A DNA stretch of 64,000 bases from assembly GCA_004022145.1 (NCBI GenBank), contig RCNU01000001.1. One strand, written 5' to 3'. A program made the position numbers and the translations under genes. Of this stretch, positions 1 to 64,000 are shown in pieces. The notes beneath the pieces are model-generated. The model did not search any database. It was not told the origin of the DNA and saw nothing but the letters and a program-made list of their open reading frames with translations. The stretch is from Paecilomyces variotii. Lineage: Eukaryota. How positions within the stretch are numbered: the stretch's first letter is position 1; each line of letters opens with the position of its first letter.

Positions 1-1611
1 CAGAGCCCGTCGGGAATAATGGACGAAGTGTCAGAACCAGGGGCAGATGCTTAACTAAGTTAACTGTTTCATATATTCATATTTTATTATTATTATTATC
101 TTGATATGGCGGACGGTTGGACAAGTGGAATATCTAGAGCGATATCAGATTGAGCATCGAACTCTAATCCTAATATCTCAGCTACATTATCATGAATATA
201 ATAACTAAAATCGATTTACAGTACTACTGCTAGAGTACCATACTGTTGACTACCTAGGTAGTCAGTAGTAGTCACTGCTATACCATACTCGACTAACTAG
301 CTAGTTATAACTAATAACTATGTACTCTACTGGAATAGTAATCCTCCATCCTCCATTACGAGCCCGTTGCCCTCCGGGACCGGCTTCTGGGCCTTCCGGG
401 CGTCTTGTACGGAGTAGTCTTCGATCTGTTCTCCTCTAGCTGATTATGGGTCCGTTCAGTTCTATCTGGTTAGTCTAGTTGAATCTAGTCAGTCCAGACT
501 CCAGGCACGGCGGGATACAAGCTGGGTGCGTTACGTGTTGCGCCCCCCGTCACGTGGAGGATGGGTCATCAGGGTCAATACCAGAACATCATCAGAAATA
601 TAACCAGCGTTGAGTAATTATATTCCAGGAGAATTCAAGTGCTGCTAGAATAATTTATCTGGTGCAGTTTATTAGTTGATAACCATTAACGCAACTAGAG
701 TATCTACTCGAATTATGCAGTGTTGCTGTCGCGACCTGGTAATAATAATTGACACTCCACATCCCAGGGATATATAAATAGTTAACACACACACCCCGGA
801 GTAGTGGAGACCAAATGTATATCATTATGCGAACTTCCTGACAGGGCAACACCCTTCCATTCTCCCCCCATCTTATACAATCGCTAATCCTTTATACTCA
901 CGAACCATACCCTGCTGATCAATGCGGCAATTTCCTGGTCACGTCATACCTGCCTCGACCTGGTTAGAAGGTCGGAGGCCCTCTATCTGATCGTAGTGGA
1001 AGATAAACTAGACCACCCAGAACTGCGCAGCGACGACGATAAAGTAACCCGTAACTGACAAGTACAGAGTTATGGTACAGTACAAACACCCTCAGCCATT
1101 ATTCAGATACATGAACTCACGGGAACGGCCAAAGTTCGGCCTCCACCAACGACGAGATCTACACTACACCAACCCCCTACTATTTCTGGGTTGATAGTCA
1201 TACTTACCTGCAATTCTCGATACTCACTACTGAATCAAAAAAAAAAAAAACACTCTACTGGAACTTAAGAAGAGAACAAAATTGAACGGAAAAAAGAGAG
1301 AATTCCCATTTCGCATCCTACAGCTTCTGCTCCAGAGAGAGTACCAAGCTGACCAACACAATAGACATGTCCCGTTGCAAGACCCACCACATGACGCCGC
1401 CCATACCAACTTTGTCAAAAAACACAAACTAATCACACTGACATCCCAGAAGTAGCCGCAGCATTATAATAAGCACGAGAGAAAAAAAAAGAAAAAGAAC
1501 AAGGACCAAAAAAAAAGTTACAAGCCGAAGGAGACAGCAGCAAAACACGCCGCGGACGAGACATTAAAACCAAGTCAAATCAAAGACACATCATGAACGA
1601 CGGTGGCATCT

Positions 1612-2901
1612 TCATGCCTCCTTCTTCTCGGTCGATGCGGCCTTCTTCCTGGGCGCAGCCTTCTGAGCCGCGGGCTTAGCAGTCGTCTTCGTGACGCGGC
1701 CGGACTTGGTCTTGCCAAGCACCTTGGGCTGCTCAACAACGGCGGGAGCCTACTTCGATGTCAGTTAGTGATCCAAAACGGCGTGGGTATCGCAATGGCA
1801 ACATACCGCGGTAGAAGCCTTGCGAGGCTTAGCAGTGTTGGCCTTGGGCTTCGCGGCAGCCTTCTTCGGTGCACCGGCCTTCTTGGTCGTCGACTTGGCA
1901 GGCTTCTCGGCCTTCTCAGTCTTCTCGGTCTTCTCAGTCTTCTTGGTGCTGGCCTTCTTAGCAGCAGGCTTGGCGGCAGTCGCCTTCTGGCCATGCATGA
2001 GCAAATGTTCAAATACTGAGAATAGAGAAGAAGTAACTCACCTTGGCAGCAGGCTTAGGAGCAGGCTTGGCGGGCTCCTTCTTGGCCAGCTTCACGGGGC
2101 CAGAGGGACCTGCGGGTGGTCGCATCAGCATCGTGGATCGGAATGAAGAATGCGAATCGCAGGGGAGACGCGTAATGGCGCACTGAAGAATACAGTTGCA
2201 AGGACATTGAGATGCCTCAGATGGCGCGAAAAAAAAAGACGAAGAAAGCGAGATACGTACCCTTGGGCTGGGTGAACTCGCCCTTCTCAACACCGACCTT
2301 GATGGCCTTGTTGAACTGGGCGTCGAACGCGGCCTGCGACGTGATGTTGATCTTGTTGTTGTTCTGCACATACTTCTTGATAGATTGACGGCTATCAAGC
2401 AAAACAAGACGTGACGTTAGTCTCGAAAATCGACACAAAAAAGCGCGCGTCCGGATGATGAACGGATTGGACGGGACTCGCGACCGGCACACCAGATACG
2501 GAGAGAAATCTTACCTGCTACCGTTGCGCTCTTTGAGCTGAATCAAAGAAAAAAAAAAATTAGCCAAGAGAAGCGACAAGATGACGCGACCAACGGCACG
2601 ACGCTGGATAGACTCTGAAGCAGGGCATGTCCCATTCCGGGAGTCGAGCTTGAGCTAGTACCCGGCGCCGACCGTGAGAAGTCGCTTAGGCGCGAAGCTG
2701 ATTAACTTACGCTGAGGATAGCATCCTTGATCATATCTATATGGATCGAATCAGCGCTGATTCGCGATCGAAACGATACCAGCATCGCCGCGACGCGACG
2801 TTGTGATGCAGAAAGATCAGGAGATACGTACCTCTGTAGGAAGAGTGGGTGGCGCCCGACGTCTTCTTGGACGCGCCGGTGGAAGCCTTCTTGGGCGGCA
2901 T
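1612..2901 (-). CDS. hhoA: Histone H1 (linker histone), 7 exons / 6 introns
   Basis: Spliced reading MPPKKASTGASKKTSGATHSSYR/DMIKDAILS/LKERNGSS/RQSIKKYVQNNNKINITSQAAFDAQFNKAIKVGVEKGEFTQPK/GPSGPVKLAKKE gives the H1 globular domain. A K/A/P-rich tail follows, ending EKKEA-TGA. All introns GT..AG. Confidence 0.95.
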
Positions 2902-3063
2902 TGTGAATTAGATTTGAGCTGGGGTTAATAGATAAGAAGAGCGACTGTTGAAGATCGATAACAGATGTCGAGATCGAAGAGGATCGGTGGAGTTGTTGGA
3001 TGGCAGAAGCAAAAGGTCAGTCTGAAGACGGAAGGGGAGGGCCAGGACCGCGGGGCAGCGCGA

Positions 3064-3069
3064 TTTATA
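3064..3069 (-). promoter_or_regulatory. TATA box of the histone H1 gene
   Basis: TATAAA on the minus strand about 160 nt upstream of the H1 ATG. An ACGCGT (MCB-like) site lies at 3270-3275. Confidence 0.5.
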
Positions 3070-5442
3070 GGGCAGCGGGTGTTGACACAGGATCACTCAC
3101 ACCCGTCAGTTTCCAACAGAGCACGCGCCGGACCCCGGGGCCCCCCTCAACAGTTCGGTCGTGGCTCGTTAGATTAGACAGAAAATGGGAATGAATGATA
3201 TTGTCCGTGCTTCTTCCCCTGGTTCACGTTCTGTTTTTCCTTTTCCGTATTCGCAACTGCTATCCAGTTACGCGTTCCTCTTAACCTACGCTGTGAGCTA
3301 TAGCTCCTCTACTTAGTCCATGCTCCCGCCTCGAGCCATCCAACACACACCATCCGTCCACATTCCCATTGATTATAATATTCTTCACAATTAATCCATT
3401 GGCAGATTAACCTACCATTTATCTAATACCACGAATCATACTCAATCTTCACCGCGCAGCGTACAGTTTCAACCTTGTCAACAGCCCATCCGAAGCCAGC
3501 CCATCTTTCTCACTCTGCCAACTCATCAGGGGGCCAGCACTTTAGTTGCCATTCCCCCTTCGAAACGGAGTCTAAAAAAATCCAGTTTCATCTTTCCAGA
3601 GGCAGACGTCCATTTTTCTCTTTTTTTTTCCGTGTGTGTATGCCTACGGAGGACGAGAGGGAAGGATTTGGATCACTGCCTGGTTTTCTATCTTTTTCCC
3701 CATCCATGGATCCATAGATACATATCCGCGTGACCCCCCATCCCGTAGTATTTCGAAAAGAAAGCAGCTGATTCGATCTTCGCTTAACTTTGTACTTTAT
3801 TATTCTTCTGGATCCAGAAGATCATGAGTAAGTAGATAAGTAAGTATATTTATTCGTTCGGGTGGCTGTGTGGAGCTTTCATGATCGTTGTCGTGTCATG
3901 TGGCAGGCTATATATATTTATTTAACTACTCCTATCTACTTTTACTCAACTCTGGAGCAACTTCGCTCCCATTTCCCATTACACGCGGAAACAATCCTCA
4001 TTGGACAGAAAGGGAAAAAGATAATGAGCTAGAATGAGAAATTGACAGGTCAACTGAGGGATAATAATAATCAAGCTAAGTGCCTCTGGGAGTCTGGGAG
4101 GAATGCTTGGCTACTTATCTCTCTTCCCTACTTACCGAGTACGTAGTAACTATTACATACATCGTAGAGTTACAATTCCAAGTCTGTGCTTTACTTGCTT
4201 GTTTCATGCAGGATTAAAAGCATTTATACCTGCAGAGTTGGATGGACTTAAATGACAAGGAAAGGAGCTACTCTAGGTAAATAAGCGGAGCCAGCCAGCT
4301 ATGTTGCGTGCTGCGCGTCGTGACTCGTGACTCGTGAAAAAGTGAGAAGGGCAGAGAGGTATATCAGCAGTGAAGTAAAATAGAGTATGAATTACTCAGT
4401 AGTTAGATGGTGCTAGCTATTTCAACATCAACCGCCAACGCATACTTAAGAGGGCTGAGCGCGCTGATTTGGTAGCGTGTAAGTAATCACCTCCCTTCTA
4501 TCGAGTCGATTTCTTTGACCTTTAAACAATTTGATTTATCGATAACGTAACTGGGCGATAACTAACTAGAGACTTGATTTTAGCTTGGGGCGAAGAGCAG
4601 CTCCGGGGGGCTGGACCGCTTCTGGTGCAGAAAAGGTGATCTGATCTGATCTGATCGTGCTTCCCTCCGAATCCTCAAATCAAGCATCACATCATCGATC
4701 TAGTAAATCATCGCTGATTTCCACGCCCTTGGGTTGCATATTATGTCCCAGACACGAATATCGAGTCCATTACGATATGTTTGTATTATCTTAGATCGAT
4801 TTGGATCTCCTAATATGTATTTCATTTCGTGATCCGTAGTTCTAGAATTTCTGTGGAGACTTCATTGGGGAAGGGAAGTATATGGATGCTTTCGATGCAT
4901 GACAGGTTCGGTTGCTGCCACTTTTGAATATGGATACTCCACCACGATCGAGGGCAGCATGAAGCCTATTTCCTGATGAAATCGATACTGGAGAATTTCG
5001 TAAAGGGGATTACATGAGGTATAATTCTTTATGTGCTATAAGATCACGCCTCGAGTTGCTGATTAGTGCCGAATATGGTTGCTGATCCTAGACGCAAATC
5101 AAGTCCGGGGCCTTTAATTTTTTGCAGGAGGGCTCATTTGAACAGTATAGGATGAATTAAATATCGACTCTGTGTACATTTTCCATCGTGTAGAGAATAA
5201 GTTGCACATGCTCTGCATGTCCACTACGACGCGCAGCTGTCGGATCCGATCCGCAAGCGTCGTTCTCTAGCTCAAACGAAAATCATCCGACCGCACGCAA
5301 TTAAACAGAACGCCAGTCCCAACCGCTATGCATCAAACCTATATGGCAAATTTTGGCCATCGTATTTTTTTTTTTGGTTTGGCTTTTATCGCCCCGTTGG
5401 TATCATCTTTGGTCTTTTGTAGTTGGAAATCTTGCCAACAGC

Positions 5443-6914
5443 TTAAGCTGTGCCTCGAGGCTTGGCCTTGGCCTCCCTCTTAGCCTTGGCTTCTTCCTTC
5501 TTGCGCTTCTTCTGCTCCTCGAGCTTTTCCTCGTGTTTGCGCTTCAGGTTTGCCTTTTCCTCATCTGTTCGAGCAACGGGCTTAAAGAAACCCTCCAGAC
5601 GTGACTGTTGTGCCGTCTTCAGATTCTTCTGCAGCTTAGCGGCGGCGTTGCGGACCCGGTCTTCGCTGAAGCCCTTGTCCTTCACTAGGAAGTCGACCAG
5701 ACCCTCAACATCCGGGTTTTCCCATTTGAAATCGCAGTCTGGATGATCGGCGGGCCGCACGTCCGGGTGAAGGAAGAGTTCCCGCGCGTCCTGATAAGGC
5801 CAGTGCTCGGGAACGACATACTTCTTCTTGGGGTCCTTCTCGAAACTCTCGAGGACCTTCTCTAGGCTGCCATGCTCCCGAATCAACTTCAGCGCCGTGT
5901 TTGGCCCTACTTTCGGGATAGGTTCCAAATAATCACAACCGAGCAAGATACAGAGATCGACGAACTGTGCAAACAACGTCAGCGCCTGCGGATTACGGCT
6001 GCGTAACGCAAAGCTTACCTGCTCCCGGGACATATCCATGCCCTCGAGCACGCGCGATAGATGGATCTCCTGGATGGGCTCCTTTCTCTGTTCACTGAAA
6101 GTAAGATGTCGCAGTAAGATTGGCGCTTCAAAGCACAGAGTATCCATATCCTCAGATGCAGCCGCGTAGACCTTTCCCGCTCGCGCTAGGACCGCACATT
6201 GCGCCTCTGCTTCAGTCGGAGCATCGATGTAAGGGACACCCATGAGCTTCAATAGCTTTTTGCACTCTGCATTGTGCTCCCTCGTGACACGGACTGTCCG
6301 TCTCGAGAACTTCTCGATATCCTCAGCCGTACCGGTTTCTTTGGCTTCTTCATGGGCTTCCGTGGCTTCGGCCTTGCGCGCGGTGCGCTTCGCCAGTTCT
6401 CCCGACTTGAGTTTGGGCGGCGCGCCATCGAAGACATAAAGTGGCTTGATGCCATTATCGACCATCCGGAGAGTGCGGTAGAACATGCCCATCAGATGCG
6501 ACGTCGTCTCGCCGGTATCGCTCATGAGCTGCTGGCCATCTGAGCGGACAGCGATGAGGAAACTGTAGATACTCATCGACCTGCTCCCAGTTAGTATATA
6601 GGATGCCAATTGTGAGTTGTTTCCGGTCGTTTAACACATACGCATCCTACGAGTCGCGGATCTGTTAGCCAGATATTTACCCAACAAAGCTTCAAAAGAC
6701 ATAACTTACAATTGCGACCTTCCGGCCGAAATGATTCTTGATTTCACCTGCCTTGATGGCATCTGGCGCGTTCTCCGCGATGACTTGGTAAAGATCTGGC
6801 GGCTCGTGTTAGCGTCTTCTGACCTCATCAGCAAACCAGTGGTGGTTTGCGACTCAGGTGGAATGATGCTTGCGGTGAAGAGAGAGAGAGAGAGTTCATA
6901 CGTTTGATACCCAT
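5443..6914 (-). CDS. fen1: Flap endonuclease 1 (Rad27/FEN1), 5 exons including a 5-nt microexon
   Basis: Spliced N-terminus [43 protein letters not shown] motifs [20 protein letters not shown] and LLGCDY. PIP box QSRLEGFF and a basic tail. Confidence 0.96.
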
Positions 6915-7358
6915 CTTGCCCAACCTGGAAGAATCCCACGATTGCTCAGTCTAGGTTGTAGAAGACCCAATGTGGACGGAACAGATGAGGATGGGTTGGT
7001 CGAGACGCGCTCCCAGCTCGAGACCTCACGTCGTCGCGCGCATCCAGGCAGCGTCTATTAAACCCGAAGCGGACTAGCGCCAGACGCGATCAACACGTGA
7101 TGTTCTCCGCGAGCAGCTAGACAGTAGACTAGACTAACTAACATATTTCTACTCCATATTATTTTAGAGCCGGCTTGCCAAGGCTGCGGCTTCACCCCGC
7201 TCCATGCCGCTAAGCTTCAGGTCTGGCTCTCTGGTCGGGACAATATGAGTCTGCTCTCTTGAGCCTCTCCGGGCTGGTCACGACCCCGCTCCTCTCTTGC
7301 AGTGCAAACCGATGTGGATTGTGGCCCTGCAGCAGCGGGGGACGAGCTCTTGACCATC

Positions 7359-9736
7359 ATGAAGCGCAGTCGCATCCAGTTCGAGCACAATGGAGGAGAT
7401 ACCTCGTCCGCCTCTCCTACGAATGGTACCTCTCGTTCAATGTCGGTACATGTTCCGAAGATTTCGCGCAAGATTCGTGCCTGTACGGAATGTAAACGCC
7501 ATAAAGTTCGATGTGACATGAAAGCCAATGATGCCATATGCCAGAGATGTCAGCGCATGGGGCTAGAATGCGTGGTCAATAAGAGTCTACAGACGCTTCT
7601 CGATGATGAGGCAGAGTAAGTCGGCTGGACCTTGTTGGAGTGATATATAGCCGATTGGACGAATGTTATCTGACGTATATTGCTTGGTGCAGGTGGAAGA
7701 CGATGATCGAACTGGCCATGACAGATCTGCTGAGGAAAGCGCAATTACCAGAATTATCATACTATCAGGCCGGTGGAGGGACCACGCAGGATCCCTCCAG
7801 GTCGAGAGACCGGAAGTTATCAACAGTATCGCCTAGAGATGGTGGAGCGTCCTACCCGACCCACGAGGGGACCGACTCTGTTGGCACAAGTGTGGATGAA
7901 GCCCAGCAGCAAGGTTTCTCAAGTTCACGAGGACAGCCGCGATACTCCCCCGATCGGGAAGAAACAGGAGCATCATCGCTAGTAACTGCACCTATGGGGA
8001 GCCTTTTTGAAGTAACCCAGTTGAGCCGTCCTCGGGCGAACTCCCCGGGATGTCAATATGCGCCGGACCGCGCACTCGTTACAGATTTCATATCGCGTGG
8101 AGTGGTTGATCTGGCAGAAGCTGAGGAGCTGTTTTACTATTTCGATAGGTTATTGAATCACTATCTGTGGGATGGCATCGCTATGCCTCACAAAGACCTT
8201 ACCTCGGCCCGAAGATCTTCGTCATTGCTCTCAGCTGCCATCCTCACAGTCACAGCTCTCCATATCCCCAACAAAGAACGAACCTTTGACACATGCTACA
8301 CCGAGTTTGCGAAGTTGGCATCGGATTCGATGCTTAGCAGGCATCATACATTTGACGACCTTCGCGCATTGTGCATTGGAGCATTTTGGCTATCAGACGT
8401 CAGCTGGAAACTCTCCGGCTACGCTGTGCGGATTGCTACAGAGCGCAACTTGCATCAGTGCTACCGCAAGGCAGTGCAAGGATCTCCAGAACACCGAGAA
8501 CAGGCCGGTCTGTGGTATCTTCTCTATGTAAGGATTGTGGGAAAGCTATCATGATGTGCGGTACCATGGATGCTGATTCGTACCAGGTTCTCGAGCATCA
8601 CTTTTCAATTGCTTACGGACGGCCACCGATTATACATGAAGATTCTACCATCACTAACCATGATACATTTACCCGTTCCCCGACAGCTACCCAGTCTGAT
8701 ATGCGCCTGCATAGCCAGGTTGCCCTGTTTATTGTACTAACTCGAATATATCATGCATTTGGCCCTGACGTTGAACTCGAGGTTGCGGAGGAAGACCTGC
8801 CAAAAATCGAGAAATTCGATGCTGACTTGGAGAACTGGCGAGCAACATGGCTGCCACGTCTCGGTACGTTCAGTCATCTATTTGGATTGGATATGTTCTA
8901 ATTCAGCAATAGGCGACAGTCCATATGTTGGTGCATATCCCCACAAGGCTGTATACTTGCACTACCATTTCTCCCGTCTTACATTGAATTCGCTCGCCTT
9001 GCGCACTTACCAAGCTTCGACATCCACACGGAGGATGTCCTCAGAACGTAAGAAGCACGCAAACATTGCCATCAGCTCTGCAATATCAACGCTCAACGTT
9101 GTTCTGGATGAGCCGGACATTCAGAGATCTCTAGTCGGCGTTCCTCTATATTTGCATAGTATGATCACATTTGCTGCTGTTTTCCTCTTGAAGATCGCTG
9201 TCAAAGGCTGTTCAGCCAGCATCCCTGGGTGTCCTGGCCAGCAGAACTCCATTGCGTCTGCTGGCCTGCTCATCGATGTCCCATACGTTGAGAGCCTTGT
9301 TGAGCGGACCGTGAACATGATGATATCCTGCAGTGAACGTGCAAGCGAGCGCCATGTTAGTCACCATATAGCCCGAGGGTTGGGGAAGATGCTCTCTGGA
9401 TTCCGGGAATGGGATAAACGGGACCCCGGTCACCGGCAGCGCAAACAGCTGTCCTGGTCTCAGGAATCACCGTCGCTTTTCAAACCAGTGGCTATACCTG
9501 AGATCCAGACACTTGGAGAACGTGGAACCATCCTTACCCATCCCTCGCCACTATTGGGAGTTGCTCCTCTTTCGGCCGAACGAACCAATGGCTCTCAAAC
9601 AGCTCCGTTGGGTGGCCACCAAGGTGGTCTATCCGAGGGCTCTCAAGATCCCATGATGGCTGACCTCTGGGGATTCGACGAAGAATACTTCCCCACCGGG
9701 GTGTTTGATTTCCTACAGTCGCAGATGCCCGCATGA
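7359..9736 (+). CDS. Zn(II)2Cys6 transcription factor with fungal-specific TF domain, 4 exons
   Basis: ACTECKRHKVRCDMKANDAICQRCQRMGLEC binuclear cluster, then a middle homology region (LWYLLY/VLEHHFSIAYGRP). Introns at about 7616-7692, 8528-8586 and 8864-8906/8912. Acidic C-terminus. The start ATG at 7359 is inferred. Confidence 0.88.
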
Positions 9737-11967
9737 GGCATCAAACGTCTCCTCACCTAACTACCGTGAACAACACCGACTCAAATAATATATATATATA
9801 TCATGGTTCTGTGGATTCCATTGCACATTGAGCTCACGCAACAGTGCTGAAATCCTCTCTTTTCGTCTGAAATGTAGAAGGTATGCATGCAGAGTTAGCA
9901 TTGTTTCAACGCAGGGCTGGACGAACGTAACTAATCGAGAGAAGGACGCGTATGCTGGAGCATATCGAACAACTCGATTATCTATCCGATCAACCTGCGG
10001 CAATTGGATTACGGACTCAACTCGAATCGTCCGCAAAGGTCCTCCCCGTTAGGCACGGACCTCGATGGGTCTGTCGCACAGATCTGCATCATGTGTTTCT
10101 CACATATGTCGCTATTGACGGAACAGATCCGAAGGAACCTTTGTATGCTGATGATAGATCTAAGAGTGGCTGCTGTCATCTTCACGATACTATACAGTAT
10201 CTACAACTTACCGAATCGCAGGCCCTTCGAATGCTGCTTTGGCACTGGTTCTCCCTGACTGCCAGAGAGCTTTCCGGCAATAACTGCATTTTGTGAAAAT
10301 AGACAGCTCTCTAGGAGAACTCAAATCCCCAGTATCCCCGCTAGTCGGGATTCTAGGGAGGTATAAACAAGGAATGAATAATTCTCATCATCTTCCGTTT
10401 ACGACAATCTTGCATTTGATGATTGAATCGTTTCGCCGATCAGAATAGTCACTCCGACCGCATGCATCGGCAATTTTAGCTGGATCTCAAACTCGAGGAC
10501 AGTCTAGTAGAATCTGGCATCTCGAGACACCTTCAAGTTGTGCAGCGCGTGGCGTAGAGTTCCCCCCGTAGGTCACCCGCAAAGCTTAGCCTTCTTAAGA
10601 CCGAACTTTCGACGCTGAGTGCAATCCACCGCAGTCCGTCTGATACCCCGAGGGATTAGGTGTTTTGGCCTCTGTCACTCCCTGTTTCAGCAGTTCGCCT
10701 TTTCAGACAGTCACTGAAGCTATTAGTGATTATTATGAACTTGGCATGATCGTTGACAAAGGGGGAATACCAAACCCGGAAACCTCTAGCGCCCCTGACG
10801 ACGCTTGACTACTGCGACCTGAAGCACTCGCCAGACACTGAGGCTCACTCCAACCTCCACCATCTTGGCTTGCCCCTTTGCAGCTCGACTCGAGTTCTCT
10901 TTTCGCCGCAATGGCAGGGATCGCTTGACTGTCCGGTGTTTAAGCTCTATGATGCTACGGCAGATGCGATGCAGTCCTGTGCGAGTTCCTCGGTCAATGC
11001 GCACGAGTTATCGGTGGATTAAATCCGATTATTCCGACCTACAAAGACTGGAAGCCTGTTTGGGTATTCTGTTACGATGTGCAACTCATCACTCATTCAG
11101 AGGGCGTCATTATTCTCGCGACCAGACTGTTATGGCGGAAGCCACCATGATAAGCTCGTTATGCTCTACTCCGCGATGCTCTGCCAGAGCGTCACTCAAC
11201 GCAAAAAGAGAAAACAATCCCAGATTTTGCTACGGAATTATAATCACGATCAAGATCAACCTTTAAGAAAACTAAATATTGTGAGACGAGGCGACCTGTT
11301 TAGTTTCAAGGAAAAGTCCAGCCCACTTTTACGCGCCGAACAAGGGTCGTATCGGTGGATTCGGCAGCAATGGCAGTCTCAGCATGTCGACCAACTAACT
11401 AGCACTGATCCCATGCAAAAGCTTAGCACGGAGAGGAATCTCCTTGGACGAGCACTGGGTGCGCCGTTCGTGGCGCGACTAACTCGACCCCTGTTTTGTC
11501 TGGGCTTGGGGCTTTTTCGTTTCTGAGAAAACGGCTCCAGATCCTTAAGACATCAATGCCCGAGTAATGATCCTTTCTTTTGCCCTCCCTTCTCCGTGTC
11601 CTGTAGTTTCAACCGCTTGATTTGCGGCTAGCTTTTTCGATTTTTCTTTTACCCAGCCCTTTCTATCGTTACTTTTGTCGGCCGGGGCCCTTTTTTTCGT
11701 TTCTTGTATTCCTCTTCGGATATTGTGCTGGCACCAAGTTGGTAGGTAGCGCCGTGCAGATTGCTAAGGGATTCTCAGGCTGATCGACGGGGATACAGTC
11801 CTAGTCACCAACTTCTTTAATTTATCTTCTTTTTGTTCATGTCGAGCCTCAAGCTGGCTTTGAGACTCGTTTGATTATTCTTCACGAAGCCAAATAGCGC
11901 TGCGATCTTGTGGCCATATTCTTAATATTCCGACTACACGGCATTGATTAATTGAACGACGGGAACG

Positions 11968-14132
11968 ATGGAGAAGCAAATGATGGCTGATTCCGGTTGG
12001 ACCAGCAAATCGGAGCGGTCGCGATGGCCCCCATTGACGAGGATGCTCATGTCCGGCGAGCTCAGTGGTGAGCCTCCCAGGGAGCTGACCATGAAGGAGA
12101 AGTTCGACAGGTGGTAAGTCTGGTCGGACCCGTGCCTTTTTAATTGAGCGGAACTGATGAGTAGCACAGGATGATCAACGAAGGATGGAGAAGATTGTAT
12201 GTATATACCGTTCGTGACTAATTACCCGGCGGTGGTTTACTGACCGAACTGAAGTACTGTGTTTCTGTTCATGCTTTCTCATGCCCTGGTGTTTTCGATG
12301 GCATTTTTGAACTACACACTAAAGGTCAGTGGAATAAGACTGCAGTGGGGGAGACTCCATGCTGAAAAGACTTGTAGGACAACTTGAGCGATGCCCGTGC
12401 TACTTATACATGGACATATATGGTTGCAAGATCGGCTGCTTTAGTGCTACACTTCGACGTCTCCCTTATCCTGTTCCGTATGTTACCAAAATCCTCTGGC
12501 CAGAATCGAATTGACATAACGATTACAGCTGTCTGCCGTACTTTAATTTCTCTGCTTCGACAGACGCCTTTGAATGGAATTATCCAATTTGGTAAGTCGA
12601 GCCGGACTGCTGGGTATATGGAATCGCTAACATACAATCTAGACAAGAACATCACCTTCCACAAGCGTAAGTCTCTAGAGATCGACTGCCGCTGACAGTG
12701 AAACTAATTATCCTGTAGTCGTCGCTTGGTCCATTGTCTTTTTCACATGGGTCCACACGATTGCCCACTTGAACAATGCCGCCCAACTTGCTGCTAAAAA
12801 CAACCTGGGTTTCAAGGGATTCCTGCACATAGGCTTTCTCCTCGGACCGACCTGGACGGGATGGATCATGACAGTTGCTCTCATGGCCATGGTGTTCACT
12901 TCTATCGAGAAGCCACGCAGAGCAAACTATGAACGATTCTGGTACACGCACCACCTGTTCATTATTTTCTTCTTCTTCTGGTCGATACACGGCCTCTGGG
13001 GTATGATCCCGACGGACAATAAGCCCTACTTTTTCGGTAACGGTGTCTTCTACCTGTACTTCATTTGGGGTGGTGCTATCTATCTACTCGAGCGTCTGAT
13101 GAGAGAGATCCGCGGCCGTCACAAGACCTTTATTTCCAAGGTTATCCAGCATCCGAGCAAGGTTGTGGAGATCCAGATCAAGAAAGAAAAGACGAAGACC
13201 AGAGCGGGACAGGTAGGTGTCTCTGAGTTTTTGGTATGTCGAGTGCAAAACTGACTTGCTGTAGTATATTTGGATCTGTTGCCCCGAGATATCGATCTGG
13301 CAATACCATCCGTTCACCTTGACCAGTGCTCCCGAGGAAGACTATATTTCGGTTCACATCCGTGTTGTCGGGAACTTCACTACGGCCCTTGCCAAAGCTC
13401 TTGGCTGCGATTTCGACAAACCCAAGGACACCAAGGGCAACTCGGCCGTTGTGTCCGTCGACAAGTCCACCAGTGGTGGAGACATTGACCCTTCGATCCG
13501 AAAAGTGCTGCCCCGTATCTACGTCGATGGTCCGTTTGGGAGTGCATCGGAAGATGTATTCAAGTATGAGGTTGCCCTCCTGGTGGGAGCTGGTATTGGT
13601 GTCACTCCCTTTGCATCCATTCTGAAGAGTATATGGTACCGGATGAACTTCCCCCAGCAACGAACTCGCCTCCGCAAGGTGTACTTCTTCTGGGTCTGCC
13701 GTGACTTCGGGTCCTTGGAGTGGTTCCGTTCGCTGCTGTCTGCTATTGAAGCGCAGGATCTTGAGAACCGCATTGAGATTCACACTGTAAGGCTAACCCT
13801 TCACCGTCCTTCAAAAATAGGAACCCACGGATTGAATTACTGATGATTGTCTACAGTACCTAACCGCCAAGATCCAAGCGGGCGACGCAACCAACATCAT
13901 GATCAACGACGCCAACGCCGACCAGGACGCCATCACCGGCTTACGGTCCCCGACCAACTTCGGCCGTCCCAACTGGGACATGGTCTTCCGCGGTATCCGC
14001 AAGATTCACGCCCCCGCCGAAGCAGGTGTTTTCTTCTGTGGTCCCAAGGGTCTGGGCAGTCAACTGCACATCAAATGTAACATGTATTCCGAGCCCGGCT
14101 TCAGTTTCGTCTGGGGTAAGGAGAATTTCTAA
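11968..14132 (+). CDS. noxB: NADPH oxidase, NoxB/Nox2 subfamily (gp91phox-like), 9 exons
   Basis: N-terminal extension SERSRWPPLTRMLMSGE..EKFDRWMINEGWRR is typical of NoxB. Heme His pairs (NITFHK..HTIAH, WYTHHLF..SIHG), FAD motif YHPFTLTSAP and NADPH motif GAGIGVTPF are present. C-terminus DAITGLRSPTNFGRPNW..VFFCGPKGLG..GKENF. Confidence 0.92.
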
Positions 14133-15022
14133 GCGATACCCCTGAAGGAGAAGGAGAAGAAGAAAGAAGTCAAGCAAGCAAGCATGTTATTTTTCCTTTC
14201 GTATTCCCACAGCAGGAATGGAAGAACCCTCCCGAGGATTTTACAGATCGAGTCGTGAATCGAAAATTTTCTTTTTGACTTAACAACGTTGCTAGTCATA
14301 TCTATGTATAATCCATGCATGGATTCTCCTTACAGCCTCTGTTTTTTACATTATTACTATTTGTATACAGGATATTTGATAAATATGGAACCAAGTCACT
14401 GGGACACTGTTCGCGTATAACTACAACAAGGTATAATAACATGCAAGTCATAATACCAGAAAATGATATAACTAATCTGATTCCATAAACCCGCTACTTA
14501 CAACCATGTCAGTCCAGCTAATTAGGTTCCGAACCAGGGAATTCAGTTAGTAACTTGCAAACAGCGCTGAATGGACTACGTACAATAGTTAAAAATAACT
14601 GATCGTACCTCGGAATTGACCCCTTGCTTATTCGGTACTAGGTAGTTACAGAGTATGTGAATCAAATTTAATCCTTCTGTTATTATTCCAACAGCCGAAA
14701 TACTACTTAATTCAATAATGCGTCGGAGCCGCGCGAGCGGTGGTTAAGAGTTAACTTTACCTAGGCAAAAAGAAAAACAACCCGCCGCGCGGAGAACCGT
14801 TCATCCATTCCCATTCCCCGCATTTTCTTGTTCCTCCCTTTCCCTTCTTCTTCTTCAACTCTTTATTTTACTAAAGTGAGACTAGACATTGATACTAATA
14901 CTATATAAGTATCACTGTCTGTCTGTCTACGGTCTGGTTTTTCGATTTTTATTTTTTATACATCTTCCAAGGGTTGGAGATTACTTGTTTTTTTTTTTTT
15001 TTTTTCGGTTTATTATTCCTCA

Positions 15023-16577
15023 ATGATTAACCGATCCGCTTTCCGCGCCGCGACGCGGCAGATTCGGGCTTCTGTCCGGCCGTCCGTGACGAGACGACAG
15101 GCCTCGTCGTCGTCGGCGACGTTCGATTGGGAGGATCCCCTTGCTGCGAAGGAATTGTATACAGAGGAGGAATTGGCTATTCAGGATACGGCTAGGCAGT
15201 ATTGTCAGGAGAGGTTGTTTCCGAGGGTTCTAGGTGGGTTATTATTATTGATGAGATGTTGTCTTGGGGGAGTTTGGTCGACTATACGGAATCCACGGGA
15301 TGGATGGATGGATGGATGGAGTGACTGTGACTGTGACTGTGACTGTGACTGTGACTGTGACTGACTGATTATGTGCCGTTGAATGTAGAGGCCTACCGTA
15401 ATGAGAACTACGACCGCAAGATCCTGGAGGAGATGGGGGAGCTGGGACTCCTGGGAGCGTCTATTGAGGGCTATGGTTGTGCTGGAGTCAGCACTGTCGC
15501 GTCTGGACTGATCACTAAGGAAGTTGAGCGCGTGGATTCCGGGTTCCGGTCGGGAATGTCGGTGCAGAGCTCTCTCGCGATGACGGGTATCTACGAGTTT
15601 GGATCGCAGGAGCAGAAGGACAAGTTCCTGCCGGGGCTTGCTAAGGGTAAGATCCTGGGCTGCTTTGGTCTGACGGAGCCGAATCATGGGTCGGATCCAG
15701 GCTCTATGGAGTCTGTCGCCAGAGAACATCCCACTAAGAAGGGGTACTACTCGCTTTCTGGAACGAAGACGTGGATCACCAACTCCCCCATCTCCGATGT
15801 GCTTCTGGTGTGGGCGCGACTGGAGAGCACCGGCAAGATCCGCGGGTTCCTGATCGAGCGGGACCAGTGTCCTCCTGGCACTCTCGAGACTCCAGCGATC
15901 AAGAACAAGACGGCTCTGCGGGCATCGATCACGGGGATGATCCAGATGGACGACTGCCCCGTGCCGGCGGAGAACATGCTCCCCAACATCGAAGGTCTCA
16001 AGGGGCCCTTTACGTGTCTCAGCAGCGCCCGTTTGGGTATCGCTTTCGGCACCATGGGCGCGCTGGAGGACTGTCTTGCGCGTGCGCGGACGTATGCCCT
16101 GGAAAGGAAGCAGTTCAAGGGCAACCCTCTGGCCAAGTACCAGCTGATCCAGAAGAAGCTGGCCGATGCGGCCACGGATGCCGCCTATGGTACTCTGGCA
16201 GCGACGCAGGTGGCCCGGCTGAAGGATGAGGGCAAGGCAGTGCCAGAGATGATCTCGATGGTCAAGCGACAGAACTGTGACCGGGCGCTGGTGAATGCTC
16301 GAGTGTAGGTGTCCCTGCGATTAGGAAGGTTTCTGGTGAGATGCTGACGGGTGCGACTTTAGGCTCCAGGAGATCTTTGGCGGTAACGCCGCAAGTGACG
16401 AGTACCATATTGGACGACACGTCGCCAATCTGTTCGTAGCCCAAACATATGAGGGACAGAGTGATATCCACTGTAAGTAATACCTTGTTGCTTTTGTTTT
16501 TGTCTCGAATGATGACTGATTCGATGACAGCTCTGATCCTTGGTCGGGCCATCACGGGCGTTCAGGCATTTGTCTAA
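15023..16577 (+). CDS. Glutaryl-CoA dehydrogenase (mitochondrial acyl-CoA dehydrogenase), 4 exons
   Basis: Arg/Ser-rich presequence. Motifs [61 protein letters not shown] and [14 protein letters not shown]. Confidence 0.93.
15298..15362 (+). repeat. Compound microsatellite (GGAT)5 + (GTGACT)7 inside intron 1 of glutaryl-CoA dehydrogenase
   Basis: Directly visible tandem repeats at 15298-15320 and 15321-15362, within intron 15234-15388. Confidence 0.95.
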
Positions 16578-17544
16578 GGGACCCTGTCCATGTAACATAT
16601 GCATCGATTATGGAAAAAAGAAAATGGAGACCTCTGGCTTTCTTTATCGTCTCAGAGCATCGGATTAGGGTCATCGTCCTTGCAGAAAGCACCACTGTTC
16701 GGTTCATCATCATGTCACGTGCTCCACATTGCACCGTGAAAAAAAGGTTTTTCTGAGGGTTTTCGCGCTCATAACACTGTTTTTCAGGGACCGTAAGCAT
16801 GTAAGCATGTAATCAAATGTAGACAAATGTAGATAACGCACATCTCGATCCCCCGTGTTCTCCTGGCAGGCCAAGTAGAGTACAGGAAGTACTAAGTAGT
16901 ACCCTGGGACAGCGGGACGATACGGGAATTCGACTCGGGCACTTTGTTCGGGACCCGCCACCATTTAGGTCATCCACCGTCAGCCACGGAGCAGAGGTTA
17001 ATAATAAGCCAAGTCAGTTATTAATATTCACTACCATCAGTGGGAGTGGCAAGAAAAAGCAGTCAGTATTCAGTTAATAACCGGTGCTGGTGGATCGAAA
17101 CAAAGTTGGACGCACTCGGATTCGGTCTGGTACCGAGTGGTGATGCAGCGACGAGGCATCGCGAGAGGATGAACAAGACAACTATTAGATCGTCTCAAGA
17201 ATAATAAATAATAAATAATAATTAGTTAATAGTTCATTAACTATCATAGCATCGCTGATTGATGATGTAGTTAGTGAACTAAGTAGTAGTAGCAACTAGT
17301 AATAATAATACCGTGGCTCCAGTGCGCCAGGAGTGACTCTGAGTGACTCTCAGGGCAGCCAGAGAGAACCAGAAGCCAAACCTGCGCTCCCCCACCACCT
17401 CGTCCGTCCTCTTCCTCTTTTCTCTCCCTTTCTCTTCCCCTCCTCCATCAATCCCATCAAACCCCCATCCATCAACCATCTCCCTTTCGCACGCCTTTCG
17501 CGAGTCTCCCTGTCACCTCGACTCTGTTATCACATTTCGCAAAG

Positions 17545-17642
17545 GTGAGCAGTCCTCGTGTCTCCCGTCCCGGCGACTCCCGTCAGGTTCTTTTGCTGGG
17601 AACGTTCCCGACTGACTCCCGCCGCCCGGCGTCTTTTCGCAG
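17545..17642 (+). other. 5'-UTR intron of the Ubc4-type gene
   Basis: AAG|GTGAGC donor, ACTGAC branch site and TTTTCGCAG acceptor about 110 nt upstream of the ATG. Confidence 0.7.
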
Positions 17643-17753
17643 AGCCACCAGAACTCAACCTTTTTCGAGACGACCACGTCTTAAAACACTTCTCGAGGGA
17701 TCGTTACGACTCCTGAACTCAACCACTACAACACATCTTCACACATCGTCGCC

Positions 17754-18690
<937 letters not shown>

Positions 18691-20057
18691 TGAACGCTGC
18701 ATCCACCACACGACCGCCGAAGCCTTTCCACCGGGCCTCCGCATCTCCTGTTACGCCATTAGATCGGATCTGAAGATTGGCCTACCGTGGTCGTGGGGGT
18801 TCTTTTGCTCATTTTCTACGTGAACTTTTTGCGTGTTTAACCTCGATTGGCGGTACCTTTTTTATCAATAGTCATCATGACCAATTCTCTTTTATCATGC
18901 ATGCAATGGCATCTATCTGGCAATGAATTCGGACGGACGAACGGATGGATAGACGGCCCTAGTTGGTCGGGATGGCGAACGCGGGCGAACGACGGTTGTT
19001 GGTGCTTGGATGGTCGCAAGGGCCCTCGTCTCTGGCGACCTTGGATCGCTGCAGTGATGGGCCGGCGTAGCCCCGGGACATCAAGGCAACGGGAAAGGGA
19101 AATTGGGGAACCAGCGGAACTCTTTAAATTACCTTTGTCGATAGCGAAACGAAGACCAAAACCAATAATCTTCCGGATCCCAAGACGCTGCAGAGCGAAC
19201 GACCTTTTCTTCCTGCGATCAGTCCTTTAATTTGATTCAAGTAACGCTTCTCTAGAACATATCTTGATAGTCATTGCTGTAATTATGGATAGTCAAGTTG
19301 GACCCGGACTTTCTCGCTGTTTTGTGGTATTGGAAGCGTCGTAGCGTTCACCTGTTAGGACAGCGGACATATCCAACTGTCTCTATCTGGCTTCGTGGAA
19401 AATTGAGTGAACCAGTAGAGTATTCTTCTCAAGCTGTTTTCTACTCATTATCGAATGTCATCATATTTCGTTCCTTCATACCGCTCTCATATATGTATGT
19501 AAAAGTACATGTTAACCTACCAGGTTAATGTGGTGTGCCCACTGTAGCCAGCTAGCTTTTGTATCAACTCTGAAAAAACATTATACCTATACTGAACTAG
19601 ATAGATCAGGCTATAGGTACTTATTACTTAAGGAAGGAAGAAGAAGCTAACTTAAGTAAACGTACCGATTAAGTGTGTTTCTTTTTTTTTCAGTGTATGT
19701 TTTTGTGAAGTAGATGTTAGATTGAATCTCTACATTCGTAACTTTCCAAGAAGTAGAGTTTCAAAGTAAAAAAAAAAAAAAAATAAAAAAAGATGCAAAA
19801 GAAAAAAAACGCCCCTCCATGAGAACTGCCTGTCCTGTTCCATATATAAAAAAGAAACAAAGGGAAGTTCTTTGCACCTATCATGCATATTCGTTCATGG
19901 CCATGAGATGAGTGGCAGGGTCACTGGTGGTCATATGATAATAACATATAACATCACAACGTCTCAACATCACAACATATCTGATAATAACATAACATAG
20001 CAAAACGTTATGCTGGTTAGTGATTGAACTAACTAACTAACTAACCAGTTCACCCTT

Positions 20058-22015
20058 TCACTCGCGTCTACTACTAGCTTTCGACCTGGTATCGTCCGCC
20101 TTGACAGTCCGCTGAGATGCTCGCGAGACATTCGTCGAGACCTGACTGACACTATCGCTCGGTTTGACGGGCTCATCGAACTTGCTCGAGCGCTTGGAGG
20201 CATGCGAGACGTGCGAGTGGGACTTGGAGCGATGCGAAGCGTGGGAGCGGGTTGTCGAGCGTCGAGAATCGCCGACTTGGCTGATGGAGTCGTCGGGGGT
20301 GACGTGTGAGTCGATGTCGCAAGTGTCGTGATATACGGTACTGGCGCTATCAGGGAGAGGGACGTCCTTTGCGGAGCGGTGGCTTCGGTAGGAAGAGGCG
20401 CTGATGGTAGAGCCCGCGGGGAGGGGGATGTCTTTGGCTGAACGCATGCTCTTTGCGTCGCTGCGGTAGGAGGAGGTGCTCACGGTCGATCGAGCAGGGA
20501 GGGGGATGTCCTTGGCGGAGCGCATGCTCTTCGCGTCGCTTTTGAAAGAGGCGACGCTGCCTTCTGGGAGAGGGACCTCGCGGGCAGTGCGCGTGGAGTA
20601 GGTCGAGCCAGGGCCCTTGGATGATGATTTCACGGATGCAGCGTATTCACGCATGCTGGTGGCAGAAGATTGGTGAGAAGAGGAGGAGGAGCGGGAGGAA
20701 TAGTGCGAGGCGCTGTCGTCAGCAGAGGCTCTGCGAGTAGGCTTGATGGTCGAGGAGGAGCAGACGCTTCCGTTATCACCGCCGTGGAAGGACTTGTCGA
20801 CGAAGCTGCTGATGAAAGAGCTGGCGGTTCCGGGGACAGACGATCTTCGATCTCCCTGCGGTGGGAAGTCAATTGCTCGAATGGGCAGTTCTTTGGTTGC
20901 GTAGACGCTGCCATTGGCCGTTCGTTGGATGCCTGATTGCTCCGAGTACACGCTCTCTGCACGGTCGTCGACGGGGTAATATTCAGAGCCTTCGTAAATG
21001 GTGCTGGCTCGTGCGATCTTGGATGGAGCTTTAGACGGAGCTTTGCTGCGGGAGTACACCGTAGATGCGTCCTCGTCAGAATAGAAGCTATGAGCTGGGC
21101 CAGCCTCAATCGCTCGCGTGCCCTGGTACTCTGACGCTCGGGATTGAGCAGGTGCAGGAGCTGGGGCAGCGGAGATGGTGTATTGCGGTTCTGGCATGGA
21201 TGGAGACGAGCTCGTCGCCTCTCTGGTGATGGCATATGCAATGGCCGCACCGGCGGTGGCTCCAAGAAGGGTGCCGATGATGGTTTTGGCCGTCTTGCTG
21301 CCATCATCTGATTTCTGCTGTTGGGGCTGATATGCTTGCTGCGGCTGGTACATCGAGTACGAGACGGTTGACGGTGCCGCTCGATCAATGTCCACGACAG
21401 ACTGAGCAGGAGGCGCGGTCAGCTTGTTGAAGTCCGACCTGCTAGAAGAATAGACGCTTTCTGATCTGGTCGACTTTGCTCTGGACACGACGGAGCCGCC
21501 GTTGACGACTGATCCGCCCTTGACAACAGTCAAGGCCCGTCCACCAGCTGCCGACCTACTCGACGAGCAGCCGGGCCGGTAGACAGCCTCGATGCTGTTA
21601 CCGTCAAAGTCAATCACGGCCGCGCTGAAGTAGCCAGAGTCCGCATCGCGCACTTTCGGCTCCCCGTGGATCTTACCACCGGCCTTGAGCGCCTGGATGA
21701 AGAATGAACCCACGGCATCCTTTGAGGGAGCGGGGAAAGCGACATGTGCTGCGCCAGCGGGAACGCTATGAGCACAGTATTAGCTGCTGTTTCTGGAACA
21801 TAAGAAAATATGGAAGCGTGTAGGTATGGGTCGACTCACCCAGGCTTCTCCTCAGTGATCCAGAAGTCGGCGGGTTCCCCGGGCTGGGATCCGAAGCCAA
21901 TGTAGTCTTCATGACGGCCGATGAAATGGTATCCCAGCGGCTGCAGGCAAGAGAGGAAGAAGGAGGTTGACTGCGGGAGTTGTGACACGGTCAAGGTGAG
22001 ATGTGAGAGAGGCAT
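20058..22015 (-). CDS. Glyoxalase/bleomycin-resistance (VOC) domain protein with a long Ser-rich disordered C-terminal region, 2 exons
   Basis: Exon 1 reads MPLSHLTLTVSQLPQSTSFFLSCLQPLGYHFIG..DFWITEEKPG. An intron (GTGAGT..TAG) follows, then AAHVAFPAPSKDAVGSFFIQALKAGG..YFSAAVIDFDGNSIEAVY. These carry the His/His/Glu metal-ligand pattern of the VOC fold. Confidence 0.85.
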
Positions 22016-24779
22016 TTTGGCAATAATGAGGGGGGTAGTATGTAATTATCGAGACAGTAGATCCAGGGTAAGCAGTCAATTCCTGCAGCAGGGAGAGAGC
22101 TGACAATTGACTGAACTGAGAGGAAGGAAGGGTAAATGAATGATCTGAATATACAATGGAGAGAGCTTATTAACTCAGAGACGCCCAAGTAGGAGTCAAG
22201 AAAAGCAGGGCTGGTGTTCAGTCCTGTTTGCCAGCTTGTACGCTGGATGCAACAAAGACCCAAAACAGACTTGAACAAGTGAACACAGAATGGTACAGTG
22301 GACAATGTGATTCAATTATGCCTTCTTCAAGAGAACTCTCCAGACGAACAAAGGGCCATCAGGTTATTTAACGACTTGTTCGAGTCACTAAGTATTTCAC
22401 GTCAGACATGAATGCCCCGCAGGCCGAATATCGCGCCAACTTGCAAGGGCCGCAGGATGCTCCCAAAAAGCTCGACTCAGAACCACGGGGCACCAACCGG
22501 GGATTCCAGAAGATGGATTCCCTCTTCTTGGGATGAACCCTATCGGGATCGAGACCCTGAGACCCATCTTTCGTTCTATCTTAAGCCCCCCTTTGTCAGG
22601 GGAATAGACCACAAACCTGACATAGCGAGCGAAGACCGCCGTTGGGACCCCGTCTAGAGAAACAATCGGCAACAGGACAGCCCAGATGGCGGCCCGTGGC
22701 AGCCAGGTCATCGTCCGCGAGAGCACTGCATGATATGATAGGCGGCCTTCCTTCTGGCTGCGGAGTTTCCGTGTGATGCCCTTTTGTCCAGGTTTTGTCA
22801 GGTTCAGTCAATAATAATAATCTTTTAGTCTAGTTATGTACTTACTTCGCCCGGCCGTCTCAGTTTGTGCTCGAACGCGGGGCAGATACCCCTCGATCAT
22901 TCGCGGGCGATACAGCCAAAAAGCAAACAAGATCGGATCAAAGCCCAACAGGAAACACGAGGCAAGATACAGTCAAAGCATGACAAGGCGAGACACAGAA
23001 GGGGAAAAGATGCGGGTAAGCACTGCGCTCATTACAGCGTGGGCGATTGGACGAGGCCGGCGGCGTTACAAGATAGATACAAAGCATTTGCGAGGCAATT
23101 CGACCGATTAGGGTAGGTTTTGTAATGCTGTATGTATCATAGTGCCCTCCACTCCAGGCGAATATCGCGCCAGTTTGGATTCTTTTCTTCGCCCCCTCGA
23201 TACAGCAGAATCGCTCACCAAGACGTTCGGGTCTCCGTTCCTGTTTTGGGCACTTCTGCTGCTGCTGAGAAGCCAGACGGACGTGCTATGTTCTGGCGGT
23301 GCCTGACCGCCAGACCAACTGAATGACTTTGCCCTCGATGGATCATCTTTCTGGATCGTAAGACGGAACAGCCTGACCGACTCACTAGATAGGTAACTTG
23401 GACGGATAGGAAGCGAGGAGGGTCAGTTTTCCGTCCGAGGTGGCTGGGGAGACCGCTCCAAGCGGCATTATTGCATGCTTGAGGAATAATAATAATACCA
23501 TAGAGAGATAATCTACTCTAGGTTAGCAGTAACTTTACAAAAATACCATCGGTCGTACTCTCTGAGAGCTTCGAGGACTCTGAGTAGTGAAGCGAGCAAC
23601 TACTCCACCGCAGTGCTGGAACTCACGCTCGCCACGTCGTTGAAGAGAGCCCCACGAGATTCAAACAACCCACAGATTCGCCTGCATTCACGAAGCCCGG
23701 TTTCAACCTCGAAGTGTAAGAAGAAGACCAACACCTGCAGGGGCGAACAAAGCTGATTTTGCGGCCAGAGAGGACTTGCTCATTCCTGCAAGTGGTCTAA
23801 TAATTACCCCAAGCACGGAACCAAGCACGCATCGATCCGAACACAGTAGGTAGGTGTTCTAGTCTAGAAACAAGATGATCAAGAACTACAGTAGCTAACG
23901 AGTTATCTCTTTTACCCTAAGGCACATTGATGACCTGGCAGACACCTGTAGATGCCGTACAGACGCGCAATCCTCTCAGAGCTCTCCGTGGACTGACACA
24001 CGTCTACCACGCTACCACTGTCCGACGCTTTAATGTCCAGTCTGGTATTCTAATCAGAAGCCATTGGATGGCAGAAGAAGACTAGAGAAAACTAGAAACA
24101 TGTTCGAGAGAGAGAAAAAAAAGCTGCCGAGTCTATTTCTCTTGATGGACAGTCCATCAAATGAGTCAGTCAACCCTCCTAGAGAGGGACACCAAGTAAT
24201 GTGTTCGTGAATGGCTATCTGCATCATATTACAAGAGAACTTTTAGCAGGCTGGAACTGCAGCATTGCCGTCGCCATCTGCGCTCTCCTCCACCTCCTGG
24301 TTATATATATCCTTCGGGAGCGTGGAGCAAGTTGAAGTGCTGCCACAATAAAGCAAGTACGGGTCGTACATGGGTATGAGAAATAAAACAGAAACCCGCC
24401 TTGAGGCTGTTGAACCTGCACGTCTTGTTGTGAAAACTGAACCAGATCCAAGCGAAATCCTCAACGCAACGACATCACCCTCGCATGGGTGCTTCCCGGC
24501 AAGGGGTCCGCACCCGAAAGGCATGGATGTTGTGATCGCAGCCTCCGAATGCAGGCCCTTCCCGCGAATCCGTAATGTCAACAAGCCGTAGAAAACCGTA
24601 GGGACCGCTGATCCGGAAGCTGGTCGCTGAAGCAATCACATACGCTCTTTTTTTGTCATTCTTTTTTTCTTTGGGAAAGCACTTCTGCGCAGGGCCTGTC
24701 GTTAGTGGAAGACGGTGTCAGGGAACTTTTACCTCGTCAAGCGTGCATCTGAACAGTTTTTTTGCGCGGGCGCGGTCCA

Positions 24780-25826
24780 TCATACAATGTCCCACGCTTC
24801 CTCGGCGGCGTGGGTGAACTTGCTGCATGCAACACTAGCACTCAAACTGTAGTTGCTGATACTGATCGTGTCATCCTTGAAGCTGTCTGCGAAATCATCA
24901 CGACCCTTGGCCATGGCTCCGACGAACACGCAGATGCTCTCCTTCGGGCCGAGGGACTCGACATAATCCCGGACACGCACCACAGGAGCGTCGAAACTCA
25001 GCGTGACCTTGCGACAGTTGGGCGGTAGGTGATCAGTGATCGGGTTCTTGATCACTTTCAGCAGCTTTTCTTGTGAGTTTGTGGAGCGAATAGAAAGTCG
25101 GTGCAGCAGCTGGACCATGAGACCAGCGAATCGCTTGAAGGTTCGAGGAATGCGAACGGTGGGGCTAACTTCGATGAGAACGCCCTTTGCGGTATGGATG
25201 TAGATCTGGAGTTTTCCAGCCTTGTTGATGGGTGAGTCGAGAAGTGTAAGGAGACACTGTAGACATCCAATGATAAGTAATCCAGACTAGTACACACGAC
25301 CATCTCAGCTACGGGGAGATCAGACCTGGTGGGTGATATCTGGTCGAGCGTCACTGATATCTCTGTTCATCTTCCGCATGATACCGATGTGCTCGTCGCT
25401 GTTAAGAAGCGAATACTTCTCCTCCCGGCCGCTACCACTGCGGCCGCCATGAGAGGAGCGGTAAGTCTCCAAGCTGGCATTTGACAAGACCACAATGAGA
25501 CGCTTGGTGTCCTTGTCATTGGCTGCTATCGGAACATGCTGTTCAGCGACGAGCTGCGGTAGCTCTGGAGGAGGGCACGACTGGGTCCCTAGAAAGAGAC
25601 TGTCAGTCAAACTGGACATGGAAGTATCGAGTGCCGGGTAGATAATGAATCAAGCTTGGAGTCAAGACGGAGAACTGCTTAAGTTGTTGAGGTCTGAGGG
25701 GCCAAAAAGTTCTTTGTGTAGAAAGTGAGGCTAACACTCCCTCCACGTGCTTAGTCCACGCGGGGAATACGGATTAGACTTACTCGGTCTCTTCCTCTTT
25801 CCTGCACCTTGAGGGTCGTTGGCCAT
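24780..25826 (-). CDS. nep1: 18S rRNA pseudouridine N1-methyltransferase Nep1/Emg1 (SPOUT family), 3 exons
   Basis: [92 protein letters not shown]. Confidence 0.96.
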
Positions 25827-28234
25827 GATGTGTGAGTACTGAAACAATTGTTCCCCGAAATTCAAGTGAAAGAGAGTGACAAGATCTCCCAGAATCCCAA
25901 TGTGGGTTTTCTAAGAGAAAAAGACGGCTGATTTCAATCCTTTCCGCAGCCACTAATATGAGAGAACGAGAGGGATAGATAGAAAGAGGCCAATCCCGTG
26001 GAGATGAGATGGATCAGGGCCGCAAAGGAGGATAAAGAGGGGAGGAATATTTTCTGACTGTTCGAACTCGAGAGGCAGTTTGCTGAGGTGGGATAAGATG
26101 GGGCGGGAAAAGTGTTCGTGTTGGTTGGGGCGGGATTTTTTTTTCTAGGTAGCGAGGATGTTCTAGCCTACCTGGGTATCCGCAGCATGCTCTTCTTGCG
26201 GGCCTCGGGTTCCAGAGCATCACAAGAAGCTGTAGACAAACATCCTATGGCCTGAACAAATTGCTAGTACTGGATCTTGCTTGATGGCGATGATACTGCC
26301 CAGCGAGTCATTTGTGTGACCCTGAAGGATCGACGTTACACCCAATTTATCGGGACTCCGTCACCAGTATGGGGGGTGTTTAGGATGGTCTTCCTGGCGC
26401 TATCCTGGGGTTCGGGGATTATTAGAGCGCAGTGGTTTTGTACATACATAGATCCTGGATATCGTTTTAAGGCGTCTTCTACTTCGTAGGCCAGGCATGC
26501 TTTCTATTTGATGCTTCATAAAGGGTAGGTGAGGGTCGTGTGTCGAGAGGTTAAACCGCTAAGGAGTCCTTATATATATATTTATTTTCCGATCTACCAT
26601 AGAGAGCCCAAGAACCACAAACATTCTTGACAACGGCTCCATTCCTGTCAGCAATTACATACATCCTCAGGATTCTTCGGATAGTCACGCCTGCTCATTC
26701 TATCATACACTCCCTGGGACCGGATATAACTACGGAGTAACTATTCCGTAGTACGTACGACAGTAAACATACAGTCATTATTCTCCAAGGCCTCCGTTGT
26801 TCAGCTAGCACGAGCCTCGTATAATATTCTCCTCAGCGGGCAAAGTCTTCAATAGTTTACCGTTGAGACCCAGTTTCCAACACTCTTCTAGGCAGCCTTA
26901 AACCCCCCACTGACAGGGTCTCATACCTGCAGAACCCAGAAAAATGCCCACTACGAGCTGTTCTGACACAAGGCTGGGTCCTAAATTCCCAATAGCTAGC
27001 AAACAGGGGCCATGGCAGGCAGCGAACAGTGTCAAGACTCAAGACTCAGGAGTCAGGAGTAGATACTAGAAATTAGCTCCCGTGGTGGTATCTAGACCCG
27101 GTGTCTTGTAACGTTGGTGTGTCGTAGGCATCCTCATGCAAATGGGCAAACTGTCATGTGCTAGGCTGTAGGTACGAATCGACGCCGCAAGAAAGAACTC
27201 GTATAAACTTGTGTTACACACAGAGCATAACAATAATGCACGCCACACAGTTTTCCAATCCCCCTCGCTGTTGATTTCCCCCAAGACAGGCAGCTTGCGT
27301 TGAAATGATACCTAGTCATCCACGGGGGAATGATGTTCTTGAAGCCGGATGGCGCTCCACCCAGTGACATGGCTCAGCTGGGGGTCTCGGAAACGAAGCC
27401 ATTAACGCCATCATCAAGGGGAATATGAACACGACGATGGCTTAACCGTTAGGCAGATCTTAACCGCCCAGCCAAAGGGGACAGGACAGCCTTGATCTGG
27501 CATGTCTCCAGATGGTCGATGCAGACGCAACGGCGGCCATTCAGATCGATGATCGCCACTCCGGTTCAGCCAACCTAGCCAAGGCGTCCAATGCGCCTCC
27601 GTATTGTCAGTCCCACGTCGAGGCCGGCCAACAGGGAGTGCCAACAGTTGCGTCAAGTTTCGACACTGAACGGACATCTACTGTGATGATCAAGGAGTAC
27701 GAGTAACTACTTAGAGTCTTGGGGGCGCCCATGGCCAGTCTGGTACTGCAAGTATCCAACTTGGATGAGAGAACATACGAGAAGACCACTGACTGCCTAG
27801 GACTACTACTACTATTTCCTGCTCTGTGTTAGTTATCCCACCAGTTGGTTATCATCACCTACGCTCAACAACTTTGGTGAGCTATCCTCGCCAAGTCATC
27901 CACCGTACACTACAGTACCATATTATTGCGAACCGTTCGATTGTCACCTGAAGTTCACACCACACAAACCCTCCGACGGGACCAGGAGAGATCGAAGACA
28001 CGAGAGGAATAATAATCGACTAACAAATACCTGCTACACGGAAGTGGGCGGTTGGTGATGGTTAGAGCAATATGACCGAATAAGGACTAGGGCCTCCGGC
28101 GCGTTCCCGTCGCTGATCAGCTTATCCAGTGAATCCGCCCGTGTCTCGAAAGTAAACATTCCTTTCTCTCTACCAGAACATCCGCATCCTCCCCTGCTCC
28201 ATGCTGACCCTGATGTCCAGTCAATTCTAAGGAG

Positions 28235-29502
28235 ATGCCTTGGACGGTGACAAACTCATTTAAACGGTATGGTTTCGGGCCTCAACGGTGACCTCTTCGC
28301 GGGAACGCGTGCTGACCTACTCTAGCGGCCTCATGAAAACTTACGGAAGACCCATACGGCGCGTCTTTGACGATGACTTGCGCCCGGCCGCAAAAAAGAG
28401 ACGGGTAACCTCTGGAGACGACTCGGATGAAGCAGAACACAACCTGCAATATGCCATCCGGGAATCCTCCGCCGCTATCATGTCCAGTCCGTCTCGTCGC
28501 AATTCAGTCATCTTCTCGGAAGAGACGCCGGACGATGATCTGTCAACGCCACCATCGTCCCCGCCACCCCAACTCACCCCTCCGCCAGTCAACATACGAA
28601 AGCCGACCTTTGCGTTTCTGAAGCGCAAGCGATCGCAAATCAAGGAGAGTGGCAACTCGTCTCCGTTGACGGAGGTCAACTCGAATAGTGTGCGGTCCTC
28701 CGTGGATCCGCCTCGGAAGAAGCCGCGCCAGCAGCCTTCCGTCTTGAAGCAGATGCAGCTAGATCTGGGGACGGAGGTTCGTCGGACGTGTTCCTCTTGC
28801 GGGATGGAGTATATCCCATCCAATGGCGAAGATGCCGCCTTGCACAAGAAGTACCATGACATGAATGCCACCGGAGTCGACCTGGGTAAAGCATTTGTCA
28901 AGGCCAACGCATCTCGTTGGGTGTATGAGGCGGCGCGATTTGATGAAGGATACGTGGTGATCGTGGACCGGAAGAGTTCACCCGCCGCGAAGAACCAGGC
29001 CAAGAAAGTGCTGGAAGTTGTCAGCAAGGAGCTGTCTTCTCCCGAGATCGAAGAGTCCGTTCTCTGGAGTCAGACGCGACCTCCAAAGGAGCACGAGAAA
29101 AATGGAGCTAAAGAAGAGATGGACCGATACCGCGTCTTTCTGCATATGAAGGACAGTAGATGCGTTGGCATGTGTCTTACAGAACGCATCTGGGAGTCGC
29201 GACCGGTGAAGGGTGTACGCGGGGATGCTTCAGGCAGTAACCAGACGAATAGTTCCTCAGTTACTGTTGGAGAGGAGCGTCATCCAGCCATTGTGGGCAT
29301 CTCGCGCATCTGGACATCGGGCTCTTCCCGACGAAAGGGAATCGCCATGGATCTTCTGGATTGTGTGGTGAGCAACTTCATTTATGGGTTGGATATACCC
29401 AAGGACCAAATTGCCTTCAGCCAGCCAACAGAGAGCGGATGCAGACTCGCCGAAGCTTTCTTCGGGCCCGGAGAGCAGTGGTACGTGTACAATGAAAGCT
29501 GA
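28235..29502 (+). CDS. eco1: Sister-chromatid cohesion acetyltransferase Eco1, 2 exons
   Basis: Short exon MPWTVTNSFKR, intron 28267-28325. PIP-like QMQLDLG, C2H2 finger CSSC..HKKYH and acetyltransferase motifs GISRIWT..RRKGIA..IAFSQPTESG. Confidence 0.92.
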
Positions 29503-30126
29503 GAAGAACAGCGAGAGATGTCTCTTCACTGCGAAAACAAAAAACTAAACAGGCCGGTGATGGCCCGAGACTTTCATTTATGGTATAAACGGATAGCGAT
29601 GGGTGGGCTGATTGTTTTCTCAAGCGACAAAGGAGGGGGGAAAAAGGGAGTTACCCTCGAAGGATTACTATTGTTTTCAGCGGTTTACATTCAATCGGGA
29701 AGCTTGATCTAGATATTGCCTGTAATCTCTGCTGCCATCTTTTTCTTTTTCTTTTCTTCTTTTCTTTAGTGTATAAGCTAGCTACATCATTAACTATAGT
29801 TGACTTTGAATGATAGGAGTGACCACGACGCAGGTCGCAAATTATGGAGAATTCAAGAAGAAAAGGGCTGCATCCAACCCATTTCCGTGGAACAATATCA
29901 CAGCTGAATAGATCGGGGCGATGCCATTGATGGGGTAAACCCAACCGGCAGTTTTCTTGGGTCTTGGGAACCTTATTTAACGTGCTCGGGAAGCGGTGCA
30001 TGACAGCAGCGATGCTCGAAGCTTACCTCTTCGCTCGGCGGCGTTGATTCTCTCTCTTCTTTTTTCCTTACATCCCCGCCCAGTTATCGCCTGTTCCCAT
30101 GCTTGACCCAGCGCATCTTCTCTACG

Positions 30127-31896
30127 ATGTCTGGATCAAATCCTTTCCGCCGTAGGGAACGAGAGAGTGGGGTTTCCCCGCCGCATCCGAAGAGCGGTGC
30201 GATAACACACACGACAGCCATAGCTCCAGTTGCTCGCGCAGAGGGTATGTATATTCATCTGTCTGGTTGAGATCATAGACCCTTCTCCGGAGGGATGAGA
30301 TATTGACTGTCCCTCGTAGATTTCACAGACCATACAGCACTGCGTTCAAAAATTGTGCGCATCGCTTCTCCTCCCGTGCCTGCTTCTACGACATCACCAG
30401 CCAATGCACCATTTCCTGATCATTCAGGCCTTCATCACCGCTCATATACGAGACAATATGATGATTCCACCTCTGATTCCCAAGAAGACCGAGCCTCGAC
30501 CGATCCGTTCGAGGCAGACCAACTTACCACTGACGATGACGATCCAGAGCAACAGTCCCGGCACAACGCCAGATGGGATCCTACCATGACTGATTCCTCT
30601 GATGACGACTATGGCGGATCTGCGCGGTCATCACATCATGAAACTTTGCAGCCTCTGGGGCGACAACGTCCTGTTTCTGAGAGTCCGGTAATTCCGCGAG
30701 AGACAACGCCAGGACCAGGCAGCAATGGAAGCAAAAGGGCTACTATGGATGTAGATGCTTTCACCAGACTTCTTCTGACGGGAGATGCTGGGACAGAGCG
30801 GACATCGTCGATGAAGGACAGCCCAAACGCTTCGAATAGGCCAAGAACTGCTCCCGATATTTCGAATGAGAGTCGCAGCAGCGCAGATGCTGTATCTATA
30901 TCTCGACAGTCCGCCTCCGAGTATTGCCCGTCCGTTGGCGCCGATACACCACGAACGTCGCACGAAATGTCATCTGCGGAAGCTGAGGCTGGGTACAAAG
31001 TGCAAATCAACCGCCAAGGGTCTGAGAGGAAGCAGAAACCTCCTCCCCCTAAGGCACGTCATGGAAAGTTGATCAAATCGGACGGCAATCAGCAACCAAC
31101 CCCGCAGCCTACCACATCTCATTTTCAACCAAACACGCCTAGTTCATATATATCACAGCCACAGAGTATAAATACCTCTTCTCCCGGTACCAGCAAAACT
31201 GTTACCTCTCCTTCAGCAACGGACTACTTTACAACCACATTCGGAGACCAAACATCCCGTCCGGGAGACTCCCCCGACCGCAAACCATCGCAGTCCAAGA
31301 GACCGCCAACACCACCGCTTGCTAGACGGCGGAGTCAGATGAAGCATGTCAAATCAAGTGCTTCAGTGAGCAAACCAAGTCAGATCATAATTGCAGAGGC
31401 GTCCGTCGAGTCGAAATACCCTACTACACCAAGTCCTGGCATCAAGAACCCGCCCCCTCCTCCATCCCGACGTCACGGCAGGGCGATCAGTGCACAGCTA
31501 TCCGACGGTTCTTCCCCTCCTGCATTTCCATTTCCTCAGAGAACGTCCTCGACGTCGAGCGGTCCGCCTGGTGGGGAGGAGAGTGAGAGGGGAGCATCTC
31601 CTGCATCGTCCAGGACGCCCTCCATCAGATCCGCAAGGCGCGTATCACAACCACTTGGTTCGTCTCCGTCGAATATGCCGCCTCCTCCCCCGCCCCCGAG
31701 GAGGGCACGAAGTCCTAGTCGCGGCAGTACTGATAGCTCTCGTCCTCGGTCTTTTCATCTGGAGAAAGAGAATGAACCCACAGTGCCCGTGGCGGAGCCA
31801 TCGAATGCTGACAGCATCCTGGCTGATCTTACGCGGTTACAACAAGAAGTGGATGCTCTTCGGGGACAATATGAGAGCCGCAAGCCCAGTCACTGA
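30127..31896 (+). CDS. Hypothetical Pro/Ser-rich protein with N-terminal NPF and C-terminal coiled coil, 2 exons
   Basis: ATG at 30127 (MSGSNPFRR). Intron GTATGT..ATTGAC..TAG joins in frame to the 513-aa ORF. Motifs TMDVDAFTRLLLTG and DSILADLTRLQQEVDALRGQYE. Confidence 0.75.
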
Positions 31897-32968
31897 CAAT
31901 AGGAACACCTTCCGCACGAGTTATGGAATGTAGTTATGGGCTTTGCCCTTTTTTACATTCTCAGCTGACCTCCTACCAATTCCATACATACATATGCGGC
32001 TTGACTGGAACCACCCAAACCATCCATTTCACGGGCTCTGATGGGTACGGATAACTTCTCACGTGAACATGTTCTCGATTCCACAGCGTGGTAGAAACAT
32101 TATAAGATACCTGTGTTTACGGTCGCGATGTCCAGTCTCACTGACTATATATTGTACTTTGTACTGTACACAACGACGGTAGTTTCTGCACGTAGAATAA
32201 AATACAGGATTGCCTGACTGATTCTTGCCTTGAGTATGCGTTGTCTGCAAGGGGGTTAAAGAATCATAAGTTAATAGCGATTAACCATAAGCAACGGTAG
32301 CAATGATATATGATATGGTACTGCAGAGTGCGGATCGACGGTGCATCCCGCGATCCTCCCAGCTCCGCCGTACCGCCCATGACGTCTTCAGACCGCCCCC
32401 TATCGCTTTATAGCATCGCAGAGCAAGTGAACCAACCCCCCCATCCCGCTGCCTCGCCTCACTTGCGCGGAGAAGCTCCATCCTCTTATTATTCTTATTA
32501 TTTAGACACCAACAAGCTCCAGACTATTATAGGGCAACCATAAAAAAGGGCAGCATCCTGGGGCGTAATCCAATCGCTTCTCTTTCCCTTGTCCCGCTTC
32601 AATCTCCATATGTTCTACTTAATCCTCCAGTACTCACATACAATTTACTACTAGCTTTGGATCTTGCGGAAATTTAGCCGCGCGTTGCACATCGATTCAC
32701 CCAGGCGCTTCTTTTCTTCCAGATTCACCAATACACTTGCAGAAAAAAAAAAAAAAAAAAAACAGCAGATCTAGCCTGGTTAACGCTGATTGTCTGGTGA
32801 CCAGTGGATCATTCACTTCTCTTCAAACGGGGCCGGGACGCCGAAAACTCCCTCCGGACTCGCTTTCTGAGCAACGAGCGCCAGCTCTTCTCTTTTGATA
32901 ACTGTCCATCTCGTTGAAGAGATTTTCTCATTTCACAGCTACTAAACCCCAGGACTAATACGCGAACG

Positions 32969-33961
32969 ATGTCGACTCCCACTCTCATCAACCTTCCTCC
33001 CCCGCCATCCGATCCGGTCACGCCGTCGGAAATGGGACCGTAAGAGATCCTTGTTCCTTGCTTACATTGGAGAGAATCGGGGAACAGGCTGCTGACGGTG
33101 TCTGGGCATTATAGGGGCACTCCAAATTCAGGTACCACGTCACTGTCGGCGCTGTCAACCACCGCCATAAAAGATGGCCATCAGGGCCAGATCCATCCGC
33201 ACAGTCACCACGCTCATCATTCATCGTCTGCGTCTGGAACATCGACCACCACTCTAGATGCGGAACGCGCTGATCGCATCTCCCGACTGGCTGGGCTGGA
33301 GCGCGTGGCTGCTGCTCGCGCTGGCGCTGTTCAGGGCAGCGGCATGAATGTCAACACGCCGTTCCCTGCGCACCTTCAAGGGTACTTTGACAACTATCCT
33401 CACATCAAGGAGAGAAGCACTGTCGGTAGTGCCAGCGCAACGGGCAGTGTGGGCGGACGTACAACCTGGGCCAGCGGTAGCGATGCGTTTGACCCGGACA
33501 AGATGAGCGAGGACCCCGATGATGGCGTCTCAAGCGTCGGTGGTATGAGTGATGAATGCAATGCCAGCCTGGTCGGCTTTGGAGAAGGCGCAAGCAGCAC
33601 TATTAGTGGACCTGTCTCGAACGCTGCCCTGAGCAGGATGTCCTCTGGCGGACGGCCCAATTCGCTGGGCAGTCCAACGGCCGCCCGGTCCAGCTTGATG
33701 GCTTCTTATTTGCACGGCAGCGCCAGTCCCTTGAGCGGCGTGGTCCCTTCGTCTCCATCCGTCACCGGATCCAACACGCCGGAGGCCTCTGCGGACGCGC
33801 GCATGGTCGACGGGATGACTTACGATCCGGACGTAGTTGACACGACCGTTCGCACTCCGCAACTGGTGTCTCCTCACAGCAGAACCACCAGTGCTGCGGG
33901 CTCAGATCTGTCGGGCCAGGGCCCTCAGCGGCCACGGGCGGCATGGGATAGCGGGAGGTAG
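32969..33961 (+). CDS. Conserved fungal low-complexity protein resembling the Aspergillus 'RfeF' annotation, 2 exons
   Basis: MSTPTLINLPPPPSDPVTPSEMGP/GTPNSGTTSLSALSTTAIKDGH..ERADRISRLAGLERV..KERSTVGSASATGSVGGRTTWASGS..SLVGFGEGA..ARMVDGMTYDPDVVDTT. The family name is recalled, not verified. Confidence 0.75.
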
Positions 33962-35208
33962 AGAGCCAGTGCCGTCTTGACGCAGGCCGTTAAGGATCTT
34001 GTCCGCTTGGGAGAGATAAGGTTGAGATGACTTCAATAATGGGCTGGACCACATGCTGCTATTTTATTTTATGGATCAGTGGGGGCACAATCATCCAGGC
34101 TGATAATTCAAGCTCCTCCCTTCTTTTAGTGATGATACCTGATTGAGTTCCCTTTTTTCTTCTCTTCTAGATGTCGCATTTGTATGTACGGATCCTGTGA
34201 GGTCCTTCTGTCCACATTTTTTATTGTTTTTTATGAGGATTAGGTGACTGCTCTTGTGATCGGAGTAACTGTAGCTCGAGCGAATTCCATATGGATCTTC
34301 ATGTTATTAGAAAAGTGGCACATTGACCATGCTAATCAATCAGTCAATAAATAATGTATCGTGACAGGTAATTCAATGAATTAATTAAAACAAATCACCC
34401 TGGAAGAACAAGCTCTCTACATGACATCATCCGCCGTCCTCCTAGTATGTTCTGGGTGGCACTGGAAACCAACTCCCGGAGACGAGACTGGATGAGGATG
34501 AAGCTCTGGGCCAGAGTCGAATAGGATAACAAGGGCAGAGGTCGAGAACAAGAGAGCTTCGTTCGTAACTAGTTAAGTAACCTGTCCAAAGCGCCGTGTT
34601 TCGCCCCGGAGCGCCCAGCGTCCGGTGCTTCTCCAACGCTCCGCAACCACCGAAATTTTCCTCTTCCCGCCTGCCCGCCTCCTCCCACCCCCCCCAAACC
34701 CGCGCCTCTTATCCCGCCCTTTACTCACTCTTCCGCCTTCTTGTCCTCTCTCTCCCCCCTCCCATCCCAGTTCTCGTACAGTTCTTCCCGTCCACTTTTC
34801 ATCGCTGGCATTGACTTGTCAAGCACGGGAGATCGCAGGACTGCCCGAACAAGGACCCGATCAAATCAAGCAAAGAGCCTCTCTTCGACAGCAGCTGACT
34901 CCCTCGCCTCCCTTTGTGTGTACGCGCTTCGCGACCAGACCAAACAAAGCAGGATAGAGAACAACTTCTCTCTCTCTGCGCCTTGGAAAAGAAACGAAAA
35001 AAAGAAACATAAGCGATTTCTGCTCGGTCCCGAGACGACGACAGATCACGCGTGCGAAAGCAAAACAATCTAATCTTGTTTCTCTTCACACGCGATCTCT
35101 TACCGCCCTTTTTTTCCCCGTCACTCCCACAAGGTGCGGCGAACTGTGTCACCTTAGCGTTTAAATCGTTCGGAGATCTCGTGTCACTTGCTGTGGCTTT
35201 CGATAGTC

Positions 35209-37647
35209 ATGGCCGCTCCAACGCAGTTTGCCTGTATGTGTTCTTGCCTATAACATTCGCCTCCGGTGGCCTTGGAGAGAGAGCGATAGCTTCTCTCTCG
35301 TGGGGCGACCCGACTGGCGTTTCGTCTGTGATCGCTGATACTGACTTGTCACATATAGTCCGTACGCTGAAGGGAATTGGAATTGTCGACGCTGCTCCTG
35401 TCTACGAGCCTTTGCCAGGGTTTACGAGGTAGGTCCATTTTGGTCGTTTGTCATGACAGTTCCAGGATTATGCTAATATGGCTTTTCTAGACCTGAGGGG
35501 AACCTCCGCTGCTGCTCTTATTCACCATGCGGTCGATACTTCGCCTGGGCGTCCCCGGAACGGTATGTTGATACTCCCCGTCTCTGTATGTGGATGTAGA
35601 TACTGACGTTAGTCGCAGAGTCACTATCGTGGATCCATCCGTCGGCCACGTCATCACGACTCTTCCTGCAGAAAACGTATACGAGCTGGGCTTTTCGCCT
35701 CTTGGGACATACGCCATCACCTGGCAGCGTCCCGGCAAGGACGAGAATGGTGACGCTGTCAAGAACCTCAAGGTGTGGCGCGTCATTGAAGGATCTCCGG
35801 AGAGTGACGAGCATGCGATCGTGGGTCGCTTTGTCCAGAAGTCGCAGACGGGCTGGAATCTGCAGTACACGGCTGATGAGAAGTTTTGCGCCCGTGTCGT
35901 CACCAACGAGATCCAGTTCTTCCAGAGCAACGATCTTTCGAATGTGTGGAATAAGTTGCGGGTGGAGGGTGTAGTGGATTTCGCATTGTCGCCTGGAAAG
36001 AGCCACTCGATTGCTGTGTTTGTGCCTGAACGCAAGGTACGCGATGCTTCTCCTATCTATGGCTGAGGGTGTAGAGTTGAGCGTATAACTGACGTGCTCG
36101 TTATAGGGTCAACCCGCTGCGGTTAAGGTGTTCAGTGTCCCTCAGTTCGGTGCTCCCGTGTCCCAGAAGAACTTCTTCAAGGGCGACAAGGTGCAGCTGA
36201 AGTGGAACAACTCAGGTACAACTTTGATTGTTCTTGCGCAGACCGAGGTCGACAAGACCGGCAAGAGTTACTACGGCGAAACTACTCTCTATCTGCTTAG
36301 TGCCACTGGCGCCTTTGACTCGAGGGTCGATCTTGGTAAGAAGCTTCTTATTCTTCTTTCTTCCGGTATGAGGACCCAGAAACTGACTGGTTATCAGACA
36401 AGGAAGGCCCTATTCACGATGTCGCCTGGTCCCCCAACTCGAAAGAGTTTGGTGTGGTCTATGGTTACATGCCTGCGAAGACGACGATTTTCAACTTCCG
36501 TGGAAAGCCTGTCCAGAACTTCCCTCTCGCCCCTCGAAACACCATCCTGTTTTCTCCTCATGGCCGCTTTGTCCTCGTTGCCGGTTTTGGTAACTTGGCT
36601 GGACAGACGGATATCTATGACGTGGAGAAGGATTACCGAAAGGTCGCGACTATTGAGGCCTCGAACGCCAGTGTGTGCGAATGGTCTCCCGATGGAAAGT
36701 ACATCCTTACGGCCACTACCAGCCCACGTCTGAGAGTCGACAACGGAGTACGGATCTGGCACGTCGGTGGTGGTTTGATGTACAATGAGGACATGAATGA
36801 GCTTTACGAGGTCTGCTGGAGGCCGCAGTCTACCATCCAGCACCCGCTGGTTGGTGATCCTCTCAACCCCGTTCCTACGCCTCACGCATCTGCTTTGGCA
36901 TACCTCAGCACCAGAAAGGCTCCCACCAAGCCTGCTGGTGCCTATCGTCCTCCGGGAGCCCGTGGCCAGGGTACTCCTCTGGCATTCAAGAGAGAGGACG
37001 AGGGTGGAGCTGCCTACGTGCGAGACGGTGCGCCCACCTTTGGTGGTGTTGGCGCCAATGGGTTTGGCAAGCCTCGCAGACGGGAGGTGCCCGGCGCTGA
37101 GCCGGTCGAGTTCCTGCCGCCCGGAGCCGCTCCAGGCGGTGGTGTGACTCTGCCCCCCGGTGCTGAGGAGAAGCCTCTTTCGAAGACTGCTGCTAAGAAC
37201 AAGAAGAAGCGCGAAGCCAAGAAGTTGAAGGAGGAGGCCGAAGGCGCGACGGAGCAGCTCGCGCCACCCAATGGCCAGCATGCGTCCGTCAGTCCTGATC
37301 GCCGGAGCCACTCACGTAGCCGTTCCAATGCTAAAGGTCGTGACCGCAAGAACAGCACTGTTAACGGTGCGCCAACAGGACCGTCTAAGCAGAATGCTAA
37401 GGCTAACGGTGCTGCAGCGCCTGCTCCTGCTCCTCCGGCGGAGGCAGAATCTCCCACGACGCCAGGGGGCGGCAATGGCACTCCCCAGGAGAAGAAGATT
37501 CGCGGTCTTCTGAAGAAGATCCGCGCTATCGACGATCTGAAGATGCGTCTGGCTGGGGGCGAGAAGCTCGAGGATACTCAGATGAAGAAGATCCGCACAG
37601 AGGATTCAGTCCGCAAGGAGCTGGAATCGCTTGGATACAACGGTTGA
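35209..37647 (+). CDS. Eukaryotic translation initiation factor 2A (WD40), 6 exons
   Basis: MAAPTQFAF/RTLKGIGIV start. Motifs QTEVDKTGKSYYGETTLY, KEGPIHDVAWSP, AGFGNL, ATTSPRLRVDNG and AYRPPGARG. C-terminal KKIRAIDDLK..KLEDTQMKKI. Confidence 0.94.
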
Positions 37648-38849
37648 GCTGCATCAGTTGCAGTGTCCACAAGTCGAGCTGGAGTGTATATGGGCACAAT
37701 ATGTTGGGAGTCTTAAGCTAGCGCGTGGTTTGTTTGCTTGCAAGAGTTGCATTTCGTCCTCTCTTCTGGGGAGAATTATTCTTTCTGGAGAGATAAAGGA
37801 GCATGCATCTATGTCGAGCTTTGGACCCGAAGACGTTTTGTTCGGGATCGTGTGGATTCGCATTTCCGCAGACCCTACCCTACTTGCATCTTGAGACATG
37901 ATGGCAGACATCCATTGGAGTCTGTATAGAATATGTGGTGGATAGTTACATAACTCTCAAATTAAACATATCAAGAAAGAAATGCTAAATATTGATTGAA
38001 AATTGAAACAACTCACCTTGCTTGTGACTAAGTGTGTATTTTACATTGTAGGAGAGAATAACCCAGGAAAATCGAATGCCGTTGGCATTATTATCCAGTA
38101 AAGAAAACTGATTTAGATCCATGCATAACTTAGTTTCACAACTACAATCAATCTACGTCCTACGAATGAAATGTCCCATTCCCATATGTATATATATATG
38201 AAGACAACCTCCCCTGATTTGAAATCAGTCCTCTCTACAAGTCGAATAATACTTCCCTGTTCCTGTCCCCATTCATGACCGATGTGGAGGTGGTATGTTA
38301 TCTGTGACATAAGACTAATTGAACCAGTGAATGAGTGAATGATGGGTAACCCGTCCACTATATTCAATCTTTATCTTATGTCACGAATACGATAACAGAT
38401 CGGTCATGAAAGGAGGGCGGAGAGATAGAGAAATCGACAGGTCAAAGAGGAGCCGTAACTGGTTAGAGTCACGTTGGGTGGTGGGAAGTTGTCTTTTTTT
38501 TTTTGTAGGGAATGGGTTTGATTTGATGTATCGCGTCGAATACAGAGCTTATTCCTTCCTTTGGGGGGAAGGAATTTCAAGGCACGGTCCTCGCCTTGCG
38601 CTCCACCTTGCGTCGCGAAAATGAGAAAGTGATGAGTTATTTCCCTTGGGTGATAGGGGTTCGGGGGATGTTTTGCTAGATGGGAGGAATATATGTATAT
38701 GTGTGCTTTCTGTAGCTATCAGATGAAAAAACAGGGTGTAAGATTAAATATGGGTATTCGTATTTCATTGAAAAGGCTTTTTTTGGAGGAAAGAAAAGCC
38801 TCGACAACCGTGACAGGAGGGGAAATGTTGGGAGAACAGACTTTCTCTC

Positions 38850-40899
38850 TCAGGTAAACAGGCGTGCTCTCTTCAGAGGACTGCCCCTGTTCGCCATACC
38901 CGTCAGGATACGATCCATGCCCTCCACGCCAAGCTCGCCCTTGTCGAGCATAAGCCTGTCAGCTTCGATAGAAGACCTCGAGTCTGCATGGGAGTGTTTC
39001 GGCTCCAGCTTGCCGTTCGGCTCCTTCAGTTCCTGTGCGACTATGATAATCTGATGCTCTGCTGCCATCAGGATGTCGAATTCCCTTCGTCCTGTTTCTC
39101 GTGCGCTGTGAGATGTGGGGAGGTGATCCACGGAGTTCAACTTCTCACCCAAAAGGTTCACACCGCTCACAGGAGTCATCTTGCAACGCTCCAAAGAGTC
39201 GAACGTCCCAGTGGTCTTCACGTGATTCCGCCACAAAGCCAACAGGTTGGGAATGATAGCGCTGTTATTGCCGTGCTGGATGAGGATCGATTCGTCGGGA
39301 GCAGTGTCCCTTGAGGGGCTCGTCTGGATAACGGATATTCCACCGTACAGAGAAGGCTGCGAGGGACTCGAGGACCCTTTGAACAACGTATCTTCCCGAA
39401 GTCTCTTCGTGGAAGGCGTCATAGGCGCAAACTTGCTTCGTTGCTCGGAGACTGAACGACTAGCAGGGGATTTATTCCCTTCTGGTGTAGCGACGACTCG
39501 GCCACTCACAGCGAAAAGTGTGAGTGAGCCGCCTGTCACTCCCTGCACGCTGGATTGATAGCGCAGAGGGCCTTGCTGACTACCTGGACCAGCTCCTTCG
39601 ATATCCCATACACCCCATTCCCCGTTGGCTAAAAGTACCATGACGGCTCTTCCACGAAGAACCCATTGCGCATCGAGGATGGTCTTTCGAGAAGTAAAGC
39701 CCGTGGATGACGGCTCAAAACCAGGGTACAGGGTCATTAACCACCTCCCTTCTGGATCTGTGAAGTCCAGATCATCGTTTGAGCCTCGGCGCCCGCCTGG
39801 AGATGTTGAGCTTGTGGCAAGATATGAATAGATCTTTACTGAACCGTTGTCTAGCGAGATTAGGAGGTTGGCATGACGCTGTGATGGATAGGGAGAGGGG
39901 TTGAAAGAAATGCTTTTAGCAGGCGCCGGCAAGTAGCGTCTCTGGACAGGATGAAGATGGGACTCAGACAGCAAATAATCCTTCTCTGCCTGATTTGACT
40001 GTTCAACGACCGGAATTCGATACACTAGGAGTGTACCGGAGGCCTCCGCTGAATGAGTAGCCAACAACAGGTCCCATCTGCCCCCAGATCCTGACGCGGA
40101 CTCGCGCCTCGAAGAAGTTCTCGGGTTGCTAGAGCTGCTATCACTCTGGCTTTCTCCGTCTTCCTGGCAAGTAAATGTCAGGGCAACCCCACGGGGTATT
40201 TCCTGATGAGATGAAAGACCGCTGATAGAAAGTATCTGGAGACCCCATGTCGACGGATCTGTGTTAGATACGTGAGGAGGAACTAGAGGAAGAGTGATGA
40301 TCCGTGTAGACATATCAGCACATGTGGCGGCTACTACGATCCTCTTCGATAGCACTGGTGGCAAAGGATCCAGCGGCGAGCGCGCACCCTCCGGGAGGCA
40401 ACGAGGAACCGCTAAACTGAGCACTGCAGACCCCAGAGGGATGTCGACGTGACGGAGAATCTCTTTGAAAGGACGTGAAGGATCGATTTCTGCCTCCGTC
40501 TCTTCAAAAGCAACCTTCGCGGATTCGTCCCGCGGGGGTTCAGGTGTCTCTTCCTCGTCTGAGTCGATGATCATGACAGCGTCGTCCTTGGCTGGACCAT
40601 CAGGCTTCTTGTCTTGCTCCGTGGAAGAAGCATCCTGGACAAGTTTGAAGTGTTTTCCTCCTCTCCATATGATCTTCAAGCCATTTTCGTAGCCGTAAAT
40701 TATTATGGACGAGCCGTTAGGCGACAGCGTAGGGTAGGCTTTGGCGCTGTAGACACGGTGAGGTAGCTGATAGCTGTAGTGCAGTGGCGATTAGCAAAGC
40801 TTCCACGAGGGACACACGAATCCAGAATACAACTCACCTTAGCTGTAGTCGGCCATCTGTTTGCCTTACCAATGGCTTTGCCAAAGGGAGGCCGGGCAT
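38850..40899 (-). CDS. Nucleoporin Nup37-like WD40 beta-propeller protein, 2 exons
   Basis: MPGLPLAKPLVRQTDGRLQLS/YQLPHRVYSAKAYPTLSPNGSSIIIYGYENGLKIIWRGG joins the 609-aa ORF. The GRAVMVLLANGEWGVWDIEG motif fits Pezizomycotina Nup37-like proteins. Confidence 0.75.
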
Positions 40900-41334
40900 C
40901 TCGCCGAGAAGAAAAGGTGGCGTATGTATTTGGGTTGATGAAGGGACGAAGGCACGGACAAGATCAGTTGCGCATAGCGCAAAAGAAGCAGCACGATCTG
41001 ATCCTTAGAGTAGAATGCTTTGCAAATGCCCTAAGCCTTCTCCTCCCAGAGCTACAGCAGCGTAATAGCGACTGAGTTGCAGCAAAAGACCGTCGCAAGC
41101 TTGGATGTAGCTCCCTTTCGGTTGGTGTCTGGAAGTGGCCGAAAATCGAGTGGGCGCGCAGCGCGTCACGTATTTACCTTCGGACAAGCACTCGCACCGC
41201 TCTTCACAGTCGACAAGGGCATCGGCCACTCTCCAGCCCGCTCAACGTCTTGTGGCCCCAAGGATGAGCATGACCGAACTGATCGCTTCTCCGGCTGGTC
41301 CTATTGAAGGCGTTGAACAAACGCCTGTCTGACA

Positions 41335-44300
41335 ATGGCGTCAGTCCGGTCACTGGGCCTCCATGAACCCCCCGCGATTCCATTTCTGGTCGCCGAACAC
41401 CTACTCCCACCAGAACCGTCTACGAATGATTATGTGTGGCAAACAATACAGGCAGAAGATGGACCGGATGGACCTGTTGACGAGGAGGTTGTTTACACAA
41501 AGACCTGCGTGGTCTGGTCTCGCTGCGGTGTCTTGAAGAGGGTCTTTAGGCTGGATGTCGAGAAGGAAGAGATACGCCATGTCCTATTCACACATTTCCC
41601 GACAGAGAAGATTGGAACAAATGAACGAAGTTCTCAGGCATCCGGAAAAGGGCTGTTCCAGAGTTCGAGGACCTCATCTTCAGATCGCGAAGCGCATTCC
41701 ACCACAAAGAGAAAGAAACAGGATATCGAAATCCCGCGGATATCGCTAGACAAGAGAGAGAACAGCCGTGTAAATGGCGATGATAGTAGCGGAAATGAGC
41801 TTTCGCGGGCACTTGTCGTCGTGCTGAAGTCTCAAGCGCATATTTTCTTCTTGACTGGCAATAGTCACGTTGTACCTTTGCCTTTCGAAGTCGAGACAGT
41901 ATTTCCTACTCCGCGGGGCCTTCTATTCCAACGGAAGGGGCCTCAGGGTGGCCCTGTACCGTTTCCAACGGCCCCTCCAAATTCTTTTATGTCGGTCAAG
42001 ACTACAGAGACGAGACTAAGTGCTCATGAGCTTTCTATGGGTTCTGCCCGTAAGCATGCGCGGCCATCGCAGACCATCTCGACTCCTCGAGCTTCAACAT
42101 GGAAGCAGAAACCCAAAGAGAACACAAGTCTTCCTAGAGTCTTTTCTCTCATGGATCCTCACGCTGAGATGGGACTGGTCGTGGCCAGCTATTCTCGTTC
42201 TGTCTACGGAAGCCACAGAGCAGGCGATTTCCATATGCTGGACTCAGCGGAAGAGATAATATACATGTCTCAAAAAGACGAGCTCTCTCATATCAGCAAT
42301 GCATCCAATTTCCCACTCATCCTCGTCGTGACTCTTAACTCCAATACTGGAATGTATACACTATGGACTGGCCGATATAGACATGAAGAGACCGATCGAC
42401 TGCTTCACCAAGGCAAACGAAAATCTGAAGCTACAGGTACTCGTTCTAAGAGGAGGAGTTCTCATTTCGGAATGACTACGGGCACAACAACCCCTGCGGC
42501 GCGTCCCTCCGGGGTGAGAGAAAGCTTTGGTAGCATTAACCTCGGACGCAGTATTTCGGGAATGTCCAATCTGCAGGGTCATCCGTCAGAAGGAAGAGGA
42601 GATGACATAGATGACTTTGCTACACAACTAGGACAAGAATTTGGAGATATCACTGGTCCCTCGAAGACGTCAAGACGCCTCAGCTCAATGCTTGCGCGAG
42701 CAGATCTTGCAACCAACCAGGACAGAGCTACTTTCTCTGACCTTGCTACCGGGAACCAGAGCTACTCTAATAACTTTAGTCTTTCTAGACAGTCTCTAGG
42801 AGGATTCAATCCTCGAGAAAGCATTGATTTCAACCCTCGAGCGTCTATACCACATGTTGGAGATTCCGTGCACCACAACGGTGGCCCTCTAGATTTCCGC
42901 GTCAATAAACTACTGCAGGAACTTAACAATGGCGGAAGCTTGGACGGCTTTGAAGACATGGACCTGAGGGAATCAAACGCCGGTCTGTCGAAAGAATTGA
43001 TGCTTAGTAAAATCGAAAGCTTTCCCGGCAATGTTTCCCTATCCTTTGATACTGCTACTGATTCGACCGCATCGACGAAGCCAAAGATATTCACTTTACG
43101 CGCGCGCGATGGCGAGGACACACACAACAGGGATTCGGCTTCTGTCGCCGTCTGTATTTCCGATGCTTCCTCGAAATCGCTTACCCTGGTTTCTCTGAAA
43201 GCCGAGCGGGCTGTCATCCCAAAGAAGGGGACATTGAGCGGGTCGAAACCAAAAACTGAAACTGGAAATACCCCGTATCAGAACTTCTTTGCTGTTAAAG
43301 TAACAGGGATACAACATGGCTCTGACATACTGGGCGCCTGCCGAGTGGTCGATGGACAAGTGTCTCGAATCCTGACCTTGGGAGTGACTGCGGATGGACA
43401 GAACCGATTAGCCCTGCAGTCACCATGGAGCGTTCCGATGGAGATTGAATTACCATCCCTGAGCTTGAATCAACCGCGTGATATGTCGCTGTCTAGAGCT
43501 GCCCATAAGTCAGCAGAGCCAGGGGCCAAAAAGTCTTTGATCGACCTACCGCTAAAGTTGGTCGGGCTGGATAATCCGTCCACGAGGGGCAGGTTTGATG
43601 CAGTAGATTCCCATGGGAGGAGGCATAGGCTTCAAGTACGCATGGAACCGAGGAATGCTCTGGTGAGAAAAGTCATTGCAGTATGCAAGTTCGCTCTGAG
43701 AGACTTCGGGAAAGCTGGCGAGGGAATACTTGTCGGATGGTGGCAAGTTTTGAATTGGCTACGGTCTAGGAATGATGCTGGCTACGACCTAGAGTGGACA
43801 GCGATGGTGGTCCTTCTGTTTACTATGGCGGTTGATTTCATCGCAAGCAGCGAGACCAAAGCTGAAAAGACTCGGAGAAGGAGAGCACTCCCTCGGTCAA
43901 GCAGTGGGAGCTACGTTGACCTTCAAAACTGGGAGGCGATGTTGGATCAGGAGGCTGGCCCATCTGGCTTTGCTCCGTCTTGGATGATGAATCCCTCCTG
44001 GAGTTGGATCACACAGGCAGAATCCCTTAACGCATCTGATGATCCTCCTCGCCCCAGACGAACAGCAACGACGGAGCAACGAAGCATTTTCGACAAATCC
44101 CCTCGGTTATCTCACAAGAAGAATCCATATGTCACTCAATGTGCTTCTCTGGCCAGAGAATTTCTCCGCAATCCTATCGGTCAATCTGCTTCTGGTGCAG
44201 CAGGCTATCTTCCTACTGCATCGTCACAAAGTGAGGCAACACGCCGAACTGCTTTGTGCAGTATCCTGATCTGCTTGCATTTTTTACGAGAAGAGCAGAA

Positions 44301-47300
44301 GCTTTTTACTTATGAAAGCGAGTCCTCCTATAGAAAGATGGGTATGTTGGCCCCTGTTTTAGCCCAGATTGGCCGGTGGCTAGGCTGGGGTTCTTGGACC
44401 TGGAAGCAAGACAGCTACTATGGAAGCGAAATGGCTAGCATAGACTGTTGGTCGTTCGAAGATTCCCAAATCTCAAAACTGAATATTCCACCGGAGCCAT
44501 TTCCGCCCCCTTCAGTATTCTCTTCCATAGAGAGTATTTGGCGTGAACAACCAGGCTCGTTCCTCACTCTCCTGGAAGTTGTTTCAGAACATGATCGGAC
44601 GCAAACTGAAGGGAGACTATGGGAAGAAGCTTTCAGTCTTACTCCAAGGACCCTGGCCCTTCGTGGCTATCTCTCCGAAGCTCGCTCTTCACCATCGACA
44701 TTAGAAAAAGTCGAACTCTTACTCCGCTGGGGTCTAACACGCAATGTGATTGAGACTTTCCCGGATGGTGTCAGCGCTCCACTCTTCGAAGCAATCACTC
44801 GTTGCCAAGTGAACCCTCCAGCGTCGTGGACATCTACGCTTCTTGAGCTGATCGATAGAGATGACCTTTACATCTCGATGAATAATAACCGCTCTGTTGT
44901 CTCGGTTTCAAGACCCCAACCTGTTCTAGCGCACGATGCAGTGCGCGATTTCCATCACATAGGTTCATCCGCCCTGGATATTGATGCGATAAACTCATTC
45001 GAGGCGTCCGCAGAGGCCGATAAATCGTCTATTACTAAGCTCATCTTCAATGAAGACAGACGTTTTGTGGAGGCAGCGAAGCTTCTGAACCAGTCCAAAG
45101 CACCCGTGGCCGAATGTTTACCAGAGCCAGAATGGTCTGATTCTGACTTATTAGAGGCGCAGAAGGAGCTTGTGCAACTTGTGACCCTCAGGACCCTTTC
45201 CATACCTGCAGGGCGTTCCATGTTCATGTTCAGTAGTCGATCACCCCTTCTGACCGAGAAACTTCCTATCCCTTCTTTCTCGTTGCAATGTGTGATGAAA
45301 CCTTCAAATGTGACCATTAGTGCCGACAGAGCTTCATTTAGCGAGGAGAAGGTGTGCTGGGCCTTTTTCCATAATGGTGTCTCGACAGGCCTTGCCATCT
45401 CAAAGTCTTCCAAGGGCATTGACACGTCATGGATACTTTTCAACAAACCTCAAGAGCTAACAAATAGACACGCCGGATTCTTATTTGCCCTTGGCTTGAA
45501 TGGGCACCTGAAAACTCTGGCAAAATGGGTCGCATTCAAATATCTGACACCGAAACACACAATGACATCAATTGGTCTTCTTCTCGGTCTTTCCGCGTCC
45601 TATCTCGGTACAATGGATACTCTCATCACAAGGCTACTGTCTGTGCATGTCACTAGGATGCTTCCTCCTGGTGCTGCGGAACTGAATCTGTCGCCCCTGA
45701 CACAAACCGCTGGAATAATGGGCATAGGCCTTCTCTATTGCAATTCTCAGCACAGGAGAATGAGTGAGGTTATGCTGTCAGAACTCGAAAATGTGTCCCG
45801 CGAGGAAAGCACAATCTCTCAAGAAGACTTAAGGGACGAAGGTTATCGTCTAGCAGCTGGTTTTGCCCTGGGTTTTATCAATCTCGGTAAGGGTAAAGAC
45901 CTGAGGGGTCTACGAGATATGAACGTCGTTGAGAGGTTGCTGGCAATCGCCGTTGGTACGAAGAATGTTGATCTTGTTCACATTCTTGACAGAGCTACTG
46001 CGGGAGCTACCATTGCTCTCATGATCATTTTCATGAAGACAAATGACAAGGCGCTCGCTCAGAAGATAGATATTCCCGACACAACTACGCAGTTTGATTA
46101 CGTCCGGCCTGACATATTTCTTCTCCGAACTGTGGCCAGGCATTTAATTATGTGGGATAATATCCGCGCTTCTCATGAATGGCTCCTTGAGAGTCTTCCG
46201 CAGATCTACCGGCGACGGAATCGACTCGCGAGTATTCGTCGTCTAAGCAGTGATGATATGCCGTTCTTTAACATCATTGCTGGACTCTGCTTCACGATCG
46301 GTTTGCGTTATGCAGGCTCAGCTCTGCCTCAGGCGAGAGATCTTCTGATCTCGTATCTTGACCAATTTATGAGGATATGCAGACTTCCCGCTGTTAACTA
46401 TGACGGAAAGCTAGCACGAAATTCAGTTCGTAACTGTCAGGATATCGTTGCACTTTCCGTGGCTGCAGTCATGGCTGGAACGGGGGATCTGGCCGTATTC
46501 AGGCGACTCCGTTCTCTTCATGGTCTTGTCGACCCTGATACCCCCTACGGAAGCCATATGGCGGCTCATATGGCTATTGGCATGCTGTTCTTAGCCGGAG
46601 GAACCTACACCCTGGGAACATCTGATCTTGCAATTGCATCTTTACTGTGTGCCTTCTACCCAATCTTCCCCACAACTGTGCTCGATAACAAATGCCACCT
46701 TCAAGCATTCCGTCACATGTGGGTTCTAGCCACAGAATCTCGCTGTCTCGTTCCAAGAGATCTCGACATGGGACGTCCTGTATCAACGCCTATCTCATTG
46801 ACCATGAAGAGTGGCTTGACGAGAACACTGACCGCCCCATGCCTTCTTCCTGACTTGAAGGAGATCACCGTTATCAAACTACAGAGCCCCAACCACTGGC
46901 CTATCGTACTAGATCTCGAACGCAACAGTGGGCTTCGTGAGAAGTTTTACCAAGGTGACCAGTCCGTGTACCTAAGAAGAAGAACATCGTTTAATCTATC
47001 CGGGTCCTCCGTCTTCGCTTCCACACTACTGGGCCTCAGCGAAATGCAAGATATTTTACCCTCAACTACAGCAGCAGGTGGCATCAAGGGAGCGATCACA
47101 CAGGGCACTACCGCTTCGCCTAGTACGAGCATCGTGCGGCCATCATCCAGAGACTTGTGGGATTGGATATTCTCTCTCCCCTCGCTGCGAGAATTGGGCT
47201 TGGAGGAACGAGCCCTCGTTATGCATTCTCTCCCATTCCAGTCTCGCTCTCAATACGCCAGAGACGGAAGAACAGTCTCTTCTCCGCCCTGGCTGCGCCC

Positions 47301-47583
47301 TTCCGCTGTCGACACCAAGCTCACCCTTCAGAACACAGTCAAGAGCATTATCCGAACAGCCTCCGGCACCAGCTGGTCGTCGGATGAAATCAAAGATCGT
47401 CTCTGGCAATTACGACTTCTCTTCTCTTGGGTGGATTACTGTGAGCGTCACGAAGGACAAGACAATAACGATGAAGATCCCGCGACTAGAAATGGGCTCT
47501 GGCTGCGGAAGGACATTATTGAAGATGCAAGATGGAAGATTTGGGGCGTCCAGTTCAGTGAGGGTGCTGGTAAAGCGGAGTGA
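41335..47583 (+). CDS. bimE: Anaphase-promoting complex subunit 1 (BimE/APC1), intronless, 2082 aa
   Basis: WAFFHNGVSTGL, RHAGFLFALGLNGHL, HTMTSIGLLLGLSAS and PC repeats, YGSHMAAHMAIGMLFL, DNKCHLQAFRHMWVLA. Confidence 0.96.
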   Translation: MASVRSLGLHEPPAIPFLVAEHLLPPEPSTNDYVWQTIQAEDGPDGPVDEEVVYTKTCVVWSRCGVLKRVFRLDVEKEEIRHVLFTHFPTEKIGTNERSSQASGKGLFQSSRTSSSDREAHSTTKRKKQDIEIPRISLDKRENSRVNGDDSSGNELSRALVVVLKSQAHIFFLTGNSHVVPLPFEVETVFPTPRGLLFQRKGPQGGPVPFPTAPPNSFMSVKTTETRLSAHELSMGSARKHARPSQTISTPRASTWKQKPKENTSLPRVFSLMDPHAEMGLVVASYSRSVYGSHRAGDFHMLDSAEEIIYMSQKDELSHISNASNFPLILVVTLNSNTGMYTLWTGRYRHEETDRLLHQGKRKSEATGTRSKRRSSHFGMTTGTTTPAARPSGVRESFGSINLGRSISGMSNLQGHPSEGRGDDIDDFATQLGQEFGDITGPSKTSRRLSSMLARADLATNQDRATFSDLATGNQSYSNNFSLSRQSLGGFNPRESIDFNPRASIPHVGDSVHHNGGPLDFRVNKLLQELNNGGSLDGFEDMDLRESNAGLSKELMLSKIESFPGNVSLSFDTATDSTASTKPKIFTLRARDGEDTHNRDSASVAVCISDASSKSLTLVSLKAERAVIPKKGTLSGSKPKTETGNTPYQNFFAVKVTGIQHGSDILGACRVVDGQVSRILTLGVTADGQNRLALQSPWSVPMEIELPSLSLNQPRDMSLSRAAHKSAEPGAKKSLIDLPLKLVGLDNPSTRGRFDAVDSHGRRHRLQVRMEPRNALVRKVIAVCKFALRDFGKAGEGILVGWWQVLNWLRSRNDAGYDLEWTAMVVLLFTMAVDFIASSETKAEKTRRRRALPRSSSGSYVDLQNWEAMLDQEAGPSGFAPSWMMNPSWSWITQAESLNASDDPPRPRRTATTEQRSIFDKSPRLSHKKNPYVTQCASLAREFLRNPIGQSASGAAGYLPTASSQSEATRRTALCSILICLHFLREEQKLFTYESESSYRKMGMLAPVLAQIGRWLGWGSWTWKQDSYYGSEMASIDCWSFEDSQISKLNIPPEPFPPPSVFSSIESIWREQPGSFLTLLEVVSEHDRTQTEGRLWEEAFSLTPRTLALRGYLSEARSSPSTLEKVELLLRWGLTRNVIETFPDGVSAPLFEAITRCQVNPPASWTSTLLELIDRDDLYISMNNNRSVVSVSRPQPVLAHDAVRDFHHIGSSALDIDAINSFEASAEADKSSITKLIFNEDRRFVEAAKLLNQSKAPVAECLPEPEWSDSDLLEAQKELVQLVTLRTLSIPAGRSMFMFSSRSPLLTEKLPIPSFSLQCVMKPSNVTISADRASFSEEKVCWAFFHNGVSTGLAISKSSKGIDTSWILFNKPQELTNRHAGFLFALGLNGHLKTLAKWVAFKYLTPKHTMTSIGLLLGLSASYLGTMDTLITRLLSVHVTRMLPPGAAELNLSPLTQTAGIMGIGLLYCNSQHRRMSEVMLSELENVSREESTISQEDLRDEGYRLAAGFALGFINLGKGKDLRGLRDMNVVERLLAIAVGTKNVDLVHILDRATAGATIALMIIFMKTNDKALAQKIDIPDTTTQFDYVRPDIFLLRTVARHLIMWDNIRASHEWLLESLPQIYRRRNRLASIRRLSSDDMPFFNIIAGLCFTIGLRYAGSALPQARDLLISYLDQFMRICRLPAVNYDGKLARNSVRNCQDIVALSVAAVMAGTGDLAVFRRLRSLHGLVDPDTPYGSHMAAHMAIGMLFLAGGTYTLGTSDLAIASLLCAFYPIFPTTVLDNKCHLQAFRHMWVLATESRCLVPRDLDMGRPVSTPISLTMKSGLTRTLTAPCLLPDLKEITVIKLQSPNHWPIVLDLERNSGLREKFYQGDQSVYLRRRTSFNLSGSSVFASTLLGLSEMQDILPSTTAAGGIKGAITQGTTASPSTSIVRPSSRDLWDWIFSLPSLRELGLEERALVMHSLPFQSRSQYARDGRTVSSPPWLRPSAVDTKLTLQNTVKSIIRTASGTSWSSDEIKDRLWQLRLLFSWVDYCERHEGQDNNDEDPATRNGLWLRKDIIEDARWKIWGVQFSEGAGKAE

Positions 47584-48351
47584 GTGAGCGGCATTATTTA
47601 TTGTCATGGAGAATATATATTCTCCAGGGTATTTTCAGTTCTTCATGAAATTTGAAAAGTTGTACTGTATTTATACCTAATAATTCGGTTACGTGATACG
47701 TGTATAGAATTAGATGAAAACGGGGGGTATGATGAAGTAAAATGAAACTTGAGATGATGATTACGGAGTGAAAGTTAAGGTGTGGACGGAATGTTCAGAC
47801 AGAATTCGGGAATTGGGAGATCAAAAAATACTACGTAAGCAGGAATCAATTACATAGAAGGGGCATGGTAAAAAAAAAATCTCTTCCCATTGCATTCTAT
47901 TCTCTTAAGTTAGTCTATGTCATTTCTTCTGTTCCATCTAGCCGTTGTTATTCTTTCATTCTTTGTCGGCTATGTGTGCATGTGCGCGGTATTTTAGAGA
48001 GTTTTGCACTGGCTTCTTCCAGTCGACTCCCTTGAAGCGAGTCTCGAAATCAGATCCCTCCAGCTCCATGCTGAGAGTGTTCCCTAGCCGTGTTCATTTT
48101 CCTGGCCAAGAGCCGTTTAAAGGGTCGGGTAGCGCATGATCACAGCGAGTGAGCGGTCCTGTCAGCAGGGTCTGGACACAGTCATTTCTTTGTGGAACCT
48201 CAGCGACTGCTGGGTTTCTTTCCTGGTGTTGGTAGCCTAGTCCGTCTCTCTGGTTCAGTATCCATCACGGATGGATACAAGGGACAGGAATCGGTCGCCA
48301 TTGTAGATCCATTATAGGGTCTGTGTTATAACCGAATGGACTAGCGATGAT

Positions 48352-50757
48352 TCAAGTGAAGTCACCCTGAGTAGGGAAATTGACCCATTCGGAGAAATCC
48401 ACAGCACCGCCATGGAAATCAGGTGGGAAGAGATTGCTGAATGGGTTATCGTTGAACAAGTGGCCTGGTGAGTGCATCATGAGTTGTTGCTGTGCGTACT
48501 GCTCTGCACCCGTGGTTGTGGTTACGATAGGAGAGCAGAGGCGATTTATAACGTCCAAGCAACGGCCGGCAAGAACGTTAGTACTCAGGGTCGGGTGGGA
48601 GAGAAGCCTTCTCGTGGTGTCAATATCCTGGAGCCAGGAAGGAGCGTCCGCGTTCGTGGGATCTGTCATAAGGAAGATGATTGGGATGACCCCAGCTTGG
48701 AAAAGGAAATATCTAGAGCGATCAGTTGGCGGGACAGTGGAACGGATGGGGCAAGGAGAACGTACAGAATATACCACACGCCTAGCCTTGTGCACATGTT
48801 ATTTTCCATATAATCGCTAATCGAAAGGATGGTAGATCTGGCATGCTGCAGACAATACATCCTGCACTCCCTCTCTGCAGGATCCTCAGGTTCCGTAGGA
48901 ACATTAGGAGTCCATCTCCTCGATGCCCAGCGGAGTACGATAGGACGGAAGAGCAGTGTTCGTAGGTTCCACTGGCGCCACATAAGCCGGTTCCGACTGA
49001 GGGCGAGCCAGTCGGGTTCTGGGTTTGAGCAGGGTCGTTGAAGGTAAGGCGGAAGGTTATTATACCAATCATCCATGGGTTTCTGTAAAGCCAGGGTCTC
49101 CTCTGGGGTGACACTTGGGGTTGAAATGAGACGTTGGTAGACACTGTTCGTGAGAAGGTGGAATTGGGCTTGGGCGATCATTCCTGAATATATGGTTGGG
49201 CCATCGGATTCCGGTGGAACAGTGGTAGTGGACGGAATAAGGGCCTTTCCGATAAATGTTAGTATGGTGTTGTCCTCCATGGTTCTAGGTCTGTCTCGTA
49301 CCTCGTCGGGGATATTGAGCACTTGCTTAGCATCCATTATGTGCTCTTCGGGGAGCAGTATTGGGCGCCCAAATGTCTTTGCAGCTCCACTGTCGAAAAT
49401 GTAAACTCCCCACCATAGCCTTCTGCGGATTTCCCGCTGCAGGAGGCTGATCTTCCACTCGCGGAACTCCTTGTGAAGACCTAGACTCATGGCCATCCGG
49501 ACTGCAAGCCCCAGAAAATTCCAACCGGTGTTAGGCTTATCACGTTTCTGGGCATAGTTGCTCAAAAGCAATAAGGCCTGGACGAGTGTCAAGTTGCCAG
49601 CCTCAAAGACAGACATCTGCTGCAGCTGGCTTCTCGCTTCCTGATAGAATGTTATATCCAAGTCGGATGTGTCGTCGCCAATGCTCCAAGCCCCGAGAGC
49701 TAGAATAGTGTTCAAGAGGATGTGCCATGCCGGACCATGTGGACGTGGGATCTGTTCGTAAAATTGCGCCCTAAAAGTTGCCTCGTGGACGAAGGGATAA
49801 CTGGTGTGGTAGTTCATGAAATAAGCATCCATGAAGGCTTGCTCGATAAGGCCCGAAGGTGCAGAGCTTAGCAGCTGTGCTTTCCGCGGAACTCGATGAG
49901 CAGAGATTGACTTGGAGCTACGGGGAATATTCAAATCGAACCCGTGGTCTCTGAGGGCTCGAAGCGGCACCACACTTGAAGAGGCGCCTTTTATCATGGG
50001 AAACTAAGTCAGCAAGTACTTGAAATTTAGAAGACCTGGGAAAACCAACCGAAATATCCAGCTCCTTCCGGCTTGATAGACAGGGCGGCCATGCCATCGG
50101 TCAAGTCGCCAAGGGCTATCTCTTTCTCTGCCCAATCAAATCCATCTGCTTGCTGTGGCAACGTCTCTGGAGCAGGCTCTTCCCGCTCGACTTCAGACTT
50201 AATGTAGGGAGACTGTCTGGAGGACGAGTCCGAAGGAGATGCCTCGGCCTTAGGCCGGCTCTCCTGATCCTGCAGGAGAGAATTCACGAGACCATCTAGA
50301 TCAGTCCCAGGAAAGAGATTTCCGAGAGCCTTTTCAAAAGCATGAAGACGATCTTCAACGTATGTGAGATGCCTAGAGCAAAAGAGTTACCAAATTTGAA
50401 CATACCAACATGGAGAGCGGACAGCATTCCATTCGAAATGGGACAGGACATAATAGAACACTTACTGTCTTGTAAGAGGACTCCTAGATACTTTAGGGCT
50501 ATAATTGCATTCTTTCTGCAGCTGTCTGCACTGTGCACAAGTTGGTCGTTCTTTCGAACACTGTGAAAAGTCAGACGGGGGACTAAACCAAAAAAAAAAA
50601 CAGATGTCTTAAAGAGAAGCCAATACTTACTTTTGACTTTCGAACTCGGCATTCATCGCACTAGCAGTAGCTGATTAGTATGACTGATCCATCTTACTAA
50701 AAAGTAGTAGGTAGGACACTGTACAGCGTATGAATGTGAATCCCGAGTGCTCGCCAT
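48352..50757 (-). CDS. Gal4/Lac9-like Zn(II)2Cys6 transcription factor, about 7 exons
   Basis: Spliced [62 protein letters not shown] carries the Gal4-type RSPLTR linker. DGMAALS..GAGYFG and the fungal TF domain ([20 protein letters not shown]) follow. Confidence 0.88.
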
Positions 50758-52141
50758 CGTTTCTTTGGTTTTAGCTGGAATCGAACATGCAAAATTGAAG
50801 TTTAATAATGCCTAGCCGCTGACGCCAAGCTGGAACCATCTGTCTTTGGTCAGTATATGGTATGGCTGATGAGCGCGGGGTACGTGAATCAAAACGCCTT
50901 CGTAGGGACGGATTATCGACATCCAATCTGGGTTCGTGAAACCAAGCGCTAAAATCGGAGATTACAAGGGTTCTCAAGACACGGTTGCACAAATAGGAGA
51001 TATGAGACGCAAACTCCAAGAAGGAGGCAAGATACATGTAAAAATGCAACCGTCGTCAGGTTTCGAAGAATATCAGGGTTACAGTATGAGATGGCGCGGG
51101 CTAGAAGCTTTTTCGCGGGGGTACGAAGAAAAAAGTTGCTCAGAATACTTACGGTTAGCAAGGAACACCAGCCTTGGAGATTCACGGTCGTTCAAAATGA
51201 TGATAGATCGTACATCCACATGCTAAGGAAGAGATCCTGTAAGTTTCAAGACATGTCGTCGACTTGAGGAGCCAGACTGACTGACTTGAGGAGAGATCGC
51301 TGATGGTGGTGGGGAACAATGCAGTCAGGTGATTGCGGAACGGAAAATTTCTTAGACAGCAGGGGCTGGAGGTAGATTTTGACAGCAAATGTGCTCCCGG
51401 ATACTGTGGAGTGTAAGGAAGAATGATTATAAATAGCTTGAGTCGCTAAATCAATAGATTGGCCTAGAGAATTTGCTTTATCTGCTGTGTTATGACCGTT
51501 GAAGCTCGCGGTTCCTTGATGCCTGAGGACTTTGATCGGTATCGCACGTGACGAGACGTCTACAGGGATCAGGAACAACCTTAATAAGCATCACCACGTG
51601 CTCCTTTCCGCCCAGGGGTATGGCTGTTCTCGCGCGAGTTCTTCTGCTGGCATGATATAGACCAGCGGCATATGAACAACATAACCTGGGGTGATTCTCA
51701 TCGCTAGTATGTGATTTTACCATGTCGGTTACCTGGAGTAACTACTAGTTCCTGACTCCACAGCTCCGTATTCCCATGCTGTGGGTCCTGGGGTCCGTTC
51801 GACGTCTCGGCGTTTAGGCAAATACAACAGTTTCCTTACTTGGAAAGTGTTTGAGATGTGATAACCCGGCTGGCACACATGTAATTGCTAGTTATTCTGA
51901 TTGTCTCTTACAGTTGATATCATCGTGAGATTCCAAGAGCGCTGATCCAGTGTCTCCTCTCCTAAATCAAGCCATAACGCCAAGATACCAGTCCATTGCG
52001 CGTATTACGCAGGGCCAACAAAATCGTTCCAAGTTCGTCGCAGATCATCATGGGAAGCTGACAGCCCCATACCCCGCAATGCGTGTCACAACGGTATAGA
52101 TCAACCATGGACGAGAGTTGATATTTCATCGCCCTTCTGTT

Positions 52142-53895
52142 TCATGCCACCTGGACCTTACTTTCTTGGTATTCGAGCCTCCTTTCTTCATCTTTGTCTT
52201 CGTGTATCTGTGCCTGTAGCTCATGGGCAATAGCCATTCCATCTATATCTTTCCGCTTGCTCAGTTTTACAACCTGGGTAAGACTGTTCTGGCTGGCAAA
52301 CAGGAAATCGATACTCTCCAGCGTCCTGCCTGATGTCTCTGGATACCAGAACCAGACTACAATAATACTGGCCCAGTTGAGAATACAGAACACGATGTAT
52401 AGTTTCCAGCCGATATTTTGGATGCCAACTGGGGTGATCTCCACAACCAAGAAGGTAATGAGCCATTGCCAGACAACAGATAATGCACTGCCGCGCTGAC
52501 GGATGCGAAGTGGGAGTACTTCAGACGGATAGGCCCACATGTTAGACATCCATCCCCACGTGAAGAAAGCCTATATTACAGTTAGCTATCATCAATGCAC
52601 TCTACATCAGGCGGAGTCGCGCACCTGGAACATATATAGCATACAGACTGCAGCAATTCCATTATTGCGACCTCCAGCCATGATAGTAAGGCCAGATATC
52701 AGCATGCAGCAACCCATACCGAAACTGCCAAAAATAAATAAGGTCCGACGACCCACTTTATCGAGAATGAACCTGAAAAAAGGGGGTCAGCATTGAGATG
52801 GAAACTAGAGAAAGGGAATATCGTACCATGGAATGAACGAGGCAACGAGGAACCATAGCTGCAGGCCACCCGAGAGCAGCAGGGATTGATGAGAGTTCAA
52901 CCCAACGCTGTGGACCATGACATAAGGGGCATAATACGTGATTATATTCGTCCCTGTAAACTCTTGGAGTGCTTGTGCAGAACAGGCGATGGCAACTCGT
53001 TGCCAGCCCATAATCCCACCATCTGTAAAGCAATCCTTCCAGCCACCAGATTCGGCTTCCTCTAAGGCAATAGCATCTTTAATCTCGGTGAACTCAACAT
53101 TGACATTTTCATCTTCGGGATTTCCGTCTCGCAGCATGCAGAGTACGTCCAGCGCCTCCTGCTGTCTGTGATGACTGGCAAGCCAACGTGGACTTTCTGT
53201 CTCTATATCAGCATCCTTACTGCCTACTACAATTTTTTCTGGTTGACTTACCGGGAAGAAAACAGCACATAATTATTAGGAAAATCGCAAAGACGATCTG
53301 GAATGCAATAGGGAAGCGCCACTGGAAGCTATTGGTGTAGCCACTGCAGCCATAGTCTATCCAATATGCGATGACAATACCGACGATAAGGGACGACAGC
53401 TCCATCGCAATCGTTCGTCCACGTATATGCGCTGGAGAGATCTCACATTGCCAAACAGGGACTGCACTGGTGATGCCTCCCATACCAAAGCCCGTGACGA
53501 TTCTTCCGACTATCATCTGGGCCTGACCGTACGAGGTACACTGAATGACTGTTCCGATAATAAGAACAACGCAGCCAACGGCATTCAGCTTCCGACGACC
53601 CAGGTTTTCACCCCAGACTGCGGAGAGTAATGCTCCGCCCAGACAGCCTAGCTCATAGACGGCCACAATGAATCCCAGTAGAGAGGCATTTGGATTGCCC
53701 ATGGTCTCCAGGAATAAGGGGTCTGTGGTGAGACCCGAGAACACACCGTTATCGTACCCTGCAGCGGAGCATGAGTATGGGCTAGTTAGGATGAGAAAGT
53801 AACCTCTACTTACCAAAGAGAAGGAAACCCATCGAGCACGCCAATGTGATGGCCATCACCAGGGGCATTCCCCGAAGGCCAAAGTACGGCGCCAT
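52142..53895 (-). CDS. MFS sugar porter (STL1-like hexose/polyol:H+ symporter), 5 exons
   Basis: MAPYFGLRG..GFLLF/GYDNGVFSG, ENLGRRK, GRIVTGFGMG..VPVWQCE, WRFPIAFQ, P/ESPRWL, QEFTGTNIITYY, WAYPSEVLPLRIR, YPETSGRTLESID. Confidence 0.93.
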
Positions 53896-54030
53896 CTTGC
53901 GATATACACTGACCTATGAGTGCAATGTCTTGCCAGAAGTATTGAAATCTTCAGGATAAGGGAAATGGGATCAAGAGAGAAGAAGCATCCCCGGGTCGAA
54001 GGGGAAGCACAACATCTTCAGCAGCATAAT

Positions 54031-54231
54031 CTGGGGTATGCTCCACCCCCGCATCATACAACGTCTATCTCTCATCATGTTCGGCCAACTTCCTGAGCGG
54101 ATTCTGGAGCAGTGGATCAGGACTTCTTATGGTATACCTGATATAATTGGGACGGCATAAAGACCGCGCGTGGGGGTCCCCCCTCTTCCCCACGGGGTTG
54201 GAAGTCGGGGTTTCTCCGGATCTGCCCCCAC
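54031..54231. promoter_or_regulatory. Cluster of CreA/Mig1-type SYGGRG sites upstream of the sugar porter
   Basis: Seven matches in 200 bp, starting at 54031, 54041, 54047, 54104, 54170, 54188 and 54226. Confidence 0.6.
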
Positions 54232-54831
54232 GCTCGCTCTGGCTTGTAGAATCAAAGCTTGGAATGCTTGGGGGTTTTGGCTTTATTGTTATTGTTCAAT
54301 CCTTGGTAAGCTAGTAGATGCGTGGTCAGATGGATGACAGCACTCAGGGAGACGTTATATATAGTTCCGACAATCCTTCCTGCCGGACAGATTCCGTAGG
54401 TGATACAGTAATTCGATATGCGCGACCATGTTTACTGTGTCCATGAGCTTACACATTGAAAACAAAGGATAGAATTCAATGGACAAACTTCTTCTCTTTT
54501 CCGCCCTTTGCTGATCCAGTCCGCAGAAGCTTCGAATTCCTAAAGTTGTCTTGGTTCCATGTCAATTTCGGCAACCCACACGTTTCTAGAATCCCGCATA
54601 TTTTGCCTCAGTCAATTAATCCGTATCAAGAAATCTCTAGCACCAAGGCTGCCTAGATGTGGATAGGAATCGAGTGGATTTCCCTGTATTGGATGATGGA
54701 TAGTTAATAGAAATTGAGTTTGGCAGCCTACGTGCACGTACCACATTGCTGCCTGGAACATATGGCGCGAAGAGCTTAAAATATCCCGAGCCATATGGGA
54801 GCAGTGTTGGTATTCATCTATACCAAAATAA

Positions 54832-56427
54832 ATGCATATTTCCATACCTCAGCAGCTTTTACTTACTCTGGTCGTATCTTTTACCGTTCTTCTTTGCCAG
54901 ACCAGTATAAAATGGCTTCGTGGCCCATCAGTAGTATTACCTACAACGATGGACCAACTACCACCCGATCAGAAGGCCCGACTCCACGAAGTCGCTGATT
55001 CCTTACTCGAGATATACCAGACTCTGGCAAGGATGCGCTTCATCGATCCAGAAGGTATTCAAAAAGGGCCCCATGACATCAAGGACCTACTCCCATTGTA
55101 CGAAGAGCATGGCCTGGACCCGTCCATCATCTATCTCTACAGCATTTTACCATACATCGATACCGATCTCGCTGGCAATCGCGACTTCTTCCATGGTGGG
55201 GAATTTGCTGACTTCCGCGATCCTGAGCATGTGGAACAGGGTCGCGATCCCTTCTACGGCGATCCCCAAGGAGATGACTTTGAGGCTGAGGATGGTCCTT
55301 ACATTCGCCCTTGGGTTACGCCTTTGTCTCAGCTCGGTAATCACCAGAGTGTTATCATCTATGATGCACGAGAGCACCAAATCTGGATTATTGATCAGGA
55401 AGGATGGTCTAGCACAGATCAAGCATTGAGTGATGTACCTAATGGTGAAGTGAGGTGTGCGAATTCTAACAGTTTCGAGCATATCCCTAGTCGACCAGCT
55501 GGGGATGTGCTGCGGGATATTAATCGCTGGTACTTGACACTTGAAGAAATACCAGGAGGGGGTGACAATAGCGGTGGTGAATGGAGTGATTGGGATTTGG
55601 ATCTCAAAGGATTGTATCGGGAAAACGGATGGCCGGATAATTTTGATGGCGACGCATTTCAGGCCGCCCAAGCACGCGCATATGCCGCTTCCCGAGCCAA
55701 GTATTTCGCAGAGGAGCCATTGAGAGCGGTGGAGAAATACAAAGATTGGTTCAAGTACTTGGACAGACAGGTCCGAACTAACCAAGAGAAACTTGATACT
55801 GCGAAGACGAAGGATGAGGAATGGTGTGCGCGCTTTGATCTCTGGAAAGCGGAACGGCTGAGAAAACGTAATGAAGATGACCTTAAGAAGGCAGAAGAAG
55901 AAGTTGGCAGACTGTGTCCTGGTGGTGTATGCCAGAGAAAAGAAGACCCTCCGTTGTGGGAATTGGAAATGCTACGCCATGAATACAAATGGAAGCAGGA
56001 AAGCATCGAATCCAACGGAGATGGGGCAGAAGATCTCGAGTCTGACCCGGAACAGGTGCGACAATTCCGTGTTCAACTCCGCCAAAGAGAGAAGAGCGCC
56101 AACATCTACCGGATGGCATATGAAGCGGCTAAAGCTGATGCTGAACGAATGTGCCCCGGAAAGACCTTCCAATCAGCCACAGGGATTAAGTCACTGGGGC
56201 GGCAGGACACAGTGACCAGCATACAATTCCATAAGGATGCAGTCGTCTCGCTGCAACAAGGCGTGCAGGACCTCAGAGAATGGGCAGCTCGACTTCCTGA
56301 TGATGCAAAGAAAGCAAGGGAGATGGTCGAAAACGATATTCAGCAGCATGAGCGATCTATCAAGAACATGAGAGATATGCAAAAAAGAGCAGAAGATTGG
56401 CTCGAACAACACGGAAATACAGAATAG
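54832..56427 (+). CDS. Uncharacterised intronless protein (up to 531 aa; true start may be the ATG at 54949) with C-terminal helical repeats
   Basis: Long uninterrupted ORF with a globular-looking acidic N-terminal half and a charged coiled-coil C-terminal half. Confidence 0.75.
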   Translation: MHISIPQQLLLTLVVSFTVLLCQTSIKWLRGPSVVLPTTMDQLPPDQKARLHEVADSLLEIYQTLARMRFIDPEGIQKGPHDIKDLLPLYEEHGLDPSIIYLYSILPYIDTDLAGNRDFFHGGEFADFRDPEHVEQGRDPFYGDPQGDDFEAEDGPYIRPWVTPLSQLGNHQSVIIYDAREHQIWIIDQEGWSSTDQALSDVPNGEVRCANSNSFEHIPSRPAGDVLRDINRWYLTLEEIPGGGDNSGGEWSDWDLDLKGLYRENGWPDNFDGDAFQAAQARAYAASRAKYFAEEPLRAVEKYKDWFKYLDRQVRTNQEKLDTAKTKDEEWCARFDLWKAERLRKRNEDDLKKAEEEVGRLCPGGVCQRKEDPPLWELEMLRHEYKWKQESIESNGDGAEDLESDPEQVRQFRVQLRQREKSANIYRMAYEAAKADAERMCPGKTFQSATGIKSLGRQDTVTSIQFHKDAVVSLQQGVQDLREWAARLPDDAKKAREMVENDIQQHERSIKNMRDMQKRAEDWLEQHGNTE

Positions 56428-56739
56428 TCTGGCTGTAAGATTACTATAGCAGATTGAGCAGTCTTTTAATCACTATGCTATAAATTTGTAATCGCCACTA
56501 GAAACATTTGGTTGTACGATGCCTGACTAGAGTCTAGAGTAATGTCTTGAGGAGAAGACGAGATACGGGCTTGGCGCCCTACGGCCCCTCCAACCAATGG
56601 GGTTCTGCACGAGAACATTTTTTATACAAACGTCACCGTGGAAAGAATAGTACTGTGCTGCGATCTAAAGTACACACAACAGATTACAATCCAAATGTGG
56701 CAGATATAGACACAGAAAAAGGTCAAGCTTATTTTTATC

Positions 56740-58277
56740 ATGCCTTCTCAACCACCCATCCCACATCTGCTCACGCCATATGTCACCCCGCCCCGCTCAT
56801 CACTCTCCCTGGTCACATCCGTGCTGAGCGCAACGGGCAATTGGCTGGTCTTGAGAATACTGTTCGCGGCCCTGGGTACTGGCCGGAATGGCGTTACCCC
56901 GGGAATCGGGCTCCAGAGTGGTGATGGTGTTGGGGAGTTTGGTGGGAGTAGGAAGAAAGTTGTGCTGTTGAGCTTTTTGCGGGGGTGGGATTTTTGGAAA
57001 TCAGAGGCGAAGAGATTGGTGAGTACACTCTTAAAAATTCTCTGCGTGTTTATTGAGGATTCGCATTGCCCTGCTAGTTTTCATCATGTCTGGGAAGACA
57101 TTAAGATATTCATATTCTGCTATGTTTCATTCATTTGGCAAGACTTACAATTATTCTGTGCCCTTGTTATTATGCCCGATCTTTTTTCGCCCTTCCTTTT
57201 ATGTGAAGTCTACACTATATCCGTTCGATCTAACCAGGGTTGTATCTAATACCCCTCTATTTTCTGATGATGATGATGATAATTCCTGCTCTCTATTCCA
57301 AGTCTATTCCCGGAGAGATGAGACTAAACATTGCAAGAGCAAATTTCCAAGATACCACTCTATTTTTCATTCTTTTCTTTTTACTCCTCCTCTATTGGAA
57401 ACCAACATAACTAATATCCTCTACCAGGGCCTTGATATAGGCCGTCTGTCAGAACAAGGACGGTTCGCTTTCATCGACGGACTCTCAGAACTATTTCATT
57501 CATCCACTCCTACACCCGCAGTAGCTCCATCACCATTCACAGCACAACCAGCTGCTGTACCTTCGAGAGGGACACTCCCAGTCCGCTCTGCACCTGGTGC
57601 TCTTCGGACACCGGCGCAACCAGCGCAACCGGCTCCAGCAGTTGGCAAAGCTCCATCCGGCTCAGAACCGGTAAAGAGGCTGCATCTCTCTGGGCGCGGC
57701 CAGGCTGCACTTGATACGTTAGAGAAGGACATCGTCGCCGTGATTAACGGGCTGAGGGGAAAGAAGGGGCCCGGAAATGATGACGAAAGTGAGATATTGC
57801 TAGTTATTGACCAGCCAGACCTACTACTAGCTGCAACGGGACTGAGTCATGGGATTTCTGCTACGGATATGGGAGAATGGATAATGGGACTACAACAGGT
57901 ACGTCGAGCCTTTTGAATAAGGCCGGGAAAGGGATGAGTATGCTAACAGCTGATAGCACGTCTACTCGACAGTTGTTACATTAGCCGCAGATTCACCATT
58001 GATACACAATGCATCTGCTTTCGCCCAGCAGCAGCAAGCGACACCACTGGAAACAGAGCATGCAGCATTTGTTGTTGGTCTTGCGCATAGGGCTTCGATG
58101 GTGATGCAGCTTCGGAATCTGGACACAGGAGCCGCTAAGGATGTCAGCGGAGTGCTGAGAATCAGCAAAGGTGGAGGGCCGGATCAGGAAACCGGCGAGG
58201 GCGCATGGGAGGAGAAAGAAGTCTTGTACTTCGTTCAGCGCGATGGAGGCGTAAGGGTCTTCGGACGGGGCGAATGA
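56740..58277 (+). CDS. elp6: Elongator complex subunit Elp6-like, 3 exons
   Basis: SLSLVTSVLSATGNWLVLRIL..VVLLSFLRGWDFWKSEAKRL/GLDIGRL..FAFIDGL..LLVIDQPDLLLA..LRNLDTGAAKDVSGVLRI..LYFVQRDGGVRVFGRGE. Confidence 0.82.
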
Positions 58278-58734
58278 ATCGAGAGTTTCTGTGAAACCTC
58301 CTCGAACAGCGGCGTTTAGGAGTTATCTCAATCAGACCTGTCCTGGGATTGAATTGGGTGAGAGTAATAGGGAGACAAGTGTTTTTTTTATTTTGTGGAT
58401 TTGGGAATAAGGTAGCCTTTTCGTAGAATGCTCGAATTCAGTAAGACAGGTTCATGTATTGGAGAAGATCTCCCAGATACCGTGTCTGCCATTGACATGG
58501 GATATTCGCCAGCGATTAACAAAAAGGAAATTCATGCACACGCCTTCCCTTTTCTTCCACCGAAAACCCATGACTTTTTTGGTCTTCCGTTATGTTTTCG
58601 TTGGACCCTGGCGGCAGAAAAGGCCCCTTCAGCATCCCCTGGAATCATCACGCCCAAAGCCGCTGTTTTTATAAGACGACTGCCGCATCATTTCAAACCT
58701 CCAGCTTCCGACAAAATCCGACGTAAGAAGACAT

Positions 58735-59301
<567 letters not shown>

Positions 59302-60056
59302 CTTGAATCAGAGGGACTGTACCACGTCAATCGTTAGCAAAATTATTTCCCTATAGCATGTAGCAAACGAGACGCGAAAGGAGTCTCCTCTCACCTGGTG
59401 ATTCCGTTGAAGGGCGGGTTGTCGTTGTCGTCGTCGCTGGGCGTATCGGAAGTTCGCTGAGAGTTCAACTGGGCGTCGCTAAGCGAATTGTGGTTTCAGG
59501 GCTTGAACCCTGGTCCCGTGATCCTTTCAGCCCGGCTTCCAACCGTCACATGACTTGAGAGGCAGACCCACATTTGCTTCCGCGTGGAGCTTAGACTAGA
59601 CCGAAGTTCAGACCCATCTCCATTTCTCATACTCATAGTCGTGGACTCGTGGCTAAACTTCAACGTTTCGATCAAGATTGCGTCCTGGACGCTAAATTCT
59701 ACATGGCTCACACAGTGGCTTCATACATTATTGCATAGCTGTATCTGTATAAATCAGCTACGAGCGTGGATCAATTAAAGCATATGTTTAGTCCTTACGG
59801 CAATGAAAATAGCTATTTCGTGGGCGAAGAAAAGAGATACCTAGACAGGAGAATACTCTCTGACATCTCATTGAAACAGACTCTCAGAAGGAATAAACAA
59901 ATCGAGGCATTGCTCCTCGTTTCTATAGTGAATTTATCACCCATCTCGTTCGCATTTGATTCAACTCAAGGATAATTTCATGGCCAGCATGTTTTGCATT
60001 TACAGGAAGAGAATCAGACGCCCACGTAGATATCATAAATAGATGAAACAGAATCA

Positions 60057-61481
60057 TTATACAAGCTCATCTTTCCCAATAAAACGACTCATAGGATCCT
60101 CCGCAGCAAGGCGACTTCGCTTGTATGACTCCAATTCCTCTTCGCTGACGCCTTGCTGCACCTCCATAAGCGATCGCTTCTTGGAGTTGGTATCTGCCGC
60201 ATCTTTCTGATTTTGATCGCTACCGCCTGTCCTCGGCTCTGCCGAATCCGCCTCGTCATTTTCTTTGGCAGTGGTCTCTTCGCTGTCTCCCTCTGGCGGT
60301 AAGAGCATATTGCCTGCCTCTTCGAACGCCCGTTTCCCTTCCTCGCCAGTACAGTAACTGTTTTTGACAGTAGAATGACAGCATGCATATCCCCATTCGA
60401 AATTGTGCCACCAACTTCCCCATACTGATGTGTGGTTGTTGATGAGAATGTCTTCCGCGTATTTCGATTTTGCCACTTTCTTTGGCGCTCCCTTGATAGC
60501 ACCGGTCTCATCATACTCAACGAACCGCTCATTTTCAACAACCGCAGCGTCCTTCAGAGGAGAGGGCTGCAGATACTCCTCGCCACCATACTTCTCAAGG
60601 AGTGCTTTGCGCTTAGCTTGACGTTTGGCCTCGGATTCTTGCTCATGCTTCTTCCTAAGGACCTCTCCAGACGTAGGGTTGGCCTGGAGATGTATCTTGT
60701 CCTTGCCTCCGCGTTCTTGTGATTCCCAAGCATAACGCTGCGCTTTCTCGAACTCTGCAGCATCTCCCGATGCACGCACGAAATTTTCTTCTGCAACAAG
60801 AGCTGATGCCTGGTCCGCCTGCGCTCCCATATCTACCATTGATCGCGTCTTGGGATCATATTTTGCGGAGTCAAGGTCAAGGTTGAGCAAATACTTTGCT
60901 GTGTCTTCTCGGATTCGCAGGTTCCTGGTTGCTGTGCTCTGTTGTCTTCCCATGTCTGATTCTTCCGCATACCGTGCTTCTTCATCGTGACCTCCATCCT
61001 CATCGTCCTCGCCGTCAAGCTGTTTCTTTTCGCTTTCTTCTTTAGCTTTTCGCTTCAATTTCTCAAGCTCCTCATATTCCTCAATCACGCTGCGATATTC
61101 CCTTGGATCATAACCATTCCATCGATCCCGCTTCGCATCCCAGCCTAGTTCCACATCTTGCACGATTTCGTCTGCCTGGATATCCTTCCCTGTCCATTTC
61201 GCTCCATGCTTTCGTGGCCGACTGAGGCACTCCTTAGTCTTGTGGGTCATAGCACCGCAGTTCTCGCATGCTCCTTTCCGGTACTTAGTGGCAGCGGGAC
61301 CAGCACGCTTGCCTCTTTCGTACCACTTGGACTGATCAGCAGTCGATTTTTGTAAGCGCTGATGCTCTAGATAGTCGTTTGCTGTGGCGTCATCATCGAT
61401 ATAGAACGGTTTCTTCGAGATGAAGGACGGGATGTACTCGTTGCGCTCCTTGGACGCCACATCGGTGGGTTTGCGCGACAT
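60057..61481 (-). CDS. slu7: Pre-mRNA splicing factor Slu7, intronless CDS
   Basis: [14 protein letters not shown], zinc knuckle [48 protein letters not shown]. Confidence 0.96.
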
Positions 61482-61888
61482 CCTGGCTGCAACTGTCGGG
61501 AAAATGCTGATATAATCCTGTCTTATTTGCGATTATTATTGAACCAGAAAGAGTGTTGTAAATATGGGAAGTTGGCAAGATAACTGCCTCGAAAGAGAAA
61601 AGATATGAGCTCTCGCGGAGTCTGGAGATCGGAGATAGCTCTGGGACCCACACTTACCACGTGATCAGGCGTTCCTCTTCGCGCTTAAGTAAGTAGTGTT
61701 ATGCACGTCATTCTCCGCATTCTTCAAGACGCGATTCTCAACAGGGATGTACATAGGTTCAGGTTGAGACGAGAACCGTGACGCGACTCTTATTCTCTTG
61801 GATAGGTTTTGGAGTCGAGGTTCCTCAGTTCCTCGTTATGCATTCAATATGTTGATATCGACCTTTGTGTCTCACTATTGAACGACAG

Positions 61889-64000
61889 ATGGATCTTTTC
61901 AAAGTCCGTCTGAACTGTATTGACCACTATCAAGCAGAACCTTCGGAATTTGATCCTCCTGTTCCATATGACTATGAACCCCGCGAACGAAGGAAGGGTA
62001 GGCTGAAAGTCCCAGTAATTCGCGTTTTTGGCGCGACGGAGACAGGTCAGAAGGTCTGCGCTCATATCCATGGCGCGTTTCCATATCTCTATGTCGAATA
62101 CGACGGGAGCCTGGAACCGGATGAAGGTTGGTAAAGTTTCTTCTATACTGGATCGATATAGCTAAAGTGCCGCGCAGTAAACTCAGCTATTCGTACCCTT
62201 CACGTTTCAATCGACCATGCCTTGGCGGTCAGCTACCAGCGGAATGCCTACGACGGCAAGACGGCGTATGTTGCTCATGTCTCGCTCGTGAAAGGGACGC
62301 CCTTCTATGGGTATTACGTGGGATACAGGTTCTATTTCAAAATCTATCTGTTAAACCCATTCCACATAACACGACTTGCGGATCTCTTGCGACAAGGCGC
62401 TGTAATGAAACGCCAATTACAACCATATGAAAGCCACCTCCAATACATACCGCAATGGATGTGTGACTACAACTTGTACGGGTGTGCAGATATGAATTGT
62501 AGAAAAGTCAAATTCCGAGCGCCAGTTCCTGAGTATCTCGAGCTCAATGACCTTTCGCACCAATGGCATAATCGGTCTATACCAGGGGACCTTATTTCAG
62601 ATGACTCGATCCTGCCGAAACAGAGCCATTGTCCCTTGGAAGTCGATATCTGCGTCCAGGATATCGTTAATCGATTGGAGATCAAAGAAAGACCGTTGCA
62701 CCACGATTTCATAGAGAGGCTGCAACCATTGGCTTCTGATTTGAAACTGGTCCCCAGCATGGCAGGGCTATGGCAGGATGAAACTCGCAGGCGTAAAAAG
62801 AGAATGGGCCTGACAGACCCGGAAAGCACACCGTTCGGTCCGGAAGAGCTGGTTTCTATGTCTGCAGATTCAAGAAACCAAGAAAAAGGTGGCTGGATTC
62901 ATGAAGATGATTACCGCCAGAAAGTCCTTGAGATTGCTGCCGAGGAAAAGCGTGACGGTGGCGACGATGGTTTATCATTTGATAACTTCGTCTCGAGGAA
63001 ACCGTTTGAAAGTGAAATCCAGACCGTCTTACAGAGCGTGGAAGAATTGTTTCCTCAGCAGTTCCAGCAGTCCACTTTGCAAAGGACAGGAACTCAGCAT
63101 GCAGGAGAGATACCGACTGCAGAAATCCAGGTGGACGAGGATACTGTCTTGTCATTCAGAGACGGAGACAATTTTTTCTATTCCGATGACGAGTATTCCG
63201 ACCAACCGTACCTTGTTGCTGAGGAAAGTGACCAGGCTTCACCAGATCCCCTCAACTGCAACCCCGAAGTTGGAGGTGAAGCCGCTGAACAACTCTACGA
63301 AGCCAGCTCCGAAGTCAACATTCGAACTCTAAATGATTCTATCTACAATAACTGCGCGGGGGACCCTTTCTTGCCATCTGCAGATCTTCACAAAGCTGAA
63401 GAAACATGCAGAAATGCCCTGATTGAGTCGGATGCTTCGGGCGATGCAACTGATAACACCCGACGGTCTTTGAAGCGTGCCCAAGAGGAATCAGTCGCCC
63501 ATGAACCTGCACGGAAAAGACACCGACGTCTGGGCTATTCTGCGGAAAATCCAGACACCAAAACCCGTGCTCGAAGTGATACACTCGACATTTCTACTGA
63601 GAGCCCGAACTCTGTCAACGGAGGAGTGAGGGAACCCACCTTCAGCGGCAGGACAGGAACGCCAAGTGGTACGCCGTCTTCTCCGTCAAAGCCATCATCC
63701 TCGCAAAAGACTCTACGAGCTCTTGGGGAAGGTCAAAACCAGCGCATTCAATTTCCTGTAGTCAAAGATCCGAACGATCCTGCGACGATACTGCGGTTTA
63801 GCCAGCGAAGTGCTTGCTCAAAGCTTACTCTGGACTCGTCTCAGAAGATTACACAACTCTCGCACGAACAAGAGGAGACCTCAAGTCCGTCAAAACAATA
63901 CCAGCCCCCTTCATCGCAATCCCACTCCTTCTCTAGTCTATCCACGTCAACATGGATCGACCCTCATATCGTTGCTGTATGCTCGACGATGCATCATGCC
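61889..64000 (+). CDS. rev3: DNA polymerase zeta catalytic subunit Rev3 (5' part, runs off the window end)
   Basis: MDLFKVRLNCIDHYQA..KVPVIRVFGATETGQKVCAHIHGAFPYLY, intron 62127-62177, then VKGTPFYGYYVG, YESHLQYIPQWMCDYNLYGC and LVPSMAGLWQDE. Confidence 0.93.

Follow-up and report, generated by a model that had tools for sequence, protein, structure and literature searches.

Background

Ribosomal proteins and a few synthetases are known to regulate themselves through RNA that mimics rRNA. According to the part of PMC7732827 that was consulted, the yeast mimics act by splicing in RPL30, RPS14B, RPL22B and RPS22B, as a 5′ UTR structure in RPL1B, and through the 3′ UTR together with Edc3 in RPS28B; each transcript holds, in an intron or UTR, a lookalike of the protein's own rRNA site, whose affinity is expected to lie below that of the primary target. 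Both features are shared by the fungal NEP1 locus described here. NEP1 differs from these cases in that its product is no ribosomal protein but an enzyme that modifies rRNA and takes a transient part in assembly, that three to four small hairpins in a row make up its site, and that the site falls in the 3′ region, intron 1 or both, depending on lineage; its regulation is putative. The polyadenylation-inhibition element (PIE) of U1A resembles NEP1 in that several copies of the protein's primary RNA site lie within the 3′ UTR of its message, ahead of the 3′ end, where two protein molecules could bind jointly (excerpts of PMC6884704). For the NEP1 array, unlike U1A PIE, no conserved distance to a 3′-end signal was found past its last hairpin, HP-D. 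We know of no contact between Nep1 and poly(A) polymerase.

The RPL12, RPS13 and lysyl-tRNA synthetase candidates of PMC8216456 are, like NEP1, mRNA structures brought out by comparison, with proposed binding by the encoded protein, and one candidate also moves between intron and UTR. These concern other genes, and the main text, in the portion available, does not mention NEP1/EMG1. The literature searched yielded no report of NEP1/EMG1 self-regulation or of such an RNA structure; an earlier, preliminary description of this locus likewise named no report of such self-regulation.

The ligands described for Nep1 are the 18S loop with pseudouridine 1191, 18S positions 1566–1571, and a crystallised 14-mer UUCAAC hairpin; YUCAAC is bound most strongly when it lies in a hairpin loop, each dimer taking two RNAs (PMC3064781 and PMC2853112, both in excerpt), and in the crystal structure the dimer holds a hairpin with a UUCAAC hexaloop (PMC3064781). 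What three-hybrid clones of archaeal Nep1 have in common is a CAAC core, the positions 5′ of it being loose; archaeal Nep1 binds the bare hexamer weakly (12 µM), high affinity requiring a 3′ GC extension, and Nep1 methylates pseudouridine only (PMC2853112). The yeast protein binds an 18S 11-mer at 6.3 µM (PMC3045603, in excerpt).

NEP1 gene and transcript

The window is a 64,000-nt stretch of Paecilomyces variotii DNA; the features described here are on its minus strand. The host gene was identified as NEP1/EMG1 by Pfam PF03587 (194.9 and 48.4 bits, cut-off 28.2) and by the match of its protein to yeast Emg1 chains (E 1.7e-80). The coding part of exon 1 (25784..25826, start codon at 25826) encodes a short Lys/Arg-rich peptide and is followed by a 195-nt intron 1 (25589..25783), with in-frame stops if retained, exon 2 (25326..25588), a 69-nt intron 2 (25257..25325), and exon 3 with the stop codon (24780..25256). 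Exon 2 carries the Arg equivalent to yeast R88, and exon 3 the equivalents of T127, R129, R132 and R136; the RNA-contact residues of Nep1 (named in the consulted parts of PMC3064781 and PMC2275143) are intact, as equivalents of R88, R129, R132 and R136 located by offset from matched ranges. An NLS role for exon 1 is putative, since nothing on a localisation signal in EMG1 was found in PMC5418833.

Three RNA-type contigs (X1, X2 and X11) have both NEP1 introns removed and then run unspliced through the hairpins. They end at 24235 (X11) and 24006 (X2); as the contigs are strandless and a plus-strand spliced RNA adjoins downstream, these ends do not fix the 3′ end of the mRNA. The 3′-end-like signal proposed earlier is present as TATATATAA (24301..24309), 12 nt past HP-D, and may serve as a 3′-end efficiency element; it is not, however, kept in the closest relative, L002. 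Among 22 loci read by eye, no common signal was seen after HP-D.

A cluster of motifs resembling a 5′ splice site, a branch point and a 3′ splice site (~37 nt, 24696..24733) is also present in L002 and is unspliced in contigs. Motifs resembling 5′ splice sites occur between the stop codon and the first hairpin, HP-A, in 20 of 34 loci (7 antisense, 8.5 expected), as counted with a pattern chosen after looking at the data. A 3′-UTR intron was nevertheless rejected, no joint being found in X1, X2 or X11, contigs that drop rare forms; the gaps in L021 relative to L019 and L020, considered as such an intron, belong to a convergent neighbour gene. An alternative C-terminus via a GT overlapping the stop codon was likewise rejected, being absent in L002 and having no joint in the contigs.

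Hairpins of the NEP1 3′ region

Sequence comparison supports a conserved, sense-strand structured element with Nep1-type loops in the transcribed NEP1 3′ region. It is an array of three hairpins (HP-A, P and HP-D), each with an NNCAAC loop, on the sense strand within the gene's own transcript, the contigs themselves being strandless. Conservation was counted over 45 distinct, Pezizomycotina-like fungal NEP1 loci (clusters), drawn from the best 80 of 353 confirmed loci; those 80 include no yeasts or basidiomycetes.

HP-A (24520..24543) has a lower GC stem, an internal loop, and a GAU/AUC stem closing a CACAAC hexaloop (24534–24529). Kept in 31/45 clusters, it is the most widely kept part of the array; its inner GAU/AUC stem hardly varies, and no two-sided change was seen there. 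Across loci its loops are NNCAAC or NNUAAC, fitting the CAAC core but mostly not the YUCAAC consensus.

P (24398..24467) is a long hairpin of three stems: a lower stem (24467–24459 with 24406–24398), a middle stem (24452–24443 with 24418–24407) that buries a UUCAAC (24414–24409), and an apical stem-loop (24437–24422) with a CACAAC loop (24432–24427). The apex is kept in 23 of 45 clusters, and its loops follow the same NNCAAC/NNUAAC pattern, again mostly failing YUCAAC outside the core. When the 549-nt 3′ region is folded, the buried UUCAAC pairs with 24451–24443 at a probability of 0.82–0.99; it is kept in 23 of the 27 loci having the apex, despite variation in the strand with which it pairs. 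P is 81.7% paired across the alignment, with 16 two-sided cells, a result matched by 1/500 shuffles, and its G–U pairs work on the NEP1 sense strand only. RNAalifold on the gappy MAFFT alignment of P gave no consensus structure. A cross-check with model R1 gave 39 matches at E<0.01, all NEP1-sense and mostly training rows; with its lower stem one column off, it serves as a rough check only.

The preliminary description had drawn a smaller hairpin at 24404..24417. The letters are there, but in context the UUCAAC is paired inside P, and the three outer pairs of the small hairpin have probability 0.0. It folds in isolation (−2.5 kcal/mol). On the alignment it gives a mixed result, 67% paired with 7 two-sided cells and 0/500 shuffles as good, two of its four pairs sharing columns with the lower stem of P; in short local folds, among loci with P, the window and L002 are the only ones where it passes. 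At best, the 3′ arm of P adopts it as a minor alternative.

HP-D (24321..24347) is exactly as first drawn, with an 8–9 bp stem (8 canonical pairs and one bulge) and an 8-nt loop holding UUCAAC (24336–24331), at −10.0 kcal/mol (z −2.95; 3/200 shuffles as good); the loop is open with probability 0.55 in the 549-nt fold. HP-D keeps a (C/U)UCAAC hairpin loop, with UUCAAC fixed, in 17/45 clusters as in the window. The stem covariation called for earlier was also found, 7/9 pairs showing two-sided change in 20 cells (1/500 shuffles), against 17–18 cells reached by slid controls, and in 20 of 22 cases the HP-D stem is better than those from shuffled flanks at p<=0.05.

HP-D resembles the known Nep1 ligands in holding YUCAAC in a hairpin loop, as do the intron hairpins below, and P, with its UUCAAC buried in a helix, resembles the second 18S site, which Nep1 is proposed to open (same excerpts of PMC3064781 and PMC2853112). 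Unlike the hexaloop ligand, the HP-D loop has 8 nt; unlike the ligands generally, the HP-A and P apex loops are NNCAAC and mostly lack U at the target position; and no pseudouridylation guide is evident for the NEP1 hairpins. HP-A and the P apex, two of the three loops, had been missed in the preliminary description.

Intron 1 hairpins

The CUCAAC noted earlier in intron 1 is present (25691–25686), but it sits in a 19-nt loop and not in a Nep1-type hairpin; the species of the window lacks an intron hairpin, and its contigs show no 3′-UTR splicing. Thirteen related clusters, in contrast to the window, place a UUCAAC or UCCAAC hairpin 17–22 nt ahead of the intron 1 branch A, on unrelated stems. 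The clusters without HP-A have this hairpin in 5 of 11 cases; we make no claim of independent origins, because the 54-row exon 3 tree is open at its deep forks. At the level of sequence, the observation is larger than first described, comprising a three-hairpin array plus an intron 1 set. Near the 3′ end of intron 1 lies an AUG (25617..25619), in frame and open into exon 2, an arrangement that is the same in 28/44 clusters.

Conservation and enrichment

We examined CAAC in hairpin loops across the loci, and found that it is enriched about tenfold, solely on the sense strand, in two places: the 500 nt past the stop codon (3.02 per kb; 68 cases in 35/45 loci) and the 200 nt before exon 2 (3.3 per kb; 29 cases in 19/44 loci). 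The antisense strand of the same two places gave 0.13 and 0.11 per kb, the far flanks 0.07–0.30, and nine other tetramers in loops at most 0.58. For the hairpin counts given above, controls gave 0 antisense, 0/28 far downstream and <=1 in shuffles. Stems vary across loci while loops stay constant, and structure is conserved with compensatory change at a strength that is moderate given the relatedness of the sequences. Search patterns were taken from the same loci, and the 45–54 clusters are related, so that the cases counted as conserved cannot be treated as independent of one another. In L007 and L049, both Penicillium-like, the array is absent.

The window contains 78 copies of YUCAAC itself where 73.3 are expected, and 34/100 shuffles reach that number; the single-genome observation is therefore no better than chance, and it is cross-species conservation, not window counts, that shows the observation to be real. 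Chance or coding constraint would accord with this count, and in some loci the intron hairpin, translated in the frame of exon 2, gives a peptide that recurs. The conservation and enrichment controls largely refute chance, however; the spacing between HP-A and HP-D is spread over the three reading frames (10, 6 and 6 of 22 loci), stop codons being present, and the frame of the intron hairpin differs between locus groups (L014/L016/L017 versus L025/L037/L038/L040). We regard this explanation as scarcely credible.

A distinct non-coding RNA (a snoRNA or some other type), processed out of the 3′ region of NEP1 or out of an antisense transcript, would suit the plus-strand spliced RNA directly downstream, and, given the 5′ splice-site-like motifs, a minor isoform could have the array inside an intron. 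Rfam 15 has no match in window positions 23000–27000, save for one unrelated match elsewhere (E 0.84), or in 10 of the 80 relatives. The marks of a snoRNA are rare (C box 0/22, D box 1/22, ACA 1/22), and the longest complement to the species' own rDNA unit is 11 nt. Spacers range from 111 to 202 nt, the G–U pairs fit only the NEP1 sense strand, and like loops recur at the intron 1 branch point on other stems. Such an RNA is very improbable.

Possible self-regulation

Surplus Nep1 probably binds rRNA-mimic loops in its own transcript, lowering NEP1 output. The loops of the array would imitate Nep1's 18S rRNA site; with pre-ribosomes saturated, free Nep1 dimers would bind them through the arginine cleft, and less NEP1 output would follow as negative feedback. 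Hairpins of the intron type may block use of the branch point, giving retention of intron 1 and a premature stop, while the 3′-UTR array of the window may act on nuclear fate or mRNA stability, by retention, 3′-end formation or decay. An array together with intron 1 branch-point hairpins is the outcome that self-binding predicts. We infer that Nep1 is the binder; the weak binding of the bare hexamer, together with the absence of a 3′ GC extension from the NEP1 hairpin loops, speaks against it.

The mimic would serve as a decoy that Nep1 binds, not as a target that it methylates. Methylation of the mRNA mimic, as suggested earlier, is unlikely: in the published portions consulted Nep1 needs pseudouridine, and HP-A and the P apex usually have A, C or G there. 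It is impossible for 66/118 loops, because they have one of these bases at the pseudouridine (second hexamer) position. The preliminary interpretation, by which Nep1 binds or even methylates a substrate mimic in its own mRNA, is partly supported.

Yeast-consensus YUCAAC is found in 49 of the 118 loops, some of them coding, and 69 depart from it, which counts against Nep1 as the reader and would favour a real NEP1 cis-element read by another CAAC-loop protein, a Khd1-type KH protein or Tsr3, with localisation, stability or co-regulation as its purpose. Tsr3 reads the same rRNA loop as Nep1. Khd1 targets are enriched for YCAACAA (excerpt of bioRxiv 10.1101/2023.03.17.532881), but many of the loops are ACAAC or GCAAC, missing the Khd1 word too. 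The flanks of neighbouring genes show no CAAC-loop enrichment; the short HP-A pattern has 4 matches in the species' own genome, of which only the one at NEP1 has the full pattern with the CACAAC loop; and strict UUCAAC is kept in HP-D and the buried site. We consider another reader unlikely.

Nep1 might instead bind the array without repression, which would then be a sponge, a solubility chaperone for surplus, aggregation-prone Nep1, or a means of localisation or raised output. Up to four sites in the 3′ array are beyond the needs of a simple switch, no effector signal is conserved past HP-D, and the contigs show no 3′-UTR splice. In 13 clusters, on the other hand, the intron hairpin sits 17–22 nt ahead of the branch point, a position best explained by interference with splicing, and the known self-binding of yeast ribosomal proteins is repressive (consulted part of PMC7732827). 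Binding without repression seems distinctly improbable.

Repressive self-binding can be extended to a fuller but doubtful joint reading, in which Nep1 controls its own message by feedback, by way of a modular rRNA-mimic hairpin with two placements in filamentous ascomycetes. At the intron 1 branch point the hairpin would block splicing; in the 3′ UTR, binding to the open loops of the array would let Nep1 pry the buried UUCAAC out of P and switch the fold, mirroring the action proposed for Nep1 on 18S rRNA. Retention of intron 1 would expose the in-frame AUG, giving a Nep1 without its basic N-terminal peptide, and this shortened form, possibly cytoplasmic, could read the 3′ array. If repressive self-binding itself is true, a transient ribosome assembly enzyme would count its free pool as ribosomal proteins do, natural non-rRNA ligands would widen the Nep1 rule from YUCAAC to hairpin NNCAAC, and the element would offer a clean reporter for the methylation-independent RNA-binding role of Nep1. 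That role is the essential one, and is altered in Bowen-Conradi syndrome.

Run X6, unspliced and DNA-like, served for strain differences only; none of its 25 substitutions fall in 24314–24596, which gives weak support at best. The stem letters of HP-D resemble those of the stem beside the second YUCAAC site in the species' own 18S.

The NEP1 gene and its transcript

The Nep1/Emg1 coding region occupies 25826-24780 on the minus strand of the window. Exons 2 and 3 have matches in Pfam (PF03587) and in PDB (yeast and Chaetomium-type Emg1 chains), and the closest named protein is Paecilomyces variotii Emg1 (98%). Introns 25783-25589 and 25325-25257 are skipped in X1, X2 and X11, strandless contigs from three studies whose RNA type is the tool's guess; the second intron is still spliced in all three with an unusual donor (GTCTGA, 25325-25320, minus strand). 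These contigs cross the 3′ hairpins without a splice joint, X11 ending at 24235 and X2 at 24006. We do not take these ends as the mRNA end, since the contigs are strandless and X1 carries plus-strand spliced RNA at 23600-23920. That RNA is convergent on NEP1, with GT-AG introns at 23716-23768 and about 23850-23921 and no long ORF, and is possibly an antisense lncRNA. An ECO1/ESCO-type acetyltransferase gene (Pfam PF13880, PF13878) lies at 28264-29502, plus strand.

Hairpins of the 3′ region

The NEP1 3′ region carries a real, conserved and previously undescribed cis-element of NEP1 transcripts, made of three minus-strand hairpins, each with an NNCAAC loop. Its location, strand and conservation are established, as is its structure by folding and covariation. 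The first hairpin, HP-A (24543-24520), was aligned in 34 rows (32 distinct) with 80.4% of cells paired; its covariation score was matched by 2 of 500 shuffles, and its inner three pairs are almost invariant, two-sided change occurring in only two pairs.

The long hairpin P (24467-24398) stacks a lower and a middle stem beneath an apical stem-loop whose loop reads CACAAC. Single-sequence folds recover it alike; RNAalifold gave no consensus structure on the gappy alignment of P. Its 23 rows are 81.7% paired (slid controls at most 57.6%) with 16 two-sided cells (reached in 1 of 500 shuffles). These rows were chosen by the middle UUCAACA, making invariance there circular; without that selection, UUCAAC follows the apex in 23 of 27 apex-bearing loci, and by folding it pairs mainly with the upstream strand in 20 of the 23. 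One position is G-U in 21 of 23 rows and G-C in none, a hint that letters may be selected beyond pairing alone. Three loci (L004, L010, L022) keep the middle stem with letters exchanged between strands, L004 having UCAAC on the 5′ strand.

HP-D (24347-24321), the first hairpin of the preliminary description, folds as drawn there (-10.0 kcal/mol, z -2.95), and the loop conservation with stem covariation to be sought across fungal NEP1 3′ regions was found for it. UCAAC is invariant in 23 rows, and two-sided change affects seven of nine pairs, with 20 such cells (1 of 500 shuffles; slid controls 17-18) in an ungapped alignment that misplaces bulged stems. Stems were better than flank shuffles in 20 of 22. 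A second proposed hairpin (24417-24404), inside the 3′ arm of P, folds in isolation; in the fold of the 549-nt 3′ region these pairs drop to probability 0.0 and the UUCAAC is instead paired to 24451-24443 (probability 0.82-0.99). The CUCAAC noted in intron 1 is present, in a 19-nt loop. Overall, the idea of a candidate rRNA mimic in NEP1's own transcript was right, as was one of three loops; one hairpin was wrong.

Since the HP-A-to-HP-D spacer varies in length (111-202 nt) and frame (10/6/6), the array is not coding. A separate ncRNA at this place is very unlikely; no Rfam match was found at 23000-27000 or in 10 relatives, and the array of 22 loci has no guide and practically no snoRNA boxes (C box in none, D box and ACA in one locus each).

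Conservation among fungal NEP1 loci

Relatives came from one scan (best 80 of 353 confirmed loci). With the window, 69 of 81 rows extended 500 nt or more past the stop, giving 45 clusters at 90% coding identity. By their best protein matches the loci fall, as rough labels, into Eurotiales, Chaetothyriales, Dothideomycetes, groups that include lichen formers, and a Leotiomycete/Sordariomycete-like set.

That the hairpins arose by chance is extremely improbable. Across the window the bare hexamer does occur at chance level, as had been cautioned: YUCAAC appears 78 times against 73.3 expected. Within 500 nt after the stop it is present in 34 of 45 clusters, with 11 antisense, 11/28 at 1000-1500 nt downstream and up to 19 in shuffles. 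In the same 500 nt the structured patterns were found in 31 (HP-A: GAU, NNYAAC, AUC), 23 (P apex) and 17 (HP-D core) of 45 clusters, with 0 antisense, 0/28 at 1000-1500 nt downstream and at most one in shuffles (none for HP-D). These counts measure conservation, not independent events, because the patterns were derived from the same loci and the clusters are related. A fixed rule for hairpin-loop CAAC is satisfied 11 times on the minus strand of the 64 kb; four of these cases lie within 200 nt of each other at the NEP1 element, one being hairpin 24417-24404, scored in a short fold.

Nep1 as candidate binder

Yeast Nep1 targets C/UUCAAC, best in a hairpin loop; in crystals a UUCAAC hexaloop is bound, one or two RNAs per dimer, through R88, R129, R132 and R136, and Nep1 was suggested to remodel sites of the rRNA which form helices once the ribosome is mature (PMC3064781; PMC2275143). 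The equivalents of these four residues are kept in the window's Nep1. In archaeal Nep1 (PMC2853112) selection falls on a CAAC core, the 5′ positions being loose; affinity for the bare hexamer is low (12 uM), reaching nM values only with a 3′ GC extension, and pseudouridine alone is methylated. Yeast Nep1 binds an 18S 11-mer at 6.3 uM (PMC3045603), and Emg1 sits on helix 31 in the 90S particle (PMC5354517). The species' own 18S, located with a probe and then read, has both YUCAAC sites, and by eye the stem adjoining the second resembles that of HP-D.

Among 118 loops counted, YUCAAC fits 49 and U stands at the target position in 52, so most are not methylatable and many test the consensus. Recognition by a binder other than Nep1 is considered unlikely.

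Negative autoregulation by Nep1 is the probable function. Free Nep1 dimers would occupy the loops, several weak sites acting additively. Binding by Nep1 with some other outcome is rather improbable. Ribosomal-protein rRNA mimics (PMC7732827) and the U1A PIE (PMC6884704) are among the closest systems by mechanism. NEP1/EMG1 is unnamed in the main text of one fungal structured-RNA survey (PMC8216456) and in the main text and three supplements of another (PMC5640933); literature searches, with most subscription papers outside their reach, found no report of NEP1 autoregulation.

Two leads bear on how the 3′ array might act. The buried UUCAAC could make P a switch opened by Nep1. The other lead is a 5′ splice-site-like motif, its pattern picked after inspection of the loci, which 20 of 34 loci have in the stretch from stop to HP-A, where 8.5 are expected and the antisense strand gives 7; the window (24733-24696, minus strand) and L002 share it together with branch- and acceptor-like motifs over about 37-40 nt. 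Such motifs, packed into ~18-40 nt just 3′ of the stop and below usual fungal intron length, also occur in L010, L022, L029, L031, L042, L053 and L081. No splice joint at them was found in X1, X2 or X11.

A second site in intron 1

CAAC-loop density was surveyed in 54 clusters from all 81 rows. Downstream of the stop it was 3.02 per kb (68 cases, 35/45 loci). The 200 nt upstream of exon 2, a zone that takes in parts of exon 1 and the 5′ UTR at loci with short introns, gave 3.3 per kb (29 cases, 19/44 loci). Antisense densities were 0.13 and 0.11, far flanks gave 0.07-0.30 and nine other tetramers at most 0.58 per kb.

In 13 clusters (L025, L028, L037, L038, L040, L044, L016, L030, L055, L078, L015, L073, L076) a UUCAAC/UCCAAC hairpin ends 17-22 nt upstream of the intron-1 branch-point A, placed by a branch consensus. 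The stems are unrelated to one another and to those of the 3′ array; several clusters have a second hairpin (CACAAC or CGCAAC loop) 40-80 nt farther upstream. U2 loading uses the stretch at the branch point, and a dimer there would cover it, leading to intron retention and a premature stop.

HP-A is missing in 11 clusters, five of which have the branch-point hairpin (those of L019, L025, L038, L055 and L069). Elsewhere among them L080 has a different intron hairpin, L077 retains both P and HP-D, two CAAC hairpins lie downstream in L070, and Penicillium-like L007 and L049, without the 3′ array, have essentially none. Both forms occur together in L037, L040, L073 and L076; the window's species has the 3′ form only. 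With the deep forks of the tree open, these cluster numbers are not meant as numbers of origins.

A contig at L021 (1-812), from a lineage with the branch-point hairpin, starts inside NEP1 intron 1 while the convergent neighbour's introns are spliced, a weak hint of intron-1 retention. In L058 an HP-A-like hairpin is located just within intron 2.

Within the final 60 nt of intron 1, an in-frame AUG open into exon 2 occurs in 28 of 44 clusters (window 25619-25617, minus strand, in the branch region). The other frames have one in 5 and 0 clusters, and intron 2 gives 1, 6 and 7 of 39, acceptor and branch letters somewhat biasing the other-frame counts. Starting there would yield a Nep1 that lacks the basic peptide of exon 1; annotations of several database proteins begin at this AUG, as predictions rather than evidence of use.

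In several relatives the exon 2 codons for S-L-L-N-S can fold into a small CUCAAC-loop hairpin; the first Ser is TCG in 24 of 51 loci (against 17% of exon 3 Ser codons) and Asn is AAC in 47 of 51 (70% background).
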